Shown here: positions 1 to 64,000 of the stretch, in pieces | Numbering within the stretch: the stretch's first letter is position 1 | Layout of the letters: the number at the start of each line of letters is the position of its first letter | From: the human T2T-CHM13v2.0 reference genome, Homo sapiens | Direction: 5' to 3' (one strand) | DNA length: 64,000 bases | Assembly (NCBI RefSeq): GCF_009914755.1 | Contig: NC_060937.1 | Program-made: the position numbers and the translations under genes | The notes under the pieces: generated by a model | What the model was told of the DNA's origin: nothing | The model's input: only the letters and a program-made list of their open reading frames with translations | Database searches by the model: none

Positions 1-3000
1 AGGAGCCTTTTTAGTCTGGGATATTTCCTTCCAAAACAGGAGATGCAAGTCCTCCAGTGGTTCGCAGGTGTATCAAGGCTGGTCTGGCTGATCTTGGGAC
101 TCCTGAGCTGATGGTCCTGCAGGTTTCTCAGCGGGTGTCCAAAATTTAACTCGGGTGTGGTGAATCCAAGATTCCACTCCTGCCACCTTAACTGCAGTGG
201 GGGTAGAGAGGATTACCGAGTGTGGTCCTTCCTACAAAGAGCCCATGGATGGGGAGGTAGAGGGGAGAGATTTGACCAACACTAGATCTCCTGGTTGAAA
301 CAACTCTGTTCCCTTTTCTCTGTGACATCCTTCAGGTAGGATTTTAAGGTTTTGTTGATATTTTGCCAAAGAAGTTATATCTTTGACGAAGTTGGCCGTT
401 TCCTGATGAAGTAGGACGTCATTTGTGAGAAAAGGTCGTCCATACAGCATTTCATATGGACTGAGCCCCATTTTGTGAGGAGAATTTTGGATTCTCAACA
501 AGGCCATGGGCAAAAGAGTAGGCTATGGGAGATGAGTTTCTTGTGTTAGTTTCCTTTAGTGCCTCTTGAGTGTTTTGTTTGCCTTCTCGACCTTCCCTGA
601 GGATTGTGGCCTCCAGGCGCAGTGAAGGTGATATTGTATCCCTAGCGCCCTGGAAATTCCCTGAGTTACCACGGCTTTAAAAGCTGGACCATTGTCGCTC
701 TGTAAGCTTTGGAGAAGCCCAAATCTAGGAATTATTTCATGAATTAGGACTTTAATCACTTCCTGAGCCTTCTCTGTCTTGCGAGGGAAAGCCTTTATCC
801 AATTTGTAGAGGTATCAACACACACCAATAATTATTGAAATCCCTTCGACTTAGGCATATGGGTGAAGTCTAAATGCCAGTCCTCTCCGGGCTAGTGACC
901 TATTCTTTGTTCCCTTAGAGGGGACTTATGGTGGACCAAGGGATTATTCCTTTGGCACACCTCACAGACTTTGACTACCTGTCAGATGGTCCGGAGGAGA
1001 TTTGGCCCTGTAAATAGGGATTTGGCCATTTGATGAGTGTTTTCAATACCCATATGAAAAGTTTGTTGGAGGGTTTTAAGTATTTTCCACTGGATGGCTT
1101 TGGGTATAAGTACCTTTCCTCCTTCTGTCATTAACCACCCCGAGGGGAGACAACTATGCCCCCGTGAAAGTCCCCATTCTGTTTCAGTTGGGGAATACTG
1201 GGGCTTAATCTCTTGGAGGGGGTTGTTCCATACCAAGGGTCCTTCCGTAGGTATTTCTAATGGGAGGTTCCTCCTGGCAGCAATTTTGGCCTCAGCATCT
1301 GCCCTGCGGTTTCCTTCTGCCTTTTCTCCTTCACTTCCTTCTGCCTTTTCTCCTTACACTTTGGCAGTGTAAGACTGCCACCTCCTTGGGTTTTTGCACT
1401 GCGTGCAATGACTCCATAATTTCCTTGTGGTATTTAATGGGGGTTCCCTCAGAGGTTAGGAACTCCCTTTCTTTCCATATTGCAGCATGGGCATGTAGGA
1501 TTAGATAAGCGTACTTGCTATCTGTATACACATTTATTCTTTTTCCCTTTCCCAATTCCAAGTCTCGGTTAAGTGCCACTAGTTCTTCTAACTGGGCACT
1601 GGTCCCTGGGGGAAGAGGCTTGCTTTCAAGTGTCGTTACATCACTAACTATGGCATAACCTGCCCTTTGTATTCCATTGTCCACCAATGAACTTCCATTG
1701 GTATACAGGTTAAGGTCAGGATTAGTTAAGGGGACTTCCAAGAGATCATCTCGGGCAGCATAAGTCTGGACTATAATTTGTTGGCAGTCATGCTCGATTG
1801 GTTCGCCATCCTCTGGGAGAAAAGTGGCAGGGTTGAGGGCCACGCATGTACATATTTGAAGCACTGGTCCCTCAAGGAGTAGTGCCTGGTATCTGAGTAG
1901 GCGGTTGTCTGATAGCCATAAACTTCCTTTGGCACCTAGTATGCCATTTACATCATGAGTAGTCCAGACAGTGAGATCCTTTCCTTGTGTTATTTTGATA
2001 GCCTCTGACGCTAAGACGGCCACCGCCGCAACTACCCTTAAACAGTGAGGCCAGCCTTTTGCTACTACATCGATTTCCTTAGTTAGGTATGCCACCGGTT
2101 GTGGGGTTGTCCCACGAGTCTGAGTAAGGACTCCAAGAGCTATTCCTGCTCTCTCTCTGATATATAAAGAGAAGTTTTGTCCTGTGGGAAGGCTTAAATC
2201 TGGAGCTTGTACTAGGTTCTGCTTTTTAAGGTTTTGAAGGCTGTTTCTGTCCCTGGTTCCCATTCTACTAGATGAATATTTGCCCTCTGGGTCTCCTTGA
2301 TTAGAGTATGGAGGGGCCTGGCTATCTCGCTGTTTCCGGCAGTCCATAGTTGGCAAAACCCAGTGATTCCAAGGAACCCCTGCAACTGTTTTAATGTCTT
2401 AGGGTGAGGATAAGCCAGTATAGGCCGTACTCATTCCTTTCTGAGGGCCCTGGTCCGTCTGGCTAAGATTAGGCCTAGATATTTGACCTGCTATAGGCAA
2501 AGCTGGGCCTTCAACCTAGATGCCTTGTTCCCTTGATCAGCTAGAAAGTTCAGGAGATCTAGAGTAGCCCACTGACATGAGGCTTCTGAACTGGTAGCCC
2601 AAAGTAAATCATCCACATGCTGAAGGACCAGAGTGCCTGGACTTGAGAAGTGGCCTAGATCTTGGGCCAATGCCTGACCAAACAGGTGAGGGCTATCCCT
2701 AAACCCTTGGGCCAAGACTGTCCATGTAAGTTGGGATGTGTGGTCTGTGGGATCCTCAAAGGCAAAGAGAAACTGTGAGTCAGTGCAGGGGAATACAGAA
2801 GGCGGCATCCTTGAGGTCCAGAATAGTGAATCATTCTGCTTCCTCTGGTATTTGAGAGAGCAGGGTATAGGGGTTGGGTACAACTGGATATAGAGGAATT
2901 ACTGCCTCATTGATGAGTCTAAGGTCTTGCACTAGTCTCCACTGACGATTGGGTTTTTGTACCCCTAGAATTGGGGTGTTGCAGGGACTGCTGCATTTCC

Positions 3001-3553
3001 TTACTAAGCCTTGAGCTTTCAAATGTTTAACAATATCCTGTAATACTTTATGAGCTTCAGGCCTTAAGGGATATTGCCTCTGATAAGGAAAAGTGGTGGG
3101 ATCTTTTAGCCTGATTTGGACTGGGTGGGCATTTTTTGCCCTTCCAGATTGTCTTTCCAATGCCCAGACTTCAGGGTTGATTCCCTCCTCAAGTAGGGGA
3201 CAACAAATGGGTAACTTGTTCCCCATATTCGTGTAGATAATAGCTCCAGCTTTGGCTAATATATCCCTCCCTAATAAGGGTGTGGGACTTTCAGGCATAA
3301 CAAGAAAGGCAAGTGAAAAGAGCAAAGTCTTCCAATTACAACTGAGGAGGTGGGAGAAATACCTGGTTACAGGCTGCCCCAGGATTCCTCGGATGGTAAC
3401 AGACCTTGAGGATAGTCGTCCAGGACTGGAGATTAACACTGAGAAGGCCTCGCCAGTGTCCAAGAGGAAGTCAATTTCCTGGCCCTCAATGGTTAAATGT
3501 ACACGGGGCTCAGTGAGGGTGATGACAAGAGCTGGCGCTTGCTCTGGGCACCG
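1..3553 (-). pseudogene. pol: ERV pro-pol, disrupted by frameshifts and stops
   Basis: Protease LLDTGEAFS; RT WRLVQDLR, QGFRDSPHLFGQ, LQHVDDLL (YVDD to HVDD); RNase H LYTNGSS (catalytic D to N) and YTDSKYA; integrase VDTSTNW, SDNGPAF, KVEKAN, split over several ORFs. Confidence 0.93.
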
Positions 3554-4992
3554 TCAGTCCTGTTGTTGGATCATCTGGTTGGGGGCTTCTGGCCCAGAGA
3601 ACCATTGCACTCTGGGGCAGTGCGCCTTCCAGTGATTGCCTCGGCATAGCGGACATGGATGAGGGGGTGGCTTCTCGTTGGACAGTCTTTTTTAAAGTGT
3701 CCTTGTAAACCACACTGATAACAAGCCCTACTGGGTGATTGGCCTTTTCCATTTTCTGTCTTCTCTGAACCACCAAGGTTTGTCTGTCTGAGGGCCATGA
3801 CTAAGGCTGCTGCCTTTCTCTGATCTCGCTTTTCCTTTTGGGCCTATTCCTCTTGGTCCCTATTATAGAACACTGAGGTTGCCAGGTTTAGTAATGCCTC
3901 CAGATTTTGTTCAGGGCCCAGGGCTTGCTTTTGGAGCTTTCTCCTGATATCTGCGGCTGATTGGGTAATAAACTTATCTTTTAGGATCAATTGACCCTCT
4001 AGGGAGTCGGGTGACAGGGTAGAGTATTTTCTTAAGGCCTCCTGTAGCCAGTCGAGGAAGGCAGAAGGATTTTCTTCCTTTCCCTGAGTTATGCTAGACA
4101 TCATTGAATAATTAATGGGCTTTTTCCTAACTCTCCTTAGTCCTTCTAGAACACAGGTCAACAGATGTTTATGACTCCAGTCCCCATGATCTGAGTTGAG
4201 TCCCAGTGGGGATCCATACTGGGGACGACTTGCTGACCGGTAGGGAATTTGTCCCTTTCTTCGGCTGTCATTCTGTCATTTACTTGACTAAGATACCAGG
4301 TATCGCCAAACTCTCGGGCTGCAGCTAAAGCTGCATTCTTTTCATTAAAGACTAGGGTTTGATCTAACAATAGCATGACATCTCTCCAAGTGAGATCGAA
4401 GGTTTGCCCTAGACCCTGTAGAAAATCTATCAGGATCATCTGAAAACTTCCCCAGGTCTGCCTGGATCTGCTTTAAATCAGAGAGGGAGAAGGGGACATG
4501 TACCCAGCTTGGGCCAAATTCCTCTCCCCCTACAGCTTGAAGGGGACATAACCGATAGCCCGGGGGTTTTTGTGGTCCCTTGGAGATTTCTTTGCTTATT
4601 TCCTTCTGGGCAGGGGAGATTAGAGGAGGCTTATCATTAATAGGAAGGGGAGCTATAGGGAGGCTAGGATATGGGGGTAAGCTGAGAGGTCCTCCTGTGG
4701 GACATAAATTGCAAGCTTTGCATATTCTCCTTCAATGAAAAGAAAGCTGGACATAAGGTATTTCAATCCATTTGCCTTCCCTCTTACAGAAAAGGTCAAG
4801 CTGCAGGATAGTATTGTAATTTATACTTCCCTCAGGTGGCCATTTTTACCCATCAGAGAGAGAATACTGGGGCCAAGCCATAGTGCAGAAAAAAATAAGC
4901 TGCCTCTTTTTCAGGGTTTCTGGGTCAAATTGGTCCGAATGGCTTAGGATGCATTTCAAGGGTGAGCATGTTGATGCCTGAGTGTTTCCCAT
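3554..4992 (-). pseudogene. gag: ERV gag, disrupted
   Basis: Starts MGNTQAS at ATG 4992; capsid MHR-like QGKEENPSAFL and KDKFITQSAADIRRKLQK; zinc knuckle CYQCGLQGHFKKDC; TGA at 3556-3554. Confidence 0.9.
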
Positions 4993-5058
4993 CTGAAAGA
5001 CAAAACCACCTGCAGTTTTGGTTTGTTTTTCTCCCCCTGCCCAAGAACCTATAATGGT

Positions 5059-5251
5059 CCCTGGACCCTGCTGATCGGAATAGTTGCGCTCACCGACGCA
5101 GCAGCAGAAACACCTCTTGCCCAAGAACCCTGGACCCTGCTGATGGGAATAGTTGTGCTCGCCGACGCAGCAGCAGAAACACCTCTTGCCCAAGAACCCT
5201 GGACCCTGCTGATCGGAATAGTTGCGCTCACTGACACAGCAGCAGAAACAC
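5059..5251. repeat. 69-bp tandem repeat (~2.8 copies) in the ERV leader
   Basis: CCCTGGACCCTGCTGAT recurs at 5059, 5128 and 5197. Confidence 0.92.
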
Positions 5252-6245
5252 TAGTTTCCCTCCTAGACCACAAGGAGGACTGAGGAAGGTTGGATTTAGT
5301 GGCCCTTACCGACGCATTCTCTTAAAACCTGCACCTTGCCTGTCCTCCTAGACCACAAAGAGGACTGAGAAAAATCAGATTTAATGACCCTTACTGACGC
5401 ATTCTTGAAAACCTGTTAAGAGTCCTAAGCGTTCTCCTGTTAGTATTGGGACTTTACTTGTGTCCTATAAAGATGTTATGCCCCCAAAATGAAGTGGAGG
5501 GCCATACCCTGAGGGAGAGAAGGGATCTCCAGGGTTGGAAGAGTGATGCCTTTTGTCCTCACTTATATGAATAGGAAGGATACAATTTCTGAGGCTCCCC
5601 ATATCCTAGCTTCAGGAATAGCTTTTGTTAGGCCTGCTTGTCTGAGTAGGGGTGCTAAAATTCCAGATAGTACCCCCTATGACAGGGCTTTGGGCAAAAA
5701 TTATGTCTTTCTGATTGGCGGGCCCGGGTGCCTAAAGAAGGGAACAGAGTCCTGAAACTAGAAAAGAACTAGAGACAGGGAGTGGTTTTTAGAAGCAGGA
5801 CTAGCCTCAGAGAAGAGAGGTGAGAGGACGTTTGTCTGACAGGCATTAGGACCCAGGAGGCAAGGGTCAGGATGGATAGGATAGATGGGCGAGTCTCACT
5901 TGGGCGACATACCTTTGAGAGTTCCGCTCATGGCCACAGGGTCAACCAGCTTGTTGTTGGGACCCCGGAGTTGAATGGCTTTCCTCTCTGTTGACCGTTG
6001 GCTCAGCCTGGAAGTACAGGATAAGTGGAAGCTGGTACCAGGCAAACCACCGCTCCCAACTCTGAAGAGTCGGGGGTTGTTAGCCCTTTCCCAGAAAGCC
6101 TGACACGCGTGTCTTTAGTCCGGTGGCTGTGCTAGTTGCTTTTAACTGGCCGACAGGTGCCTGGTATTTAGCCCCCGAATTCTACGGAAAAATAGGACAG
6201 AATAGCAAGCAAAAGGGGTCCGATGATACTCACTGCTTGGCGATA

Positions 6246-6263
6246 GTCCCATCTGGGTCGCCA
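6246..6263 (-). other. Primer-binding site complementary to tRNA-Arg
   Basis: + strand GTCCCATCTGGGTCGCCA, 3 nt from the LTR end; ends in CCA and matches my recollection of the 3' end of a human tRNA-Arg(CCG). Confidence 0.85.
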
Positions 6264-6266
6264 AAA

Positions 6267-7048
6267 TGTGTCCAGAATTGGTTCCTTCTGGTGGGTTCTT
6301 GGTCTCGCTGACTTCAAGAATGAAGCCGTGGACACTCGCGGTGAGTGTTACAGTTCTTAAAGATGGTGTGTCCGGAGTTTGTTCCTTCAGATGTGTCCAT
6401 TCCTTCAGATGTGTCCAGAGTTTCTTCCTTCCGGTGGGTTTGTGGTCTCGCTGACTTCAGGAGTGAAGCTACAGACCTTCGCAGTGGGTGTTACAGCTCT
6501 TAAAGGTGGTGTGTCCGGAGTTTTTTGTTCCTCCTGGTGGGTTCGTGGTCTTGCTGACTTCAGGAACGAAGCTGCAGACCCTTGCGGTGAGTGTTACAGC
6601 TCATAAAGGTAGTGTGGACCCAAAGAGTGAGCAGCAGCAAGATTTATTGTGAAGAGCAAAAGAACAAAGCTTCCACAGTGTGGAAGGGGACCTGAGTGGG
6701 TTGCTGCTGCTGGCTTGGGTGGCCAGCTTTTATTCCCTTATTTGGCCCTGCCCACGTCCTGCTGATTGGTCCATTTTTACAGAGTGCTGATTGGTGCATT
6801 TACAAACCTTTAGCTAGACACAGAGCTCTGATTGGTGCATTTTTACAGAGTGCTGATTGGTGTGTTTACAAACCTTTAGCTGGACACGGAGTGCTGATTG
6901 GTTCGTTTTTACAGAGTGCTGATAGGTGCGTTTACAAACCTTTAGCTAGACACATAGTGCTGATGGGTGTGTTTACAATCCTTTAGCTAGACAGAAAAGT
7001 TCTGCAGGTCCCCACCCGACCCAGAAGCCCAGCTGGCTTCACCTCTCA
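6267..7048 (-). promoter_or_regulatory. 5' LTR, LTR12 family (782 bp)
   Basis: Minus strand begins TGAGAGGTGAAGCCAGCTGGG and ends GGACACA; U3 tandem repeats with five CCAAT boxes (6765-6901); AATAAA TATA-like box ~6730; polyA signal ~6645; repeated U5 units. Confidence 0.93.
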
Positions 7049-10000
7049 ATATCTCATTGGTCAGAGAAAGTCATGTGGCCAGGCCTGCCCCTGCCTGTAG
7101 GAAGCTGATGGGCATCACTGGGCTGGATGTAGACTCCTCCTCGAAGGGCAGGGGGAGTGAATGAAAGCAGCCATACTGTCTGCTGCAGTGAGCCTGGGTT
7201 AGAGAGGCAGAGGAAGTTGGAACATAGTGTACTGAATGTGAAAATTTAAGTTTGGGTCAATATCAGCTCTTAGAACTTTTGTCTGCTGAAGCCTTTTTAT
7301 TTTAGAATAATACTCTTTTTGATTGAAGCTGTCCTGGAAACCACTGTGGATATTTCTGCTAGTAGTCGTCCTCTGGTCAGAGGTTTTCATATTTGGGAGC
7401 ACAGGTGACTATAAGCTCCCTGATGTTGCCTGTGCATACTTGTAAGGTTACCCTAAGGGCCTTAGCCTGCCAGATGCTTGCTGGTGACCAGCCGAGCCCC
7501 ATCTTCCTCATGTCCAAATGAGTCCTCCTTTTGTCAGGTGTTAGTTCAGGAGGTAAACTTAATAATAAATGTGGCTGCTTTGGTGTAACCATAAAATGAG
7601 GAATATGCTAAAATAGAATTCCTTTGGAGGCATGGCAAAAATTAAGGCTGGAAGTTGAGTCTGGGCCAGATTGTAGAGCCTTTGATGACTGGTTCCAGCA
7701 TCTTTGGCTTCAGTTTCTTCTGTGGGGTTAGGAGTTGGAGTGCTGGGTGCCCAGGAACAATCAGCCTGGGCCTAGAGACTGGACAGCAGTGGGGAACGGG
7801 CACCAGACAGTGACCTCCTGATATGCCTGTTACAGATGGTGGCCTTAGGTCCACATTTGCATGGGCTCACCCCTCTTCCTTTTTTCTGCTCCAAAGTCTG
7901 TGCCTCCATTGGGAGCACATACAGTTGTCACCCACTCTGTGAAGCCCTTTCTGACTCATGTTACGGGTACTTGCTTTCTGCCGCCGTGGACTACTCGGTG
8001 ACTCCTCCTCCTCTTCCTCAACACCTAGGGCGACTTTTCCCTACCATCTTTCTGTGTCTGTGGACATCACCTCTCTCGGCCCCTAGATGGGAGGGGTCCT
8101 TACCAGCCTTGGGCTGCGGCCTCTCTGGGGAGAGCCCAGTGCCCTCCCTGCTGCATCCTTCATTTTCCTCCCGGTCATCTCCAAGCCGAGCCTCCTTTCT
8201 CTGGAACCAAGTGTGGGAGATGCAGTTGTGGTACAAAGGAATGAATGCCCACTTGCCTTAACTCATTTTTTTTTCTCTTATTGTCCTGTAGCCAGCTGCT
8301 GAATTCCTCACCACTCACCTTCACCTTTCTCTCGTTTTCTGTTCAGCCAGCTCTCTTGACCCTGGTGCTTCCTTGCTCGAAATCATGTCTTTTTTTTTTT
8401 TTGACAATACACTGTGTCAGAGGAATCCTTGAGTTTTACAACTGGAAGTGACTTTAGAGGTTAGCTGATTCAGCTTCTCTCCCTTCCCAGGTGAGGAACG
8501 GGACACCCACAGCTGTGTGGAGACTTATCCACCCTGCAGGTGCCAGCTAAATCCTTCAAAATGACCTTTCCAAAATTAACGCCATGTTCTGACATAGCCA
8601 AAACTGTAATGTCTGTCATACATGACAAGGTTAGTAATGATGTCTCAACACCATCTGATACGTAGTCTGTATTTACATTTCCCCAGGTGTTCCCAAGTAC
8701 ACTTTGTAGATGGTTTATCCAAAACGGTCCAGTGCAGGGCCCCTTCTGGCATCTGGAATCTCTTGATCCAGAGCAGTCTTGTTTTCCATGGCCCAGAATT
8801 GTGGACAGACTTAATGTCTGGCTTTTGTAGGTGCCCAGAAGCTGCTTGTTCAGTGAAGACATGGTAAAGACAATGGGGATGAGATACTGAAGACATTTTT
8901 TTCTTCTTTGGCTCGGGGGGGATTTCCCTCAGTCTTAAATATTAATGAAGTTCGGCCTTCAATTAAAAAACCATGCCCTTGGTCGTCCTCCATGCCATTG
9001 TCTTCTGAACCTAGGACTTGATCCCCAGGCTTGTTGGCTCCTTCCAGTCTCTCCCCAGTGTTTGTCCAAATCCCCATCGTCCCCCTTGTTCCTGTGGCTG
9101 AGGTTCTCCGACCTACGATTGCAGAAATCTTCCTCAGATAGTTTCTCTGCGTCTCACTATTTTCTTCTATGGTTTGTATAGTTTAGCACCTTCTAGCCAT
9201 TCTATTTTATGCCCAAATCGCTTTATATATGGCCTGTGTATTTCACAGAGGGCAAGATAATTTTCCTAAACAGTGCCAGCTACAATTCAGCTTCCTAAGA
9301 AGCAATTTCTGGAAAGCACTGCAAGAGAAACGAGGTCCAGTAAACATACTCTATGAGAATAGAGTTGAGAAAGTCATTGTACTTTGGGGCTTCATTTTAT
9401 CTCTAAATGAGAGGGCTGACCTGTAAGTCATGTAGATGATTCTTCTCTCTGTTCAGTGGGCTTTTTCTTGTGGTTATTTTGCATTTTTAAAAGTAAGAGT
9501 TTTCCTTGGCAGAATGGAGTTATCTGTAGGTCTGTTTTGATAAGTGAGATTTGGTGTGCCCTTTTCTTTTTGAAAGTGTGGGGCATTCCAGTTGCTGCTT
9601 CCTGTCCTCAAGCATGTTCCCCTTTCCCTGGTGAGGATGCGAAGTCTGAGGTCTAAGGGGCCCAATGCAGGGCTGTAGCAAGCAGGTGGTCAGGGAGGCT
9701 CTGCTCCGTAGTCTCAGCCCTCTTCCTTCTTCCAGCACCGCCGTGTCCTTCCCACAACGTGCCGCATTGTGTTGTGCGGTTTAGTGTTAGACCATGGGAA
9801 CTCCCCTCCCCGCCACTTTTAAGAAGGTATTTTTCTATCCTTGTTTGAATACTCTGGGCTTCTTTTATCCCTGATTTGGTATTGTATTTGATTATGTAGT
9901 TTCTATTGAGAGCAAAATACCAAAAATAAGCTAAGGAATTTTAATGTTAGTTTTCTGGTGGAAAACTGGTAGGATGATTTCATTTTGGGAGTATCGGATC

Positions 10001-10254
10001 ATTCTATTGCACATTTAATTCACTTAAATGTAAAAGTAAGGGTGAGTGTTTGAAATACGCTTTTTCAAATGGATAGATCCTAAAGCGTATTATGGTGCGA
10101 AGTGTGTCTGTGCAGCCACCCTTGTCCCCAGCATGGTGCCTGTGTGGGGTAGTGCAGGTGGCAGGAAGTGTGCCTGTGCTGGCATTGAGGCTTCAGCTGG
10201 GCAGGATTCCTAATGACCTTCCTTACCTCACCAGGAGCGCTTCTCACGCTTGGC

Positions 10255-10392
10255 TGTGTGTTGGAGTCACTTGGAGAGGGTTGGCATTTTGATTTGAGTC
10301 TCTGGACTCCAGAACACTGCTGGAGTATCCTGCCCTTTTACAGCCCCCCAGGAGGTCTTAACATGTAGCTCCTGCTGAGAATTGCTGCTCCT
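10255..10392. mobile_element. MER5A-like hAT DNA transposon remnant
   Basis: Decayed MER5-type motifs (ttggagtcacttggagagg ... tgagaattgctgctc); boundaries approximate. Confidence 0.4.
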
Positions 10393-13224
10393 GAGGCTGA
10401 GGCTTCCAAAAGGAGGCCTGGAGACAATGGAATATGGTTTGTACTTCCTTCCCTCCTGCTGCTCCTTGCCATTGCCAAGAGTGGAAATACTGCTAAAGCA
10501 CCCAGCAAGTCATGGTGGGGAATGAATGAATCCCGTCTAAGACACTTGTTTTAATAACCCTAGGGAACAATTTAGTGTGCTAAATGTCATGGTAATTCTT
10601 ACATACACACTGATTTACTTTTTGCAGAGAGATTTCTATAAAAGTTTTGAGACTTCCCTATTATTCCCATAGTACAAAATTTCTCTGTACTCAGATTTTT
10701 CTGTTTCTGTTTTTTGTTGAATAGATTTCTATTTTAGGAAATAGTCTGTTATCTTTCTCTAGAGAAGCACTTCAATCGAAACATTTTGTTGGCTGAGAAT
10801 GTGCATTTTCCCCCTCTCAGGGGTAAGGATTTGCCTCATCTCATTGTCTAGCTTCCTGTTGAGAAGTGTGGTGTGTGTATTCACTTAAACTCTGATGTCA
10901 TATTGAAGCCCATTGGTGGGCAGTTTCAGCCAATCAGATGCTTCCTGGGTATCCAAGTAAGAAAGATATATAGTTCTGGAATAACAGGAAACTTCACATT
11001 TTTCACATCCTGTTATTCTGGGTTTTGTGACTTGCTGCCTTGCCACTATGAAGGTTAGTAGAAATTTATGTATGTATTTCTTTTTGTAGTATACAAAATT
11101 GACAAAATAAAAAATGACTTGAATTTTCAGAGCACTAAGATTAGATCTGTAGAGCTGAAAGACATTCAGATCTCCTATTTAAAAATGTTATGATGAAGAG
11201 AAATTTTATGTTTTGCATATAAGGAAGCTGAGGCCTATTTAATTCCTTTTAAAAAATGCAGCTTAACCCGTATTTGTTATAGGTGGTTATGTCAGCCTAG
11301 ATGCTGCTCTCATTTGAGTTGGGATTTCTTCTTAAATAATAAATATTACAACAAATGTATTCTGTATGAAAGATGATTCTAAAGACTATCTGTTCTAAGG
11401 ACTGTTTTTTAAAGGAAGGATTTAGCTTCATGAAATCAGTTATATTTTGTGCCTTTTGTTAGAAATGGCATCGGTAAGCACATAGAATGCTTAGATGTGT
11501 TCACAGCTTTCCTTTTACGTTTTGTGGTTCCATCTGATATTTCCTTGTGAACTTTAAGAAAGTGACCTCTGGTTTTCAGCTCCTTTCTTGACTCTTTTAG
11601 TGATTTGGTGGGTTTTTCTCTTGAGGTAGTTTTTCAAAGTCTGGTTCTTCTTTATTTATGTTTAAACATCTCATGACTATTTTTACTTATTTGGAAAATT
11701 ATAGACAGAAGGCCTTTAGCTGCAGATGAATTTTGAATAATACAGCAGGACTTTTTCACATTTGGTGTCACTTTTCTTAGCTTCTCTTGGCGTGAGCTTC
11801 ATTACAGCAGCATGCGGTGCCTGCAGGGTGGGTGGCTGGTTGGATGCTGGTGCACGTCTCCATTCGGATGCCTTTTCACTGTGCACCGGCCCCTGTGCTG
11901 GGTGTTGGGAGATGTACAATCTGCCACTGCAGATTTTTAGTCTAGGGAGGCCTGTAGACATCCACCATCAAACTATCATGACACGTGTTCTGGGGGAGCC
12001 TGGCTGGGGACCTGACCGGGTGTGGTGGGGGCAGCCAGGCTGTCAAGGCAGGGCTGTGTCAGGAAGCAAGATGAATAAGGATTAGCCAGGAAAGGGAAGG
12101 GACCGAAGGCAGGAAGAGGAAGAAGTGGGGCTTCTGGCAGGGTCTGCTAGAGGTGTGGGGAGAGGGCAGGACTGACAGGAGGAGACGACAGCCCTGGAGA
12201 GAAGGTGGGGCCCTTGTCCACTGATGCTTATTTCCGGTAATCTCAGTTAGAACATATGGCAACAGGATACACGTTTTGGTTTTTAAATGTATCTTTCTGT
12301 TATTGGCACCTCTGAAAGAATTTTTTTCTTAATTTTTCTGGAACATAGTTGTGGACGATTTGACTGTTTATCTTTGCTTGAGGTTATTTGGTGATCAGAA
12401 GCCATATGTAGTCTTTGGGCAGTATCTGAGATGAGAGCTCTGTTTGTTTTGACATGGCTGTGTGTGTGCACACGCGTTCTAGACACTAGTTGCCACATAC
12501 CTAGGCAAACCAATGTGCTTTACCTTTCCAAGCTCCAGGATGGTGGTGGGAAGTGCCTGCCAGTGGCAATGTGACCAGCTCCATCGTGGTCCCAGGGCTC
12601 TAGATAGCCCTGGACTGGAGGGGATGCGGTTGTGGGCTTGCCTGGTTCTGGCCTCAGAGCTCTGAGGGTGGTGGTCTCTTGTCCCTGCCCCTTTCCTATC
12701 TGGGATCTGCTTCTCCTGTCTGTCCTCCTTTTACCCTCACATCCACTCTGCTCTCTGATGTCCGCATTTTCTTTTGCTGCTGTTAGCTTTGGAATCGACT
12801 GTCATTTTCCCTTATTTTCTGTGGCTAGGAAAGAACATCTGTAGCACGCCTTGCCTGGGGCCTCTGTGTTAATCTAAGGAGAGGAGGATTGCGCAAGCAC
12901 CGTGCTTGCTTGCTGAATGCCAGCAGCCCACCCCCCCACCCCGCCCCGCCCCCGTGAATGAGCTCACACTCCAGAGGGGCAGGGGCGGGTGTTGGGTAGG
13001 GAATTGGCCTAATGCCGAGGGGGGACCCTGCACCTAAGTAGGAGAATTTTGATTGGGTTCTTACCTCAGGACTGAGAGACTGAGCGTGCTGGTCTCCCTG
13101 TCGCAGGTTGTGCGGTCTCCTTAGGATTTCAGGCTGAGCATCGTCGCGTTGCTGGGAGAACTTAGTTCATCCTGCACCCAACATAAGACTCTACTAATTT
13201 TGCTTGTTTAATTTTTCCTTTCAG

Positions 13225-13309
13225 ACGTTTGATGCAAATGATTTGTATCAGGGGCAGAATTTTAACAAGGTCCTCAGTTCCTTAGTGACTCTAAATAAAG
13301 TAACAGCAG
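13225..13309 (+). CDS. ARHGEF7: ARHGEF7 exon, C-terminal part of CH domain (TFDANDLYQGQNFNKVLSSLVTLNKVTA)
   Basis: ttttcctttcag acceptor, CAG|gtaaga donor; 85 nt, phase 0 to 1; recognisable PIX CH sequence. Confidence 0.95.
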
Positions 13310-14615
13310 GTAAGACTCTTTTTTATTGAACTCGAGGGGGTGGGAAGACATACGGGCTGACACCTTTGGTTTTCTTGTTTTACCAAAGCCAGGGGAGCAT
13401 TACTGAATTTAAAAAATAAGCTTTTGTTGCATTACGTTTTGATTGTTCCTTTTGCTGTGATATTTTATTTGCCTTGTTAGAATAGAATCTTCTTTAAATG
13501 TTCTGGTATATATCAGGTGTTTTCCTTTCTGTGGGTGGAGAGATTTCTCACCTGAACGTATAGCAGGAGAAAAGTGTCTAGTTCTTATGGGAAGGCTCAT
13601 GGGCTGTGTTGGAGCTAGAAGCACCTTTCTCTCAGTTTTTACTGAGTGTATGCTGGTTAAAATTTGTATCTAGTGGGCAGAAGTTTTGAGCCGTGACCAT
13701 GATAAGGGAGTGGCTCGTGGATTGGCCTGTAAAGTCCACACTACCTGTCCAGGGCTCCTGAGGGCTGTGGCACCCAGGTACATGGTGTGTGTGGTCCTAG
13801 CCCCCATTAGTACTGAAGTGGAGAGGAGGTTTTGGGGACATGGTGTGCCCCTCTCATGGGCCACAGCGAAGACAGGAGTTGTTCAGACAGGTCCTCTGAG
13901 GGAAGGTGCATGTTGTCCATGATGCCAAGGTCCCCGGAGGAAATGCTCCATGAGCCCTGAGGAGCTCTTTCTTGGATTTCTGTGTGGCTCAAAAGGAAGG
14001 AACTTTTTAGTTGCTTTTTTTGTCTTATTAGAGTAATTTTTTTTTCCTATTTACCTTCACGGATGTTAAATATCAGGTTTGTGGGGGAAAGTGCCGTGTC
14101 CTTTTCAAACAGAAACCTCCTGAGTTGATTTTGTCGGGGTCGCTTCTCAGCTTCGTCTGGCCCTTCAGAGGGGGGGGTGTACTTGCCTCACTGCACATTG
14201 AGGAGAGACGGGGGTTATGCATGCTTTGGGGCTGCAGTTCCTGGCTCCCGGAGGCTTCATCGGTGGTGCAGGGACTGTCCTTGGTGCTGCCTCCCAGCGC
14301 ATGTGTGCTCTGACTGCTGTCTGGAAGCTGATGCTGCTGCTGCTGATGCTGATGCCCCGGCGAGAGGCACTGGCCCCCATCCCTGGGAGCAGGGGCAGAC
14401 CCCAGGCAGAGGTGTGGCTGTGGCTGCGTGTTCACAGCTTGACTTCTGAGGTTTAAAGGACTGTTCAGATGAAAGCATCGAGGAAACAAAAATTTAAATG
14501 GCAGGATTATGAAGATGGATGTAACTAATGAAAATTGTCACATTATTTAATGCCTTCTCTGTCTCTACAATCTAAAAATGATCCTTTTAATATGAACAAA
14601 CAATAAGAAAATCAC

Positions 14616-14940
<325 letters not shown>

Positions 14941-15113
14941 CTAAAGTTATGGATGACATTGAAAAGGACATACATTTAGAGTGGATCACTGGAATTTAAT
15001 ACAAGAAATACTGCAACAGATGATGTACAGAAGTGGCATATTCATGTGTCCTGACCACATGGGGGAATCTGCCTGCAAACTCATATTCATCCATGCCTCA
15101 GAGTTTTGAATTA

Positions 15114-15403
15114 TTTTTTATGGAGGCAGGGTCTTGCTCTGTCGTCCACGCTGGAACACAGTGGTGTGATCTCAGCTCACTGAAGCCTCAGCCTCCTGGG
15201 CTCAGGCAGTCCTCCCACCTCGGCCTCCTCAGCAGCTGGGTCTGCAGGTGTGTGCCTCTGTGCCTGGCTAATTTTTGCATATTTGTAGAGATGGGGTTTC
15301 GCTGTGCTGCCCAGGCTTGTCTTAAACTCCTGAGCTCAAGCTATCTGCCTGCCTTGGCCTCCCGAAGTGCTGAGATTACAGGCTTATGCCACCATGCCTG
15401 TCC
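15114..15403 (-). mobile_element. AluJ
   Basis: Diverged dimeric Alu with J-type motifs (cctcctgggctcaggcagtcctccc). Confidence 0.88.
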
Positions 15404-15907
15404 TAAATGATGTGCCTTATAATTAACGTAGATCTCTGTGGCAGATGGGGCAATAGCACAGATATGTAAAATCTACAAGTAATCCTTAATTTGACTCTGC
15501 TCCCATTGAATACTTTTTTAGAGGTTGCTCACAGGAGCAGAAGATAGTAACTTTGAATTTCATTGTAGATGTTTTCTCTGCTTTTGCTGTAAGTGGGGGT
15601 GCTAATTAGGACGAAGTGGCTTTAGAACATGGCTTTAATTTGTACACTCAGTCTTGGGATTGTCAACCGTCTAGGTTTGAGACGGTAGGATTTACAAGTA
15701 AATAAGAGAAGTCAGAATCCAGTAGCTCTCAGGCTATTAGTTTTTACCTCTACCTTATGGAAATGTATTTTGTATATGTTCTTGGTATCATTGGCTATGT
15801 GTTGGATGTAAAATAGATAGCTTTGTTCTTTACAAAGACAAATTTGGAAGTTACCCCATAAACTTGGTACTTTTAAGCTTTTAAACTATAGGAATGACCC
15901 CTCCTAG

Positions 15908-16303
<396 letters not shown>

Positions 16304-17807
16304 TGATTGGCAAACAGTAAGACAACTGCAGCAGCCACAGTTACTGTGGACATTCTTGGGAAAATTGTCATTGTCTTTCTGCTTCTGTCTCTTAAAATCA
16401 TATGTGTTCTCAAGGCATTTAGTTGACTGTAACTGGCCTTTTAATTGGATAGAAGAAAGCTTGGTGATGGGGAAGTACAGAATGTCTTCAGGATGGCCCT
16501 CCTTGTATGAGAATTTCCTGGAAGGCTGTGGCCAGCAGAGCACTGCAGACCATGGCCGGGAGCCCTGTAGAATTTGCTGGAAATGCCCTTTTAGCTGGTT
16601 TTGTGCTGCGGGTTGCCTGAGACCCCTGTGTTCTCAAGCAGAATGTGCTCTATAGAGATTACTCGTAACCTGCCCTCAGCAGGTCCTGGGAAGTGTAGGG
16701 TGAGGGGGTGACCTGAGAAGAATTTAAGATCGTTGGAGTAGCAAGCCCCCATCTGTGGGGTCAGGCAGGTGGCGTGAAGGGAGGAGCTGGATGGAAGGGC
16801 ATGGGTGCTGGGTCCTCTCAGGACAGCCCCTGCCCAGCTCTGAGCCAGCTTTACCTGATGGGATATAGACCTGGTGTGGCCACATCCTAAATGTGTCAAG
16901 AGCAGTGGGGAATCTGGGTTTTTGGTGATACCTTCAGACTTTTCGATGTTGACCGTTTAATTCAGAATTTTATAAGATACGTGCAAGCCAATCCAAACAC
17001 CTGGGAGGAAGCTGGGACCTGGAGACTTAGGGTTGCTTTCATGGAAGCCTCCCTGGAGTTTAGGACATGGCCGGGCACGTGCCTCTCAGAACAGCGATTT
17101 TCCCAGCAAAGTTTTTCACAGCCTCATTCTCTCTTTTTTTTAATTGAGTCACTTTTAAGAATAAATTGCTATTATTTATTTGTTGGATGGCCTGTGTGGA
17201 GTGTCTTATGAAGGGAGATCCAGAGAACAGAACTAAGCCTCTTACTGTCTGTTTACTTTGATTCTGTCAGCAACTTCATGAGGTGAGTAGAGCCTGTGCT
17301 GCCTTAGTGTTGGGGAAATAATCCTCACAAGGTTCTCTCTGGCTGAAAAATACACTGGATTTTCTCTTTTAAATAAGAGTCTTTTCCTTCTGTTGCTTAT
17401 TGCATGACACATCGTCCTGGAAAAGTGGGCATGTGGTGGTGATGCTTTGGAGAATCAGTACTTGGTTGTTCTCCGCTCCATAATCAAATTTGAGAGGCTT
17501 TTTTTTCCAGGTGAAGGGAAAATCTTTAAAAGTTATAATACATTTCACAAACTTTTGAAAATTATATTAGAGAAGAACTGATTAATAGTTATCTCCAGAT
17601 AATTTCTGGAAAGGTAGTTGGGGAATGAATGCAAGTCATTTATGTAGCAAATAATTTGTTCTTTGTTTTCTGCATAAATGGGCTGCTTTGTTGTGGTCTT
17701 TTGGTGTGTCCCTCTGTGCTGCCCTAGTTTTAAAGTCTAGTGTGTAGTGTGGGTGCGTGGTATCAGGCGCTCTCAGCTCTCTTTTTCTGTGTGCATGCTC
17801 TTTGCAG

Positions 17808-17938
17808 ACATCGGGCTGGGGAGTGACTCCGTGTGTGCCCGGCCCTCGTCTCACCGCATAAAGTCTTTTGACTCCCTTGGATCACAGTCTTTGCACACTC
17901 GGACTTCAAAACTGTTCCAGGGCCAGTATCGGAGTTTG
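17808..17938 (+). CDS. ARHGEF7: ARHGEF7 exon, CH-SH3 linker (DIGLGSDSVCARPSSHRIKSFDSLGSQSLHTRTSKLFQGQYRSL)
   Basis: ctctttgcag acceptor, TTG|gtaagt donor; 131 nt, phase 1 to 0, in frame with both neighbours. Confidence 0.95.
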
Positions 17939-20900
17939 GTAAGTTTGAGAGATTTTGTTACTTAAATATGTTTGGGAAGGATATGAGTGTGTATGGATAT
18001 ATCTGAGAAGATACGTATGCCTCCATTAATGGTGTTAAACAGGGCAAAGGTAGCTGGACTTCGCCTCCGTTGTGCCTGTAATCTGGTTTGGCATTTGCTC
18101 ATTACCAGATGATCCAGATATTATGCTTAATGATTGCTTTTGAGAAACTCATTTGTTTTTAGGTTGTATTGCAAGACTCATGACTCGATATCTGGAGTGA
18201 TGCTGCTTTAAAAAAACACACCCCTTGTCATTTGCATGGCATTATCAGCTATGCACATGTACAGAAATATTGAGAATAAGAAATATGTATGGAAAAGTAC
18301 TCAGCTCCGTAAAGAAGAGATGGTTAAAACTAAAGAATCTGGCCTTTCTTCTCTTCATGAAAGCATGGCTTAGTGTGCTTTACTAAGTCAGGATTTAGTT
18401 TACAGGGGAGGGAATCCCTTAGAATGACTGATTGGGACGCAGAGAAAGAAACTTAGATGATCGAACAGTTGTCGTGGAGAGTGAAAAAATACTCGTTTAA
18501 AAATGCTCAGGATACAGGCTGTGAGTAAAGCCCATGGAATGTAATAGTGAAGTTGAAAATGAGAAACTCAAGCAGGGTTAAACAGGGCTGCCTGTAGAGT
18601 GTTGGGGCAGAGCCAGGGCTGCCACTCTGCAGTCCTGCACCCTTCTCTGAGCTGCAGCTGGCGGGCAGTGACTTCGATTGGCTGCTGGGGATACCACTGC
18701 TTTCTCGCGACAGTACATACTTTGTTAGAAACATAGTGATCTTGTAACGTGAGTCTAGAGAGAACCCTATTCTAGAGTCATGAAGGGTCCATGGATTTTC
18801 CTCTGCCTTAACATGGGGGAGTATTGCTAAGTAAGCTGATGGTGGTCCTCAAGAAATAAAAGTTAATTTAGATAGAGTCGTGATTTGTAGAGGGAAATAA
18901 ATTACAGTGGTTTATGAAGCATGTGTGAAAAATGGAAAGATATGCGAGGAATGTGATTTTTATGTTTCTGAACTTTTTGAACTCAAGCTCGCTATCATTG
19001 CTGTGTCTCCTCTTAGAGGATCCCCGAGGGGTCTGACTGCTTCAGGCGTGGTGGGCGGTGGGCTGCATGGCCTGAGTGCTGCAGTCCTCACAGCAGCCCC
19101 GAGAGGCCTGGCTGTTGCTGTTTCCTGCTTTGCAGGAGCCTGTTCTGGAAGAATTCTGTGGACTACCATTGGGAGCATTAGGATTCCAAGTTAAAGAGGA
19201 CTAAACAAACCACTTTAAACACACTTGAAATGAGCTCTGTAAAACACATGAGGAAAACATAAGAGAAATCAGCTCGCCTTGGGTAAAGCTGTGATTTGCT
19301 GTCTCACCCGTTCACTGGTGGCAATTTTCATCTGATTTTTTTTTCTTTTTGAGTAGAGGACTAGATTACAAATGTATAATTTTAAGTAAAATAAAGTTAA
19401 ATGTAATGTTTGTTGGTAATGTTACTGAGATCATAGTAAGTATTGGATTAATTTTTCATTAGCTGCTGAAATTTCGTTATACTAGAAATAGACTTGCGCT
19501 CTCTGACCTGTGTGAAGTCTTTTTGGGCTGATGTTTTGATTGGGTGCTAGAGAGCTGCTTTCTCTTTGATGGAATGTGCAAGACCTCTCTCAGCCATGCT
19601 AGGTAAGAATGAATGTTTCTTTACCCTTAGGTTTTTCTGTGTAGTTTATCGATAGCACTTTGTAGTAGTTTTCTTGGATTAAAAATTAAGAACTTATCTT
19701 GAAACAAGAATGGCCTAACATTCCTTTGAAGCTGGGCAGTGGATGCATGGAGGGCCACCTGTCACTCTCTCCTTTTGTGTGCATTTGAACATTTCCATGA
19801 TAAAAAGTTAAGCTAAAAGGCAACTTGCAGTTTCTTGAATGTCAGTTTTGAGATCATATTAAACCTAAGCTTTGAGATTGCGTAAGACGCTTCCATCCCC
19901 CAGGCGAGGATCTGTGTTCTGAGGGGCTGGTGTTGTTTATGCCCCTTTGCTCTTGTGTTGCTCCTTCATTACCTGCCTCCCTTTCAGTGTAAGAATGTGT
20001 CCTCCAGCCACCACTGCAGTTGCTGGTTGTTTTTATAAGCTTGTTTTTCATCTGTGAAACCGTCAGCCCCCTGCCTCGGGACAGATTTCCTGTCTTGGGA
20101 TATAGGCAGGCTTGAACAGTTTGATGTTGCGTTTACTGCTTTGCACTGCAGTGGAGGTTTTCACTTGTCTGCGGTGCCCCTCCACCATTCCAAGGAAAGA
20201 ACAGTCAGGGGAGAGTTCTTACCCACTTCCAGAGGCTGAACTAAATCGAGCTCTTTATCCAGTTCGGCTCTGTGATGGGCCTCGGTGGTGAAGAATGTGG
20301 TAGGCGCCAGTTGTAGATTTAGGTATGGTTTTTCTCATAGATAAGGCATGAGTTCATACTTCACTCTTTGTTCGACACCGCTGGAATTCCTGGTGACTGC
20401 TGTGCTTTTAGTCTTCAACTGCTGGCTGCTGATTGGTACAGCCTTGAGTGCTGAATGCTGTTCTCAGAGTTTGGGGATGGCGTTTGTGAGGTGATTGTCC
20501 CCATCATCCTTCATTTCTGGGAGAGGTGACTTGATTTCTTAAAGTGCTGCTTCTGCTTCTGGAAACCAGGGACCTGTACGTCTGGCACAGTCCTGATGCT
20601 GGCAGCTAACCTTGGCTTTGGACCAGTCACCGAGTGTATTTCCAAGACATGCAAGAAATTATATCCAAATGTATTGTACACATTGTTAAATATTTTCATA
20701 TACCATATTTTGTCAATTCAAAGACTTCTCTTTTTAAGTCATTTTAACACATCTGGAAGTACGTGTATCTTACAGTTGATGGTATGCCATAATGTAATTG
20801 ACAGTATTTGGTGGAATATAAAGGCATTGTCTAATTTTTGGCATCTTATATTGGTTGACATGAGGAAACTGAAGCTTAGAGAAGATATTTACCCAAGATC

Positions 20901-21269
20901 ACAGCACTCAGAAATAGTAAAGTTGGAGTAAAAATTGTGTCTCCGTCCTTTGGCAAGCATTTCTCCTTCTGTAAAGGAAATTATAGGTGCTCTTAGAGAG
21001 CGGAGGAGAGGGTATTGTTGGTGTGAAGCAGCACTCCAGAGTGTCCTGGTTTTGGATTGTTAGGGTAATTTCAGAACATGGGATACAATAAAGTAATCAG
21101 GTGATTAATATCCAAGATACTGATGGGTGGTGCTTTGGCTCCAGGCATCAGAAAGAGGCCGTTAAGGAGCATGGTGGGCATAGATGACTGTGCCCGGCCA
21201 GGTCGTGTGTGCCTGGATGGGGTCTCTTCTCCCTTTGGGTTAGGGCAGTGGGGGAACTGTCTTCACTCC

Positions 21270-21600
21270 CCTCCAGTTACTAAATTTTATTGACACGTAA
21301 CGTACATAGAAAACCAGTTCATGTATTGTGTGCATACAGCGTGATGTATTGCATGATGAAGTTTTATACATGGAACATTCCCGTGTAAGCACCCAGATGA
21401 GGAGGCAGAGCATGACCAGCCTCCAACTCCTCGATGGAGCTTGCGTTCCCCAAGGTGTCTGCTGTCCTGATGTCTGATGGTGAAGATGAGTTTTATCCAT
21501 TTTTGTATTTTTTTTAGCAATGGGATTCTGTGGCATATCCTTTTGTTGTTGTTGTTGTAACGACTGGCTTGTTTTTCTCAACTGAATGATTTAGATTCCC
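21270..21600 (-). mobile_element. Old L1M 3'-end fragment
   Basis: Antisense L1ME-like motifs (ttttattgacacgtaa ... gtaagcacccagatgaggaggcagagcat); approximate. Confidence 0.4.
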
Positions 21601-24351
21601 TTAGAGTGTCATGTTGAGTCCAGACAGGTAACAAGCTACAGTTTCAGGAGAGCTTTTTAAAAAAGGGAAAAAAACCCCACAATGATAAAATAGTGATGAA
21701 ATCCATCTCTTCCAGCTTCCTGTAACACTACTGACAGTGAACGGACCCCTCACTCAGCTGCCGTGATTTTAGGCTGAACGTGGTAGTATAGAGTGTGTAG
21801 TTGGAATATAGCCTTTTCTAGGACACCCTTTTCCAGCCAGTCCCATGCATCTTGCGCTCTGATGGAGCACTTCTTGGCATGTTCTAAGTAACCTGTCTTG
21901 AGAGTAATAGGCAGAAAGAACATTACAGAGCCCACATGTCCTTCAGTGTAATGACTGCTGAAGAATGGAGGTATGTTGCGACGTTTCACCTGGATACCTG
22001 GATCTGAAACAGCTGCCTGCCCCCTGTACCCTTCCTTGGATTCCCCGCTCTCTTAGACGCCGCCCTTTCTTTCTGGGGTGTTGCATTGATGAAGTAATGT
22101 CAGTAGGCGTGCCTCCCTCACCCGTACCTTAAGTGTAGAGCGTGCATGCATTTGCACACTCAAGACTGAGGTGGAACTCCGCTGCCTCTTGATCATACCT
22201 CATCTCCCCTCTGCTTCCATTCAGGCCTGCCCTGGCCTCAGCCCTGGTGCTGGCTGGAGCCTCAGGGCTGGCCAAGGGTGATCTCGGGCACCTGACCTGG
22301 GAAGGGGCCTGCTGCGCCTGCGTTGCTTTGCTCACCACAGCTGTGTTCTGGCATTGGAGCTGATCACCAGGGTGCATGCACTGTGAGCCTGTTTTCCACA
22401 AGGCCGGCGTGCCCAGGTGACGTTGGATTACTTACAGGAGAGCATGGTCGCGATCACAGCAGACAGCTAGTGAGTGGAGATGGTGGTTTGCAAAAAGAGA
22501 ACTTGACATAGCACAGTGAACTCGGGTCACGTTTCACCACACAAGAGCAAGGAACACGTGACAGTTTCTGGATGGGATCTTCAGTTGCAATGGCAAACTT
22601 GACCCTGCCCCTTGTTGGTCACAGGGCCCAGAGAGCTTTGTGTCTGCGCTGGTAATTGTTCGCTGGCGCTTTTGTTGCCAAACACTGAAGAGAGGCTTCT
22701 TGATTAAATATGAAATATGCATTAAGTATTTCACTTACGAATTTGAATTACTAAATACATATTTATAATTAATACTTAATCTGTAAACACATTTAAATAG
22801 ATAAGTATTAAATATTTTTGGAATAATATTACAGCTACTCCTTATTGAGGATCTGTTGTGACCTCTTTGCTTTGATGCTTTACCTTTTAAAAATGTTTTT
22901 TTTTTCAGTGATTTATACATTCACTTAAAGTCAGGTGATTCGCTGAGACCTGCTATTAGGAAAAAACAGTAGGGACGGCCACTTTTAATTTTTTTCCACT
23001 AGTTCTTTTTTTGTTTTGATTTTTATGGTGCATAGTTCATCTATATTTATGGGGTACACGAGCTGTCTTGATACAGACATACAATGCGTAATAATCATAT
23101 CAGAGTAACTGGGGGCATCCGTCCCCTCTAGCATCCATGACTTCTGAGTGCTGGTTCTTAAGGAGTGCTTTCTAATGCGGATAGTTGTTAAAGTTTGGTG
23201 TCCTGCGGGGCTGAGGGGGCGATCTTGCTGGAGGATTGTATTTGGCTGTCCTGCTCCTCCGTTGGTGCTTTGTAGGTATTTGCCTGTGTGTCTCTAAATA
23301 AAGTGCCCTTTTTTTTTGTTTTTCCTTAATTTGGGGTGATATCAATGTGGACTCCCACAGAGAAAGAAGGGCTGGTGCTGTTTTCCTCCCCTGGCCCCTT
23401 GACCTGCATAAATGCCTAGGCCTGTCGTCCCCATGGCTGAGTTCCACCCTGGTTTCACTGAGATCGGTGTTCAGGGTAACATGACGAGGTGAATAATATT
23501 CGGAGCAGAGCCACGTTGTATGCTATGACTGTTCTTACCTTTCTAATATTTTGTTTTCGAGAATTAGTAATTCTCGTTTCTTTGTTTAGTTTTCTGTGTA
23601 TGTTTTGCAGGTTGCAGATCTAGTCTTTTGCGTATTTCTAAGGGTCTCTTTGACATTCAAACACATTAATTTTTCTCTTCTCTTCCCGATTAACTAAGCT
23701 CTTGGAGCCTGTGCCCTACTTGAATCTCTCTTGGTTGTGAGCCAGGCTGGCCGCACAGCTGCTGCCTCTGAGCCGCCTTCCATTGTCACCTGGGACACTC
23801 CCCCTGACTGTGTAGATCTCCTCTGCCTCTTTCTTTTCAGTTTTTTTGTTAATTCCCCTGTTTTGGAGAAGCACATTTTTAACTCCTTCAGAAAGTGGTG
23901 CGTGGGAGGTAAATTTTTGAGATCTTGTATATCTGCAGGTGTCTGTTTTATTAATAACTTTTTTGTCTTTAGTTTTCAGAAGTTTAATTTATGGTATGAA
24001 TTGGTTTGAATTTCTTTAGGTTTATACTAGTTGGGGTTCACGCAGGTTCCTGGATTGGTATATTTATGTCTTCTGTCAAATTTGGGATATTCTGAGCCAT
24101 ATTTTCTTACCCTGCTTTTCAGCTCTGCCCTCTTAGACTCAGCTTCTGAGACTGATACCAGTGTTTGAAGTTCTTTTATTTCCCACAAGTCCCTGGGACT
24201 GAGTGTTGCTGGATGGGGGGGTGATGATTGGCCTGCTAGTGGTAGAGCGGGGGCTGTATGTCAAGAAGTGTGGGTGGTCTCAGGCCTTCCCTGTGGCTGG
24301 GTGGAGGGCAGGGAGAAGCCAGTGTGGGCAGATGGAATCACCTGCTGCCAC

Positions 24352-24573
24352 CTGGTGGGGATAGAGGCCTGGACTCTGCTGATGTCACTGGTGGGGATAG
24401 AGGCCTGGACTCTGCTGATGTCGCTGGTGGGGATAGAGGCCTGGACTCTGCTGATGTCGCTGGTGGGGATAGAGGCCTGGACTCTGCTGATGTCGCTGGT
24501 GGGGATAGAGGCCTGGACTCTGCTGATGTTGCTGGTGGGGATAGAGGCCTGGACTCTGCTGATGTCGCTGGTG
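24352..24573. repeat. 36-bp VNTR, 6 copies
   Basis: Unit CTGGTGGGGATAGAGGCCTGGACTCTGCTGATGTCG starts at 24352, 24388, 24424, 24460, 24496, 24532. Confidence 0.97.
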
Positions 24574-25615
24574 TTCCCTAGAGCTCTGAACGTTCTGTGC
24601 AGTCTGTGGGACACTGCGTTGCAGGTGGGCTGGGCTCGCTTACCATCAGTGGTAGGGAAGAGGGGTGGGCCGGGGCTGAGGTCTGCCAGGCGGCCCTTTT
24701 CTTGCTCCTGTGCCGGCACGAGCAGGCTTCTCCTAGGGTTGTCAGGCTGTGCGCTTTGGTAGTTCTGCATCTCCAGCCTCCAGAGCTCTGTCCGGGGCAG
24801 ATGGAAATCAAACAGGCCCCAGCCCCTCTGCCTTCCTCTTTCTGCCTTTCAGAAATCTGAAAATATGCACAGTTTCTGAGAAAAATGCGAATTAAAATAC
24901 GAGGTACTGTTTCTTGTCAGTTTGGCAATATTGAGTGTTGGTGGAAGTTTGAAATGAGCACTTTTAGATACTGTTGCTGGGGATGTTGCTTGGTGTAGTT
25001 TGTAGAAACTTTTTGGAGGACAATTTAGAAAGATGTATTAAAAAGTTAACTGTAATAAATATGTCTTCTGACCAGAATTTAATGTATAGCTGGTTTACAG
25101 GTATATTCAAAGATAGACATACAAATATTTTTAATGCAGCCTTGTCTACACAAGGAAAGTACTGTATATGGTATCTGGAAATATACTGGAAATAATCTAA
25201 AAATCCACTAATGGAGAGTGGGTTCCATAATGAGTGGTATAGTCATATAGCATAACATTAAGTGTTATGTAAGCACCAGTAAGTACTGCCAGATAAATGA
25301 CATGTTGTCTTAACTTTTGTGACTTGTGGAGAAGTGCGTGTAGTGTGACTCTGTCTCTGTCACATGGATGTGTCTGATTAGGCATCACAGTGGCAGACCA
25401 GGACCTTTGAATGCTGTGAAGAGGGTGTCCTCTGGGGCTGGAGTGGTGCTGGTGGTGGTCATGGGGCACTGGAAGGGAGGAAACTGAAATTTCTCTAAAT
25501 GTATTTCTACTGTTGGGCAATTATGCTACCTTTGTACTAGTAAAGTATAATCCATTTTATAATGAAGTAGACTGTTCTTGGTATAATTTTTCTCCCACTC
25601 TTCTTCCCCTTTTAG

Positions 25616-25817
25616 GACATGACCGATAATAGCAACAATCAACTGGTAGTAAGAGCAAAGTTTAACTTCCAGCAGACCAATGAGGACGAGCTTTCCTTCT
25701 CAAAAGGAGACGTCATCCATGTCACCCGTGTGGAAGAGGGAGGCTGGTGGGAGGGCACACTCAACGGCCGGACCGGCTGGTTCCCCAGCAACTACGTGCG
25801 CGAGGTCAAGGCCAGCG
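25616..25817 (+). CDS. ARHGEF7: ARHGEF7 SH3-domain exon; ATG 25619 is the start of short beta-PIX isoforms (MTDNSNNQ...)
   Basis: cccttttag acceptor, GCG|gtaagt donor; [51 protein letters not shown]; 202 nt, phase 0 to 1. Confidence 0.98.
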
Positions 25818-26959
25818 GTAAGTGGCCGAGCCTGGGCTGTGTGTGGCTTTTTGCGATGAGCAGAAAGAAGTAAATGTACTTGACATAGTGTTTACTCTCC
25901 AGCTGGACCTGTGCAAATGACCTGGTCTTAGGATACAGTTTTTTGTTAGATGTAATGGATTTTCACCTCAGCCCCACATTGGGGCCCTGGCATCAAGGGC
26001 TCTCTAGTTACTAGCCAGCATTTCCTTTCATCCTGGCATTTTCCAGACGTGAAGAGAAACATCTCGAATCTTTATCATTGCAGTTTTACTGTGAAAGAAT
26101 TGATCTTTTTTTTTTTTTTTAAGAGCTAGTGTCAGGACTTGGAGTTGGCAGTCCGCAGGCTGTGTTTAATTTTTGTGACTATGGGTGGTACTTTTGGCAG
26201 TGGTGTGCAATGAAGTAATTTCTGTCATTCTCTTTGTACTAGTGATAGTATTTTACAAATGCATTGCTTCCTTATGTTTTGTAGTTGTTCACATTGTTTC
26301 ACTGACTTTCCGATTTTGAGGCTTGTGTTCTTATGAAAGAATAGTGATCCTCGGCACATGGCTATGGCTGCCGGGCTGTCGTGCTTCTTGTGGAAGCGTG
26401 TGGGTGGGTGGACAGAGGTGGGGGGTGGGATTTGTGAAGGGAACAATCATGTGTGTCACTTTACTTGCATCCTGCCCTGTAGTTGAAAAACACCGTTGTA
26501 TACTACAGTTCCTCAGATTCTGCTGGGGAAAGAGTGACTTACAGAGAATAGCTGATACACAGGGAGCTGTGGAAAGGACATGATACAAAATTGTAGCTCT
26601 GCTCTAGGGCTTGGGTGACTGAGCCTCAGAGCCACAGGTGTTTCATATGGAAAATGAGGATGATAGTTCTCCCTTGTGCGGTCTTGTGGGGTTGAATTGT
26701 TAAGGTTTATACTATGTGTATGGAGTCTGGCAGAGTAGGAGCTCAGGGAATGTTAATGGCTGCTATTTTTCTAAGGTAGCAAGAAAAAAAGATTTACAAA
26801 TGGGAATATGACAATTTTGATGTAAAAATATTTTCTCAGTGACCTCAGAAAACAAGTATTTTAATAAGGCAGATGGCAGCCCTTATTTGTAAACTTCTCT
26901 GGTGTTGGAATTTTTAGGAACAGCACCTGCCTGTTCTTATTGTATGTATATGTATACAT

Positions 26960-27620
26960 ATATGTAAAGCAGTTCGCCATTTTTACCAGTTCTAAGTGTA
27001 CTGTTCAGTAGCACTAGGTACATTCACAGTTTTATAACCATCACCACCGTTTATCTCCAGAACTGTTTCTTCTCAAACTGAATTCTGTTCCCATTAAACA
27101 GTCCCCATTCCCCTCCCCAGCCCCTGCCCTCTACCATTCTGCTTTCTGTCTCTGAATTTGATTACCGTTGGTGCTTCGTGTAAGTGCAGTCATTTTGTCT
27201 TTTGACTGCTTATTTCATTCAGCATAAAGTGCTGGAGGGTTTTCCATGCTGTAGCATATGACAGAGTTACCTTCCTTTGTAAGGCTGAATAATATTTCAT
27301 CATATGTATGTACAACATTGTGTGTTGATGGGAACTTGGGTTACTTTCACCTCTTGGCTATGTGAATAATGCTGCTAGGAGCATGGTTGTGTAAGTATTT
27401 GAGTCCTTGCTTTTCAGTTCTTTTCTGTATATACCCAGAAGTGGAATTGCTGGGTCAGATGGTGGTTCTGTGATTAAGTCTGGAGGAACTGCCACGTGGT
27501 TTTCCCCAGCGGCTGGACCATGTCGCATTCCCACAAGCAGTGCACAGGGTTCTGCTGCTTCTGTGTTCTCGCCAACTTGTTTTTTTTTTTCTTAAAGTAA
27601 TAGCCATCCTGTTGGATGTG
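26960..27620 (-). mobile_element. L1M (L1MB-like) 3'-end fragment
   Basis: aaggctgaataatatttc, tatatacccagaagtggaattgctgggtca, tagccatcct antisense L1 motifs. Confidence 0.75.
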
Positions 27621-28834
27621 AAGTTGCTACTGTTTTTTGTAGTTGTTAATAATGATAATTTAAAAGGCAGTATTTTTTATTATAATAAATCGACTTGGGC
27701 AGAATTTTTTTCCGGCTGCTTGTTATGTTCCAGTTAATGTATAAAGTACTTTCCATTTGCAACTTCAGTTCTCCTCATAACCCTTGAAGACAAGTATTGC
27801 TGGGATATTAAGAAGGGGGTGGGTTGCAAGTACATGACATCCTTTAAAAAAATCCGTTCATGTGTAGAGCCCACTGAGAGCGCGGCACTGGCACCATGCT
27901 GAGGCGTGGAAATGTCAACTTGATAGACATCACTGTTAGGAGATGCAGTTTAGTCTGTGACTCAGTTGGATGGCACTGGCCTGCATGAGCCTTCCTGGAG
28001 ACCTAGGGCTAGGGCAGGCCCGGTCCATCCTGTGAGCCCATCTCCTAGCCCAGCCCCACCAGTTGGAGAGATCTTTTTCCTGGGAACCAATGAGAGCAGC
28101 CCTGGGCCGAGAGGCCTGAGGTGGCGCCAGTGGACTTTCCAGGAGGACACTTGAGCCAGGGCAGAGGAAGGAGGACCTCGTTCGTTGCTCACCTTTGCCA
28201 AGGAGAGTTGAGGTTACAGAACTGCTAAGTGGGACGCACCTTTGGAGTAGGGACAGACGCTTGTTCCAGCTGGTCTTTCTGACTTTCTTTAATTCTTAAG
28301 TGAACTCCTCCTTTAAGTGTGAATCCTGGACTGACTCTGAACCACCACAGTAAGAGTGCAGGTGAGTGGGGTTTTACTTTTCATGTATTTCTCCTTGTGG
28401 ATTTTTTAGAAGTAACCCAGAGCAAGGAAATTACGCTGAAAAGATGGGGTTTGTGGATCTCAAAATCCTCTCCAGTTGGAAGTGATTTTCAGACACATTT
28501 GAATGTCGTCAGTGTCATCTGCCGTGGGAATTTGTCTTGCAGTATGCTGTTACCCCTGATAGCCCACAGGAAGGCATCGTGAGCCCCCGCTTTTGAGTGG
28601 ACTGTGGGCCCTTGAGCTGGCAGCAGCAGAGGACGCCCTCCAAAGGACCGGCAGGGCGTGTTTAGAAACATGGCTCTCATGAGGAACAGTGCTCTCACTT
28701 TGTTCTACCCGAAGCCACTACTCATGTCTTAGGCGTGTCTGAGCGTGTGTGCGTGCCCGGTTTCAACGTATGTGCGTGTACATGGTGTGTTGCCATCAAG
28801 GAGCTCTTTGCAGGGGCCACACGGAATCCATAGG

Positions 28835-30044
28835 TGTATTAGGGTGCTTTAGAGGGACAGAACTAATAGTATTCTCCTGTTATTTATATATATAGATATA
28901 GATAGATATATAGATATGAAGGGAACTTTATTAAGGGGAGTTTATTATATATACATGTTATATATATATAAAGGGGAGATATATATATATCTACATATAC
29001 ATATATACATATACATCCCCCTATTGTGGGACCTTGTGATCATGTAAGTTAATACCTAATAAACTCCCTTTCATATCTATATAGATATATATGTCTATAT
29101 ATATCTATATAGATATATATGTCTATATATATCTATATAGATATATATGTCTATATATATCTATATAGATATATATGTCTATATATATCTATATAGATAT
29201 ATATGTCTATATATATCTATATAGATATATATGTCTATATATATCTATATATAGATATATATAGACATATATATCTATATATATATCTATATATATATCT
29301 ATATCTATATATATAGATATATATCTATATATATAGATATATATATATCTATATATATAGATATATAGACATCTATATATATAGATATATATAGACATAT
29401 ATATATCTATATATAGATACATATCTATATATCTATATATAGATATATATCTCCCCTTTATATGTATATATATATGTATCTCCCCTTTATATATATATAT
29501 AACATGTATATATAATAAACTCCCCTTAATAAACCCCTTGATATATCTATCTGTATCTATCTATATATACAGCTAATAGGAGAATATTATTAGTTCTGTC
29601 CCTCTATTACTTCTGTCCCTCTAAAGAACCCTCATACACCTATGGATTCATATATGTATGTATATGTGTACGTGTACGTATATGTGTATATGTATACAAG
29701 GTCCCACGATAGGCCATCTACAGGCTGAGGAGCAAGGAGAGCCAGTCCGAGTCTCAAAACTGAAAAAATTGGAGGCTGATGTTTGAGGGCAAGAAGCATC
29801 CAGCATGGGAGAAAGATGTAGGCTGGGAGGCTAGGTCAGTCTCGCCTTTTCACGTTTTTCTGCCTGCTTTATATTTGCTGGAAGCTGATTAGGTGGTGCC
29901 CAGCAGCTTAAGGGTGGGTCTGCCTTTCCCAGTTCATGGACTCAAATGTGAATCTCCTTTAGCAACACCCTCACAGACACACCCAGGATTAATGCTTTGT
30001 GTCCTTCAATCCAATCAAGTTGGCACTGAGTATTAACCATCACA
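28835..30044 (-). mobile_element. MLT2A (ERVL) solo LTR with internal rearrangement; TSD ATAGG
   Basis: tgtattaggg ... attaaccatcaca termini; ATAGG at 28830-28834 and 30045-30049; MLT2A body 29696-30044. Confidence 0.88.
29073..29450. repeat. TA-rich microsatellite/minisatellite (~29-bp TATCTATATAGATATATATGTCTATATA-like units, then degenerate)
   Basis: Seen directly. Confidence 0.95.
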
Positions 30045-30284
30045 ATAGGGTTTGTGCCAAACTGAGACCTAAGTAACTTTGGAAAATTTCCCTTTTTTTC
30101 CTGTTTATTTTTTAAAATTCAAGAAATGTCATTTTTGAGCATATTAGTGATGCATTTGCTAAACTTTATCTGATGGTTGAACCAAAGGAATAACCTTCTG
30201 TCCCTGTTGTTCTCTAATTACCTAAGCATATTGTATGGAAAGTCATGCTAGTTTTATTTTAGTTTATTTATTTTTAATTTTATT

Positions 30285-30572
<288 letters not shown>

Positions 30573-30727
30573 CAGTCTGAGTTTAACCGTGGGCATTTGA
30601 GGCAAGTGTGAAACCACATTTTTTACCGTGTTACTCTAGAGCAGTTAAGAATAAAACTCTAGGATCACAATTACATTCAGTACAGCAGACTTCCCTCTCA
30701 CCTCTGGCTTTGCGTAATGTGGTTACA

Positions 30728-31028
30728 AGTACCTGCAGTCAACTGTGGTTCGAAACAGGTGAGAACAATACAGTAAGATATCTTGAGAGAAGAGACCACA
30801 TTCACATAACTTTAGTTATAGTATATTGTTATAATTGTTCTATTTCATTATTAGTTGTTGTTAATCCATTATTGTACCTAATTTCCAGATTAAACACACA
30901 TAGGTATGTATAGATGGGAAAACATAGTATATATAGGGTTGGTATATATACAGAGATATAGCTGCAGTTTCAGACATCCAGTGGGCAGTCTTGTGGGTAC
31001 CCCCGTGGATAAGGGTGGGCGGCTATAT
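30728..31028. mobile_element. Tigger4/Zombi-like DNA transposon remnant
   Basis: gagagaagagaccacattcacataacttt ... ccccgtggataaggg motifs. Confidence 0.6.
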
Positions 31029-31677
31029 TGCATTTTTTCCAGTAGTTTATGTGGCTTTCTGATTTTGGAATTAGGTTTCCTTTTTTGAAGAGTGTGTTAA
31101 ATGTATTTTGATTTATAGTTAATTAGTGCTTGATTTTTCTGAAAACAAAATTGTGCCAGGTTCCAAACTTAGAGACTTCTCTGACCATCATGTTAGGATC
31201 ATTTCTTTATTCATGAAAACACTGACTTCCTTTAAATTGAGGGTTTCTCTTCTGAATTATATTTTAATTTGATGTACAAATAGTTTCACTGAGTAAACAA
31301 GAACTGAAGTTTTTCTCTAAATGACACTTTTTTAGGCTGTTTATCTCCAGATAAATTGACCAGATGGTCCAATTCACCTCTCCTGCTTCCCTGGGGAAGT
31401 GTAGCCATTGGTGGTTTGCCCTCTTGTGGTCGGAGATGGAATTGTTCTTGTCAAGGTTCACCGTTGTGTTGGTGCTTTTAACCTGTGGTGTAGGATTTCT
31501 TGTTTGAATAGTCCCTCTTTGAAGACAGATAAAATGTTCTAGGATTCTGTAATAACGATCTTTCTAATGCTTGTGTCAAAAGCATTGTATATTATTCCTG
31601 AATATGTACAGTACAGTCTTATGGAAGGTAAATAATTGTCACTTAGCATTTATTTTCTGTGCACCTTTTTTGGTTAG

Positions 31678-32020
<343 letters not shown>

Positions 32021-33317
32021 TGATATGTATTTGTGTTTCACACCCACCCACCCACCCTCACTCTTACTCCCTTGCTTCAGAATTTCCTAAATTCAAGGGA
32101 GAAGTTAAGGAGAGAAGCAGCAAGGTCCATTCTGGAAGTGAGTGGTGATGGTGGTTGCTGTGATTGGATAGAAGTGGAGGCACTCAGCTGCATGTGGCAC
32201 ACACGGTTAGCAGCTGTGAGAACACACCTCGTGCTCTGTGTGCTTCCAAGACCAGTTTTCTGTGTGTGCATGTGGACTCAGGCTTTTTTAGATGATTATT
32301 TCTAATGTGCTGACTTTAGTCATTCTCCTATTTCTGGACAGCTTATTATCTGTTGTAAAGACATTTCTTTTAAATGCTGTTTTGGGGGCTGGTTAGCTTG
32401 AGATGATGACTGTCTGTGTTTGGCAGTGATGTGAGAGCTTAAATGGGACTGTCATTTGCTGATCCACAGATCTTTAACGACATTGCCACTTTTTAAGTTG
32501 GTCACTTTTAAATATTTTTTACTTATTTTTGACATAAAGCAACACGCAGCTGAATTTTGGATGTCGTTATTAATTTAGCTGTGGAGGAACAGTGTTTGAT
32601 GTGAGTATAATCTGTGCGGGGAAAAGGACAAAAGTACCCCAGAACCTTGCCTTCCTTCGTGCCACTGGATGTGAGCTTGTGCTGTAGTCCTTCCTCCTCT
32701 CCGGTGAGGATTGGGTTTGGATGGGACACATGAGGCTGCATTACAGGATGGACCTCTCAGCACTATTGTTTCAAGATGTAATTGTTTTTAAACAAGAGAG
32801 AAGAACATAAATTAGAAGATATGGGCCCCCCGAGGCAGGCGTAGGGAGCGTATTATAGCATTATGTACAAAGGGGTCTTGGAGTAGATGGTTTGGAAATG
32901 TTTCTGGCGTGTGAAAGTGAATATTTTCCTAGATTGGTATACCGAGCATGTCCTCACTGCAATGTGGCTGCCTCCCGTTGTCGGTGATGATTACACATCT
33001 TCCGTTTCAGGAGCACGTCCCATAGACCAGCTGACTTAGAGTAATTAGGGGTCAGGTTGTTAGTCTTCCAGTATTAGAGCTTCTCTTTTTTAAAAAAGTT
33101 TTATTTGCATTTATGCTTAAGTAATTGTATTACTTACATGCCACATGCTTGTAGCATGTGATAGCCAGTAGACGGAAGAGCTCATGTGGGGAAGAGCACA
33201 GGCCACCCACTCCCACAGCCCTGATCCAGGGAGAGGCGTTACTCACCTCCTCTCCTCTCCTACGTAGCTGCCTCGCAACTCTTCACAGTATGCAGAGACT
33301 TCTCTGCTTAGATTTAT

Positions 33318-35518
33318 AGGGCGTATCTCACTTTATTGCACTTTGCTTGTTTTTTTGTTTTTTTTTTTTTCTCTTACAAATGGAAGGCTTGTGGCAACAC
33401 TGTTGGTGCCATTTTTCCAGCACCATGTGCCCACTTGTCCCAGTGCTTCATTTGGGTAATTCTTGCACGATTTCACAGCTTTTCATTATTGTATCCGTTA
33501 TGGTGATCTGTGATCAGGGACCTTTGGTGTTACTGTTAGAATTGTTTTGGGGTGCCATGAACCATGCCCATGTAAGATGGCAGACTTAATTGATAAATGT
33601 TGTGTGTATTCTGACTGCCCTACTGACCGGGAATTCCCCATGTTTTTCCCCAGGCCACTCATTCCCTGAGACACAAAAATACTGAAATTAAACCAGTTTA
33701 TAACCTTACTATGGCCTCTTAAGTGTTCAAATGAAAGGAAGAGTTGCATGTCTCTCACTTTAAATAAAAAGCTAGAAACGATTAACCTTAGTGAGGAAGG
33801 CATGTAGAAAGGTGAGACAGGCTGAAAGCTAGGCCTGTTGCACCAGTCAGTCGTGAATACAAATGAAAAGCTCTTGAAGGAAATTATAAGTGCTACTCCA
33901 GTGAACACATGAATGATAAGCAATGAAACCACCTTATTGCTGATATGGAGAAAGTTTGAGTGGTGTGGATAGAAGATCAAACCAGCCACAACATTTCCTT
34001 AAGGGCAAAGCCTAATCTCTTCAATTCTATGAAGACTGAGAGGTGAGGAAGCTGCAGAAAAAGAGTTTGAAGCTAATGGAGGTTAGTGCATGAGGTTGAA
34101 GGAAAGAAGCCGTCTCCAGAACATGATGAAAGTGCAGGGTGAAGCAGCACGTGCTGACGGAGAAGCTGCAGCAAGTCATCCAGAAGATCTAGCTGACATC
34201 ATCGGTGAAGGTGGCCACACCAACAGGCTGACTCTCTGGTCTGGGGTTAATGTAGCTGGTGACTGAGTTGAAGCCAATTCTCATTTACCATTCTGAAAAT
34301 CCTAGTACCCTTAAGAATTATGCTTAACCAACTTTGCCTCTCTGCGCTGTAAGTTAGAACAACAAAGCCTGGATGGTGGCACATCTGCTTGTGTCATGGT
34401 TTGCTGAATATTTTAAGCCCACTTTAGAGACCTCCCACTCAGGAAAAAAAGATTCCCTTGAGCATGTTACTGCTTATTGACAGTGTACCTAATCACCCAA
34501 GAGCTTTGAGGGAGACATACAAAGAAATTAATGTTGTTTTCATGCTGCTAACACAGCATCCATACTGCAGCTCATGGGTCAAGGATTAATTTAGATTTTT
34601 GGGTCTTAGCATTTAAGGAATACATTTTGTAAGGCCATAAATAGTGGTTCCTCTAATGGATCTAGGCAAAGTAATTTGAAAACCTTCTGGAAAGGATTTA
34701 CCCCTTTAGATGCTGTTAAGAACATTTGTGATTTATGGGAGGAGGTTAAAATATCAACATCAACAGGAGTTTGGAAGACATTGATTCTAACCCTGATGGA
34801 TGACCTTAGGGCCTCAGGACTTCAGTTTAGGAAGGAACTACCTGTGTGGTGGGAACAGCAAGAGAACTAAAATTGGAAGTGGAGCCTGGAGATGTGACTG
34901 AACTGCTGCAGTCTCATGAGAAAACTTGAATGGATGAAGAGTTGCTCCTTATGGCTGAGCAAAGAATGTGGTTTCTTGAAATAGAATCTACCCTTGCTGA
35001 AGTGCCGTGAACATTGTTGAAATAACAAAAGATTTAGACTTTTGCAAAAAGTTAGTTGATAAAGTGGTAGCAGGGTTTGAGAAGATTGACTCTTAATTTT
35101 GTAAGAAGTTGTATGTGTGTAAAATGCTACCAAATAGCATCTCACGCTCCAGAGAAATCTTTCATGAAAGGAAGAATCAGTTGATACTGGCACACTTCAT
35201 TGTCTTGTTTCAAGAAGTGTCCATAGCCACCGCAGCCTTCTGCAGCCACTGATCAGTCAGCAGCCATCCATATCAAGGCAAGACCCTCTACAAAGAGATT
35301 ACAGCTTGCTGAAGGCTCAGATGATTGTTAGCATTTTTTTAGAAACTTTTTTTTTAACTAAGGAATGTACTTTTTTTAAAGACAGTGCAATTGCAAACTT
35401 AATAGACTACAGTATAGTGTAAACATAGCTTTTATATGCAGTAGGAAACAAATTTGTGTGACTCACTGTATTGCCATGGTCTGAAACCAAGCCCTCAGCA
35501 ACTTCAGGGTCTCCCTGT
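33318..35518 (+). mobile_element. Tigger1 (pogo-like DNA transposon), ~2.2 kb, decayed with internal deletion
   Basis: Tigger1 motifs (gctagaaacgattaaccttagtgaggaaggcatg, KTFWKGFTPLDAVKNICDLWEEVKIST) and degenerate TIRs at both ends. Confidence 0.9.
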
Positions 35519-38500
35519 GTACCCCGTTTGACTTACCTTCTTCCTCCTACTTTCTTCTAGGTTTGTTCTTTGTGATTAATTTGTTCTTCTGTTGGTTTCC
35601 TCTGTTGGTGTGCTAAACGAGATGCTTTAGTCTTATTTGTATTTCAGTGACATTTGGCAGATACCTCCTGATGCCCCATTTTGTTCCGTGAAGATTCACC
35701 TTGACCCTTTTCTCTATCCTCCCACATTCTGCCTTTACTCACCTGTATCTTCCTGTTGCATTGTCAAGGTTGTTCACAGTTACACCAGTTACACTTGGCT
35801 CTAAAGCCACACCCAGCATCCATTCCCCAAATACTTACTTTGGTGAGCACTGTTGTGGAAACTGAGAAACACAGCAGTGGGAAAACCAAGAGTGTCTTCC
35901 CAGAAGTTATGAAGCACATCTGAGGTGTCCTGCACGGCACATGAGGTAAGCGTGCAGGTCTGTGCTCTCTGCTCTCTACTGGCATCCAAAAAAGAGGAGG
36001 GGGCGCTTTTATAGAATGAAAGAGACTTTAGTGGCACAGCAGCCAGATGTGCTGCGCAGACTTCATTTGGTTCCTGATTCAAATAAGCTGACATCAGAAA
36101 GCCATTGTTTTGACACACAGGAAGATCTGAATATAGACTAGGCATTAGATACTATTTAAAAATTATTAATATCGTCAGGTGTGATAATGGTCTGAGGTTA
36201 GGGTTTTGAGTTTAAAGAAGAAAAGCTCCCTTTGCTAACACTGAAGTGTTGGTGAGTGGAGATGACCTCATCTCTGAGACTTGCTGATGGTGCTTCCAGC
36301 AGAGAACACGGCGGGAGCGGATGAGGCAGGCTCGATGCTGAGGACTGCTAACACTGTTAAGAGTCTATACGTGGTCATTCTCTGTATGTTTATGTATATT
36401 TTTAAGTTTCTAAAAGTTTGGGAAAAAGTAATGGCACAATTATAACATTTTCGAACAAAGATCGAGCGTCTTAGCAGATCATCCCTTGAACAACTCGGAG
36501 GACGTCACCTGACAGGAGGGTGCATGTGGTTCAGGAAAGCGGCAGGCACACACTGCTGAGCACGGGCAGACACACACAGACATTGACTCTGTGAACTCTG
36601 AGTGCGTGAGTAACAGCCAACAAACCACGCACAGAGCCCCAGCACAGAAGGTCGGAAGAGGACGTGGGAATTCCGAGTTTTTCAGGGCCATGTCTGCTCT
36701 GGTGGTTGAAGCCAGCGGTGATGATTAACTCTGGACTTTGCTGGGTTGGTGACACGTCACAAATGAAAGCGTAACCACTGAAACAGAGGGAAGCGGCTGG
36801 GTGGCTTCCAGTCAAGCGGAAGAGGCAAGTGAGGACTCACAGAAGTGTGTTCTTCTCAAAAGAGGCAGAAATTCCCAGCCCTGTGATGGTGGAGCTGCCT
36901 CGGAGTGGGGAGGGCATTGCACCTGGCTCCCCGGACCTGGCCCTCGCCCAGCTGTGCAGCGTTCCTGTGTGTCTTGGTGGACTCTGGTTTTGCTCGGGGC
37001 TGGCTGTGCTTCCTCAGCCCAAGGAATCCAGAGCTCTTCAGTTCCAGAAAGGATCTTCTCAAGGACTACTTCCAGCTCACTCCCTGATTTTTCTCCTGAA
37101 TATCTTACTAGATGTCTTATTTTGCCCTCTGTTTTAATCCGCGTATTTTAATCTACTTTGCGTATCTGTTTGTTTCACTGTGCTGTATTATCTATTCCTC
37201 TGCCTGTCAGTTCATTAATTCCCTCCTCACGGTGATACTGACCTGTTTGTGGAGATTTCCATTTTAGTGACCATATTTATTTGTAGAAGTTTTGCTGCGC
37301 TTCAGATGTTTTCAGTCTTCATGGCGCCTTTTTTATTCGTCGTGATTGGTCCTAATTGCGTATCTCTCCTGTCATTTTAAACGACAGATTACATTAGGTC
37401 TTGATTTTCCTCTTATTTCTACTTTGGGGAACCTGGTCCCTTTATATGCCACATCCACTCACACCCTCCTGGTAGCTCAGTACCTTCTGTGGCTGATACT
37501 GTTTAATGGTGGGCTTATTCCTGATGGTGGGTTCCTGTGTACCCTGGGTTGTAGAAATATTTCTACAGAGAGGAGTAACATTTGCTTCTTAGGGGTTCCC
37601 GGAGACTTTTTTGTCCCAGGCAGGTACTGGTAGTCCTGCAAGAGGAGAGCATAGGTTGGAGTGGTCCTGCTAAGCAGGTGCGGGCTCTGGGTTTTGGTTT
37701 CTTCTAGGCTGTGCCCCCGTCTGTGAGCAGCCTGCACACTTCCTTGCTATTTCTCTAGACCAGTGCATAGAAGCTTCCAGACATCTTTGCATCAGCTGTG
37801 CGGGTTACTAAGGGATCCAGTTTTATTTGCTTGGGTTGGAGCAGGTCTGTTTTCTTCCTGCGTTGGGTGTAGCCCCAGCTGCTGGAGCCTGGAGACAGGT
37901 GTGTCTCCCCTCCCCTAGTGAGAGGGTTTCCTCTTTGCTTTTGGCATGTCATCCCCTCTTTTTCTTTTACACGTCTATATTTAAATTTTCTTGTTTTCAG
38001 CATTTTTCGAGTTTATTTTAAGAAAGGGAAGACTTGCTGCCCCAGTCAGCCCCTGGAAAGGTAGCACTAAGCTACATTCTCTTGGTTCCCCACTCCTCAA
38101 TACCAGTGAATTTTATTAATTTTTAGCTACCAGATGGGCCAAAAAATGCTGCTTTTCTTAGGATAGTAGGGCAGTTGAGTATTTTCTAATCTATTTCCTG
38201 GCTGTGTGCTTTTCTGTCTGTTACGAATGGCCGTAATTTAGCCTCTTTTAATTTCAATGCTGTTTTTTGGTAGAAGCTACTAGAAGGCTTCCTAGGCTGC
38301 CCGGGAGTTACCTGTGCCCCTGCTGCCCCGCACCCCTCCTGTTGATGGCACATTTCTTCTGGCGTGACCGCCCCAGGAGCCTGGACAGTGGTGGGGCAAG
38401 CAAGGAGCTTTGCATCAGAAGCCAGGAGTGGCCTTGCTGGGGTCTGGCAGCCAGGGGCTTCCTGTCTCCCCTGCAGGGTCTCCTGACAGCAGACCCACCT

Positions 38501-39844
38501 TGGGCGTTTGTGGAAATTACGCTTCCTGATTGGAAGCAAGGGCACGTTGTGGGTGGCACACTTCAGCAGTGCCCTCTTGTTGAAAATGAACCACAGGGTG
38601 TTCTGGGGAACGTGATCTTGACACCTTCCATTCAGCAGCCAGCAGAATTGGGAGCTCTTTTTTCCTAGGGGAGAAAAGGCAACCTGCCTGGACTTAATCT
38701 GATTTGACTGGGTTTCTTCTGCCTGTTTTTTATTTTTATGTAATGTTAGTAACCTGAAGCTTTTTCTTTTGAAAACTTTTTTCTTACAGTTCTTATAGTA
38801 AATTAATTGAATTTTATTAACTGTGGTGTTGAGTTGTGAGGTATGTCTTAAGTTTAAAATAACACAGCTGGCAAAATCATTACTTTTAAAATAATGCAGA
38901 TTCAGGGTCACTGTTACGAAGTTCACTTCACCGGCACACATGCTGACGTGCGGCTTATGATCGCAGTGGCTGTGATTGAGGTGTGGACAGTCTCCCCTGC
39001 AATGTTGTTTTCTATCCTGCCTCCAAATTGTAGATTTCAAAGATGAAAAAGTGTTGTTTTTCCTCAGATGAAAACATTTCATAGTGTTTTCTTCTACAAT
39101 TAAATTCTTAGCTGTAGAAAAGAGATTGAGTAGGTAAGTGTGCTAGCAAGAATAGATTGGTTTTCCTCCTTGTAGCTCTTACAGTGTAGAAGGGATTTGT
39201 TTCCTGTGGAGTTTTGTTTTCCATCCTGTGGGCAGAGAGAATTCTTGCAACTTGCAGCGGCACCTTATTTTGTTGTTTTCAACCACCTGGAAGTACTTAA
39301 CAGTGAGGCATTGAAGGAAGATTTAGAAACTTGACAGTGAGGCATTGAAGGAAGGTTGAGGTAAACGGCTCCACAGGAGGAGGATCCAAAGTTAAGGAGC
39401 ATGAGGTTGGTTCGGGGCATTCTGGGTTTCTGTTGCCAGAAGATGGTGCAGATCCTGAGGAGGCAGTTGACGTTAGGGACCTGAAGCCTTAGAGTGTTTG
39501 GGGTTGAAGGCACTGTTTTGGGATATACTACCTCAGACCCCAGGACACTGAGATTGTGGATGGGGGACGCATGGGAGGAGAGGAGAGCAGAAGGCATGGA
39601 CTGTAGGCAGGTGCTGCTCACACACCAGAGGGGAGGAGTGTGTTCCCGCCCAGTGAGGGGGTTCACATGGCAGGATTCTTGCAGTGGAGGTGAGCTTTGA
39701 GGGAAAACTGGTAGGGACTAAGTCCTCTAGGAAATGCTCATCAGAATTTCTTGGGGAAGAATGTGGGAAAAAACCTCTCCCTTTCCTTTGTCCCCACTAG
39801 CCCCAATTTGATACACTGCTCTGTAGCCCTGGAAAACCAGTGGT

Positions 39845-40320
39845 AAACAGAATCCGTAGAACCAATGTTAGATATACAGAACCAATGTTAGATGTACAGA
39901 ACGTAGAATCAATGTTAGACCTATCTGCCCACCCCCTAGAACTGTTGGTAGATCTACCCCATGGAACTATGATACACACACAACCATTGATAGACCCACC
40001 CTATAGAATTGTGATAGACACACCCTATCCATCTAACCATTAATAGAAATACACACATACCCATAAAACCATTGAGAGACAGAGGGACCCACCCCATAGA
40101 ACCAGTGATGGACGCCATACACTGTCTGCAGAACTAATGGTAAAGACACAGACACTGTCTGTAGAACTGATAATAGACACACACCACCCCATAGAACTAT
40201 GGAGAGACAGACCCACCCGCACAGCCAGCAATGGACACACCCACACTGTCCATAGAACCAGTGATAGAGACCCCCTCCCGTAGAACCATTGGTAGACAGG
40301 CCCACCCCATAGAGCTGATG
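39845..40320. repeat. Degenerate minisatellite, ~35-40-bp period
   Basis: Recurrent CCATAGAAC(C/T)nnTGATAGAC core about a dozen times. Confidence 0.7.
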
Positions 40321-41049
40321 ACGGGCATGCATGGTGCCAGGTTTTGTTTGGCAGGTGTTTCTTCGGCAGGTGTTTCTTCAGCACCTGTTATGCAGAGTAA
40401 GTGTGTGTTGAATGGATGTGGAGTGAAAGCGGTGCTGTTTTAAAACATCGGAATCCTTGCTGGAGTCAGGACTGCTTTAATGGTTTTGCCTGGTGTGGAA
40501 GTGAAGGCGGTGTGGGTTTTTCTTGTTTTTGCCCCTGCTTGAGATGACTTTTCTTTCTCCTCCTTGTCTCCTGTGAGTGATGGTTATTTCAAGCCCTGAG
40601 CCAGATCCTGCTTGTTTAGAGAGACTTTTCCATTCTGAGGGATCTGAGTCCCTAACTTTTAGCCCTGATGTTTTAATATTGTTATGTATCTGCCAAAATG
40701 CCTTTTATTTGGGTGATGCTTTATATTTACCACACTATGGAATTGTCCTTGTAGCTAAACTGCTTTGGTTTTGGCTGGCATTCGTGGAGCAGTCTCTTAG
40801 ACGCCTTCAACTTGAAACTGGGAGAACAGGGTGGGGATGGGGTGCTGTGATTGGCCTTGGTGAGCCGAGCCTGAGGGACTGGGTTTCTGGGGCACTGAGG
40901 GTCACTGTGGATGGCCTTTTCCTTGGCTTGCCATTTGGCTTGTTAATTCAGTGAGGCTGCTGGATGAGTATCCTTGGCCTGTGTGAGGGGCTGGAACTTT
41001 TGTCATCTTTAGTACTGATCAGTAAAACTATGTTACATTTTCATTTCAG

Positions 41050-41138
41050 AGAAGCCTGTGTCTCCCAAATCAGGAACACTGAAGAGCCCTCCCAAAGGAT
41101 TTGATACGACTGCCATAAACAAAAGCTATTACAATGTG
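41050..41138 (+). CDS. ARHGEF7: ARHGEF7 exon, SH3-DH linker (EKPVSPKSGTLKSPPKGFDTTAINKSYYNV)
   Basis: tttcatttcag acceptor, GTG|gtgagt donor; 89 nt, phase 1 to 0. Confidence 0.95.
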
Positions 41139-44100
41139 GTGAGTAATTGCAGAACATTTTTAAACTAACTGGTTTTTGACTGCCTGTAAAACTCAGCAAT
41201 GTAGAATGTAGTGTAAAGTACCTAGAATAGGAAGAAGGAAATAAAGTTCATTCATCTGCCACACAAATGTAACCACCATTAAGGTTTTGGTCTGTTTCCT
41301 TCTAATCTCTGTATTTTTGTAATTGTATGTTTTTGTTTTAATATCATGTATATGGAAATGTCCCTTGCTCTTGTCCCGTAACATAGTAATGTGCGTGTTT
41401 CCCCATGCCATAGCCAGTCTTCAAAAATGATATTTGAAAAAATGTATAATGTGATTTGAAAATTTTATATGCATTGAGTGCCATTCTGTTTGTATTCAGA
41501 GTAGACTGTAAGTACTTTAGACATAAGGCTTCTAATTTATTTTTTCTCTTAATATAGTGTTTCCCAGGATTGATGTGTACATATCACATGGCGTAGAATT
41601 AGGGGAGCATGTCTAAACGCTATACGTGTTAAAGACAGGTGTTTCTGGATCCTAAAATTTGCTGCTTAATATGTTCAGTATGTGATACTAAATCTGTGTA
41701 GTCTAATGCTATTAAATCAAATGTATAGTCTCATGGTACTAAATCTGTGTCGTCTAAACCTTCTTTGTACCTAAGCTTATGTAGCAATTGCATGTTCTAT
41801 AGAAATGGAAAATAATTTATTTTAAAGAATTTATTAAAATTTTAAACCACTCAACATGATAACAACAAAGTAAACCCTCTAAACATGTGTATGTTTTGAA
41901 TTCTGGGGAAAATGCGCATTTGTTTTGTTATTTCTTCCCCTACTCCCAATCTTCATTTTCTTCTTGAGTAGATATAACTATGAACCCACGAGACCTTTGA
42001 ATTGTTGGTGTGAAACAGCAGTTGATTGGTGTTTTTGTGCAGCAGTCATTTTCTTGTGAGCATTTCATTTTCTGCACCTGTGTTGGGAAACGGTGAAAAG
42101 GTGTGGTGCAATGGAGTCTGAGCAGCTCCACCACGTGGAGCTGTGCCACCGTCTTGTGCTGCGGGGCTTGCACTCTCAGCTTCCTCCTGAGTGCCCACCT
42201 TCCATCTGCCCCAGCATCGTACTGCAGGACAGACTGGCCTGGGGACCCACTCATTAATAACTGTTTATTGGGCGCCTGCTCTGTGCAGCTCTGTTAAAGG
42301 CACCAGGATGCACAGTGAACAGAATGGCGGGTGCCTCTCCCCTCGCTGAGCTCGCACTTGGGTATGGGAACACAATGGTCTTTTGTTGCCTCCATTTTTA
42401 CTGCTTCTTTTTCATAATTTGACATCTGTGCACCTTCTTGTGAGCAGGTCTCCTCATGCATCATGCCACTTCTCTTACATTAGTGGCAATCTTTGACTTA
42501 TTTTTCCTTGTATTTGGTCAACTCCGGATCCTTTTCTGCCTTGGAAACCCTTTTCTTTTGCTTCCCCTCTTTCTTCCCTTTTTTTCATTCATCTTCATTT
42601 GGCTGCTTGGACTCTGCCTTCCATCTCAACTTTGTGGACTTTGAGAAGATCAGACTCCTTTTAGCGCGTCGTGTGGCCCACATTACCCGAGACACCTGCT
42701 TTCTGTCATCTCTCCTAGTGCTCTGCATCGCCTTCATCCCTTGGCCTGTTGGGCATTTACTCCCAGGATTTGGCTCTACTAACCCATTCGCTTTTTAGTG
42801 TGTAATGTAGCTTATGTGTAGTTTTGTGTACGTAGCTACAGAGACAGTAGATGGGTTTTATGGGTTGTAGGAAAACTTGAGTTTTAACTCCTGGAGCTGC
42901 CCTTTCCTCTTGCATTCTTGTATAAGACACTGCTTTTTTGGGGAAGGCTTCATGTGGTGAATAACACAGCCACAATCCACAGTGAGATTCCAAAGGGTGT
43001 GTTACCTTCTGTTATGGTTCAGGTCCAGATAATTCTGTTAGAAAAAGTGGTCAGCAGTGTTTAAATTGGTGCCAAGGGCATTCTTTAGTTTCTCCATTAA
43101 TCTTGCTTTCATTAGGCACTTTATAAAACCAGGCAACCATGCTTTTTTAGAAATCCTGGTGGGTTTTTCTTTGCATTATATATTCTGTAATACTTCTCAG
43201 ATTGAAGCATAGTCGATACCTTTTTCGTTTTCCTTCTCTAACTGTCCTTTTACAGAGAGAATAGCCTGGGTATTATAAGTGCTCTTTTCTTCAAATCAGC
43301 CAACTCTTTCATACAGAATGATGGAAAACACCTTGACCTCAAAATCACATCTAAATTGTTTTCTATATAAAGCTGCATTTATAAATAGCACATGGTAAAA
43401 TTACAGTTGTTATAGAAATAAACTCATAGAATTCATAGAGAATTGTCTTTTGATGTAGTACTCTCATTTTACAGCAGAGAAAACAGAAGCTAAATGCCTT
43501 GTCCAAGGTTATACACTGGTTACTAAGCCAGGAATCAATTTCAGCTTTCCTTAATTTTATATTTGTAAATTGTACATAAAAATAGAGAACAGAATACAAC
43601 ACAGAACAAAACATGATAGATAATGTGTTAGGCATTTCTACACCCCCTTTTGTAGTTTCGTTTTCACAGAAAACTATAAGGTCTGGGTGTTTTTAACCTC
43701 ACTGAAAGTTGAAAACTTACTAAAGGGTAAGACTGGTGTGGACCAATGGTGTTAAGGAAATTTACATGAATGACTTGTCTTAACTTGGGATCAGTATAAT
43801 GGAGTTGAGAGAAGAGTATTCCATGCGAAAGTACCAACATTTTGAAATTAAGAGACAATGAGACAGGTATGAATGGGATGGATATGTGTTTTCCTGCTAT
43901 TGTATAATAGTTAAGATGAACACCAAAAAGACACTGGAAAGTAAAACTCGTAGTAATTTATGTCTGTTATTATGAACCATTCAGTAACTATTTCTCTCTC
44001 CTCTCCTTCTGGGACTCCTGTGGTGCAATTAGTCAAATATAGACAATATTTGAGCCATTGTCTTCATACTGTCCTTTAATTTTTTAAACATAGTTTCCTT

Positions 44101-44532
44101 TAGTTCTTTGGACATATTTATAACAGCTGCTTTGAAACCTTTATCTCCTAAGTCCACTATCTGTGCCCCCTAGAGACAGTTTCCATTGACTGCTTCTTTT
44201 TTTCTTGTGTGCGTGTGTGTGTGGTCACACTTTCTTGCATGTCCTATGATTTTTTAAATTGAAAACTGGATATCTTAGACCTATTTTAGCAGCTCTGGAT
44301 GCTTGAAATCCACCTCCCCTGGGATATACTGTTGCTGTTGCTGTGTCTTGCTCAGTGACTCACCTAGAGCACTTCTGTAGTTTATCTTCCCATAGTCACT
44401 GATGTCTATTTTTATTTTTTTATTCTTGTTTTTATTTTTAATTCTGTCTTTCTAGGATTCACTTTTGGGTAGCATAATTTAGTATTCAGCCAAAGATTCA
44501 CCAAAGATTGTGCTTAAACACCTTTAACAGTT

Positions 44533-44822
44533 CAGGTATTACGGCTCACACCTGTAATCCCAACACTTTGGGAGGCCTAGTAGGGAGGATTGCTTGAGGC
44601 TAGGAGTTTGACACCAGCCTGGGCAGCATAACAAGACCATGTCTCTAGAAAAAACCAAAATTACCTGGGCTGGGTGGCAAATGCCTGTAGTCTTAGCTAC
44701 TCGGGAGGCTGAGGTGGGAGGATTGCTTGAGCCCTGGAGTTTGAGGCTGCAGTAAGCTATGATTGCACCACTGCACTTCCAGCCTGAGCTACAGAACAAG
44801 ATTGTGTCCCTAAAAAACCAAA
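44533..44822 (+). mobile_element. AluJ inserted in an old L1 fragment
   Basis: gaggattgcttgag J-type motifs; degenerate TSD aaacacctttaacagt / aaacacctctgacggt. Confidence 0.88.
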
Positions 44823-46708
44823 AAACACCTCTGACGGTGAGGTTTCACTCTTGCCAGTGATCTGTATGGGGTTGGGGAATGCATTCAAAGAGAGGGCTGG
44901 GGAGGAGCATGACTTTTTAAAAGTTAAAGGCAGTGGATGAAATGACAAAGGAAAAGATAAATCTTTTAGGCTACCTAATGAGAGTTTAATATATTCCTTG
45001 CCTCAAACAGTATAAGCCAGATAACAAGTTAATTGGAATGTTATTTGCATCAGGTATAATACAAGGTTATCCTTAATGTCTGAAGAGCTCATTAAGACAA
45101 ATACATGAAGATTAATAGACAAATGGGAAAGGTTGTGAACAATTTAAAAAATGGTAAACACTAAGGCTTTGAAAAAAAATAGTTAAACTCACCATAAAAA
45201 TTTTAATAGGCATATTTTCTGTAATCAGTGAGCAGAGATTTAAAGAGAGAATCTTTAGTTCTAATGGTGGAAATGTAAATCCATACAGAGTTTCTCAAAA
45301 GTAATATGGCAGTTATATATAGAATTCTGGAAGTGATCAAGTTCTTTAATTTAGGGCTTTCTCTTTAATTTCTAAATTTCTTGAAATCCATTCCAGAGAA
45401 TTAACCTGAAATATATTCAAAGATGCTTGTGTAAAGGCATTTTCAGAGGATTATTTGTTATAGTAATAAATTGCAAGCAACCCAAAATAAACAGTATGAG
45501 ATGAACAGTACCAGAATGATTAAGCGATCAGTGGTTTGTCCATTTGTAGTTACTAAAGTGTACATGAGGCTTTAAAAATACAAAAAACATATATTTTCAT
45601 GTTAAGTGCAATAACAGAATATGAAATTACACAGGTGATATGATCTCATGGTATTACAAAGTTGACATAGAAGATAGAAGACATTGTGCTAGAGAATGGT
45701 TTCTTTCCAGTGGAGGAATTTTAGCTTCCCACTAATGTAAGGGATAGTGATTATGGGGGAAGTCTTTGGCACCACAGTCCAGAATGTGTTGGAGATAGAA
45801 ACGGGCCTCTGAGGCTAGGGAGGAAGCCAGCGTGGAACATGGCAGGCACACAGGCCTTGGGCTTGGAGAGTGACGGGGAAGGGAGAGGAAATCAAGATCT
45901 CTTAAATGCAGATCTTTTAATTTCAATTAGTTTTTGTGACACAGCCAGCCACTACTCTTGCCTCTATTTTCTCATGTACGTACTGTTTGAAATCAGTCTG
46001 TTAGCTGTGCTTAGGGTGCCCTTGTTGTGTAGGTAGTTCAGATAATTAAGATCCGGGCGGCTTGATGCAGTGGAAGGTGTACAGCCTTTTTGTTGAATCG
46101 TCCATGCTGCTTAGCCTGGGTGGCCAGGAGCTTTGGCCCTAGCTTCCTGAGCCCAGTTATCTCATTTGTAAAATGAGATTGGTAATGCTGGCCCTGACCT
46201 GGTAGTATTAAGTGGACTGGCAACTGGCCTTAAGGCCTCCAGCAAAGTGCTGGACCTTAGAGGTTTTTGTGTGTATTAAGAAGAGTATTTAAGAGCATTG
46301 GGAACAGAAGGCATCACTGAGGCCACCATACCATTCTGTTTGTAAACTGGAATCCCCGTAGATTTTGAGGGTGACCTGTGAAAGCTGTAGCCAAGGTGGC
46401 CTGATCATATAATTAAAAGAGACAGGTTTGTGACCTGATGTGCCCGAGCTTGGTGGATTTGACAGTGAAAGCACACTCGTTGCCCCCATGGCATGGTGAC
46501 TGGCATCTTTCCTGATGGGGATCAAAGGAAGGGGTTGGATGCCTAGGCTGGAGAGAATGATGGTCTGGAGTTGCCTCTCGGGGGGATGAGGAGCACCCCG
46601 CTCCGTCATTAGAGAATGAGGTTTCTTAAGTCGCTGACTGGGAAGACACAGTCCTTATGGCCTTCCCTGCTCAGCGATATACACTATGGTTTGATTTTTT
46701 AGGCTTTC

Positions 46709-47087
46709 TGTATTAGTCCGTTCTCACGCTGCTGTGAAGAAATACCCGAGACTGGGCAATTTATAAAGAAAAGAGGTTTAATTGACTCAGAGTTCCACAT
46801 GGCTGGGGAGGCTTCAGGAAACTTACAGTCATGGCGGAAGGCACCTCTTCACGAAGCAGTGGGAGAGAGAATGAGTGCCAACAGGGGAAATGCCAGATGC
46901 TTATAAAACCATCAGATCTTGTGAGAACTCACCATGAGAACAGCATAGGGGAACGCGCTGCGTGCCCCTGCTCCCCCACACCCCCGTGCCATGATTCAGT
47001 TACCTCCACCCTGTCCCGCCCTTGACACATGGGGATTATTACAATTCAGGGTGAGATTTGGGTGGGCCATAGAGCCAAACCATATCA
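46709..47087 (-). mobile_element. THE1 (C/D-like) MaLR solo LTR, TSD CTTTC
   Basis: tgtattagtccgttctcacgctgct ... gccaaaccatatca; CTTTC at 46704-46708 and 47088-47092. Confidence 0.93.
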
Positions 47088-49127
47088 CTTTCCCTGTTAT
47101 TTAGAGCATTATTATAATACTGTGAATATAATGTAATAGGTAGCATCACTCTTTCTAATCTGTAAGTGTATAAAACGGTTATGTATCCTTAGATGCCATC
47201 ACACACATCCACGGGCCTTTCCTGTGCTCCAGAGAAGCCGCACACCTGTCTTTTCCTCCCTGCTCCTTTAGTTTGCGATGGCCTTCAGATGCCAGGCCAA
47301 GGAGGAAAACCTGAGCCTCCTGGTGACAGGGTGTCTTCGGTCTCCATCCATCAGCAGTGACCCTAAACCCTGGCGTTGCTTCGTCTCTTCATCTTCTGCT
47401 TTGCCCTTGGCTTTTCTCCACCTCAATGAAGATTTCTGTTAAATCTTTTGACTCCTGAAGTCTCTGCTTGGGGCCCGTAGGTGGAGATGGTTAATGATGA
47501 GGGGCCCTGAGGTATCAGGGAGGGTGTGCAGCTTGTGGGATCCCCTCTTTTCCTGGGCGGCGAGGTGCCTGCTGGCTTCTTTCACACCTGGCTCCCATTG
47601 TTTTTCATGGGATTTCCTTGCTGTATCTGGACTAAGATGATACAGATGAAGGTTGTCAGGTAGGCACTAGTGGAATGCTGACACGGAGAGGAGCTCAGTG
47701 TTTGGGAGGATTGAGTGACTTAATTGCAAGAAAGCCTGTCTTGTGAAATAATTACCTCCTGACTGAAGGAGTCATTTAAGAAGCAGCTCCAAGTAAGACT
47801 CTACATTGGGCTGGAAGGTCGAAGGGTGACTGGCTAGATGCCTTCCTACTATAAGCCAATGACTGGCACTCTTGAGTAACCATTATAACCTCGTAAAACC
47901 CCTTTTTGTGAAAAAGGGAAACAGACCGATAGACTTGTCCAGCTGCAGACAGTCAGTGGTGGAGCGCAGCTGGGAGCCCAGGTCCACGTGGCTGCAGAGG
48001 CCGGCTCTACCTGTCGCCATGCTGCTGTGCAGGTGCCATTGGTGGTGTCTGCTTCCCCCTGTGTGCTGGAGGCTTTGCAGGAGCCATTGCCTATAAACCT
48101 TTAACATTTAGGAGAAACATACCCCAAGACCTGTGAATCTCCAAATTTAAAAGTAATAGAATAACATTTATTTCAAAAGATACAGCATCATAAAAGCATT
48201 TATGTGGTCTCTCCAAACTTTTTTTGAGAACTAACGTTCCGAGGTATTGGTAAGGACCAGCAGTGCTAACACACCACATTAAATCAGCAACCGTGTGGTC
48301 GGGGAGCCACTGACTGCCTCATGTCATTGTGACCCGTAGAGGAGCCAGCAGGAGCTTCTGGGATTTCTTGTCAACACTCCTTCCTCCTCCTCCTCCTCCT
48401 TTCCGTGGAGTCAGATGTTTATTACAGGCCACATTGTGTGGTGAACTACTGTCTTGTAATGTACTTTTTGAAAATTTACTTGAAGTGTAAATAGACTGGA
48501 ATGGAGAACATTAAATGATGATCTTGTTTCTCTGTAGCAGTGGACAGGGAGGGGCTGATTAGGTAGGGTGGAGGTAGATTTGGAATAATTGTGCCACTTT
48601 TTGGTTTTTCTTCTTGGACTTATACATTAGGATTGGGATATGGAAATACAGTTGTATGATGATAAAAATCTTTTATACAGATGAAACAAAAAAAATTAAT
48701 GTTCTTTGTTCTCTTATGTAAATCAGTTATTTGTTTTTAAAGGCTGTTGATGACATAAACATATAAAACACCTACCGAGATTGGCAGTGGAAGTTGTAAC
48801 CCATTTGTAAAATCAGAAATGCTAAGTACTCCTTTAATGATGCAACGAATAAAGTGTCTGTGTCTGCGAGGCACAGCAGTGAGTCCTCTTTGTTTTGCTG
48901 TGCTCTGAGGCGGGCAGCATAGGGATTGAGTGGCACCAGTGTTTGACTGCACTTGCCTCTCCATGCCTCGTGACCCCCGGGAAGCTGGCACTGGCTGAGC
49001 TCAGCTCTGTGGGCCTTTCTTCAGCACTGTGGGTCGTAAAAGCTGCCTTTTCTTTGAAAACTGCCTGCGTCCTCTGGGTTCCCAGCGTTGGTGGGATGGA
49101 GCTGTGGCGTCCAGGCTGTGAGGTCTC

Positions 49128-49181
49128 ATGGGGTCCTGCAGCAGCCAGAGCGTGCAGAAGACGAGGAGGGGAAGAAAGGTG
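49128..49181 (+). CDS. ARHGEF7: Candidate alternative first coding exon of ARHGEF7 (MGSCSSQSVQKTRRGRKV)
   Basis: ATG 49128, 18 codons ending exactly at GTG|gtaagt (phase 0), matching the phase-0 exon at 51717; no transcript evidence available here. Confidence 0.55.
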
Positions 49182-51716
49182 GTAAGTGGCACCCCCGGCT
49201 GCGCCCCGAGGTCAGGAAGGCCAGCAACCTCCTGGCAGAGGGAGTGGGCACCCCAGCTGGAGTCAGGGAGCCAGGCCTGGCTGTGTGTTTGAGGAAAAGT
49301 TAAGTGTAACTTGCATTGTTTGGTTGGGAGTAATACAGGAATTGTGTTTAGCACCCTATTTGAAAATAGTGTTTAAGACTATTTGTTGAATTAACCAACT
49401 TAACTATTTTAACAAATGTAGCTTTTTGGCAGAGGGCTCTTTCAAGTAGTTTTTGGTGCTTATGGGAAGCTTTCATTTCTACAACCAGCGCTTAGTGCTG
49501 TGACGGACAAAAGGTCATTGTATTTTATTCTTCTCATATTCGTGCTAGTGATAGTTTCTAGTGGCTGCTTTCTTATCTCACATAGGAACATTTTTCTGTT
49601 TGAAAATAAGTATATAGGTCTTCAGGTGTGCAGTGAGCAGTATTGGTAAGTTGGTATCCAATATTTGTAATTAGGAAGCTAAATCATATTTCCTATCTTT
49701 AACATTGAAAAGGACTTTTCTGATACGTCTGTGACAGATCTTATTTCATCTTATTTAGCTCAAGATCTCATTATGCTTGGCTGGCTTCCCCCGTTGTTCT
49801 GGAGGACAGGCCTGGTTTCGAGTAGCGTCTCTGGGGTGTGGTGGCTGGCATCACGGTTTACCTCTGCTCACCAGACCTTTGACATTTGTGTTCGACGGGA
49901 ATTTCGTAGAAGGAAGACATTGTGGTTGTGGGGTCAGCATTTCCCATGAAGAGCCAGCTCCCTGCAGGGCCCCTCGCTCTGGCTCTCCCACGGTCGTCTC
50001 CCTTGAATAGATCCCTTCAGGGATGAGCCTGAGTTCCTTGTCACCAGTGGAAGAGCCTCTGTTTTTTTTCGCCCAAGTAGTTTAGTAAGTGATTTAATCA
50101 GATTTGCATTTACTCAGGAATGACTGTATTCCTTTCTCAGAGTTTACAGTCAACAGTAGGCAAACAGAGTAACAACCCGGGTTGTCTTTACTAAGGCTGA
50201 AATTTAAATTTAACTTGATGACTTTTTTCTTAAATGTTTAAATTTACATTTGGATTATCAAAAATGATGGGGACAGACTGAGCATGTTTAATATCTTTAT
50301 TACTTCTGTACAATTTCTTTTGTATGAATAAGTGAGAATGTATTGTTAGCTCTGGGAGACAAATAGCACATCTTGATGCATGTACTAGATGCGCAGAAAA
50401 TACGTGTAATGTGATTTCCTGATTTAAAAAGCACTAGCTCTGTAACAGACTCGGGTGAAAAAGAATGGAGGCAGGGATTCCACTTTCTTCACTTACGTCA
50501 GGTCCTTCAGGATCCTCAGCGTGCTCCTCAGTCTCATGCCAAAGAAGACAGTGTGGTGCGGTGCAGTGGCAGGAGGACCTGGGGCCGCTGTCTGGCTCTG
50601 CTTTTCTCAGCTGTTTGAGTTGGGAGAAGTCAGCTTCTCTAAGAGGAAAAGTTTTGTGTGCAGAGCCCCTTGCTCGGTGCCAGGAGTGCGAGGAGCACCT
50701 GCAGTTCACATCCAGGTGCCTTCTCGTCCCACCCTGGGCTGGGCCTTTGCTGCAGTGATAGCTGGTGGAAAGCATTCCTACTTGGTTTCATCAGTTTTGC
50801 ACTTTATATTTATCTGTCAGTTTTTAAGACTTAAATTATTTTGGCTAAATTTGCTACACTAATACAGGGTATTGGGAAACATTTTAATTTTAAGGTTAAT
50901 TTATAATTATTCTGCTATCTTTAAATGAAGTAGTAAAGATTGTTAACATTGATAAACCTTTAGTTTTTAATAAATGTGGTAATAAGGTGTCTGAGACTGT
51001 CATATTCACTAGGGAAAGTCTGTAGTTCCCAGAAATTGATTTCAATTTTTAGATGCAATCTAAAGAGTAAACTGTTTTTTTAGTTGAGAGTAATATTACA
51101 TATGTTAAAATACATAGATTTCAAAGGCACAGTCCAGTGAGCTTTTACAATGTATATATCTGTTGTAACCGCTACCCAAATCAAAATACAGAACCTATGT
51201 ATCACCTTAGACATTTACGTCATTCTCCTTTCCTTGTTGTCCACGCCCCCATCCTACCCTTCACCTCTTCTCTGATTTCTGTCACCATAGATTAGTTTTG
51301 TCATCTCTTAAACTTAATACAAATGGGATGATGCAGGATGTCCTTTTGGGAATGGCTTCTTTTGCACCACACAGTGTCGTAGAGATTGATCTGTTTGTCC
51401 ATGCAGTTGTGATTCTTGGCGGCTTCTCCTTTTTATCTAAACAGACATGGCATCTGATGATGGAATTCATGCTAGGTATACCTGTCAGATACGGTTGGCA
51501 GTAAGATAAAGTCAGTTGTATGGCCTTAGTAATAATTCATTACATGGGTTTAACAGTCAATAATTGCAAAGAATGATGATGATACTCAACACTTTAGTAT
51601 TACATAGAAGTAACAGTGTGAATTGAACAATGGCGATGAACTGTCCAAAGTGTATAAATCTTAGTGTCAAATAGCAATTGAAATGTCAAATAACACTTAT
51701 TCATCATTTATTATAG

Positions 51717-51811
51717 GTGCTACAGAATATTTTAGAAACAGAAAATGAATATTCTAAAGAACTTCAGACTGTGCTTTCAACGTACCTACGGCCATTGCAG
51801 ACCAGTGAGAA
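51717..51811 (+). CDS. ARHGEF7: ARHGEF7 exon, start of DH domain ([32 protein letters not shown])
   Basis: ttatag acceptor, GAA|gtaagt donor; 95 nt, phase 0 to 2; DH CR1 motif ILETENEY. Confidence 0.96.
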
Positions 51812-52043
51812 GTAAGTTAGATGATAAATTGCATTAACTGTAAAATAGTCTAAACCTTAGGCTGTTCTCTTCTATTTTCAGAGAATAGAGGGTTAAATAG
51901 TGAAACAAAATTTAGTGTACCAGTTTGCCTTAGACATCAGCTGTTTATTAGGTTAAGACTTCAATAGGACATTGGGATGGCAAAGGAGAAGAATATAAAT
52001 AAAACTGTTTACATATGTTTACTGTTATTTTTCTTGGCTCTAG

Positions 52044-52139
52044 GTTAAGTTCAGCAAACATTTCATATTTAATGGGAAATCTAGAAGAAATATGTTCTTT
52101 CCAGCAAATGCTCGTACAGTCTTTAGAAGAATGCACCAA
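52044..52139 (+). CDS. ARHGEF7: ARHGEF7 exon, DH domain (LSSANISYLMGNLEEICSFQQMLVQSLEECTK)
   Basis: ggctctag acceptor, CAA|gtaagt donor; 96 nt, phase 2 to 2; DH motif MGNLEEI. Confidence 0.96.
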
Positions 52140-52578
52140 GTAAGTAAGATGCTAAAAATTTGCAACACTCAGGTTGGTATAATTGGTATTTAAAGGATTA
52201 AGTGTGAAGTAATTTTAGAATTCACATTTCTAAAGATGCAAACTTAAGTTATTTTAAATCTTTTGGGTAAATCAGCTTTTACAGTAAAAGCTGTATTTTA
52301 GACTGTCTAGTTTGTATAGCAGGAATCTTCAGAGAAAGACTCAAGAATGGTGATTTTTAAGGTGTTCCATGGAGGAAGAGTCGGGATGAAGAGCCTCTGG
52401 GAGAGAAAGGAGAATGGCCTGACACCAGGACCACTGAGGGGACAAGTGGCTCAGCTCCTTGTGTGCCCTGAGTGCTGCGCAGGGGGCCTTGAAGGCCAGG
52501 TCTTTCCCCAATATCCTGCAGCTTGCCTGCTGTTTCTGGCCTTCCAGAAGCAGATACAGTGCTTCTAGAAATAACATA

Positions 52579-53818
52579 TTAGGTTGGTGCAAAAGTAATT
52601 GTGGTTTTGGATTGTGAATTTTAAATCATAACTAGGCTCAGACACATCTTTATTAATCAAGACCATTCCAGTCAACACATTTTCACCAGTGAGAAATAAG
52701 TTTTATTCTTGTAGCGTAAAAATCTGTGCTTCAGGATTTGACAAACTCTTGGAAAGCACTTTCTGCATCCTGCTGGTTGTGGAAGCGTTTTCCCTGCAAA
52801 AAGTTGTCGAGATGCTTGAAGAAATGGTAGTTGGTTGGTGAGAGGTCAGGTGAATATGGCGGATGAGGCAAAACTTCACAGCCCAATTTGTTCCACTTTT
52901 GAAGTGTTGGTTGTGTGACGTGCGGTCAGGCGCTGTTGTGGAGAAGAATTGGGCCCTTCCTGTTGACCAATGCCGGCTGCAGGCATTGTAGTTTTCAAAG
53001 CATCTCATCGATTTGCTGAGCATACTTCTCAGATGTAATGGTTTTGTGGAGATTCAGAAAGTTGTAGTGGATCAGACTGGCACAGACCACCAGACAGTGA
53101 CCAGGACCTTTTTTTGGTGCAAGTTTGGCTTTGGGAAGTGCTTTGGAACTTCTCGGTCCAACCACTGAGCTGGTTGTCGTATAAGAACCACTTTTCGGCG
53201 TATGTCACAATCTGATTGAGAAATGGTTCATTGTTGTGTAGAATAAGAGAAGGTGACACTTCAAGATGATGATTTTTTTGATTCTCGCTCAGCTCATGAG
53301 GTACCCACTTACCGAGCTTTTTCACCTTTTCAAATTGCTTCAAATGCCGATCAACTGTAGAACAGTCAACGTTGAGTTCTTTAGCAGCTTCTCGTGTAGT
53401 TGTAAGAGGATCAGCTTCAGTGATTGCTCTCATTTGGTCGTTGTCAACTTCTGATGGCCGGCCACTACGCTCCTCACCTTCAAGGCCCTCATCTCCTCTG
53501 CAAAACTTCTTGACCCACCACTGCACTGTGTGTTTGTTAGCAGTTCCTGGGCCAAATGCGTTGTTGATGTTGGAAATTGTCTCCACTGCTTTACGACTTA
53601 CTTTGAACTCGAATAAGAAAATTGCTCAAATTTGCCTTTTGTCTAACATTTCCATAGTCTAAAATAAACAGCAAGTAATAAGTCGTTAGCAAAAAAACCA
53701 TCAAGCGAGAAATACGCATTAAAATGATGTATAACCACATTTATTTAAGAACATGTTCCAATATCAAATGGCAAATTTCAACAATGCAGAAACCACAAAT
53801 ATGTTTGCAGCAACCTGA
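52579..53818 (-). mobile_element. Hsmar1 mariner, near full length, transposase pseudogene
   Basis: TA + TTAGGTTGGTGCAAAAGTAATTGTGGTTTT TIR; degenerate opposite TIR ending 53818; ORF from ATG 53655 with NINNAFGPGTAN, RSGRP, WVPHEL; frameshifted downstream. Confidence 0.96.
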
Positions 53819-54387
53819 TGTAACATGCTATGCTGATGAACTAGGGCTTTGAGGCTTTGTCACTTTTCCAAAATTTTCCTTTGGAGGGACAGAGGCATGT
53901 TCTGAATAATCAGCCATCAGTTTTTTTCTGTGTGACTATTTTATTTTCTTGGTTTACATCAGACATTAAAGGATATTTGTTAATTTCCTGCCAGGTGACT
54001 TAGAACAGTAGTGCACATGGAAGCTTTTAGGTTTCAGTAGTCTATCAGGTGAGGTTTCTTTACTTGTGGGTTTGATGAAGGTGACACATTTTATTTTTAA
54101 ATTATCTTTGATCTTTATTCATATAACCCCCAGAAAAGACTACAGTACATTATTTCCTTGGATTTCGGTTGGTCTCTGGTCTTCCCTTCAGCTTGTGCCT
54201 ATTTAGGTTTTGAACGTGGTGAGGGAGTGGCCTTCCTTCTGTGCCACTAGTTCTTGCAGTTCATGACAGTTTACCAACCATGATGAAAATACTTTGTTCC
54301 CTTACCTTTTTGGCTGGGCTTTGAGGTTTTGTCAAGGCACTTTATACTGGACTATCGATATGGCAAGGAAAGCTGAATGCCAGAGTA

Positions 54388-54465
54388 ACAGAATATTATT
54401 AGAAACCGTAAGTGAATATTCTATAGAACTTAAGACTGTACTTTCAACCCATCTGCAGGCCATTG
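54388..54465 (+). pseudogene. Degenerate partial duplicate of the ARHGEF7 DH exon 51717-51811
   Basis: Hand alignment to 51722-51797: 66 of 78 columns identical, two 1-nt insertions; LETVSEYSIELKTVLSTHL vs [19 protein letters not shown]. Confidence 0.85.
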
Positions 54466-55000
54466 TTTTTACTTTTATAGCATTTTTGGTTTGCATAAAG
54501 TGGCATTACTTACATGACCATGAAAGAATAGCTTGGGAATCACTTTGATTTTCTTTTGGTGAATGAAGGTCATTTGCTGATAATTCAAAGTCTTTGTAAG
54601 AGTTCATATTGTGCTCAAGATGGAAGTAAATGCTTGCCTCTGTTTTTCTCATTGGCTGTAGATAATGTGGTCTAACAAATTATTACAGTATATTTTAAAA
54701 ATACAGTTTGCAGTACCTCTGTTGGGCATTATATCAGCCCTGCGAATTATTATCCTCACATTACTCGTTAAAAAGCTGAAATAAAGGCAGTAAAGTAATC
54801 GCTTGAAGCCATGTGTTTACTAAGGCTTCAGTCCTTATGTTATCTCAGAATTTGGTATGGCTTAGGTATTATTTTGATCAAGTTTCTCAAATTTTATGCT
54901 ACATGTATACGAGGTGTTAGAGTTCCACGGGGAAATGGAATGTACTAGACGAAGTTTTCTTTCTCAGCTATTTCTCTTCTTTTTATTATGAATATTCTGA

Positions 55001-55415
<415 letters not shown>

Positions 55416-55512
55416 TTCATATTCATTATTTCTTTTGATTTTTTTTTTTCGTCTCTACACAGACTTGATTCGTAGATGTCCAGGCCCTTTCACAGCTGCC
55501 TGTTGGTTAGAC

Positions 55513-55730
55513 CCAGGAGTTGGCAAACTATGGGCTGGGTCAGATTCCGCCTACCACCTGTTTTCTATAAACAAAGTTTCACTGGCACGTGCTGTACTTT
55601 TTCATTCACCCATTGTTAATGGCTGTGTTTGTACTACAGTGGCAGCAGTGGAGTTGTGATAGAAACTGTCTGGCTCACATACCTCAAATATTTACTCCTT
55701 GGCTTTTTATAGAAAGTTGGCTGACCCCCA
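55513..55730. mobile_element. MER58A-like hAT remnant
   Basis: caggagttggcaaactatgg ... tttatagaaagttggctgacccc. Confidence 0.75.
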
Positions 55731-55849
55731 GGTGAGATGTGCTTTCTTCCTTGGGGCCTCGACCTGGCCCTAACCTCTCCATTCCCTGTGCGTTCTGAGG
55801 CCCATGTTTGTTTTCTCAGTATTTTTGCCCTGTAGGACTTCTGTCTTCC

Positions 55850-57130
55850 GTCTTGAAAACTGAAGTTTCTATCTGGTGTCATTTTTCTTCAGGCAGAGGA
55901 ACACTTTCGTTTTTTGTAATTCAGGTGTGTTACTGACAAACATGATCTTGGATTTTGTTGTCTGAAAATTGCTGCCTTCGTTCCTGAAGATTTTTTTTTT
56001 TCCCATGGATACTGAACTCTGGGTAACAGATTTGTTGTTTCAGCATTTGAAGGATATTGCTTCACTGTCTTTTGGCCTTCACTGTATCTGTTGATTGTAT
56101 CTGATGATGACCTCCATTATATTCTGATCAGCACAATTTCAGATAGTTGTTCCCCGTCCGCTTCCTAGATTTTTGCCTTTATTTTAGGTTTTTGGCATTT
56201 TGACGGTGATTATCTCGGGTGTGGTTTTCTGACTTCTCGAACTTGAAAATTTATGTCTTTTACCAAATGTGGGGAATTTGCGGGCATTATTTCTTCAAAT
56301 ATTTTGCTGCTTTACTGTTTCTACTCTGCCTTGGGGCTCCAGTTACACCCATGTAGACCTTTTGCTGGAGGTCCTGGATTTGCTCGTTGCTTTCTGACCT
56401 GGTCTCTGCTCTGTTCTTCAGGTTGAATGGCGTCTGCTGTGTCCTAAGTGTTCACTGTCTGCCTCTCTACTCTCTTGTTCGTCCCCGTGCAACAAGTTTT
56501 TAGTTTGAGAATTTTTTTCAGTTCTAGAATTTGTTTCGCTTAAAAAAAGTGTTTAGTTCTCTGCTAAGATTTTATATTTGTTCATTCACTACAAGAATAT
56601 TTTTCTTTATATCCTTTAGCAATAATTAGAATAACTGCTTTAAGGTCCCATCTGCTGATTCTTTATTGTGAGGATGGGTTACGTCTTCATGATTCTTTTT
56701 ATTTCTAGTGACTTTGAATTGTGTCCTGTTTACTGTGGGTTGTAGACTCTTGATCATGTTAGGTTTCCCTGAAGAGTATTGATTTGCTTGTTTGACAGGC
56801 AGTTAACTTGGTCAGGCTCAAATTGCCAACTCTCCCTTTGGCAGATGCTCAAATCTCAGTCCACTTATTTTAGACTCAGCTGATCTGAAGTTGGCCTTGC
56901 AAGTTCTGTTCTGCCGTCAGCCAGAGATTTGGGCAGAATTTAGAGACAGAATTCAGGGTCACACTCACCGTGGGTTTCCCCCAGCTTCCCAGCAACTCTG
57001 GTAGAACCAAACCCTGTGGATTTTTGTTGGAGTTTTAGCTGTTCCACATAACAAAGTTGGCTGCCATTAGCTTAATAGTTGAGAAAGCAGGAGGTGCCCT
57101 GCCCGTTCTTTTTTCCAAATGTCCATCCTT
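55850..57130 (-). mobile_element. Old L1M fragment
   Basis: T-rich antisense L1M motifs (ttcactgtcttttggcctt, caaatgtggggaatttgcgggcattatttcttcaaata); approximate. Confidence 0.6.
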
Positions 57131-57147
57131 CCCCAGAATATACCTGA

Positions 57148-57811
57148 TGCTAACTAAAAAGTGATTCAGGCAGGTCTCAATCGATAGAGGTTTACGTAGC
57201 TGCAGTTGAGGACGTGCCAGGTAACAGGAGCATTTGTGCTTTTTCCAAAGCTTTGAGAAGTTCAGTATTTAAAGGGGAAAGAACAAGCAGGAGGGGAAAA
57301 AAGGGAGGCTGGGGAGCAGTGAGGCAGATGCTTAAACATTGTTGTGAGCCTCCGATTGGCCTCAGTAAGCCTGCATTTTACACGGGAAAGGGGGAGTAGA
57401 GGAAAGTCAGTTGTGCGTTTTTCTCAGGGTTCTCTTTCACGGGAAGGGTGATTTCTGCTCTTGTCCTTGTCTGTACCTATGAAGATAAGCTGGTACTTGA
57501 CATTGCCAGGGTGAGATACAATAGAACTCGGTTTTAGGGCTAGTTTTTAGTGGGGGACATATGTTCTGATAGATTTAGGGGCTCACAAGAAATCTCCTTG
57601 TGAGCACTTTGTGAGGAAGGCCATCTGGGGAGCTATGTGGCCTTCTGTAGTTGTGGGCACCTGGCGTATGGATGAGGCCATGACACAGGGTTGTGGAATG
57701 ACAGCTCTCTGTTCGGCAACAAAAGGCAGACAGTGTTGCACAGTTCAGTTCCCAAGCTTCACTTTCCCACTGGCATAGTGAGTTTGGGTCCCAAGATTCT
57801 GTTATCTTTCA
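57148..57811 (-). mobile_element. MER4-group ERV1 solo LTR
   Basis: ggtctcaatcgatagaggttt, ttcagtatttaaaggggaaag, ggcatagtgagtttgggtcccaagatt motifs; subfamily not resolved. Confidence 0.65.
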
Positions 57812-58409
57812 TGCTACTTTTGAGTGCCTCTAGGCAGTTACTTTCTATATGTTTTTTAAAGTTTCGATGTTATTTGCAGGCGAGTCAGTTTGATAGGAGT
57901 AATTTGGCTATAGCCAGATTTATAGAACCCATTTCCTTTTAGTTTTTCAAATCACAGTTCTTCCTTTCATCAGCTGTAGAGGGCTCCTTGCAAGCATGCT
58001 TTGTCTAGGCTTTCAGTTCAAAACAATAGAAACTGCAATCTGCCTTCCATGCCCTTGTGCCATTTGCTGCATTAGTAGCGGCACACTGTCATTTGTGTTG
58101 TGAGGTTGTGATAGCTGGAATGTGCCCAGTTTGCCTAGAGCAGCTTTCTCAGGTATGCGTGCATTCGGCGCTTGTGCACACGCTGCCACCATGTGCGTGA
58201 TGCTGGCTGGCTGCTGATAGAGCCTGTCCTGGTGGAGCTTATAGTCTGGTGAGGGAGACAGATAATTGAAAATTGTATAAATAGTTAGAAAGCTACAATT
58301 GCAGACCTTCTTACGAAAGAAATCATATCAGGCACCAAGAGCAAACTTCAGGGGAAGATCACTGAGCACTGAGGGGTAAATGGGAGGTAACCAGGCAAAA
58401 AACGAGAGG

Positions 58410-59118
58410 AGGTTTTTCCTCACACCAGCACTTCGTCAATTGTCTGACACTGAGTTTCCAGTGGTTCAGTTCTATTCGGACATTTGTCTCCCACGAGACT
58501 GCCACATTTCAAACCCAGCTGCAAATGGGGTGCCCAAGCTATATACTCCTACCTGACTGAGTACAGATTTGAGGGTTCCCATGACTCCCTTCAGGTTTGA
58601 TAATTTGCTGGAATGACCCATGTATGTAACTCAGGAGAGTGCTTGACTTCCTGGTACCAGTTTATTATGAAGGATGCAACTCAGAATGAGATGGATAGAA
58701 GAAAGATGTAGGGTAAGGGATGGGAGCGGAGTTTCTAGGCCCTCTGGGTGCAGCACCTCCGTGCTTTCAGCAACCCAAAATCTCTCCAAGCCCTGTCCTT
58801 GGTGGTTTCTAATGTAGGCTCTGTTAGGTAGACATGCATGATTGACTAGATCACTGGACATTGCTGAGTGGCATGATCTCCAGCCCCTTGTCCTCCCTTT
58901 AGGTTGCTGGTTGGGGCTGAAAGTTCCTGTGATCATGGTGGTCTTTGTGACACCTAGCCCCCATCCTGTAAGCTGTCTAGGGGCCGACCCAGAGTTACCT
59001 CGTTAGCATAGACTCGGGTATGACGGAAAGGGGTTCATGATGGGTAACAAAAGACACTTCTGTCACTCAGAAAATTCCAGGGGCTTTGGGAGCCAGGGAC
59101 AGTTTATCTGATATCACA
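58410..59118. mobile_element. MER21-type LTR
   Basis: gggttcccatgactcccttcaggtttgataatttgctggaatg, accagtttattatgaagga motifs; ends tatcaca. Confidence 0.7.
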
Positions 59119-59580
59119 GGAGAGAGAGCACCCTGAGGTGGGCATTGGCTGTGGCTGGAGCCTGTGAATGGAGAGGAGTGGAACAGTAGGAGCCCGGACG
59201 GGCAGGCGAGATCAGGTCCTGGAGACTTTGATTGGATCTTAGGTGACTGTCAAGAGTAGTTGGAAGCCGCTGATGGATTTGAAGCTTGGCAGTATCATAG
59301 TCGGCACTCTTCTGTAAAAGGAACCGTATGCTCTGTGATGAGTGGTCTGGGTGGGGCAGAGGGCAGGAGGACACAGAGACTCCAGAAAGGAGGATATTGA
59401 ATTTTGTCGAGATTCTTTTCCGTGTTAAATAAATATCCGTTACCTTAAAAGCCACTGACTTATAATCATTCAGTGGTAATTTTGTGGAGGTGTTTATAAA
59501 AGTTACTTAGCAAGTCTGTTTTTGCTTAGGCGTTGTAGTTAGTGCTTCTGGGATCCACGGCTGGTTGTAGGCAGCGTCTT

Positions 59581-59724
59581 CTCCCAGAACCACTCTGAAC
59601 CAGGAAGTAGGTCACTACTTTCACATACACTCATGCCTGCATGCATTCATTCTCCCGGAACCACTCTGAACCAGGAAGTGTGGGTCACCACCTTCACATA
59701 CACTCATGCATGCATGCATTCATT
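59581..59724. repeat. Two-copy tandem duplication, ~71-bp period
   Basis: CTCCC(A/G)GAACCACTCTGAACCAGGAAGT...CATGCATTCATT at 59581 and 59652. Confidence 0.9.
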
Positions 59725-62206
59725 CTGTTTTTGTTTTTCCCCCAGAATGACCCTATGCCTAGAATTCTTTTGTAGCTTATATGACTTTTTCCAAGCATTC
59801 CTTTATCCCCAAAAGGGATCTCTTTGTCTGTGGTTGCCACTGTAGTTGATACTTCCAAAGTGGGAGGAGTGCCCTGGGGCCTTGTCCTCCTGGGGTCCTT
59901 GTGTGGTCCTGGAAGGTGCAGCGGGTGATTTGCTTAGCACTGGGGCAGAAGCCTAGATGGCATTCCATAGAAAGCACTAGTTAAGATGGCATAAAAGAGT
60001 TAGTCTCATTATAAAATATCCAGAAGCTGTAGAATAGGACAGAGTGAAAAACCACCAATAAACTTTTTACCCAGATGTAATTATTGTTGATACTGCCTTC
60101 CACTTCTCTAAGCTTTGGTGTATGGGAGAACACATGCATAATTAGGGCCAGGATTGAGGGCCTGCCTCTAGTTAAGATAAGATAGTGAGTGCTCTCTCAG
60201 GAGAGCCTGCCTGTTGCATTTGGGCAGTGAGGTAACCTGATTTGACCTCAGTATGGGGCAGGTGTGAATAGCACAGGCAGAGGCTTCTCCTTCCTAGATG
60301 TCCAGTACAGAAGACATTACATGTTTTGCTGCAAATTAAATGATTGCAGATGTGAAAAGAAGTTATCCCAGAAGAGAGCTGTAGAAGAATTCTAACCACT
60401 TTAATGTCATTAGGAGAGTTTTTCAAATACTTTAACGGCAGCTCATGTCTGTCTGATGGCTGCCTTACTATAAATATGTACAGTGAACTTCCATGTATAG
60501 ACCTACTATTTATTGAATTCTTAGTGTGTTCCTGGTATTTTTTCAGTTATTAACTCATTTTATCCTTTAAAGGACCCCATGAGGCAGGTGTTTAAAGATA
60601 AGAAAGCTAGGACACCAAGAGGGTGAGGGATGTGCCCAAGGTTACACAACTGGTAACTGGGGCCTCAGATTTGGAGACAGGTTGTCTTCATTCGAGGTAT
60701 GTATGTGAAAGGTTGATTCTGAGAGTCCCTGATTCATAGTTCCACCTCTTTCAGTTGGCAGTGCTTTTCGCAGGCCTGGCAGCTTCTCACCCCACCCTCT
60801 GCTGCCCTAAGGCAGCCCCAGTGAGAGCCCCCAGCCAGTTAGGTTCCTCTCCCAGGGCCAGGCCCAGCAGCAGCTGGAGCCCAGGCCCCCTTCTCCTGTT
60901 GGGGGCAGGGCCCCTGCCTCACTTTGGGAGAAGAAAGCCTTAGTGGGGAGAAATAAGATAGTGAGTGCTCTCTCAGGATAGCATTTGAAATGCAGTTTTC
61001 CTTCAAACTATTGTTCTATGTGTCGGAGAATTCCCTGTACTACATGATTTACTGTAGACCCTGTTACAGTATGATTTAGAGAGTCTTTGGACTAGTCTGG
61101 GAATGTGGAACAGTGGTTTGTAAAAAATTGCCTCTATGGGAAAATGAATTCTTGGAATCTAATAGTATCTTTTAAACGAGTTTTTAAAATAAAACTGATA
61201 AGTTGGGAATTTGCTTCTAGTTTATGATAGAAAGGAGGTTAAATTCTGTTGAAAATAGAACCTCAGAAGCCCTCTTATGGAACATCCTTGTTGTACCAAA
61301 TTTTATTCTTACTTATTTTGATGGTGACTCAGTGGTGTTGTAATACTTCCCCTAAAGAAATACTAAAATACCCAGTAACTCTCCGTCTCTTTGTTTAGAT
61401 GCCAGCGCATGGGCTGGCAAACAGTGGAGATAGCAGGATTTGCCCTGTTCCCGTCTCAGATGTACAGCTCTTGAAATAGTGAGGGTGCCTGGATCACTGT
61501 ACCCCAGAGTCTCCACCAAGCCTGGGACTACCACACTAAGCTTGTTGTGTGTAACTGTTGCTTGGGGCAGCTGCGACCATTTCACCATTCCTGCTTGAGT
61601 GTTCTGGGTGCTTTCCCCACCCCGGGTCCCCAGCCTCCCCCGATCCCTATACTTTGTGCTGCTTTGGCGATGTTCAGGGCCACCCGATGACCTCTCGCAA
61701 CCCAGTTATCACAGTTCAAATGTCTCAGAGCATTTTGGCTCTGCTGCATGCCACCATGTGATACATGGGACGCCTTTTCCTCATGGAGTTTCACATAGGT
61801 TTCTGATGGTTCTGCCGTGTTCTCTGGCTACCTGGGAGATCACAGGATGCCACGCCTGTGGAGGACTGTGAGGGAAGCCTACCCTTCTTGTAGCTCAAGT
61901 TGAACCATTGTGGTGCTGGTTCATGGGTGCTATTAGTTTAGAGGGCAAGGTGGTGGTGAATTCCATCTCCAGTCCTTTACTCAGATTGTTCTAATATGTT
62001 GTACATTTTCTGTAAGATGATAGTGAAAACAGTACATCAAGAGAAAAATTTTCTTCTCTAGAGACTCATTCTCAGCATATTTGTTGTTTGAACTGTTTTT
62101 AAATAAATCGGTTAACTGCAATGTTTGTAATTTTCAGTTTCTATTCTGGTGACAGTTTTTTTAAAAATGTGATTTTGAGTCAAGTTGTTTGAGAGGATAT
62201 GGGTGC

Positions 62207-62818
62207 CACTAACATGAAGGCCGGGCTCAGAAGAGGATTCGGGCTAAGGCACTGAGTCGCTAACATGAAGGCCGGCCTCAGAAGAGGATTCGGGCTAAGG
62301 CGCTGAGTCACTAACATGAAGGCCGGGCTCAGAAGAGGATTCGGGCTAAGGCGCTGAGTCACTAACGTGAAGGCTGGCCTCAGAAGAGGATTCGGGCTAA
62401 GGCGCTGAGTCGCTAACGTGAAGGCCGGGCCCAGAAGAGGATTCGGGCTAAGGCGCTGAGTCGCTAACGTGAAGGCCGGGCCCAGAAGAGGATTCGGGCT
62501 AAGGCGCTGAGTCGCTAACGTGAAGGCCGGGCCCAGAAGAGGATTCGGGCTAAGGCGCTGAGTCGCTAACGTGAAGGCCGGGCCCAGAAGAGGATTCGGG
62601 CTAAGGCGCTGAGTCGCTAACGTGAAGGCCGGGCCCAGAAGAGGATTCGGGCTAAGGCGCTGAGTCGCTAACGTGAAGGCCGGGCCCAGAAGAGGATTCG
62701 GGCTAAGGCGCTGAGTCGCTAACGTGAAGGCCGGGCCCAGAAGAGGATTCGGGCTAAGGCGCTGAGTCGCTAACGTGAAGGCCGGGCTCAGAAGAGGATT
62801 CGGGCTAAGGCGCTGAGT
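62207..62818. repeat. 51-bp CpG-rich VNTR, 12 copies
   Basis: Unit CGCTAACGTGAAGGCCGGGCCCAGAAGAGGATTCGGGCTAAGGCGCTGAGT; 612 bp = 12 x 51. Confidence 0.97.
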
Positions 62819-64000
62819 TCCGTTTGGGGTTGCTGTGCATTTCAGTTGGAGATGTCACAGGGGAGGGTGGAAGCGGATACTGGGAGCTGCAGACTTCCCA
62901 CCCGGCCTACTGCATGTGTGGGAAGAGGTGTGGCCCAGGTAAAGGTTAGGTTTGGATTGACAGCTCTCCTGGTCACCTGCCTCATGTTGCTTGCCCATGT
63001 CTGTCCCAGTGTCCTCATCTATAAAGCAGGGGTGCTGGTGTCACCCACCCAGAGTCTTGCGGAGGTAAAGTGGCCTGGTACTTACGGAACCATCTGCAAA
63101 TGCTCGGGGCCCTACTTGGCGTCTGGAGCTGAGTTCTCCTGCAGCCTCTGTTCTGCCAGGGCCCTCCCTGTGCACCATTTATAACTTCAGTTGTGAAAAT
63201 GTAACTTCGCACTGGCTTTGGAGGGCCCTGAGTGAGCTGGCTGGTGTTCGTGAAAGAAGATCTGTTTTCAGTCACATTGGTGAGGGACTTTTTTCCTCAC
63301 CCTTCCCATTTCTGCAGCTTTGTCTTCACTTGATTTCACTTTCTGCCCTTAAACTCGGGGACATTTTATGACTGTCTTTAACTGGGGGATATTTTTCCTG
63401 TGGAAGGTGGGGTCATGGTGCTTTCTTTTCAGTGCTGCGTTTCTCTTGGCTCTGTCGTTTGGGGATGTCTGACAGGCAGTTGACTAGCCATGGAATCAGG
63501 TTGGAAGTAGAGAATGATTTAATGAACTTCATGAATGGTGTAATGAATTGGTATGATATTTCATTCGTTGTCTGGATCTTTTTAATGTCGATATTTTAAT
63601 TATTTTTTTCCTAAAATAGCTGGAGGCAACTTATTTTTAACCGCCAGCTAGTTAAGCCATCATTGCCTGTATTTGGAATGGTAGAAAACAACCAAATGTG
63701 TCTTTAGTCTTATTCTTATCCTACACTAATCAGTTCCTTGATTAGTAGGCTGTAGCTATGGAGGAGGCGGTAGCTACGGCATAAACCAAAGAAGGCAGGA
63801 AGGTTTCACTTGGAAGGCGATGGAGAAATAGACCAAACGTTCAGGAAAGAAACATTTTGGATGATTAAGGAAGCTTTATAAATGGCATGTAGGGAGGCAC
63901 AGTGATTGGAACTGCGGGCGCTTTGATGTTTTTAGCCACCATGCCTTCTTTCATAGAGGGTTACCTATGGCATGTTCTCCCTGCCCACACTCAGGTTCTG

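What the first reader, a model, noticed from the sequence alone, without database searches (positions are those of the whole stretch)
49128..49187. Hidden internal first exon encoding a Src-family-like lipidation signal for an SH3-less beta-PIX
Seen: ATG 49128 opens 18 codons, MGSCSSQSVQKTRRGRKV, ending exactly at a consensus GTG|GTAAGT donor in phase 0, the phase of the DH exon at 51717, giving [30 protein letters not shown]. It is too short for the ORF track. Established: MGxxxS (Gly2, Ser6) is the N-myristoyltransferase consensus, and an adjacent Cys (Cys4) and a polybasic patch (KTRRGRK) are the second membrane signals used by Src-family SH4 domains. Inference: an internal promoter yields a membrane-anchored Rac1/Cdc42 GEF lacking the CH domain and the PAK-binding SH3 domain. 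I cannot tell whether the exon is already annotated, but I know of no description of this lipidation motif in beta-PIX.
Basis: partly seen in the sequence, partly recalled or inferred. Interest (0 to 1): 0.9.

Follow-up and report, generated by a model that had tools for sequence, protein, structure and literature searches.

The report
Annotated ARHGEF7 first exon, lipidation-like start
An already annotated alternative first exon inside the human beta-PIX (ARHGEF7) gene opens with 18 codons that look like a fatty-acid membrane anchor and would give a beta-PIX without its PAK-binding SH3 domain, but nothing here shows that the protein is made or lipidated.

Summary
ATG 49128 opens MGSCSSQSVQKTRRGRKV and ends at 49181 before GTAAGT. 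It is in phase with the DH exon at 51717.

The exon is not hidden. The hub's RefSeq table lists 49019-49181 as an exon of other ARHGEF7 transcripts. TT, not AG, precedes 49019, so it is a first exon. A transcript from it would lack the CH tail and the SH3 exon and keep the DH core.

The 18-mer fits a recalled N-myristoylation pattern and has Cys4 and five basic residues. Of 905 open ATG 18-mers in the window, 1 has all three features, and it is this one.

Against a working isoform:
- An out-of-frame ATG at 49096, in a stronger Kozak context, opens a 34-codon uORF across the main ATG.
- There is no CpG island.
- The one relative found keeps 17 of 18 residues but is as similar in non-coding flanks.
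- ARHGEF6 has no counterpart within 20 kb.

No paper held the peptide, and no listed title or abstract concerned beta-PIX lipidation.

Verdict: a real, known exon with a plausible, untested lipidation hypothesis. Interest is moderate.

The parts
49019..49181 (+). Alternative first exon of ARHGEF7 (163 nt), already in RefSeq
   Evidence: The hub's RefSeq table lists it among 'exons of other transcripts'. Bases 49017-49018 are TT, not AG, so it has no acceptor and is a transcript start. It is 163 nt long. A DNA search of the genome with window 48950-49300 found one place only.
49128..49181 (+). 18-codon ORF start MGSCSSQSVQKTRRGRKV: Gly2, Ser3, Cys4, Ser6, then K11, R13, R14, R16, K17 and no acidic residue
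   Evidence: It is the only one of 905 open ATG 18-mers in the window with the NMT pattern, a Cys at residues 3-6 and net basic charge of at least 4.
49182..49187 (+). Splice donor GTAAGT, phase 0
   Evidence: GTG|GTAAGTGGC.
49096..49098 (+). Upstream out-of-frame ATG in strong Kozak context (GGGATGG). It opens a uORF of 34 codons through the splice, or 29 codons unspliced, that overlaps the main ATG.
   Evidence: context, frame, 34 codons ending in exon 51717. (49096-49185, 29 aa unspliced).
49119..49121 (+). In-frame TGA, which makes 49128 the first in-frame ATG of the exon
51717..51811 (+). First DH-domain exon, phase 0, preceded by a polypyrimidine-rich tract and AG. It is the next annotated exon downstream.
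   Evidence: It matches 1by1_A residues 17-47 (E 7e-14) and Tiam1 1foe_A residues 18-43 (E 0.021).
25616..25817 (+). SH3-domain exon that the isoform would lack
   Evidence: the in-frame translation holds the SH3 sequence (VVRAKFNF...[10 protein letters not shown]).

Best explanation
Window 49019-49181 is a genuine, already annotated alternative first exon of ARHGEF7. It is driven by a CpG-poor promoter inside the intron between the linker exon (41050-41138) and the first DH exon (51717).

Its second ATG (49128) opens 18 codons that splice in frame to the DH exon. The predicted product is a beta-PIX with no CH domain and no SH3 domain. It would therefore have no PAK docking through the SH3 domain (recalled beta-PIX biology). 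It keeps every exon from the DH exon onward, which I recall as the DH-PH, GIT-binding and coiled-coil parts.

If that ATG is used, the inferred chain of events is as follows:
1. Methionine aminopeptidase exposes Gly2.
2. NMT1/2 adds myristate co-translationally.
3. Cys4 is then palmitoylated.
4. The patch KTRRGRK binds acidic lipids.

This would hold the exchange factor on the inner face of membranes next to Rac1/Cdc42, as an SH4 segment does for Src-family kinases.

Shown here: the sequence, the frame, the motif fit, and the domains lost and kept. Inferred: the promoter, the junction, the use of ATG 49128, both acylations and the localisation. Output is probably low, because ribosomes scanning from 49019 first meet a stronger out-of-frame ATG at 49096.
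For: - The exon is in RefSeq (hub table) and has no acceptor AG.
- The ORF and donor are as described. The downstream exon is in phase 0.
- The SH3 and CH-tail exons lie upstream.
- The DH exon equals residues 17-47 of the solved PIX DH domain.
- Gly2, Ser3, Ser6 and Gln7 fit the recalled NMT pattern. The combination with Cys4 and net basic charge occurs in 1 of 905 open ATG 18-mers in the window.
- It is the only one of 6 pattern-fitting ORFs in the intron that ends at a good phase-0 donor.
- ATG, Gly2, Cys4, Ser6 and the basic patch are kept in the one relative found, with V9M the only change.
- Precedent: a tissue-specific isoform that gains myristoylation through a unique N-terminus, sperm hexokinase HK1S (PMC4736023; title and abstract start seen in the listing).
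Against: - ATG 49096 lies 32 nt upstream, out of frame, with G at -3 and G at +4. ATG 49128 has C at -3. The 34-codon uORF runs past the main ATG, so reinitiation at 49128 is excluded and only leaky scanning or a more downstream start site would give the protein.
- There is no CpG island (o/e 0.40 at 48750-49249) and no TATA-like hexamer in 48801-49130.
- Conservation is unproven. The single relative, P0002, is 17/18 identical in the ORF against 132/161 in the flanks, which carry stop codons in the human sequence. This is no sign of selection.
- No further relatives were found.
- The paralogue ARHGEF6 has no comparable MG exon in the 20 kb upstream of its DH exon: 0 of 6 pattern-fitting ORFs end at a phase-0 donor.
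- No expression, junction, ribosome-profiling or proteomic data could be examined.
- The one myristoylation supplement I could search (1 file, PMC12858966) does not hold ARHGEF7 or the peptide.
Confidence: 0.5

Rival explanations
1. The exon and transcript are real, but they are a minor, evolutionarily young intronic start whose ORF is rarely translated. Ribosomes mostly use ATG 49096 and make a 34-residue uORF peptide that stops in the DH exon, far upstream of later exon junctions. The mRNA would then be a likely target of nonsense-mediated decay (inference). On this reading the lipidation-like 18-mer is a chance feature with no biological role.
For: - The uATG is in a stronger Kozak context and its uORF overlaps the main ATG.
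- There is no CpG island or TATA-like hexamer.
- There is no excess conservation of the 18 codons over their flanks.
- There is no counterpart in ARHGEF6.
- No paper held the peptide.
Against: - The full triple signal is rare, 1 of 905.
- It sits exactly at the first in-frame ATG of an annotated exon, with a strong donor in the right phase.
- Leaky scanning past a uATG is common (established knowledge).
- The relative keeps every key residue.
Confidence: 0.38
2. The exon is a model-building artefact: intronic or enhancer-derived transcription that happens to use a strong donor. It would not be a true promoter of a protein-coding isoform.
For: - I could not see whether the supporting RefSeq transcript is curated or predicted. 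The hub says models can be wrong.
- There are no core-promoter features.
Against: - RefSeq lists the exon with exact boundaries that coincide with a perfect GTAAGT donor (hub table).
- The frame is compatible with the downstream coding sequence.
Confidence: 0.08
3. The protein is made but not acylated. The basic patch at residues 11-17 then acts as a different signal, for example a weak nuclear-localisation-like or phosphoinositide-binding patch.
For: Five K/R residues in seven positions.
Against: Gly2, Ser3 and Ser6 with no disfavoured residue make a good fit to the recalled NMT pattern. NMT acts co-translationally on such N-termini (established knowledge).
Confidence: 0.04

Closest known systems
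SH4 membrane-targeting segment of Src-family kinases (recalled knowledge)
   Same: An N-terminal Met-Gly start with a small residue at position 6 for NMT, plus a nearby Cys and/or a basic cluster as the second membrane signal. All three are present in the 18-mer.
   Different: It is attached to a DH-PH exchange factor, not to the unique-SH3-SH2-kinase architecture. The Cys is at position 4. No acylation has been shown. It works like an SH4 segment at the motif level but is not a member of that family.
Described beta-PIX/ARHGEF7 isoforms: the CH-containing long form, and the classic form that starts at the Met in exon 25616-25817 (recalled). I recall the a, b, c and d variants as differing downstream of the SH3; beta-PIX-a, -b and -d appear in the listings.
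   Same: Same gene and strand, and the same exons from the DH exon at 51717 onward (hub table).
   Different: All the isoforms I recall keep the SH3 domain. This one would start 3' of it, with a unique 18-residue N-terminus. I found no title or abstract about a natural SH3-less or lipidated beta-PIX (listings only).
Isoform-specific N-myristoylation through a unique N-terminus, such as sperm hexokinase HK1S (PMC4736023, listing)
   Same: A tissue-specific alternative N-terminus gives an otherwise soluble protein a fatty-acyl membrane anchor.
   Different: For HK1S the acylation is reported as tested, by title and abstract. Here it is only predicted.
Inflammation-regulated alternative first exon of mouse Arhgef7 (PMC8260223, passages read)
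   Same: It shows that Arhgef7 uses alternative first exons in a regulated way.
   Different: It is a different exon. The paper's reverse primer maps to window 13272-13291 in exon 13225-13309, and primer F1 maps to 11011-11030 in alternative exon 10996-11053. Both are upstream of the SH3 exon.

Membership tests
NMT1/2 substrate (co-translational Gly2 myristoylation) | Gly directly after the initiator Met | tested here: met
   The ORF begins MG.
NMT1/2 substrate (co-translational Gly2 myristoylation) | Position 3 not charged, aromatic or Pro; position 6 small (S/T/A/G/C/N); position 7 not Pro. The pattern is recalled, not taken from a tool. | tested here: met
   Ser3, Ser6 and Gln7. The pattern is matched by 18 of 905 open ATG 18-mers in the window.
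NMT1/2 substrate (co-translational Gly2 myristoylation) | The ATG is actually used for initiation | tested here: inconclusive
   It is the first in-frame ATG after TGA 49119, but it is preceded by the out-of-frame ATG 49096 in a stronger context, with an overlapping uORF.
NMT1/2 substrate (co-translational Gly2 myristoylation) | Myristate found on the protein | not testable with these tools
   The one supplement file I could search held neither ARHGEF7 nor the peptide. Paper reading closed.
SH4-type dual membrane signal | A second signal next to the myristoylation site: a palmitoylatable Cys and/or a basic cluster | tested here: met
   Cys4; K11, R13, R14, R16 and K17; no Asp or Glu in the 18-mer. 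This combination occurs in 1 of 905.
Src-family kinase | SH4 followed by unique, SH3, SH2 and kinase domains | tested here: not met
   The 18-mer joins a DH-domain exon. The resemblance is limited to the membrane signal.
ARHGEF7/beta-PIX isoform | An exon of the gene, on the gene's strand, in frame with the downstream coding exons | tested here: met
   Hub RefSeq table, and the phase-0 match. The junction itself was not observable.
ARHGEF7/beta-PIX isoform | Catalytic DH core retained | tested here: met
   Exon 51717 aligns to residues 17-47 of the 209-residue solved PIX DH domain 1by1_A, and to the start of the Tiam1 DH chain, residues 18-43.
Conserved coding exon | Key codons and the donor conserved beyond close relatives, with more constraint than the flanks | tested here: inconclusive
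   One relative only: 17/18 identical in the ORF against 132/161 in the flanks. No others were found. The paralogue lacks a counterpart within 20 kb. No vertebrate genomes are held apart from this one.

The most novel reading that the evidence does not exclude
Some human tissue makes a doubly acylated, constitutively membrane-bound beta-PIX that cannot dock PAK. It keeps the GIT-binding and coiled-coil regions, so it would co-assemble with canonical beta-PIX and GIT. It would then either pin those complexes to the membrane or compete PAK out of them. That would be a natural, PAK-uncoupled Rac1/Cdc42 activator, possibly restricted to primates.
Probability: 0.25. Interest if true: 0.6.

Novelty: new member of a known kind. 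Interest (0 to 1): 0.38.

Why it matters
Beta-PIX is usually described as reaching membranes and adhesions through partners: PAK-Nck via its SH3 domain, and GIT-paxillin (recalled). A natural isoform with its own lipid anchor and no SH3 domain would separate exchange-factor activity from PAK scaffolding. It would mirror the lipid-tagged exchange-factor constructs used experimentally to switch on Rac at membranes (recalled). The idea is cheap to test. As it stands the exon itself is already annotated, and the lipidation is only a reading of the sequence motif.

Tried and rejected
**Literature**
- The strings MGSCSSQ, MGSCSS and GSCSSQS occur in 0 papers. Main texts only were searched, not supplements.
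- ARHGEF7 with 'myristoylation' gave 10 papers (9 listed). ARHGEF7 with 'myristoylated' gave 11 papers (10 listed). None is on the subject by title or abstract.
- ARHGEF7 with 'alternative promoter', 'SH3 domain' and 'isoform' gave 0 papers.
- betaPIX or beta-PIX with 'myristoyl' or 'palmitoyl' gave 31 papers, 25 listed. None concerns lipidation of beta-PIX by title or abstract.
- The search for 'lacking/lacks the SH3 domain' or 'SH3-less' was uninformative. All 25 listed papers held only the gene names.
- The eLife paper on alternative first exons (PMC8260223) was a promising lead, but its primers map to a different exon. I listed its supplements and did not open them.
- Paper reading closed, so the supplement tables of the myristoylome profiling paper PMC6593224 were not seen. 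They may bear on the claim.

**Relatives**
- The 20-aa query was too short.
- The 54-aa unspliced ORF found one relative among longer proteins and none of similar length.
- That relative used as a query found only itself.
- The database clusters at 90% identity, so annotated isoforms that differ only at the N-terminus would be hidden. Their absence therefore says nothing.

**Other checks**
- Paralogue: 20 kb upstream of the ARHGEF6 DH exon was negative. A more distant exon is not excluded.
- Repeat origin: a DNA search of the genome with window 48950-49300 found one place, so I rejected a high-copy repeat origin.
- I did not fold or model the spliced isoform, because a joined sequence cannot be handed to those tools.

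Full report
**1. The observation**

The window reads ATG at 49128, followed by GGG TCC TGC AGC AGC CAG AGC GTG CAG AAG ACG AGG AGG GGA AGA AAG GTG, then GTAAGT. The translation is MGSCSSQSVQKTRRGRKV, running on into the intron as VS.

Concatenating the six coding exons in the hub's table gives one open frame. In that frame exon 51717-51811 starts in phase 0 with [12 protein letters not shown], so the 18 codons join it in frame. The acceptor at 51716 is a T-rich tract followed by AG. The donor has G at -1 and a perfect GTAAGT. Positions -3 and -2 (G, T) depart from the usual consensus.

An in-frame TGA at 49119 makes 49128 the first in-frame ATG. Left unspliced, the ORF is 54 aa, below the usual 60-aa cut-off.

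**2. What the exon is**

The hub's RefSeq table lists 49019-49181 among 'exons of other transcripts' of ARHGEF7, ending exactly at this donor. So the exon is annotated and not hidden.

The two bases before 49019 are TT. There is no acceptor, so this is a transcript start and not a cassette exon. No other annotated exon lies between 49181 and 51717, so the expected partner is the DH exon. I could not observe the junction.

A 351-base stretch around the exon matched only its own place in the genome, so it is not an obvious high-copy repeat.

The surrounding 500 bases have GC 0.55 and CpG o/e 0.40, against 0.44 and 0.31 for the whole window. There is no TATA-like hexamer in 48801-49130. If a promoter is here, it is a CpG-poor one. 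I recall such promoters as mostly tissue-restricted.

**3. What the product would be**

The in-frame translations of the upstream exons show three things:
- the end of the CH region in 13225-13309
- the SH3 domain in 25616-25817
- a linker in 41050-41138 that ends SYYNV

All of these are skipped.

The exon at 51717 matches residues 17-47 of the 209-residue solved PIX DH domain (1by1_A, E 7e-14). It also matches the start of the Tiam1 DH chain (1foe_A residues 18-43, E 0.021). The conserved first helix of the DH domain is therefore retained.

The isoform would be the 18-mer followed by every exon from the DH exon onward. From memory, that is DH-PH, the GIT-binding region and the coiled coil.

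**4. The lipidation reading**

The N-myristoylation pattern is recalled, not taken from a tool. It needs Gly2, an uncharged non-aromatic non-Pro residue at position 3, a small residue at position 6, and no Pro at position 7. The 18-mer passes with Ser3, Ser6 and Gln7.

It also has Cys4 and five K/R residues in positions 11-17, with no acidic residue. The window holds 905 ATGs, on both strands, followed by at least 18 open codons. Of these:
- 18 fit the pattern
- 3 of those have a Cys at residues 3-6
- 1 also has a net basic charge of at least 4, and it is this ORF

In the intron 41139-51716, 6 ATGGG ORFs fit the pattern. Only this one ends at a phase-0 donor with at least 5 of 7 consensus positions.

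So the combination is rare, about one in a thousand ATGs. It was picked post hoc, though, from a scan of a very large amount of sequence, so rarity alone does not prove function.

The mechanism I commit to is conditional on translation. Met removal is followed by co-translational myristoylation of Gly2, then palmitoylation of Cys4, with electrostatic help from the basic patch. The result would be a membrane-resident exchange factor without PAK docking. Each of these steps is inferred.

**5. Evidence against, or missing**

(a) *The upstream ATG.* The exon has another ATG at 49096, 32 nt upstream and out of frame, in the context GGGATGG (G at -3, G at +4). The main ATG sits in CTCATGG (C at -3).
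- From a start at 49019, scanning ribosomes meet 49096 first.
- Its ORF runs 34 codons through the splice and stops in the DH exon. Unspliced it is 29 codons.
- It overlaps the main ATG, so reinitiation cannot rescue 49128. Only leaky scanning, or start sites between 49097 and 49127, would give the protein.

(b) *Conservation.* The tools hold no other vertebrate genome.
- The protein database gave one relative, P0002. It is a 179-aa ORF call that is colinear with window 48837-49373 without gaps and 149/179 identical.
- It keeps ATG, Gly2, Cys4, Ser6 and the basic patch, with V9M the only change (17/18).
- The flanks, which in the human sequence hold five stop codons, are 132/161 identical. There is no measurable excess constraint.
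- Two more searches found nothing further.

(c) *Paralogue.* The ARHGEF6 DH exon (70% identical) has 6 pattern-fitting MG ORFs in the 20 kb upstream. None ends at a good phase-0 donor.

(d) *Expression.* No expression, ribosome-profiling or proteomic data were available.

**6. What is in print**
- The peptide strings occur in no paper of the library.
- Papers that hold ARHGEF7 together with myristoylation or myristoylated number 10 and 11. None is about beta-PIX by title or abstract.
- The same holds for 25 listed of 31 papers with the beta-PIX names plus myristoyl or palmitoyl.
- A search for SH3-less forms was uninformative.
- One supplement file of a 2026 NMT paper held neither the gene nor the peptide.
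- The eLife study of inflammation-driven alternative first exons names Arhgef7 among its top novel events (passages). Its primers map to window 11011-11030 and 13272-13291, and the third primer has no match. That is a different first exon, upstream of the SH3.
- These searches cover open-access main texts only. They cannot show that sequence databases lack the isoform, and RefSeq evidently has the exon.

**7. Verdict**

The exon is real and known. The isoform's architecture follows from the gene structure. The lipidation signal is a good motif-level fit that I did not find discussed in print.

It belongs to a known kind, an alternative N-terminus that confers acylation. The sperm hexokinase isoform in the listing is a precedent.

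Production of the protein is doubtful because of the overlapping uORF, and conservation is untested. I put about 0.5 on the predicted-lipidated-isoform reading, conditional as stated. I put about 0.25 on a physiologically meaningful membrane-anchored, PAK-uncoupled beta-PIX.

Noticed in passing
window 54383-54460 (core 54399-54448): A partial, degenerate copy of the first DH exon lies in the downstream intron. Bases 54399-54448 are 88% identical, ungapped over 50 nt, to 51732-51781, 2667 nt upstream. The alignment extends further with a 1-nt insertion. It translates to ILLETVSEYSIELKTVLSTHLQA inside a 93-codon open frame. There is no acceptor in register and it is not in the hub's exon list. 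It looks like the remnant of an exon duplication.
   Followed up: partly
window 10996-11053 and 13225-13309: The mouse Arhgef7 alternative-first-exon event validated in LPS-treated macrophages (PMC8260223) maps here. Primer F1 matches 11011-11030 with 2 mismatches, and the reverse primer matches 13272-13291 with 3 mismatches. The annotated human alternative exon 10996-11053 may therefore be the counterpart of an inflammation-regulated start.
   Followed up: partly
protein P0002 against window 48837-49373: The only database relative is a 179-aa 'protein' that is open where the human sequence has five stops. At three of those five positions it has Trp. That would fit a gene caller reading TGA as Trp on a mammal-like contig. 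It looks like an artefactual ORF call and not a gene.
   Followed up: no
window 52106-52139 and 17271-17282: The hub table lists further short alternative exon starts in ARHGEF7, including one that begins inside the second DH exon. The gene seems to have many internal starts. I examined none of them.
   Followed up: no

What the first reader, a model, noticed from the sequence alone, without database searches (positions are those of the whole stretch)
54388..54465. Ghost copy of the first DH exon in the downstream intron, carrying a new 5' splice site
Seen: ACAGAATATTATTAGAAACCGTAAGTGAATATTCTATAGAACTTAAGACTGTACTTTCAACCCATCTGCAGGCCATTG aligns to exon 51722-51797 at about 85% by hand, in the same orientation 2.7 kb downstream and beyond the Hsmar1. 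Similarity is confined to exonic sequence and the flanks do not match. Substitutions have created ACC|GTAAGT at 54408. Inference: an old local templated insertion (possibly RNA/cDNA-templated repair) or a relic of exon duplication that may act as a cryptic or decoy donor.
Basis: partly seen in the sequence, partly recalled or inferred. Interest (0 to 1): 0.7.

Follow-up and report, generated by a model that had tools for sequence, protein, structure and literature searches.

The report
Old repair copy of ARHGEF7 exon
A 76-base piece from inside one ARHGEF7 exon sits again 2.6 kb downstream in an intron, likely pasted there during DNA break repair tens of millions of years ago and likely inert; such local copies are a known, ordinary class.

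Summary
54388-54465 matches exon bases 51722-51797 at 66 of 78 columns (10 substitutions, two 1-base insertions), same strand, blastn E 2e-15; flanks share nothing. It derives from ARHGEF7, not ARHGEF6, and is the derived copy. Best reading: a repair-mediated proximal duplication (Pace et al. 2009), roughly 50 My old (15-117), drifting neutrally. Two cases from that paper's table, re-fetched here (ITGAL, SERPINA3), have the same anatomy: an exon-internal 80-99 base piece copied 0.9-1.8 kb downstream into an intron. So confinement to exon sequence is an established feature of this class and does not by itself point to an RNA template. A decayed whole-exon duplication is disfavoured by simulation. 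The new ACC|GTAAGT is real but weak: 6/11 U1 match (real donors 7-9), one of 16 unannotated GTAAGT in the window, absent from RefSeq models, and any exon ending there has a stop or frameshift. Breakpoint hallmarks, orthologue dating and junction reads could not be tested. New member of a known kind; low interest.

The parts
54388..54465 (+). Acceptor copy ('ghost'): 78 bases, 10 substitutions and two 1-base insertions against the exon
51722..51797 (+). Donor segment, bases 6-81 of the 95-base first DH exon (51717-51811); neither splice site is included
   Evidence: RefSeq table in the task
54405..54415 (+). Donor-like ACC|GTAAGTGA made by substitutions; 6 of 11 match to the U1-complementary consensus; unannotated
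52579..53817 (-). Decayed Hsmar1-type mariner between donor and copy; local clock (branch 0.06-0.08)
54316..54334 (+). 19-base stretch matching 53844-53862 at 18 of 19, 53 bases before the ghost; possibly a second piece of the same repair event, possibly chance
54267..54548 (+). 93-codon stop-free frame running through the ghost in the DH frame (ATG at 54360, 62 aa); no database match, common length
54463..54480 (+). Pyrimidine-rich stretch ending in AG just after the ghost; with GT 54408 it would bound a 73-base nested intron

Best explanation
A 76-base internal piece of the first DH exon is present again in the intron 2.6 kb downstream, likely pasted in when a germline double-strand break was repaired by copying nearby DNA, and it has likely drifted without function since. 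Shown: the copy, its sharp ends inside the exon, its ARHGEF7 origin, its derived state, no tail or target-site duplication. Inferred: a broken end invaded the nearby sequence (sister, homologue or loop), synthesised about 76 bases and rejoined (SDSA-like or end-joining with templated insertion), about 50 My ago (15-117). Inferred: the GTAAGT is a by-product of drift and is rarely or never used.
For: Size and spacing fit the class of Pace et al. 2009 (PMC2671141): 824 human cases of 50-619 bases within 5 kb, 753 within 3 kb, none of 39 inspected with a polyA/T tail. Its Table S1 lists 2 donors as 'Exon' with intron acceptors; both were fetched: ITGAL, 80 bases, 96%, direct, exon-internal, inserted in an Alu about 1.75 kb downstream; SERPINA3, 99 bases, 98%, inverted, exon-internal. 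2 of 824 is close to the 0.4% expected here for a random DNA template within 5 kb. Ghost is 47/57 identical to ARHGEF7, 36/57 to ARHGEF6. The exon peptide is identical in 90 of 92 parsable proteins (mostly primate isoforms, not independent); the horse and bird variants keep the exon residue at every site the ghost changes. Differences: 5 of 50 at codon positions 1-2, 5 of 26 at position 3, as expected for a neutral copy of a constrained exon. Two other non-tandem direct duplicates from intron DNA lie in this gene.
Against: The defining breakpoint marks (microhomology, filler, deletion against an empty site) could not be read: no orthologous DNA, and no repeat found around the site. The position-3 excess is not significant (Fisher p 0.30) and the age interval is wide. 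Ten random substitutions create GTAAGT in only 0.2% of simulations (1.2% for a broader donor class), a post hoc but real oddity. A T5 run follows the 3' end, though at the wrong end for a retro tail on either strand. The genome-wide DNA search is insensitive here: it missed the 85% partner itself. DNA versus RNA template cannot be told from one junction-free copy.
Confidence: 0.75

Rival explanations
1. The piece was copied in cis from the gene's own spliced RNA or cDNA during break repair.
For: Both ends lie in the exon; sense orientation; a DNA template within 5 kb gives this only 0.4% of the time. Spliced-mRNA-templated repair exists in human cells (PMC12065846, passages).
Against: No exon-exon junction, tail or TSD. 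Given overlap with this exon, staying inside it is equally likely (about 12%, arithmetic) for DNA and spliced RNA. The described signature of that pathway is whole-intron deletion, not an ectopic mid-exon patch. Exon donors are only 2 of 824 in the proximal class. The SERPINA3 analogue is inverted.
Confidence: 0.08
2. Remnant of a larger tandem duplication of the exon (once a candidate mutually exclusive exon) that was later trimmed on both sides.
For: Same orientation, nearby intron; central 57 bases are stop-free in the DH frame. Flanks decay twice as fast as the exon match.
Against: No anchored flank similarity. If 40-base flanks had been co-copied, they stay visible in 93-100% of 500 simulations at divergence 0.08-0.15 (67-72% at 0.20); both ends fall inside the exon in 0 of 1000 at 0.10 and 0.15, 3 of 1000 at 0.20 (small indels only). 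A stop-free core is expected in 62% of simulations. The intervening exon 52044-52139 is not copied.
Confidence: 0.07
3. Whatever its origin, the copy now works as a cryptic poison-exon donor or decoy that tunes ARHGEF7 splicing.
For: Perfect +1 to +6 GTAAGT, unlikely from drift alone (0.2-1.2%); embedded in former exon sequence; pyrimidine-rich AGs lie 80-270 bases upstream; inclusion would always be NMD-type.
Against: 6/11 U1 match versus 7-9 for the six real donors; 131 of 765 GTs in 52140-64000 match as well or better; 16 of 21 plus-strand GTAAGT in the window are unannotated. Not among exons of the 59 RefSeq transcripts (task table). 0 of 120 proteins carry any of 7 ghost-frame words. No paper found with ARHGEF7 plus cryptic exon plus splicing.
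Confidence: 0.05
4. The break was an Hsmar1 excision site: the element hopped locally and the gap was patched with the exon piece.
For: TA sits at the 5' junction (54386-54387); ages overlap (ghost 0.11, CI 0.03-0.26; element 0.06-0.08); this element belongs to a chr13q34 clade that suggests local hopping.
Against: TA is common; no second TA or footprint at the 3' junction; order of events unresolved.
Confidence: 0.04
5. Fragment of a retrocopy inserted in trans, or derived from the paralogue ARHGEF6.
For: Exon-only content.
Against: Closer to ARHGEF7; landing within 3 kb of its source by chance is about 1e-6 (arithmetic); no tail or TSD of 7 bases or more; protein search of the genome returned only the exon, ARHGEF6 and the ghost.
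Confidence: 0.01

Closest known systems
Repair-mediated duplications (RDs), Pace, Sen, Batzer and Feschotte 2009, PMC2671141
   Same: Single non-tandem copy of 50-600 bases within 5 kb of its donor, no tail, unrelated flanks, neutral-looking divergence; exon-donor cases in ITGAL and SERPINA3 have the same anatomy.
   Different: Not inside a recognised transposon, so outside their screen; 'ARHGEF7' occurs 0 times in the 4 supplementary files; older than their two exon cases; breakpoint marks unreadable.
Doublets (short paired duplications), Thomas et al. 2004
   Same: Short local paired copies, proposed to come from break repair (as summarised in PMC2671141).
   Different: Those surveys used identical or near-identical pairs; this one is 85%. 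The paper itself was not held.
Tandem exon duplications / mutually exclusive exons (e.g. Ivanov and Pervouchine 2022, PMC9013439)
   Same: Exon-like sequence in a nearby intron of the same gene.
   Different: No acceptor, no native donor, ends inside the exon, two frameshifting insertions, no protein evidence.
RNA-templated break repair (RT-DSBR), PMC12065846
   Same: Exon-only sequence at a site in the same gene.
   Different: Its described scar is precise intron loss; no junction here.

Membership tests
Repair-mediated proximal duplication (Pace 2009) | Copy of at least 50 bases | tested here: met
   76-78 bases
Repair-mediated proximal duplication (Pace 2009) | Donor more than 50 bases and less than 5 kb away | tested here: met
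   2,590 bases between copies; about 1,350 without the mariner
Repair-mediated proximal duplication (Pace 2009) | Only one other copy in the genome | tested here: met
   Protein search: exon, ghost, ARHGEF6 only; 194 kb of the gene self-compared. DNA searches were too insensitive to add much.
Repair-mediated proximal duplication (Pace 2009) | No retrotransposition tail | tested here: met
   No A-run 3' or T-run 5'; a T5 run at the 3' end is on the wrong side for a tail; no TSD of 7 or more within 60 bases
Repair-mediated proximal duplication (Pace 2009) | Microhomology, filler or deletion at breakpoints against an empty site | not testable with these tools
   No orthologous mammal DNA; flanks matched nothing else in the genome
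Repair-mediated proximal duplication (Pace 2009) | Neutral divergence of the copy | tested here: inconclusive
   5/50 versus 5/26, two frameshifts; compatible, p 0.30
Tandem duplicated (mutually exclusive) exon | Whole exon with both splice sites | tested here: not met
   Bases 6-81 of 95 only
Tandem duplicated (mutually exclusive) exon | Frame-preserving inclusion | tested here: not met
   17 of 17 candidate exons ending at 54407 have a stop (13) or shift the frame (4)
Tandem duplicated (mutually exclusive) exon | Junction reads | not testable with these tools
   No RNA-seq; absent from RefSeq models in the task table
Processed retrocopy | Spliced junction, polyA tail, target-site duplication | tested here: not met
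RNA-templated repair (RT-DSBR) | Precise loss of an intron or a spliced junction in DNA | tested here: not met
   Introns on both sides of the exon are intact; copy has no junction

The most novel reading that the evidence does not exclude
A break-repair patch copied from the gene's own exon, possibly from its RNA, later gained a splice donor and now defines a low-level poison exon or decoy that tunes beta-PIX levels in primates: new splicing regulation born from a repair scar.
Probability: 0.04. Interest if true: 0.55.

Novelty: new member of a known kind. Interest (0 to 1): 0.12.

Why it matters
As it stands, little: one more fossil of imperfect break repair, outside the transposon-based screen that defined the class. 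Its use is as a test case. Exon-derived copies can be polarised and dated from codon positions without outgroups, and a genome-wide set of them would show whether RNA ever templates local germline insertions (spliced junctions) and how often such patches supply new splice sites. It would matter more if reads showed the donor in use.

Tried and rejected
Flank homology: by-eye matches near register on both sides, and a possible micro-inversion of the exon's 3' end, were considered; anchored extension scored 0 and an ungapped scan of 54188-54665 against 10 kb on both strands found only the core and the 19-mer above score 12. Clustering of differences (error-prone synthesis): not significant, p 0.32 and 0.24. 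Microprotein from the 93-codon frame: 147 such frames and 135 ATG ORFs of 62 aa or more in 194 kb of plus strand; no protein of 110-2000 aa matched at E 1 (weak evidence; short proteins not searched); Pfam only sub-threshold CHASE6_C. Exon 3' end (51801-51818) matching 52685-52702 at 17/18: mostly native mariner sequence, chance-level score. A fixed 14-base distance to the donor (ghost and ITGAL both 14): SERPINA3 gives 41, so no pattern. Rfam on 51500-55500: only Alu-derived hits. A retrocopy as outgroup for dating: none found. MaxEnt/SpliceAI scores were not available; a plain U1-match count was used.

Full report
Observation. The stretch 54388-54465 aligns to 51722-51797 at 66 of 78 columns, with 10 substitutions and two single-base insertions, on the same strand (blastn E 2.2e-15). 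The score of 88 compares with a maximum of 29 in 300 shuffles, and none of the other 7 exons tested has a copy in the window. The donor is bases 6-81 of the 95-base first DH exon. Anchored extension into either flank scores 0.

Source and direction. Over the ungapped 57-base core the copy is 47/57 identical to ARHGEF7 and 36/57 to ARHGEF6. A protein search of the genome returned three places: the exon, ARHGEF6 and the copy. DNA searches returned no further copy but also missed the 85% partner, so they say little. Of 120 proteins returned for a neighbouring exon, 92 could be parsed at this segment; 90 are identical to the human exon peptide, and the horse and bird variants keep the exon residue at all sites the copy changes (the set is mostly primate isoforms; 28 rows were other SH3 proteins, partial or unparsable). 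The intron piece is therefore the derived copy.

Age. Differences fall at 5 of 50 first and second codon positions and 5 of 26 third positions. Reading the first set as change in the copy alone gives 0.107 per site (95% interval 0.034-0.258), about 49 My (15-117) at the 2.2e-9 rate used in PMC2671141. The doubled third-position rate is what a neutral copy of a constrained exon predicts, but it is not significant (p 0.30). The mariner between the two has a branch of 0.080 (0.061 without CpG columns), like 17 other copies (0.084; 0.060), so the local clock is ordinary. Which came first is unresolved; without the element the spacing would be about 1.35 kb.

Mechanism. There is no spliced junction, no tail and no target-site duplication of 7 bases or more. 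A decayed whole-exon duplication should still show flanks: in simulations they remain visible in 93-100% of runs at divergence up to 0.15, and both ends retreat inside the exon in 0 of 1000 (3 of 1000 at 0.20); large later deletions were not modelled. Pace et al. 2009 (PMC2671141; parts 1-5 of 8 read, plus passages and table rows) define repair-mediated duplications: 824 human copies within 5 kb of the donor, mean 162 bases, with microhomology, filler or deletion and no tail in 39 of 39 inspected. ARHGEF7 is not named in their supplements; their screen saw only insertions inside transposons. Their table marks 2 donors as 'Exon'. I fetched both. In ITGAL an 80-base exon-internal piece sits in direct orientation inside an Alu about 1.75 kb downstream, 96% identical, with short overlaps to the Alu at both ends (L041:3686-3765 and 5520-5599). 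In SERPINA3 a 99-base exon-internal piece sits inverted 0.87 kb downstream, 98% identical (L042:3316-3414 and 4288-4386). These are young versions of the same anatomy. Their template was not proven to be DNA either, but 2 of 824 matches the 0.4% expected by chance here, so no RNA bias is needed. The gene holds two more non-tandem direct duplicates of intron sequence. A 19-base pair next to the ghost (53844/54316) beat 40 of 40 local shuffles, but equal scores arose in 3 of 8 whole-window shuffles; it may be a second donor, as in the paper's 20 chimeric cases, or chance.

The splice site. Two substitutions made GTAAGT at 54408. Against: the site matches 6 of 11 positions of the U1-complementary consensus (recalled) while the six real donors match 7-9; 131 of 765 GTs in 52140-64000 do as well; 16 of 21 plus-strand GTAAGT in the window are unannotated, 50 occur in 194 kb. 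All 17 candidate exons from an AG in 54100-54395 to 54407 carry a stop (13) or shift the frame (4). No RefSeq transcript in the task table uses it; 0 of 120 proteins contain any of 7 words from the ghost frame, and 91 of 92 continue across the canonical junction, the other ending at it. A pyrimidine-rich AG 73 bases downstream could bound a nested intron; 3 of 16 unannotated GTAAGT have one as good. RNA data were not available, so low-level use is not excluded.

Literature. Searches: ARHGEF7 with pseudogene and exon (12 listed, none on this by title or abstract start); ARHGEF7 with cryptic exon and splicing (0); class-level searches (listings only). PMC9013439: part 1 of 4 read; its online tables were not seen and may list the site. 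PMC12065846: passages. Thomas et al. 2004: not held, known only through PMC2671141.

Verdict. Real, likely a repair-mediated proximal duplication (0.75), likely inert. New member of a known kind. Interest 0.12; a functional poison or decoy donor is not excluded (about 0.04-0.05).

Noticed in passing
window 52579-53817; L010 (chr13:109.83 Mb); L020 (chr13:111.96 Mb): This mariner copy groups with two other copies within 2.1 Mb on chr13q34 (support 99/96; 8-11% apart versus about 16% to others), suggesting local hopping or local conversion. The 19 comparison copies were the best matches to this one, of 43 matches listed.
   Followed up: partly
window 60177-60206 and 60953-60982: 30-base intronic doublet, 29 of 30 identical, direct, unrelated flanks; likely a younger event of the same class.
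   Followed up: partly
L029:3180-3220 and 4857-4901: About 45-base direct duplicate, 84%, 1.6 kb apart, in the 5' part of the gene.
   Followed up: partly
window 53844-53862 and 54316-54334: 18 of 19 match, one copy 25 bases from the mariner end, the other 53 bases before the ghost; borderline significance.
   Followed up: partly
window 54360-54548: 62-aa ATG frame in good Kozak-like context that includes the ghost in DH frame and ends in a hydrophobic stretch; no database support.
   Followed up: yes
window 62207-62818; 24352-24573; 59579-59726: Tandem arrays: about 12 copies of a 51-base unit at 94-98%; about 3 copies of 72 bases; 2 copies of about 71 bases.
   Followed up: no
P0022; window 52140: A 160-aa database protein ends exactly at the end of exon 52044-52139 plus one residue, as read-through into the intron would give.
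   Followed up: no
L041:3686-3765; L042:3316-3414: The two donors marked 'Exon' in Table S1 of PMC2671141 (ITGAL, SERPINA3) are exon-internal fragments, not whole exons; the main text names other genes for complete exons. The SERPINA3 copy keeps an open frame on the minus strand.
   Followed up: partly
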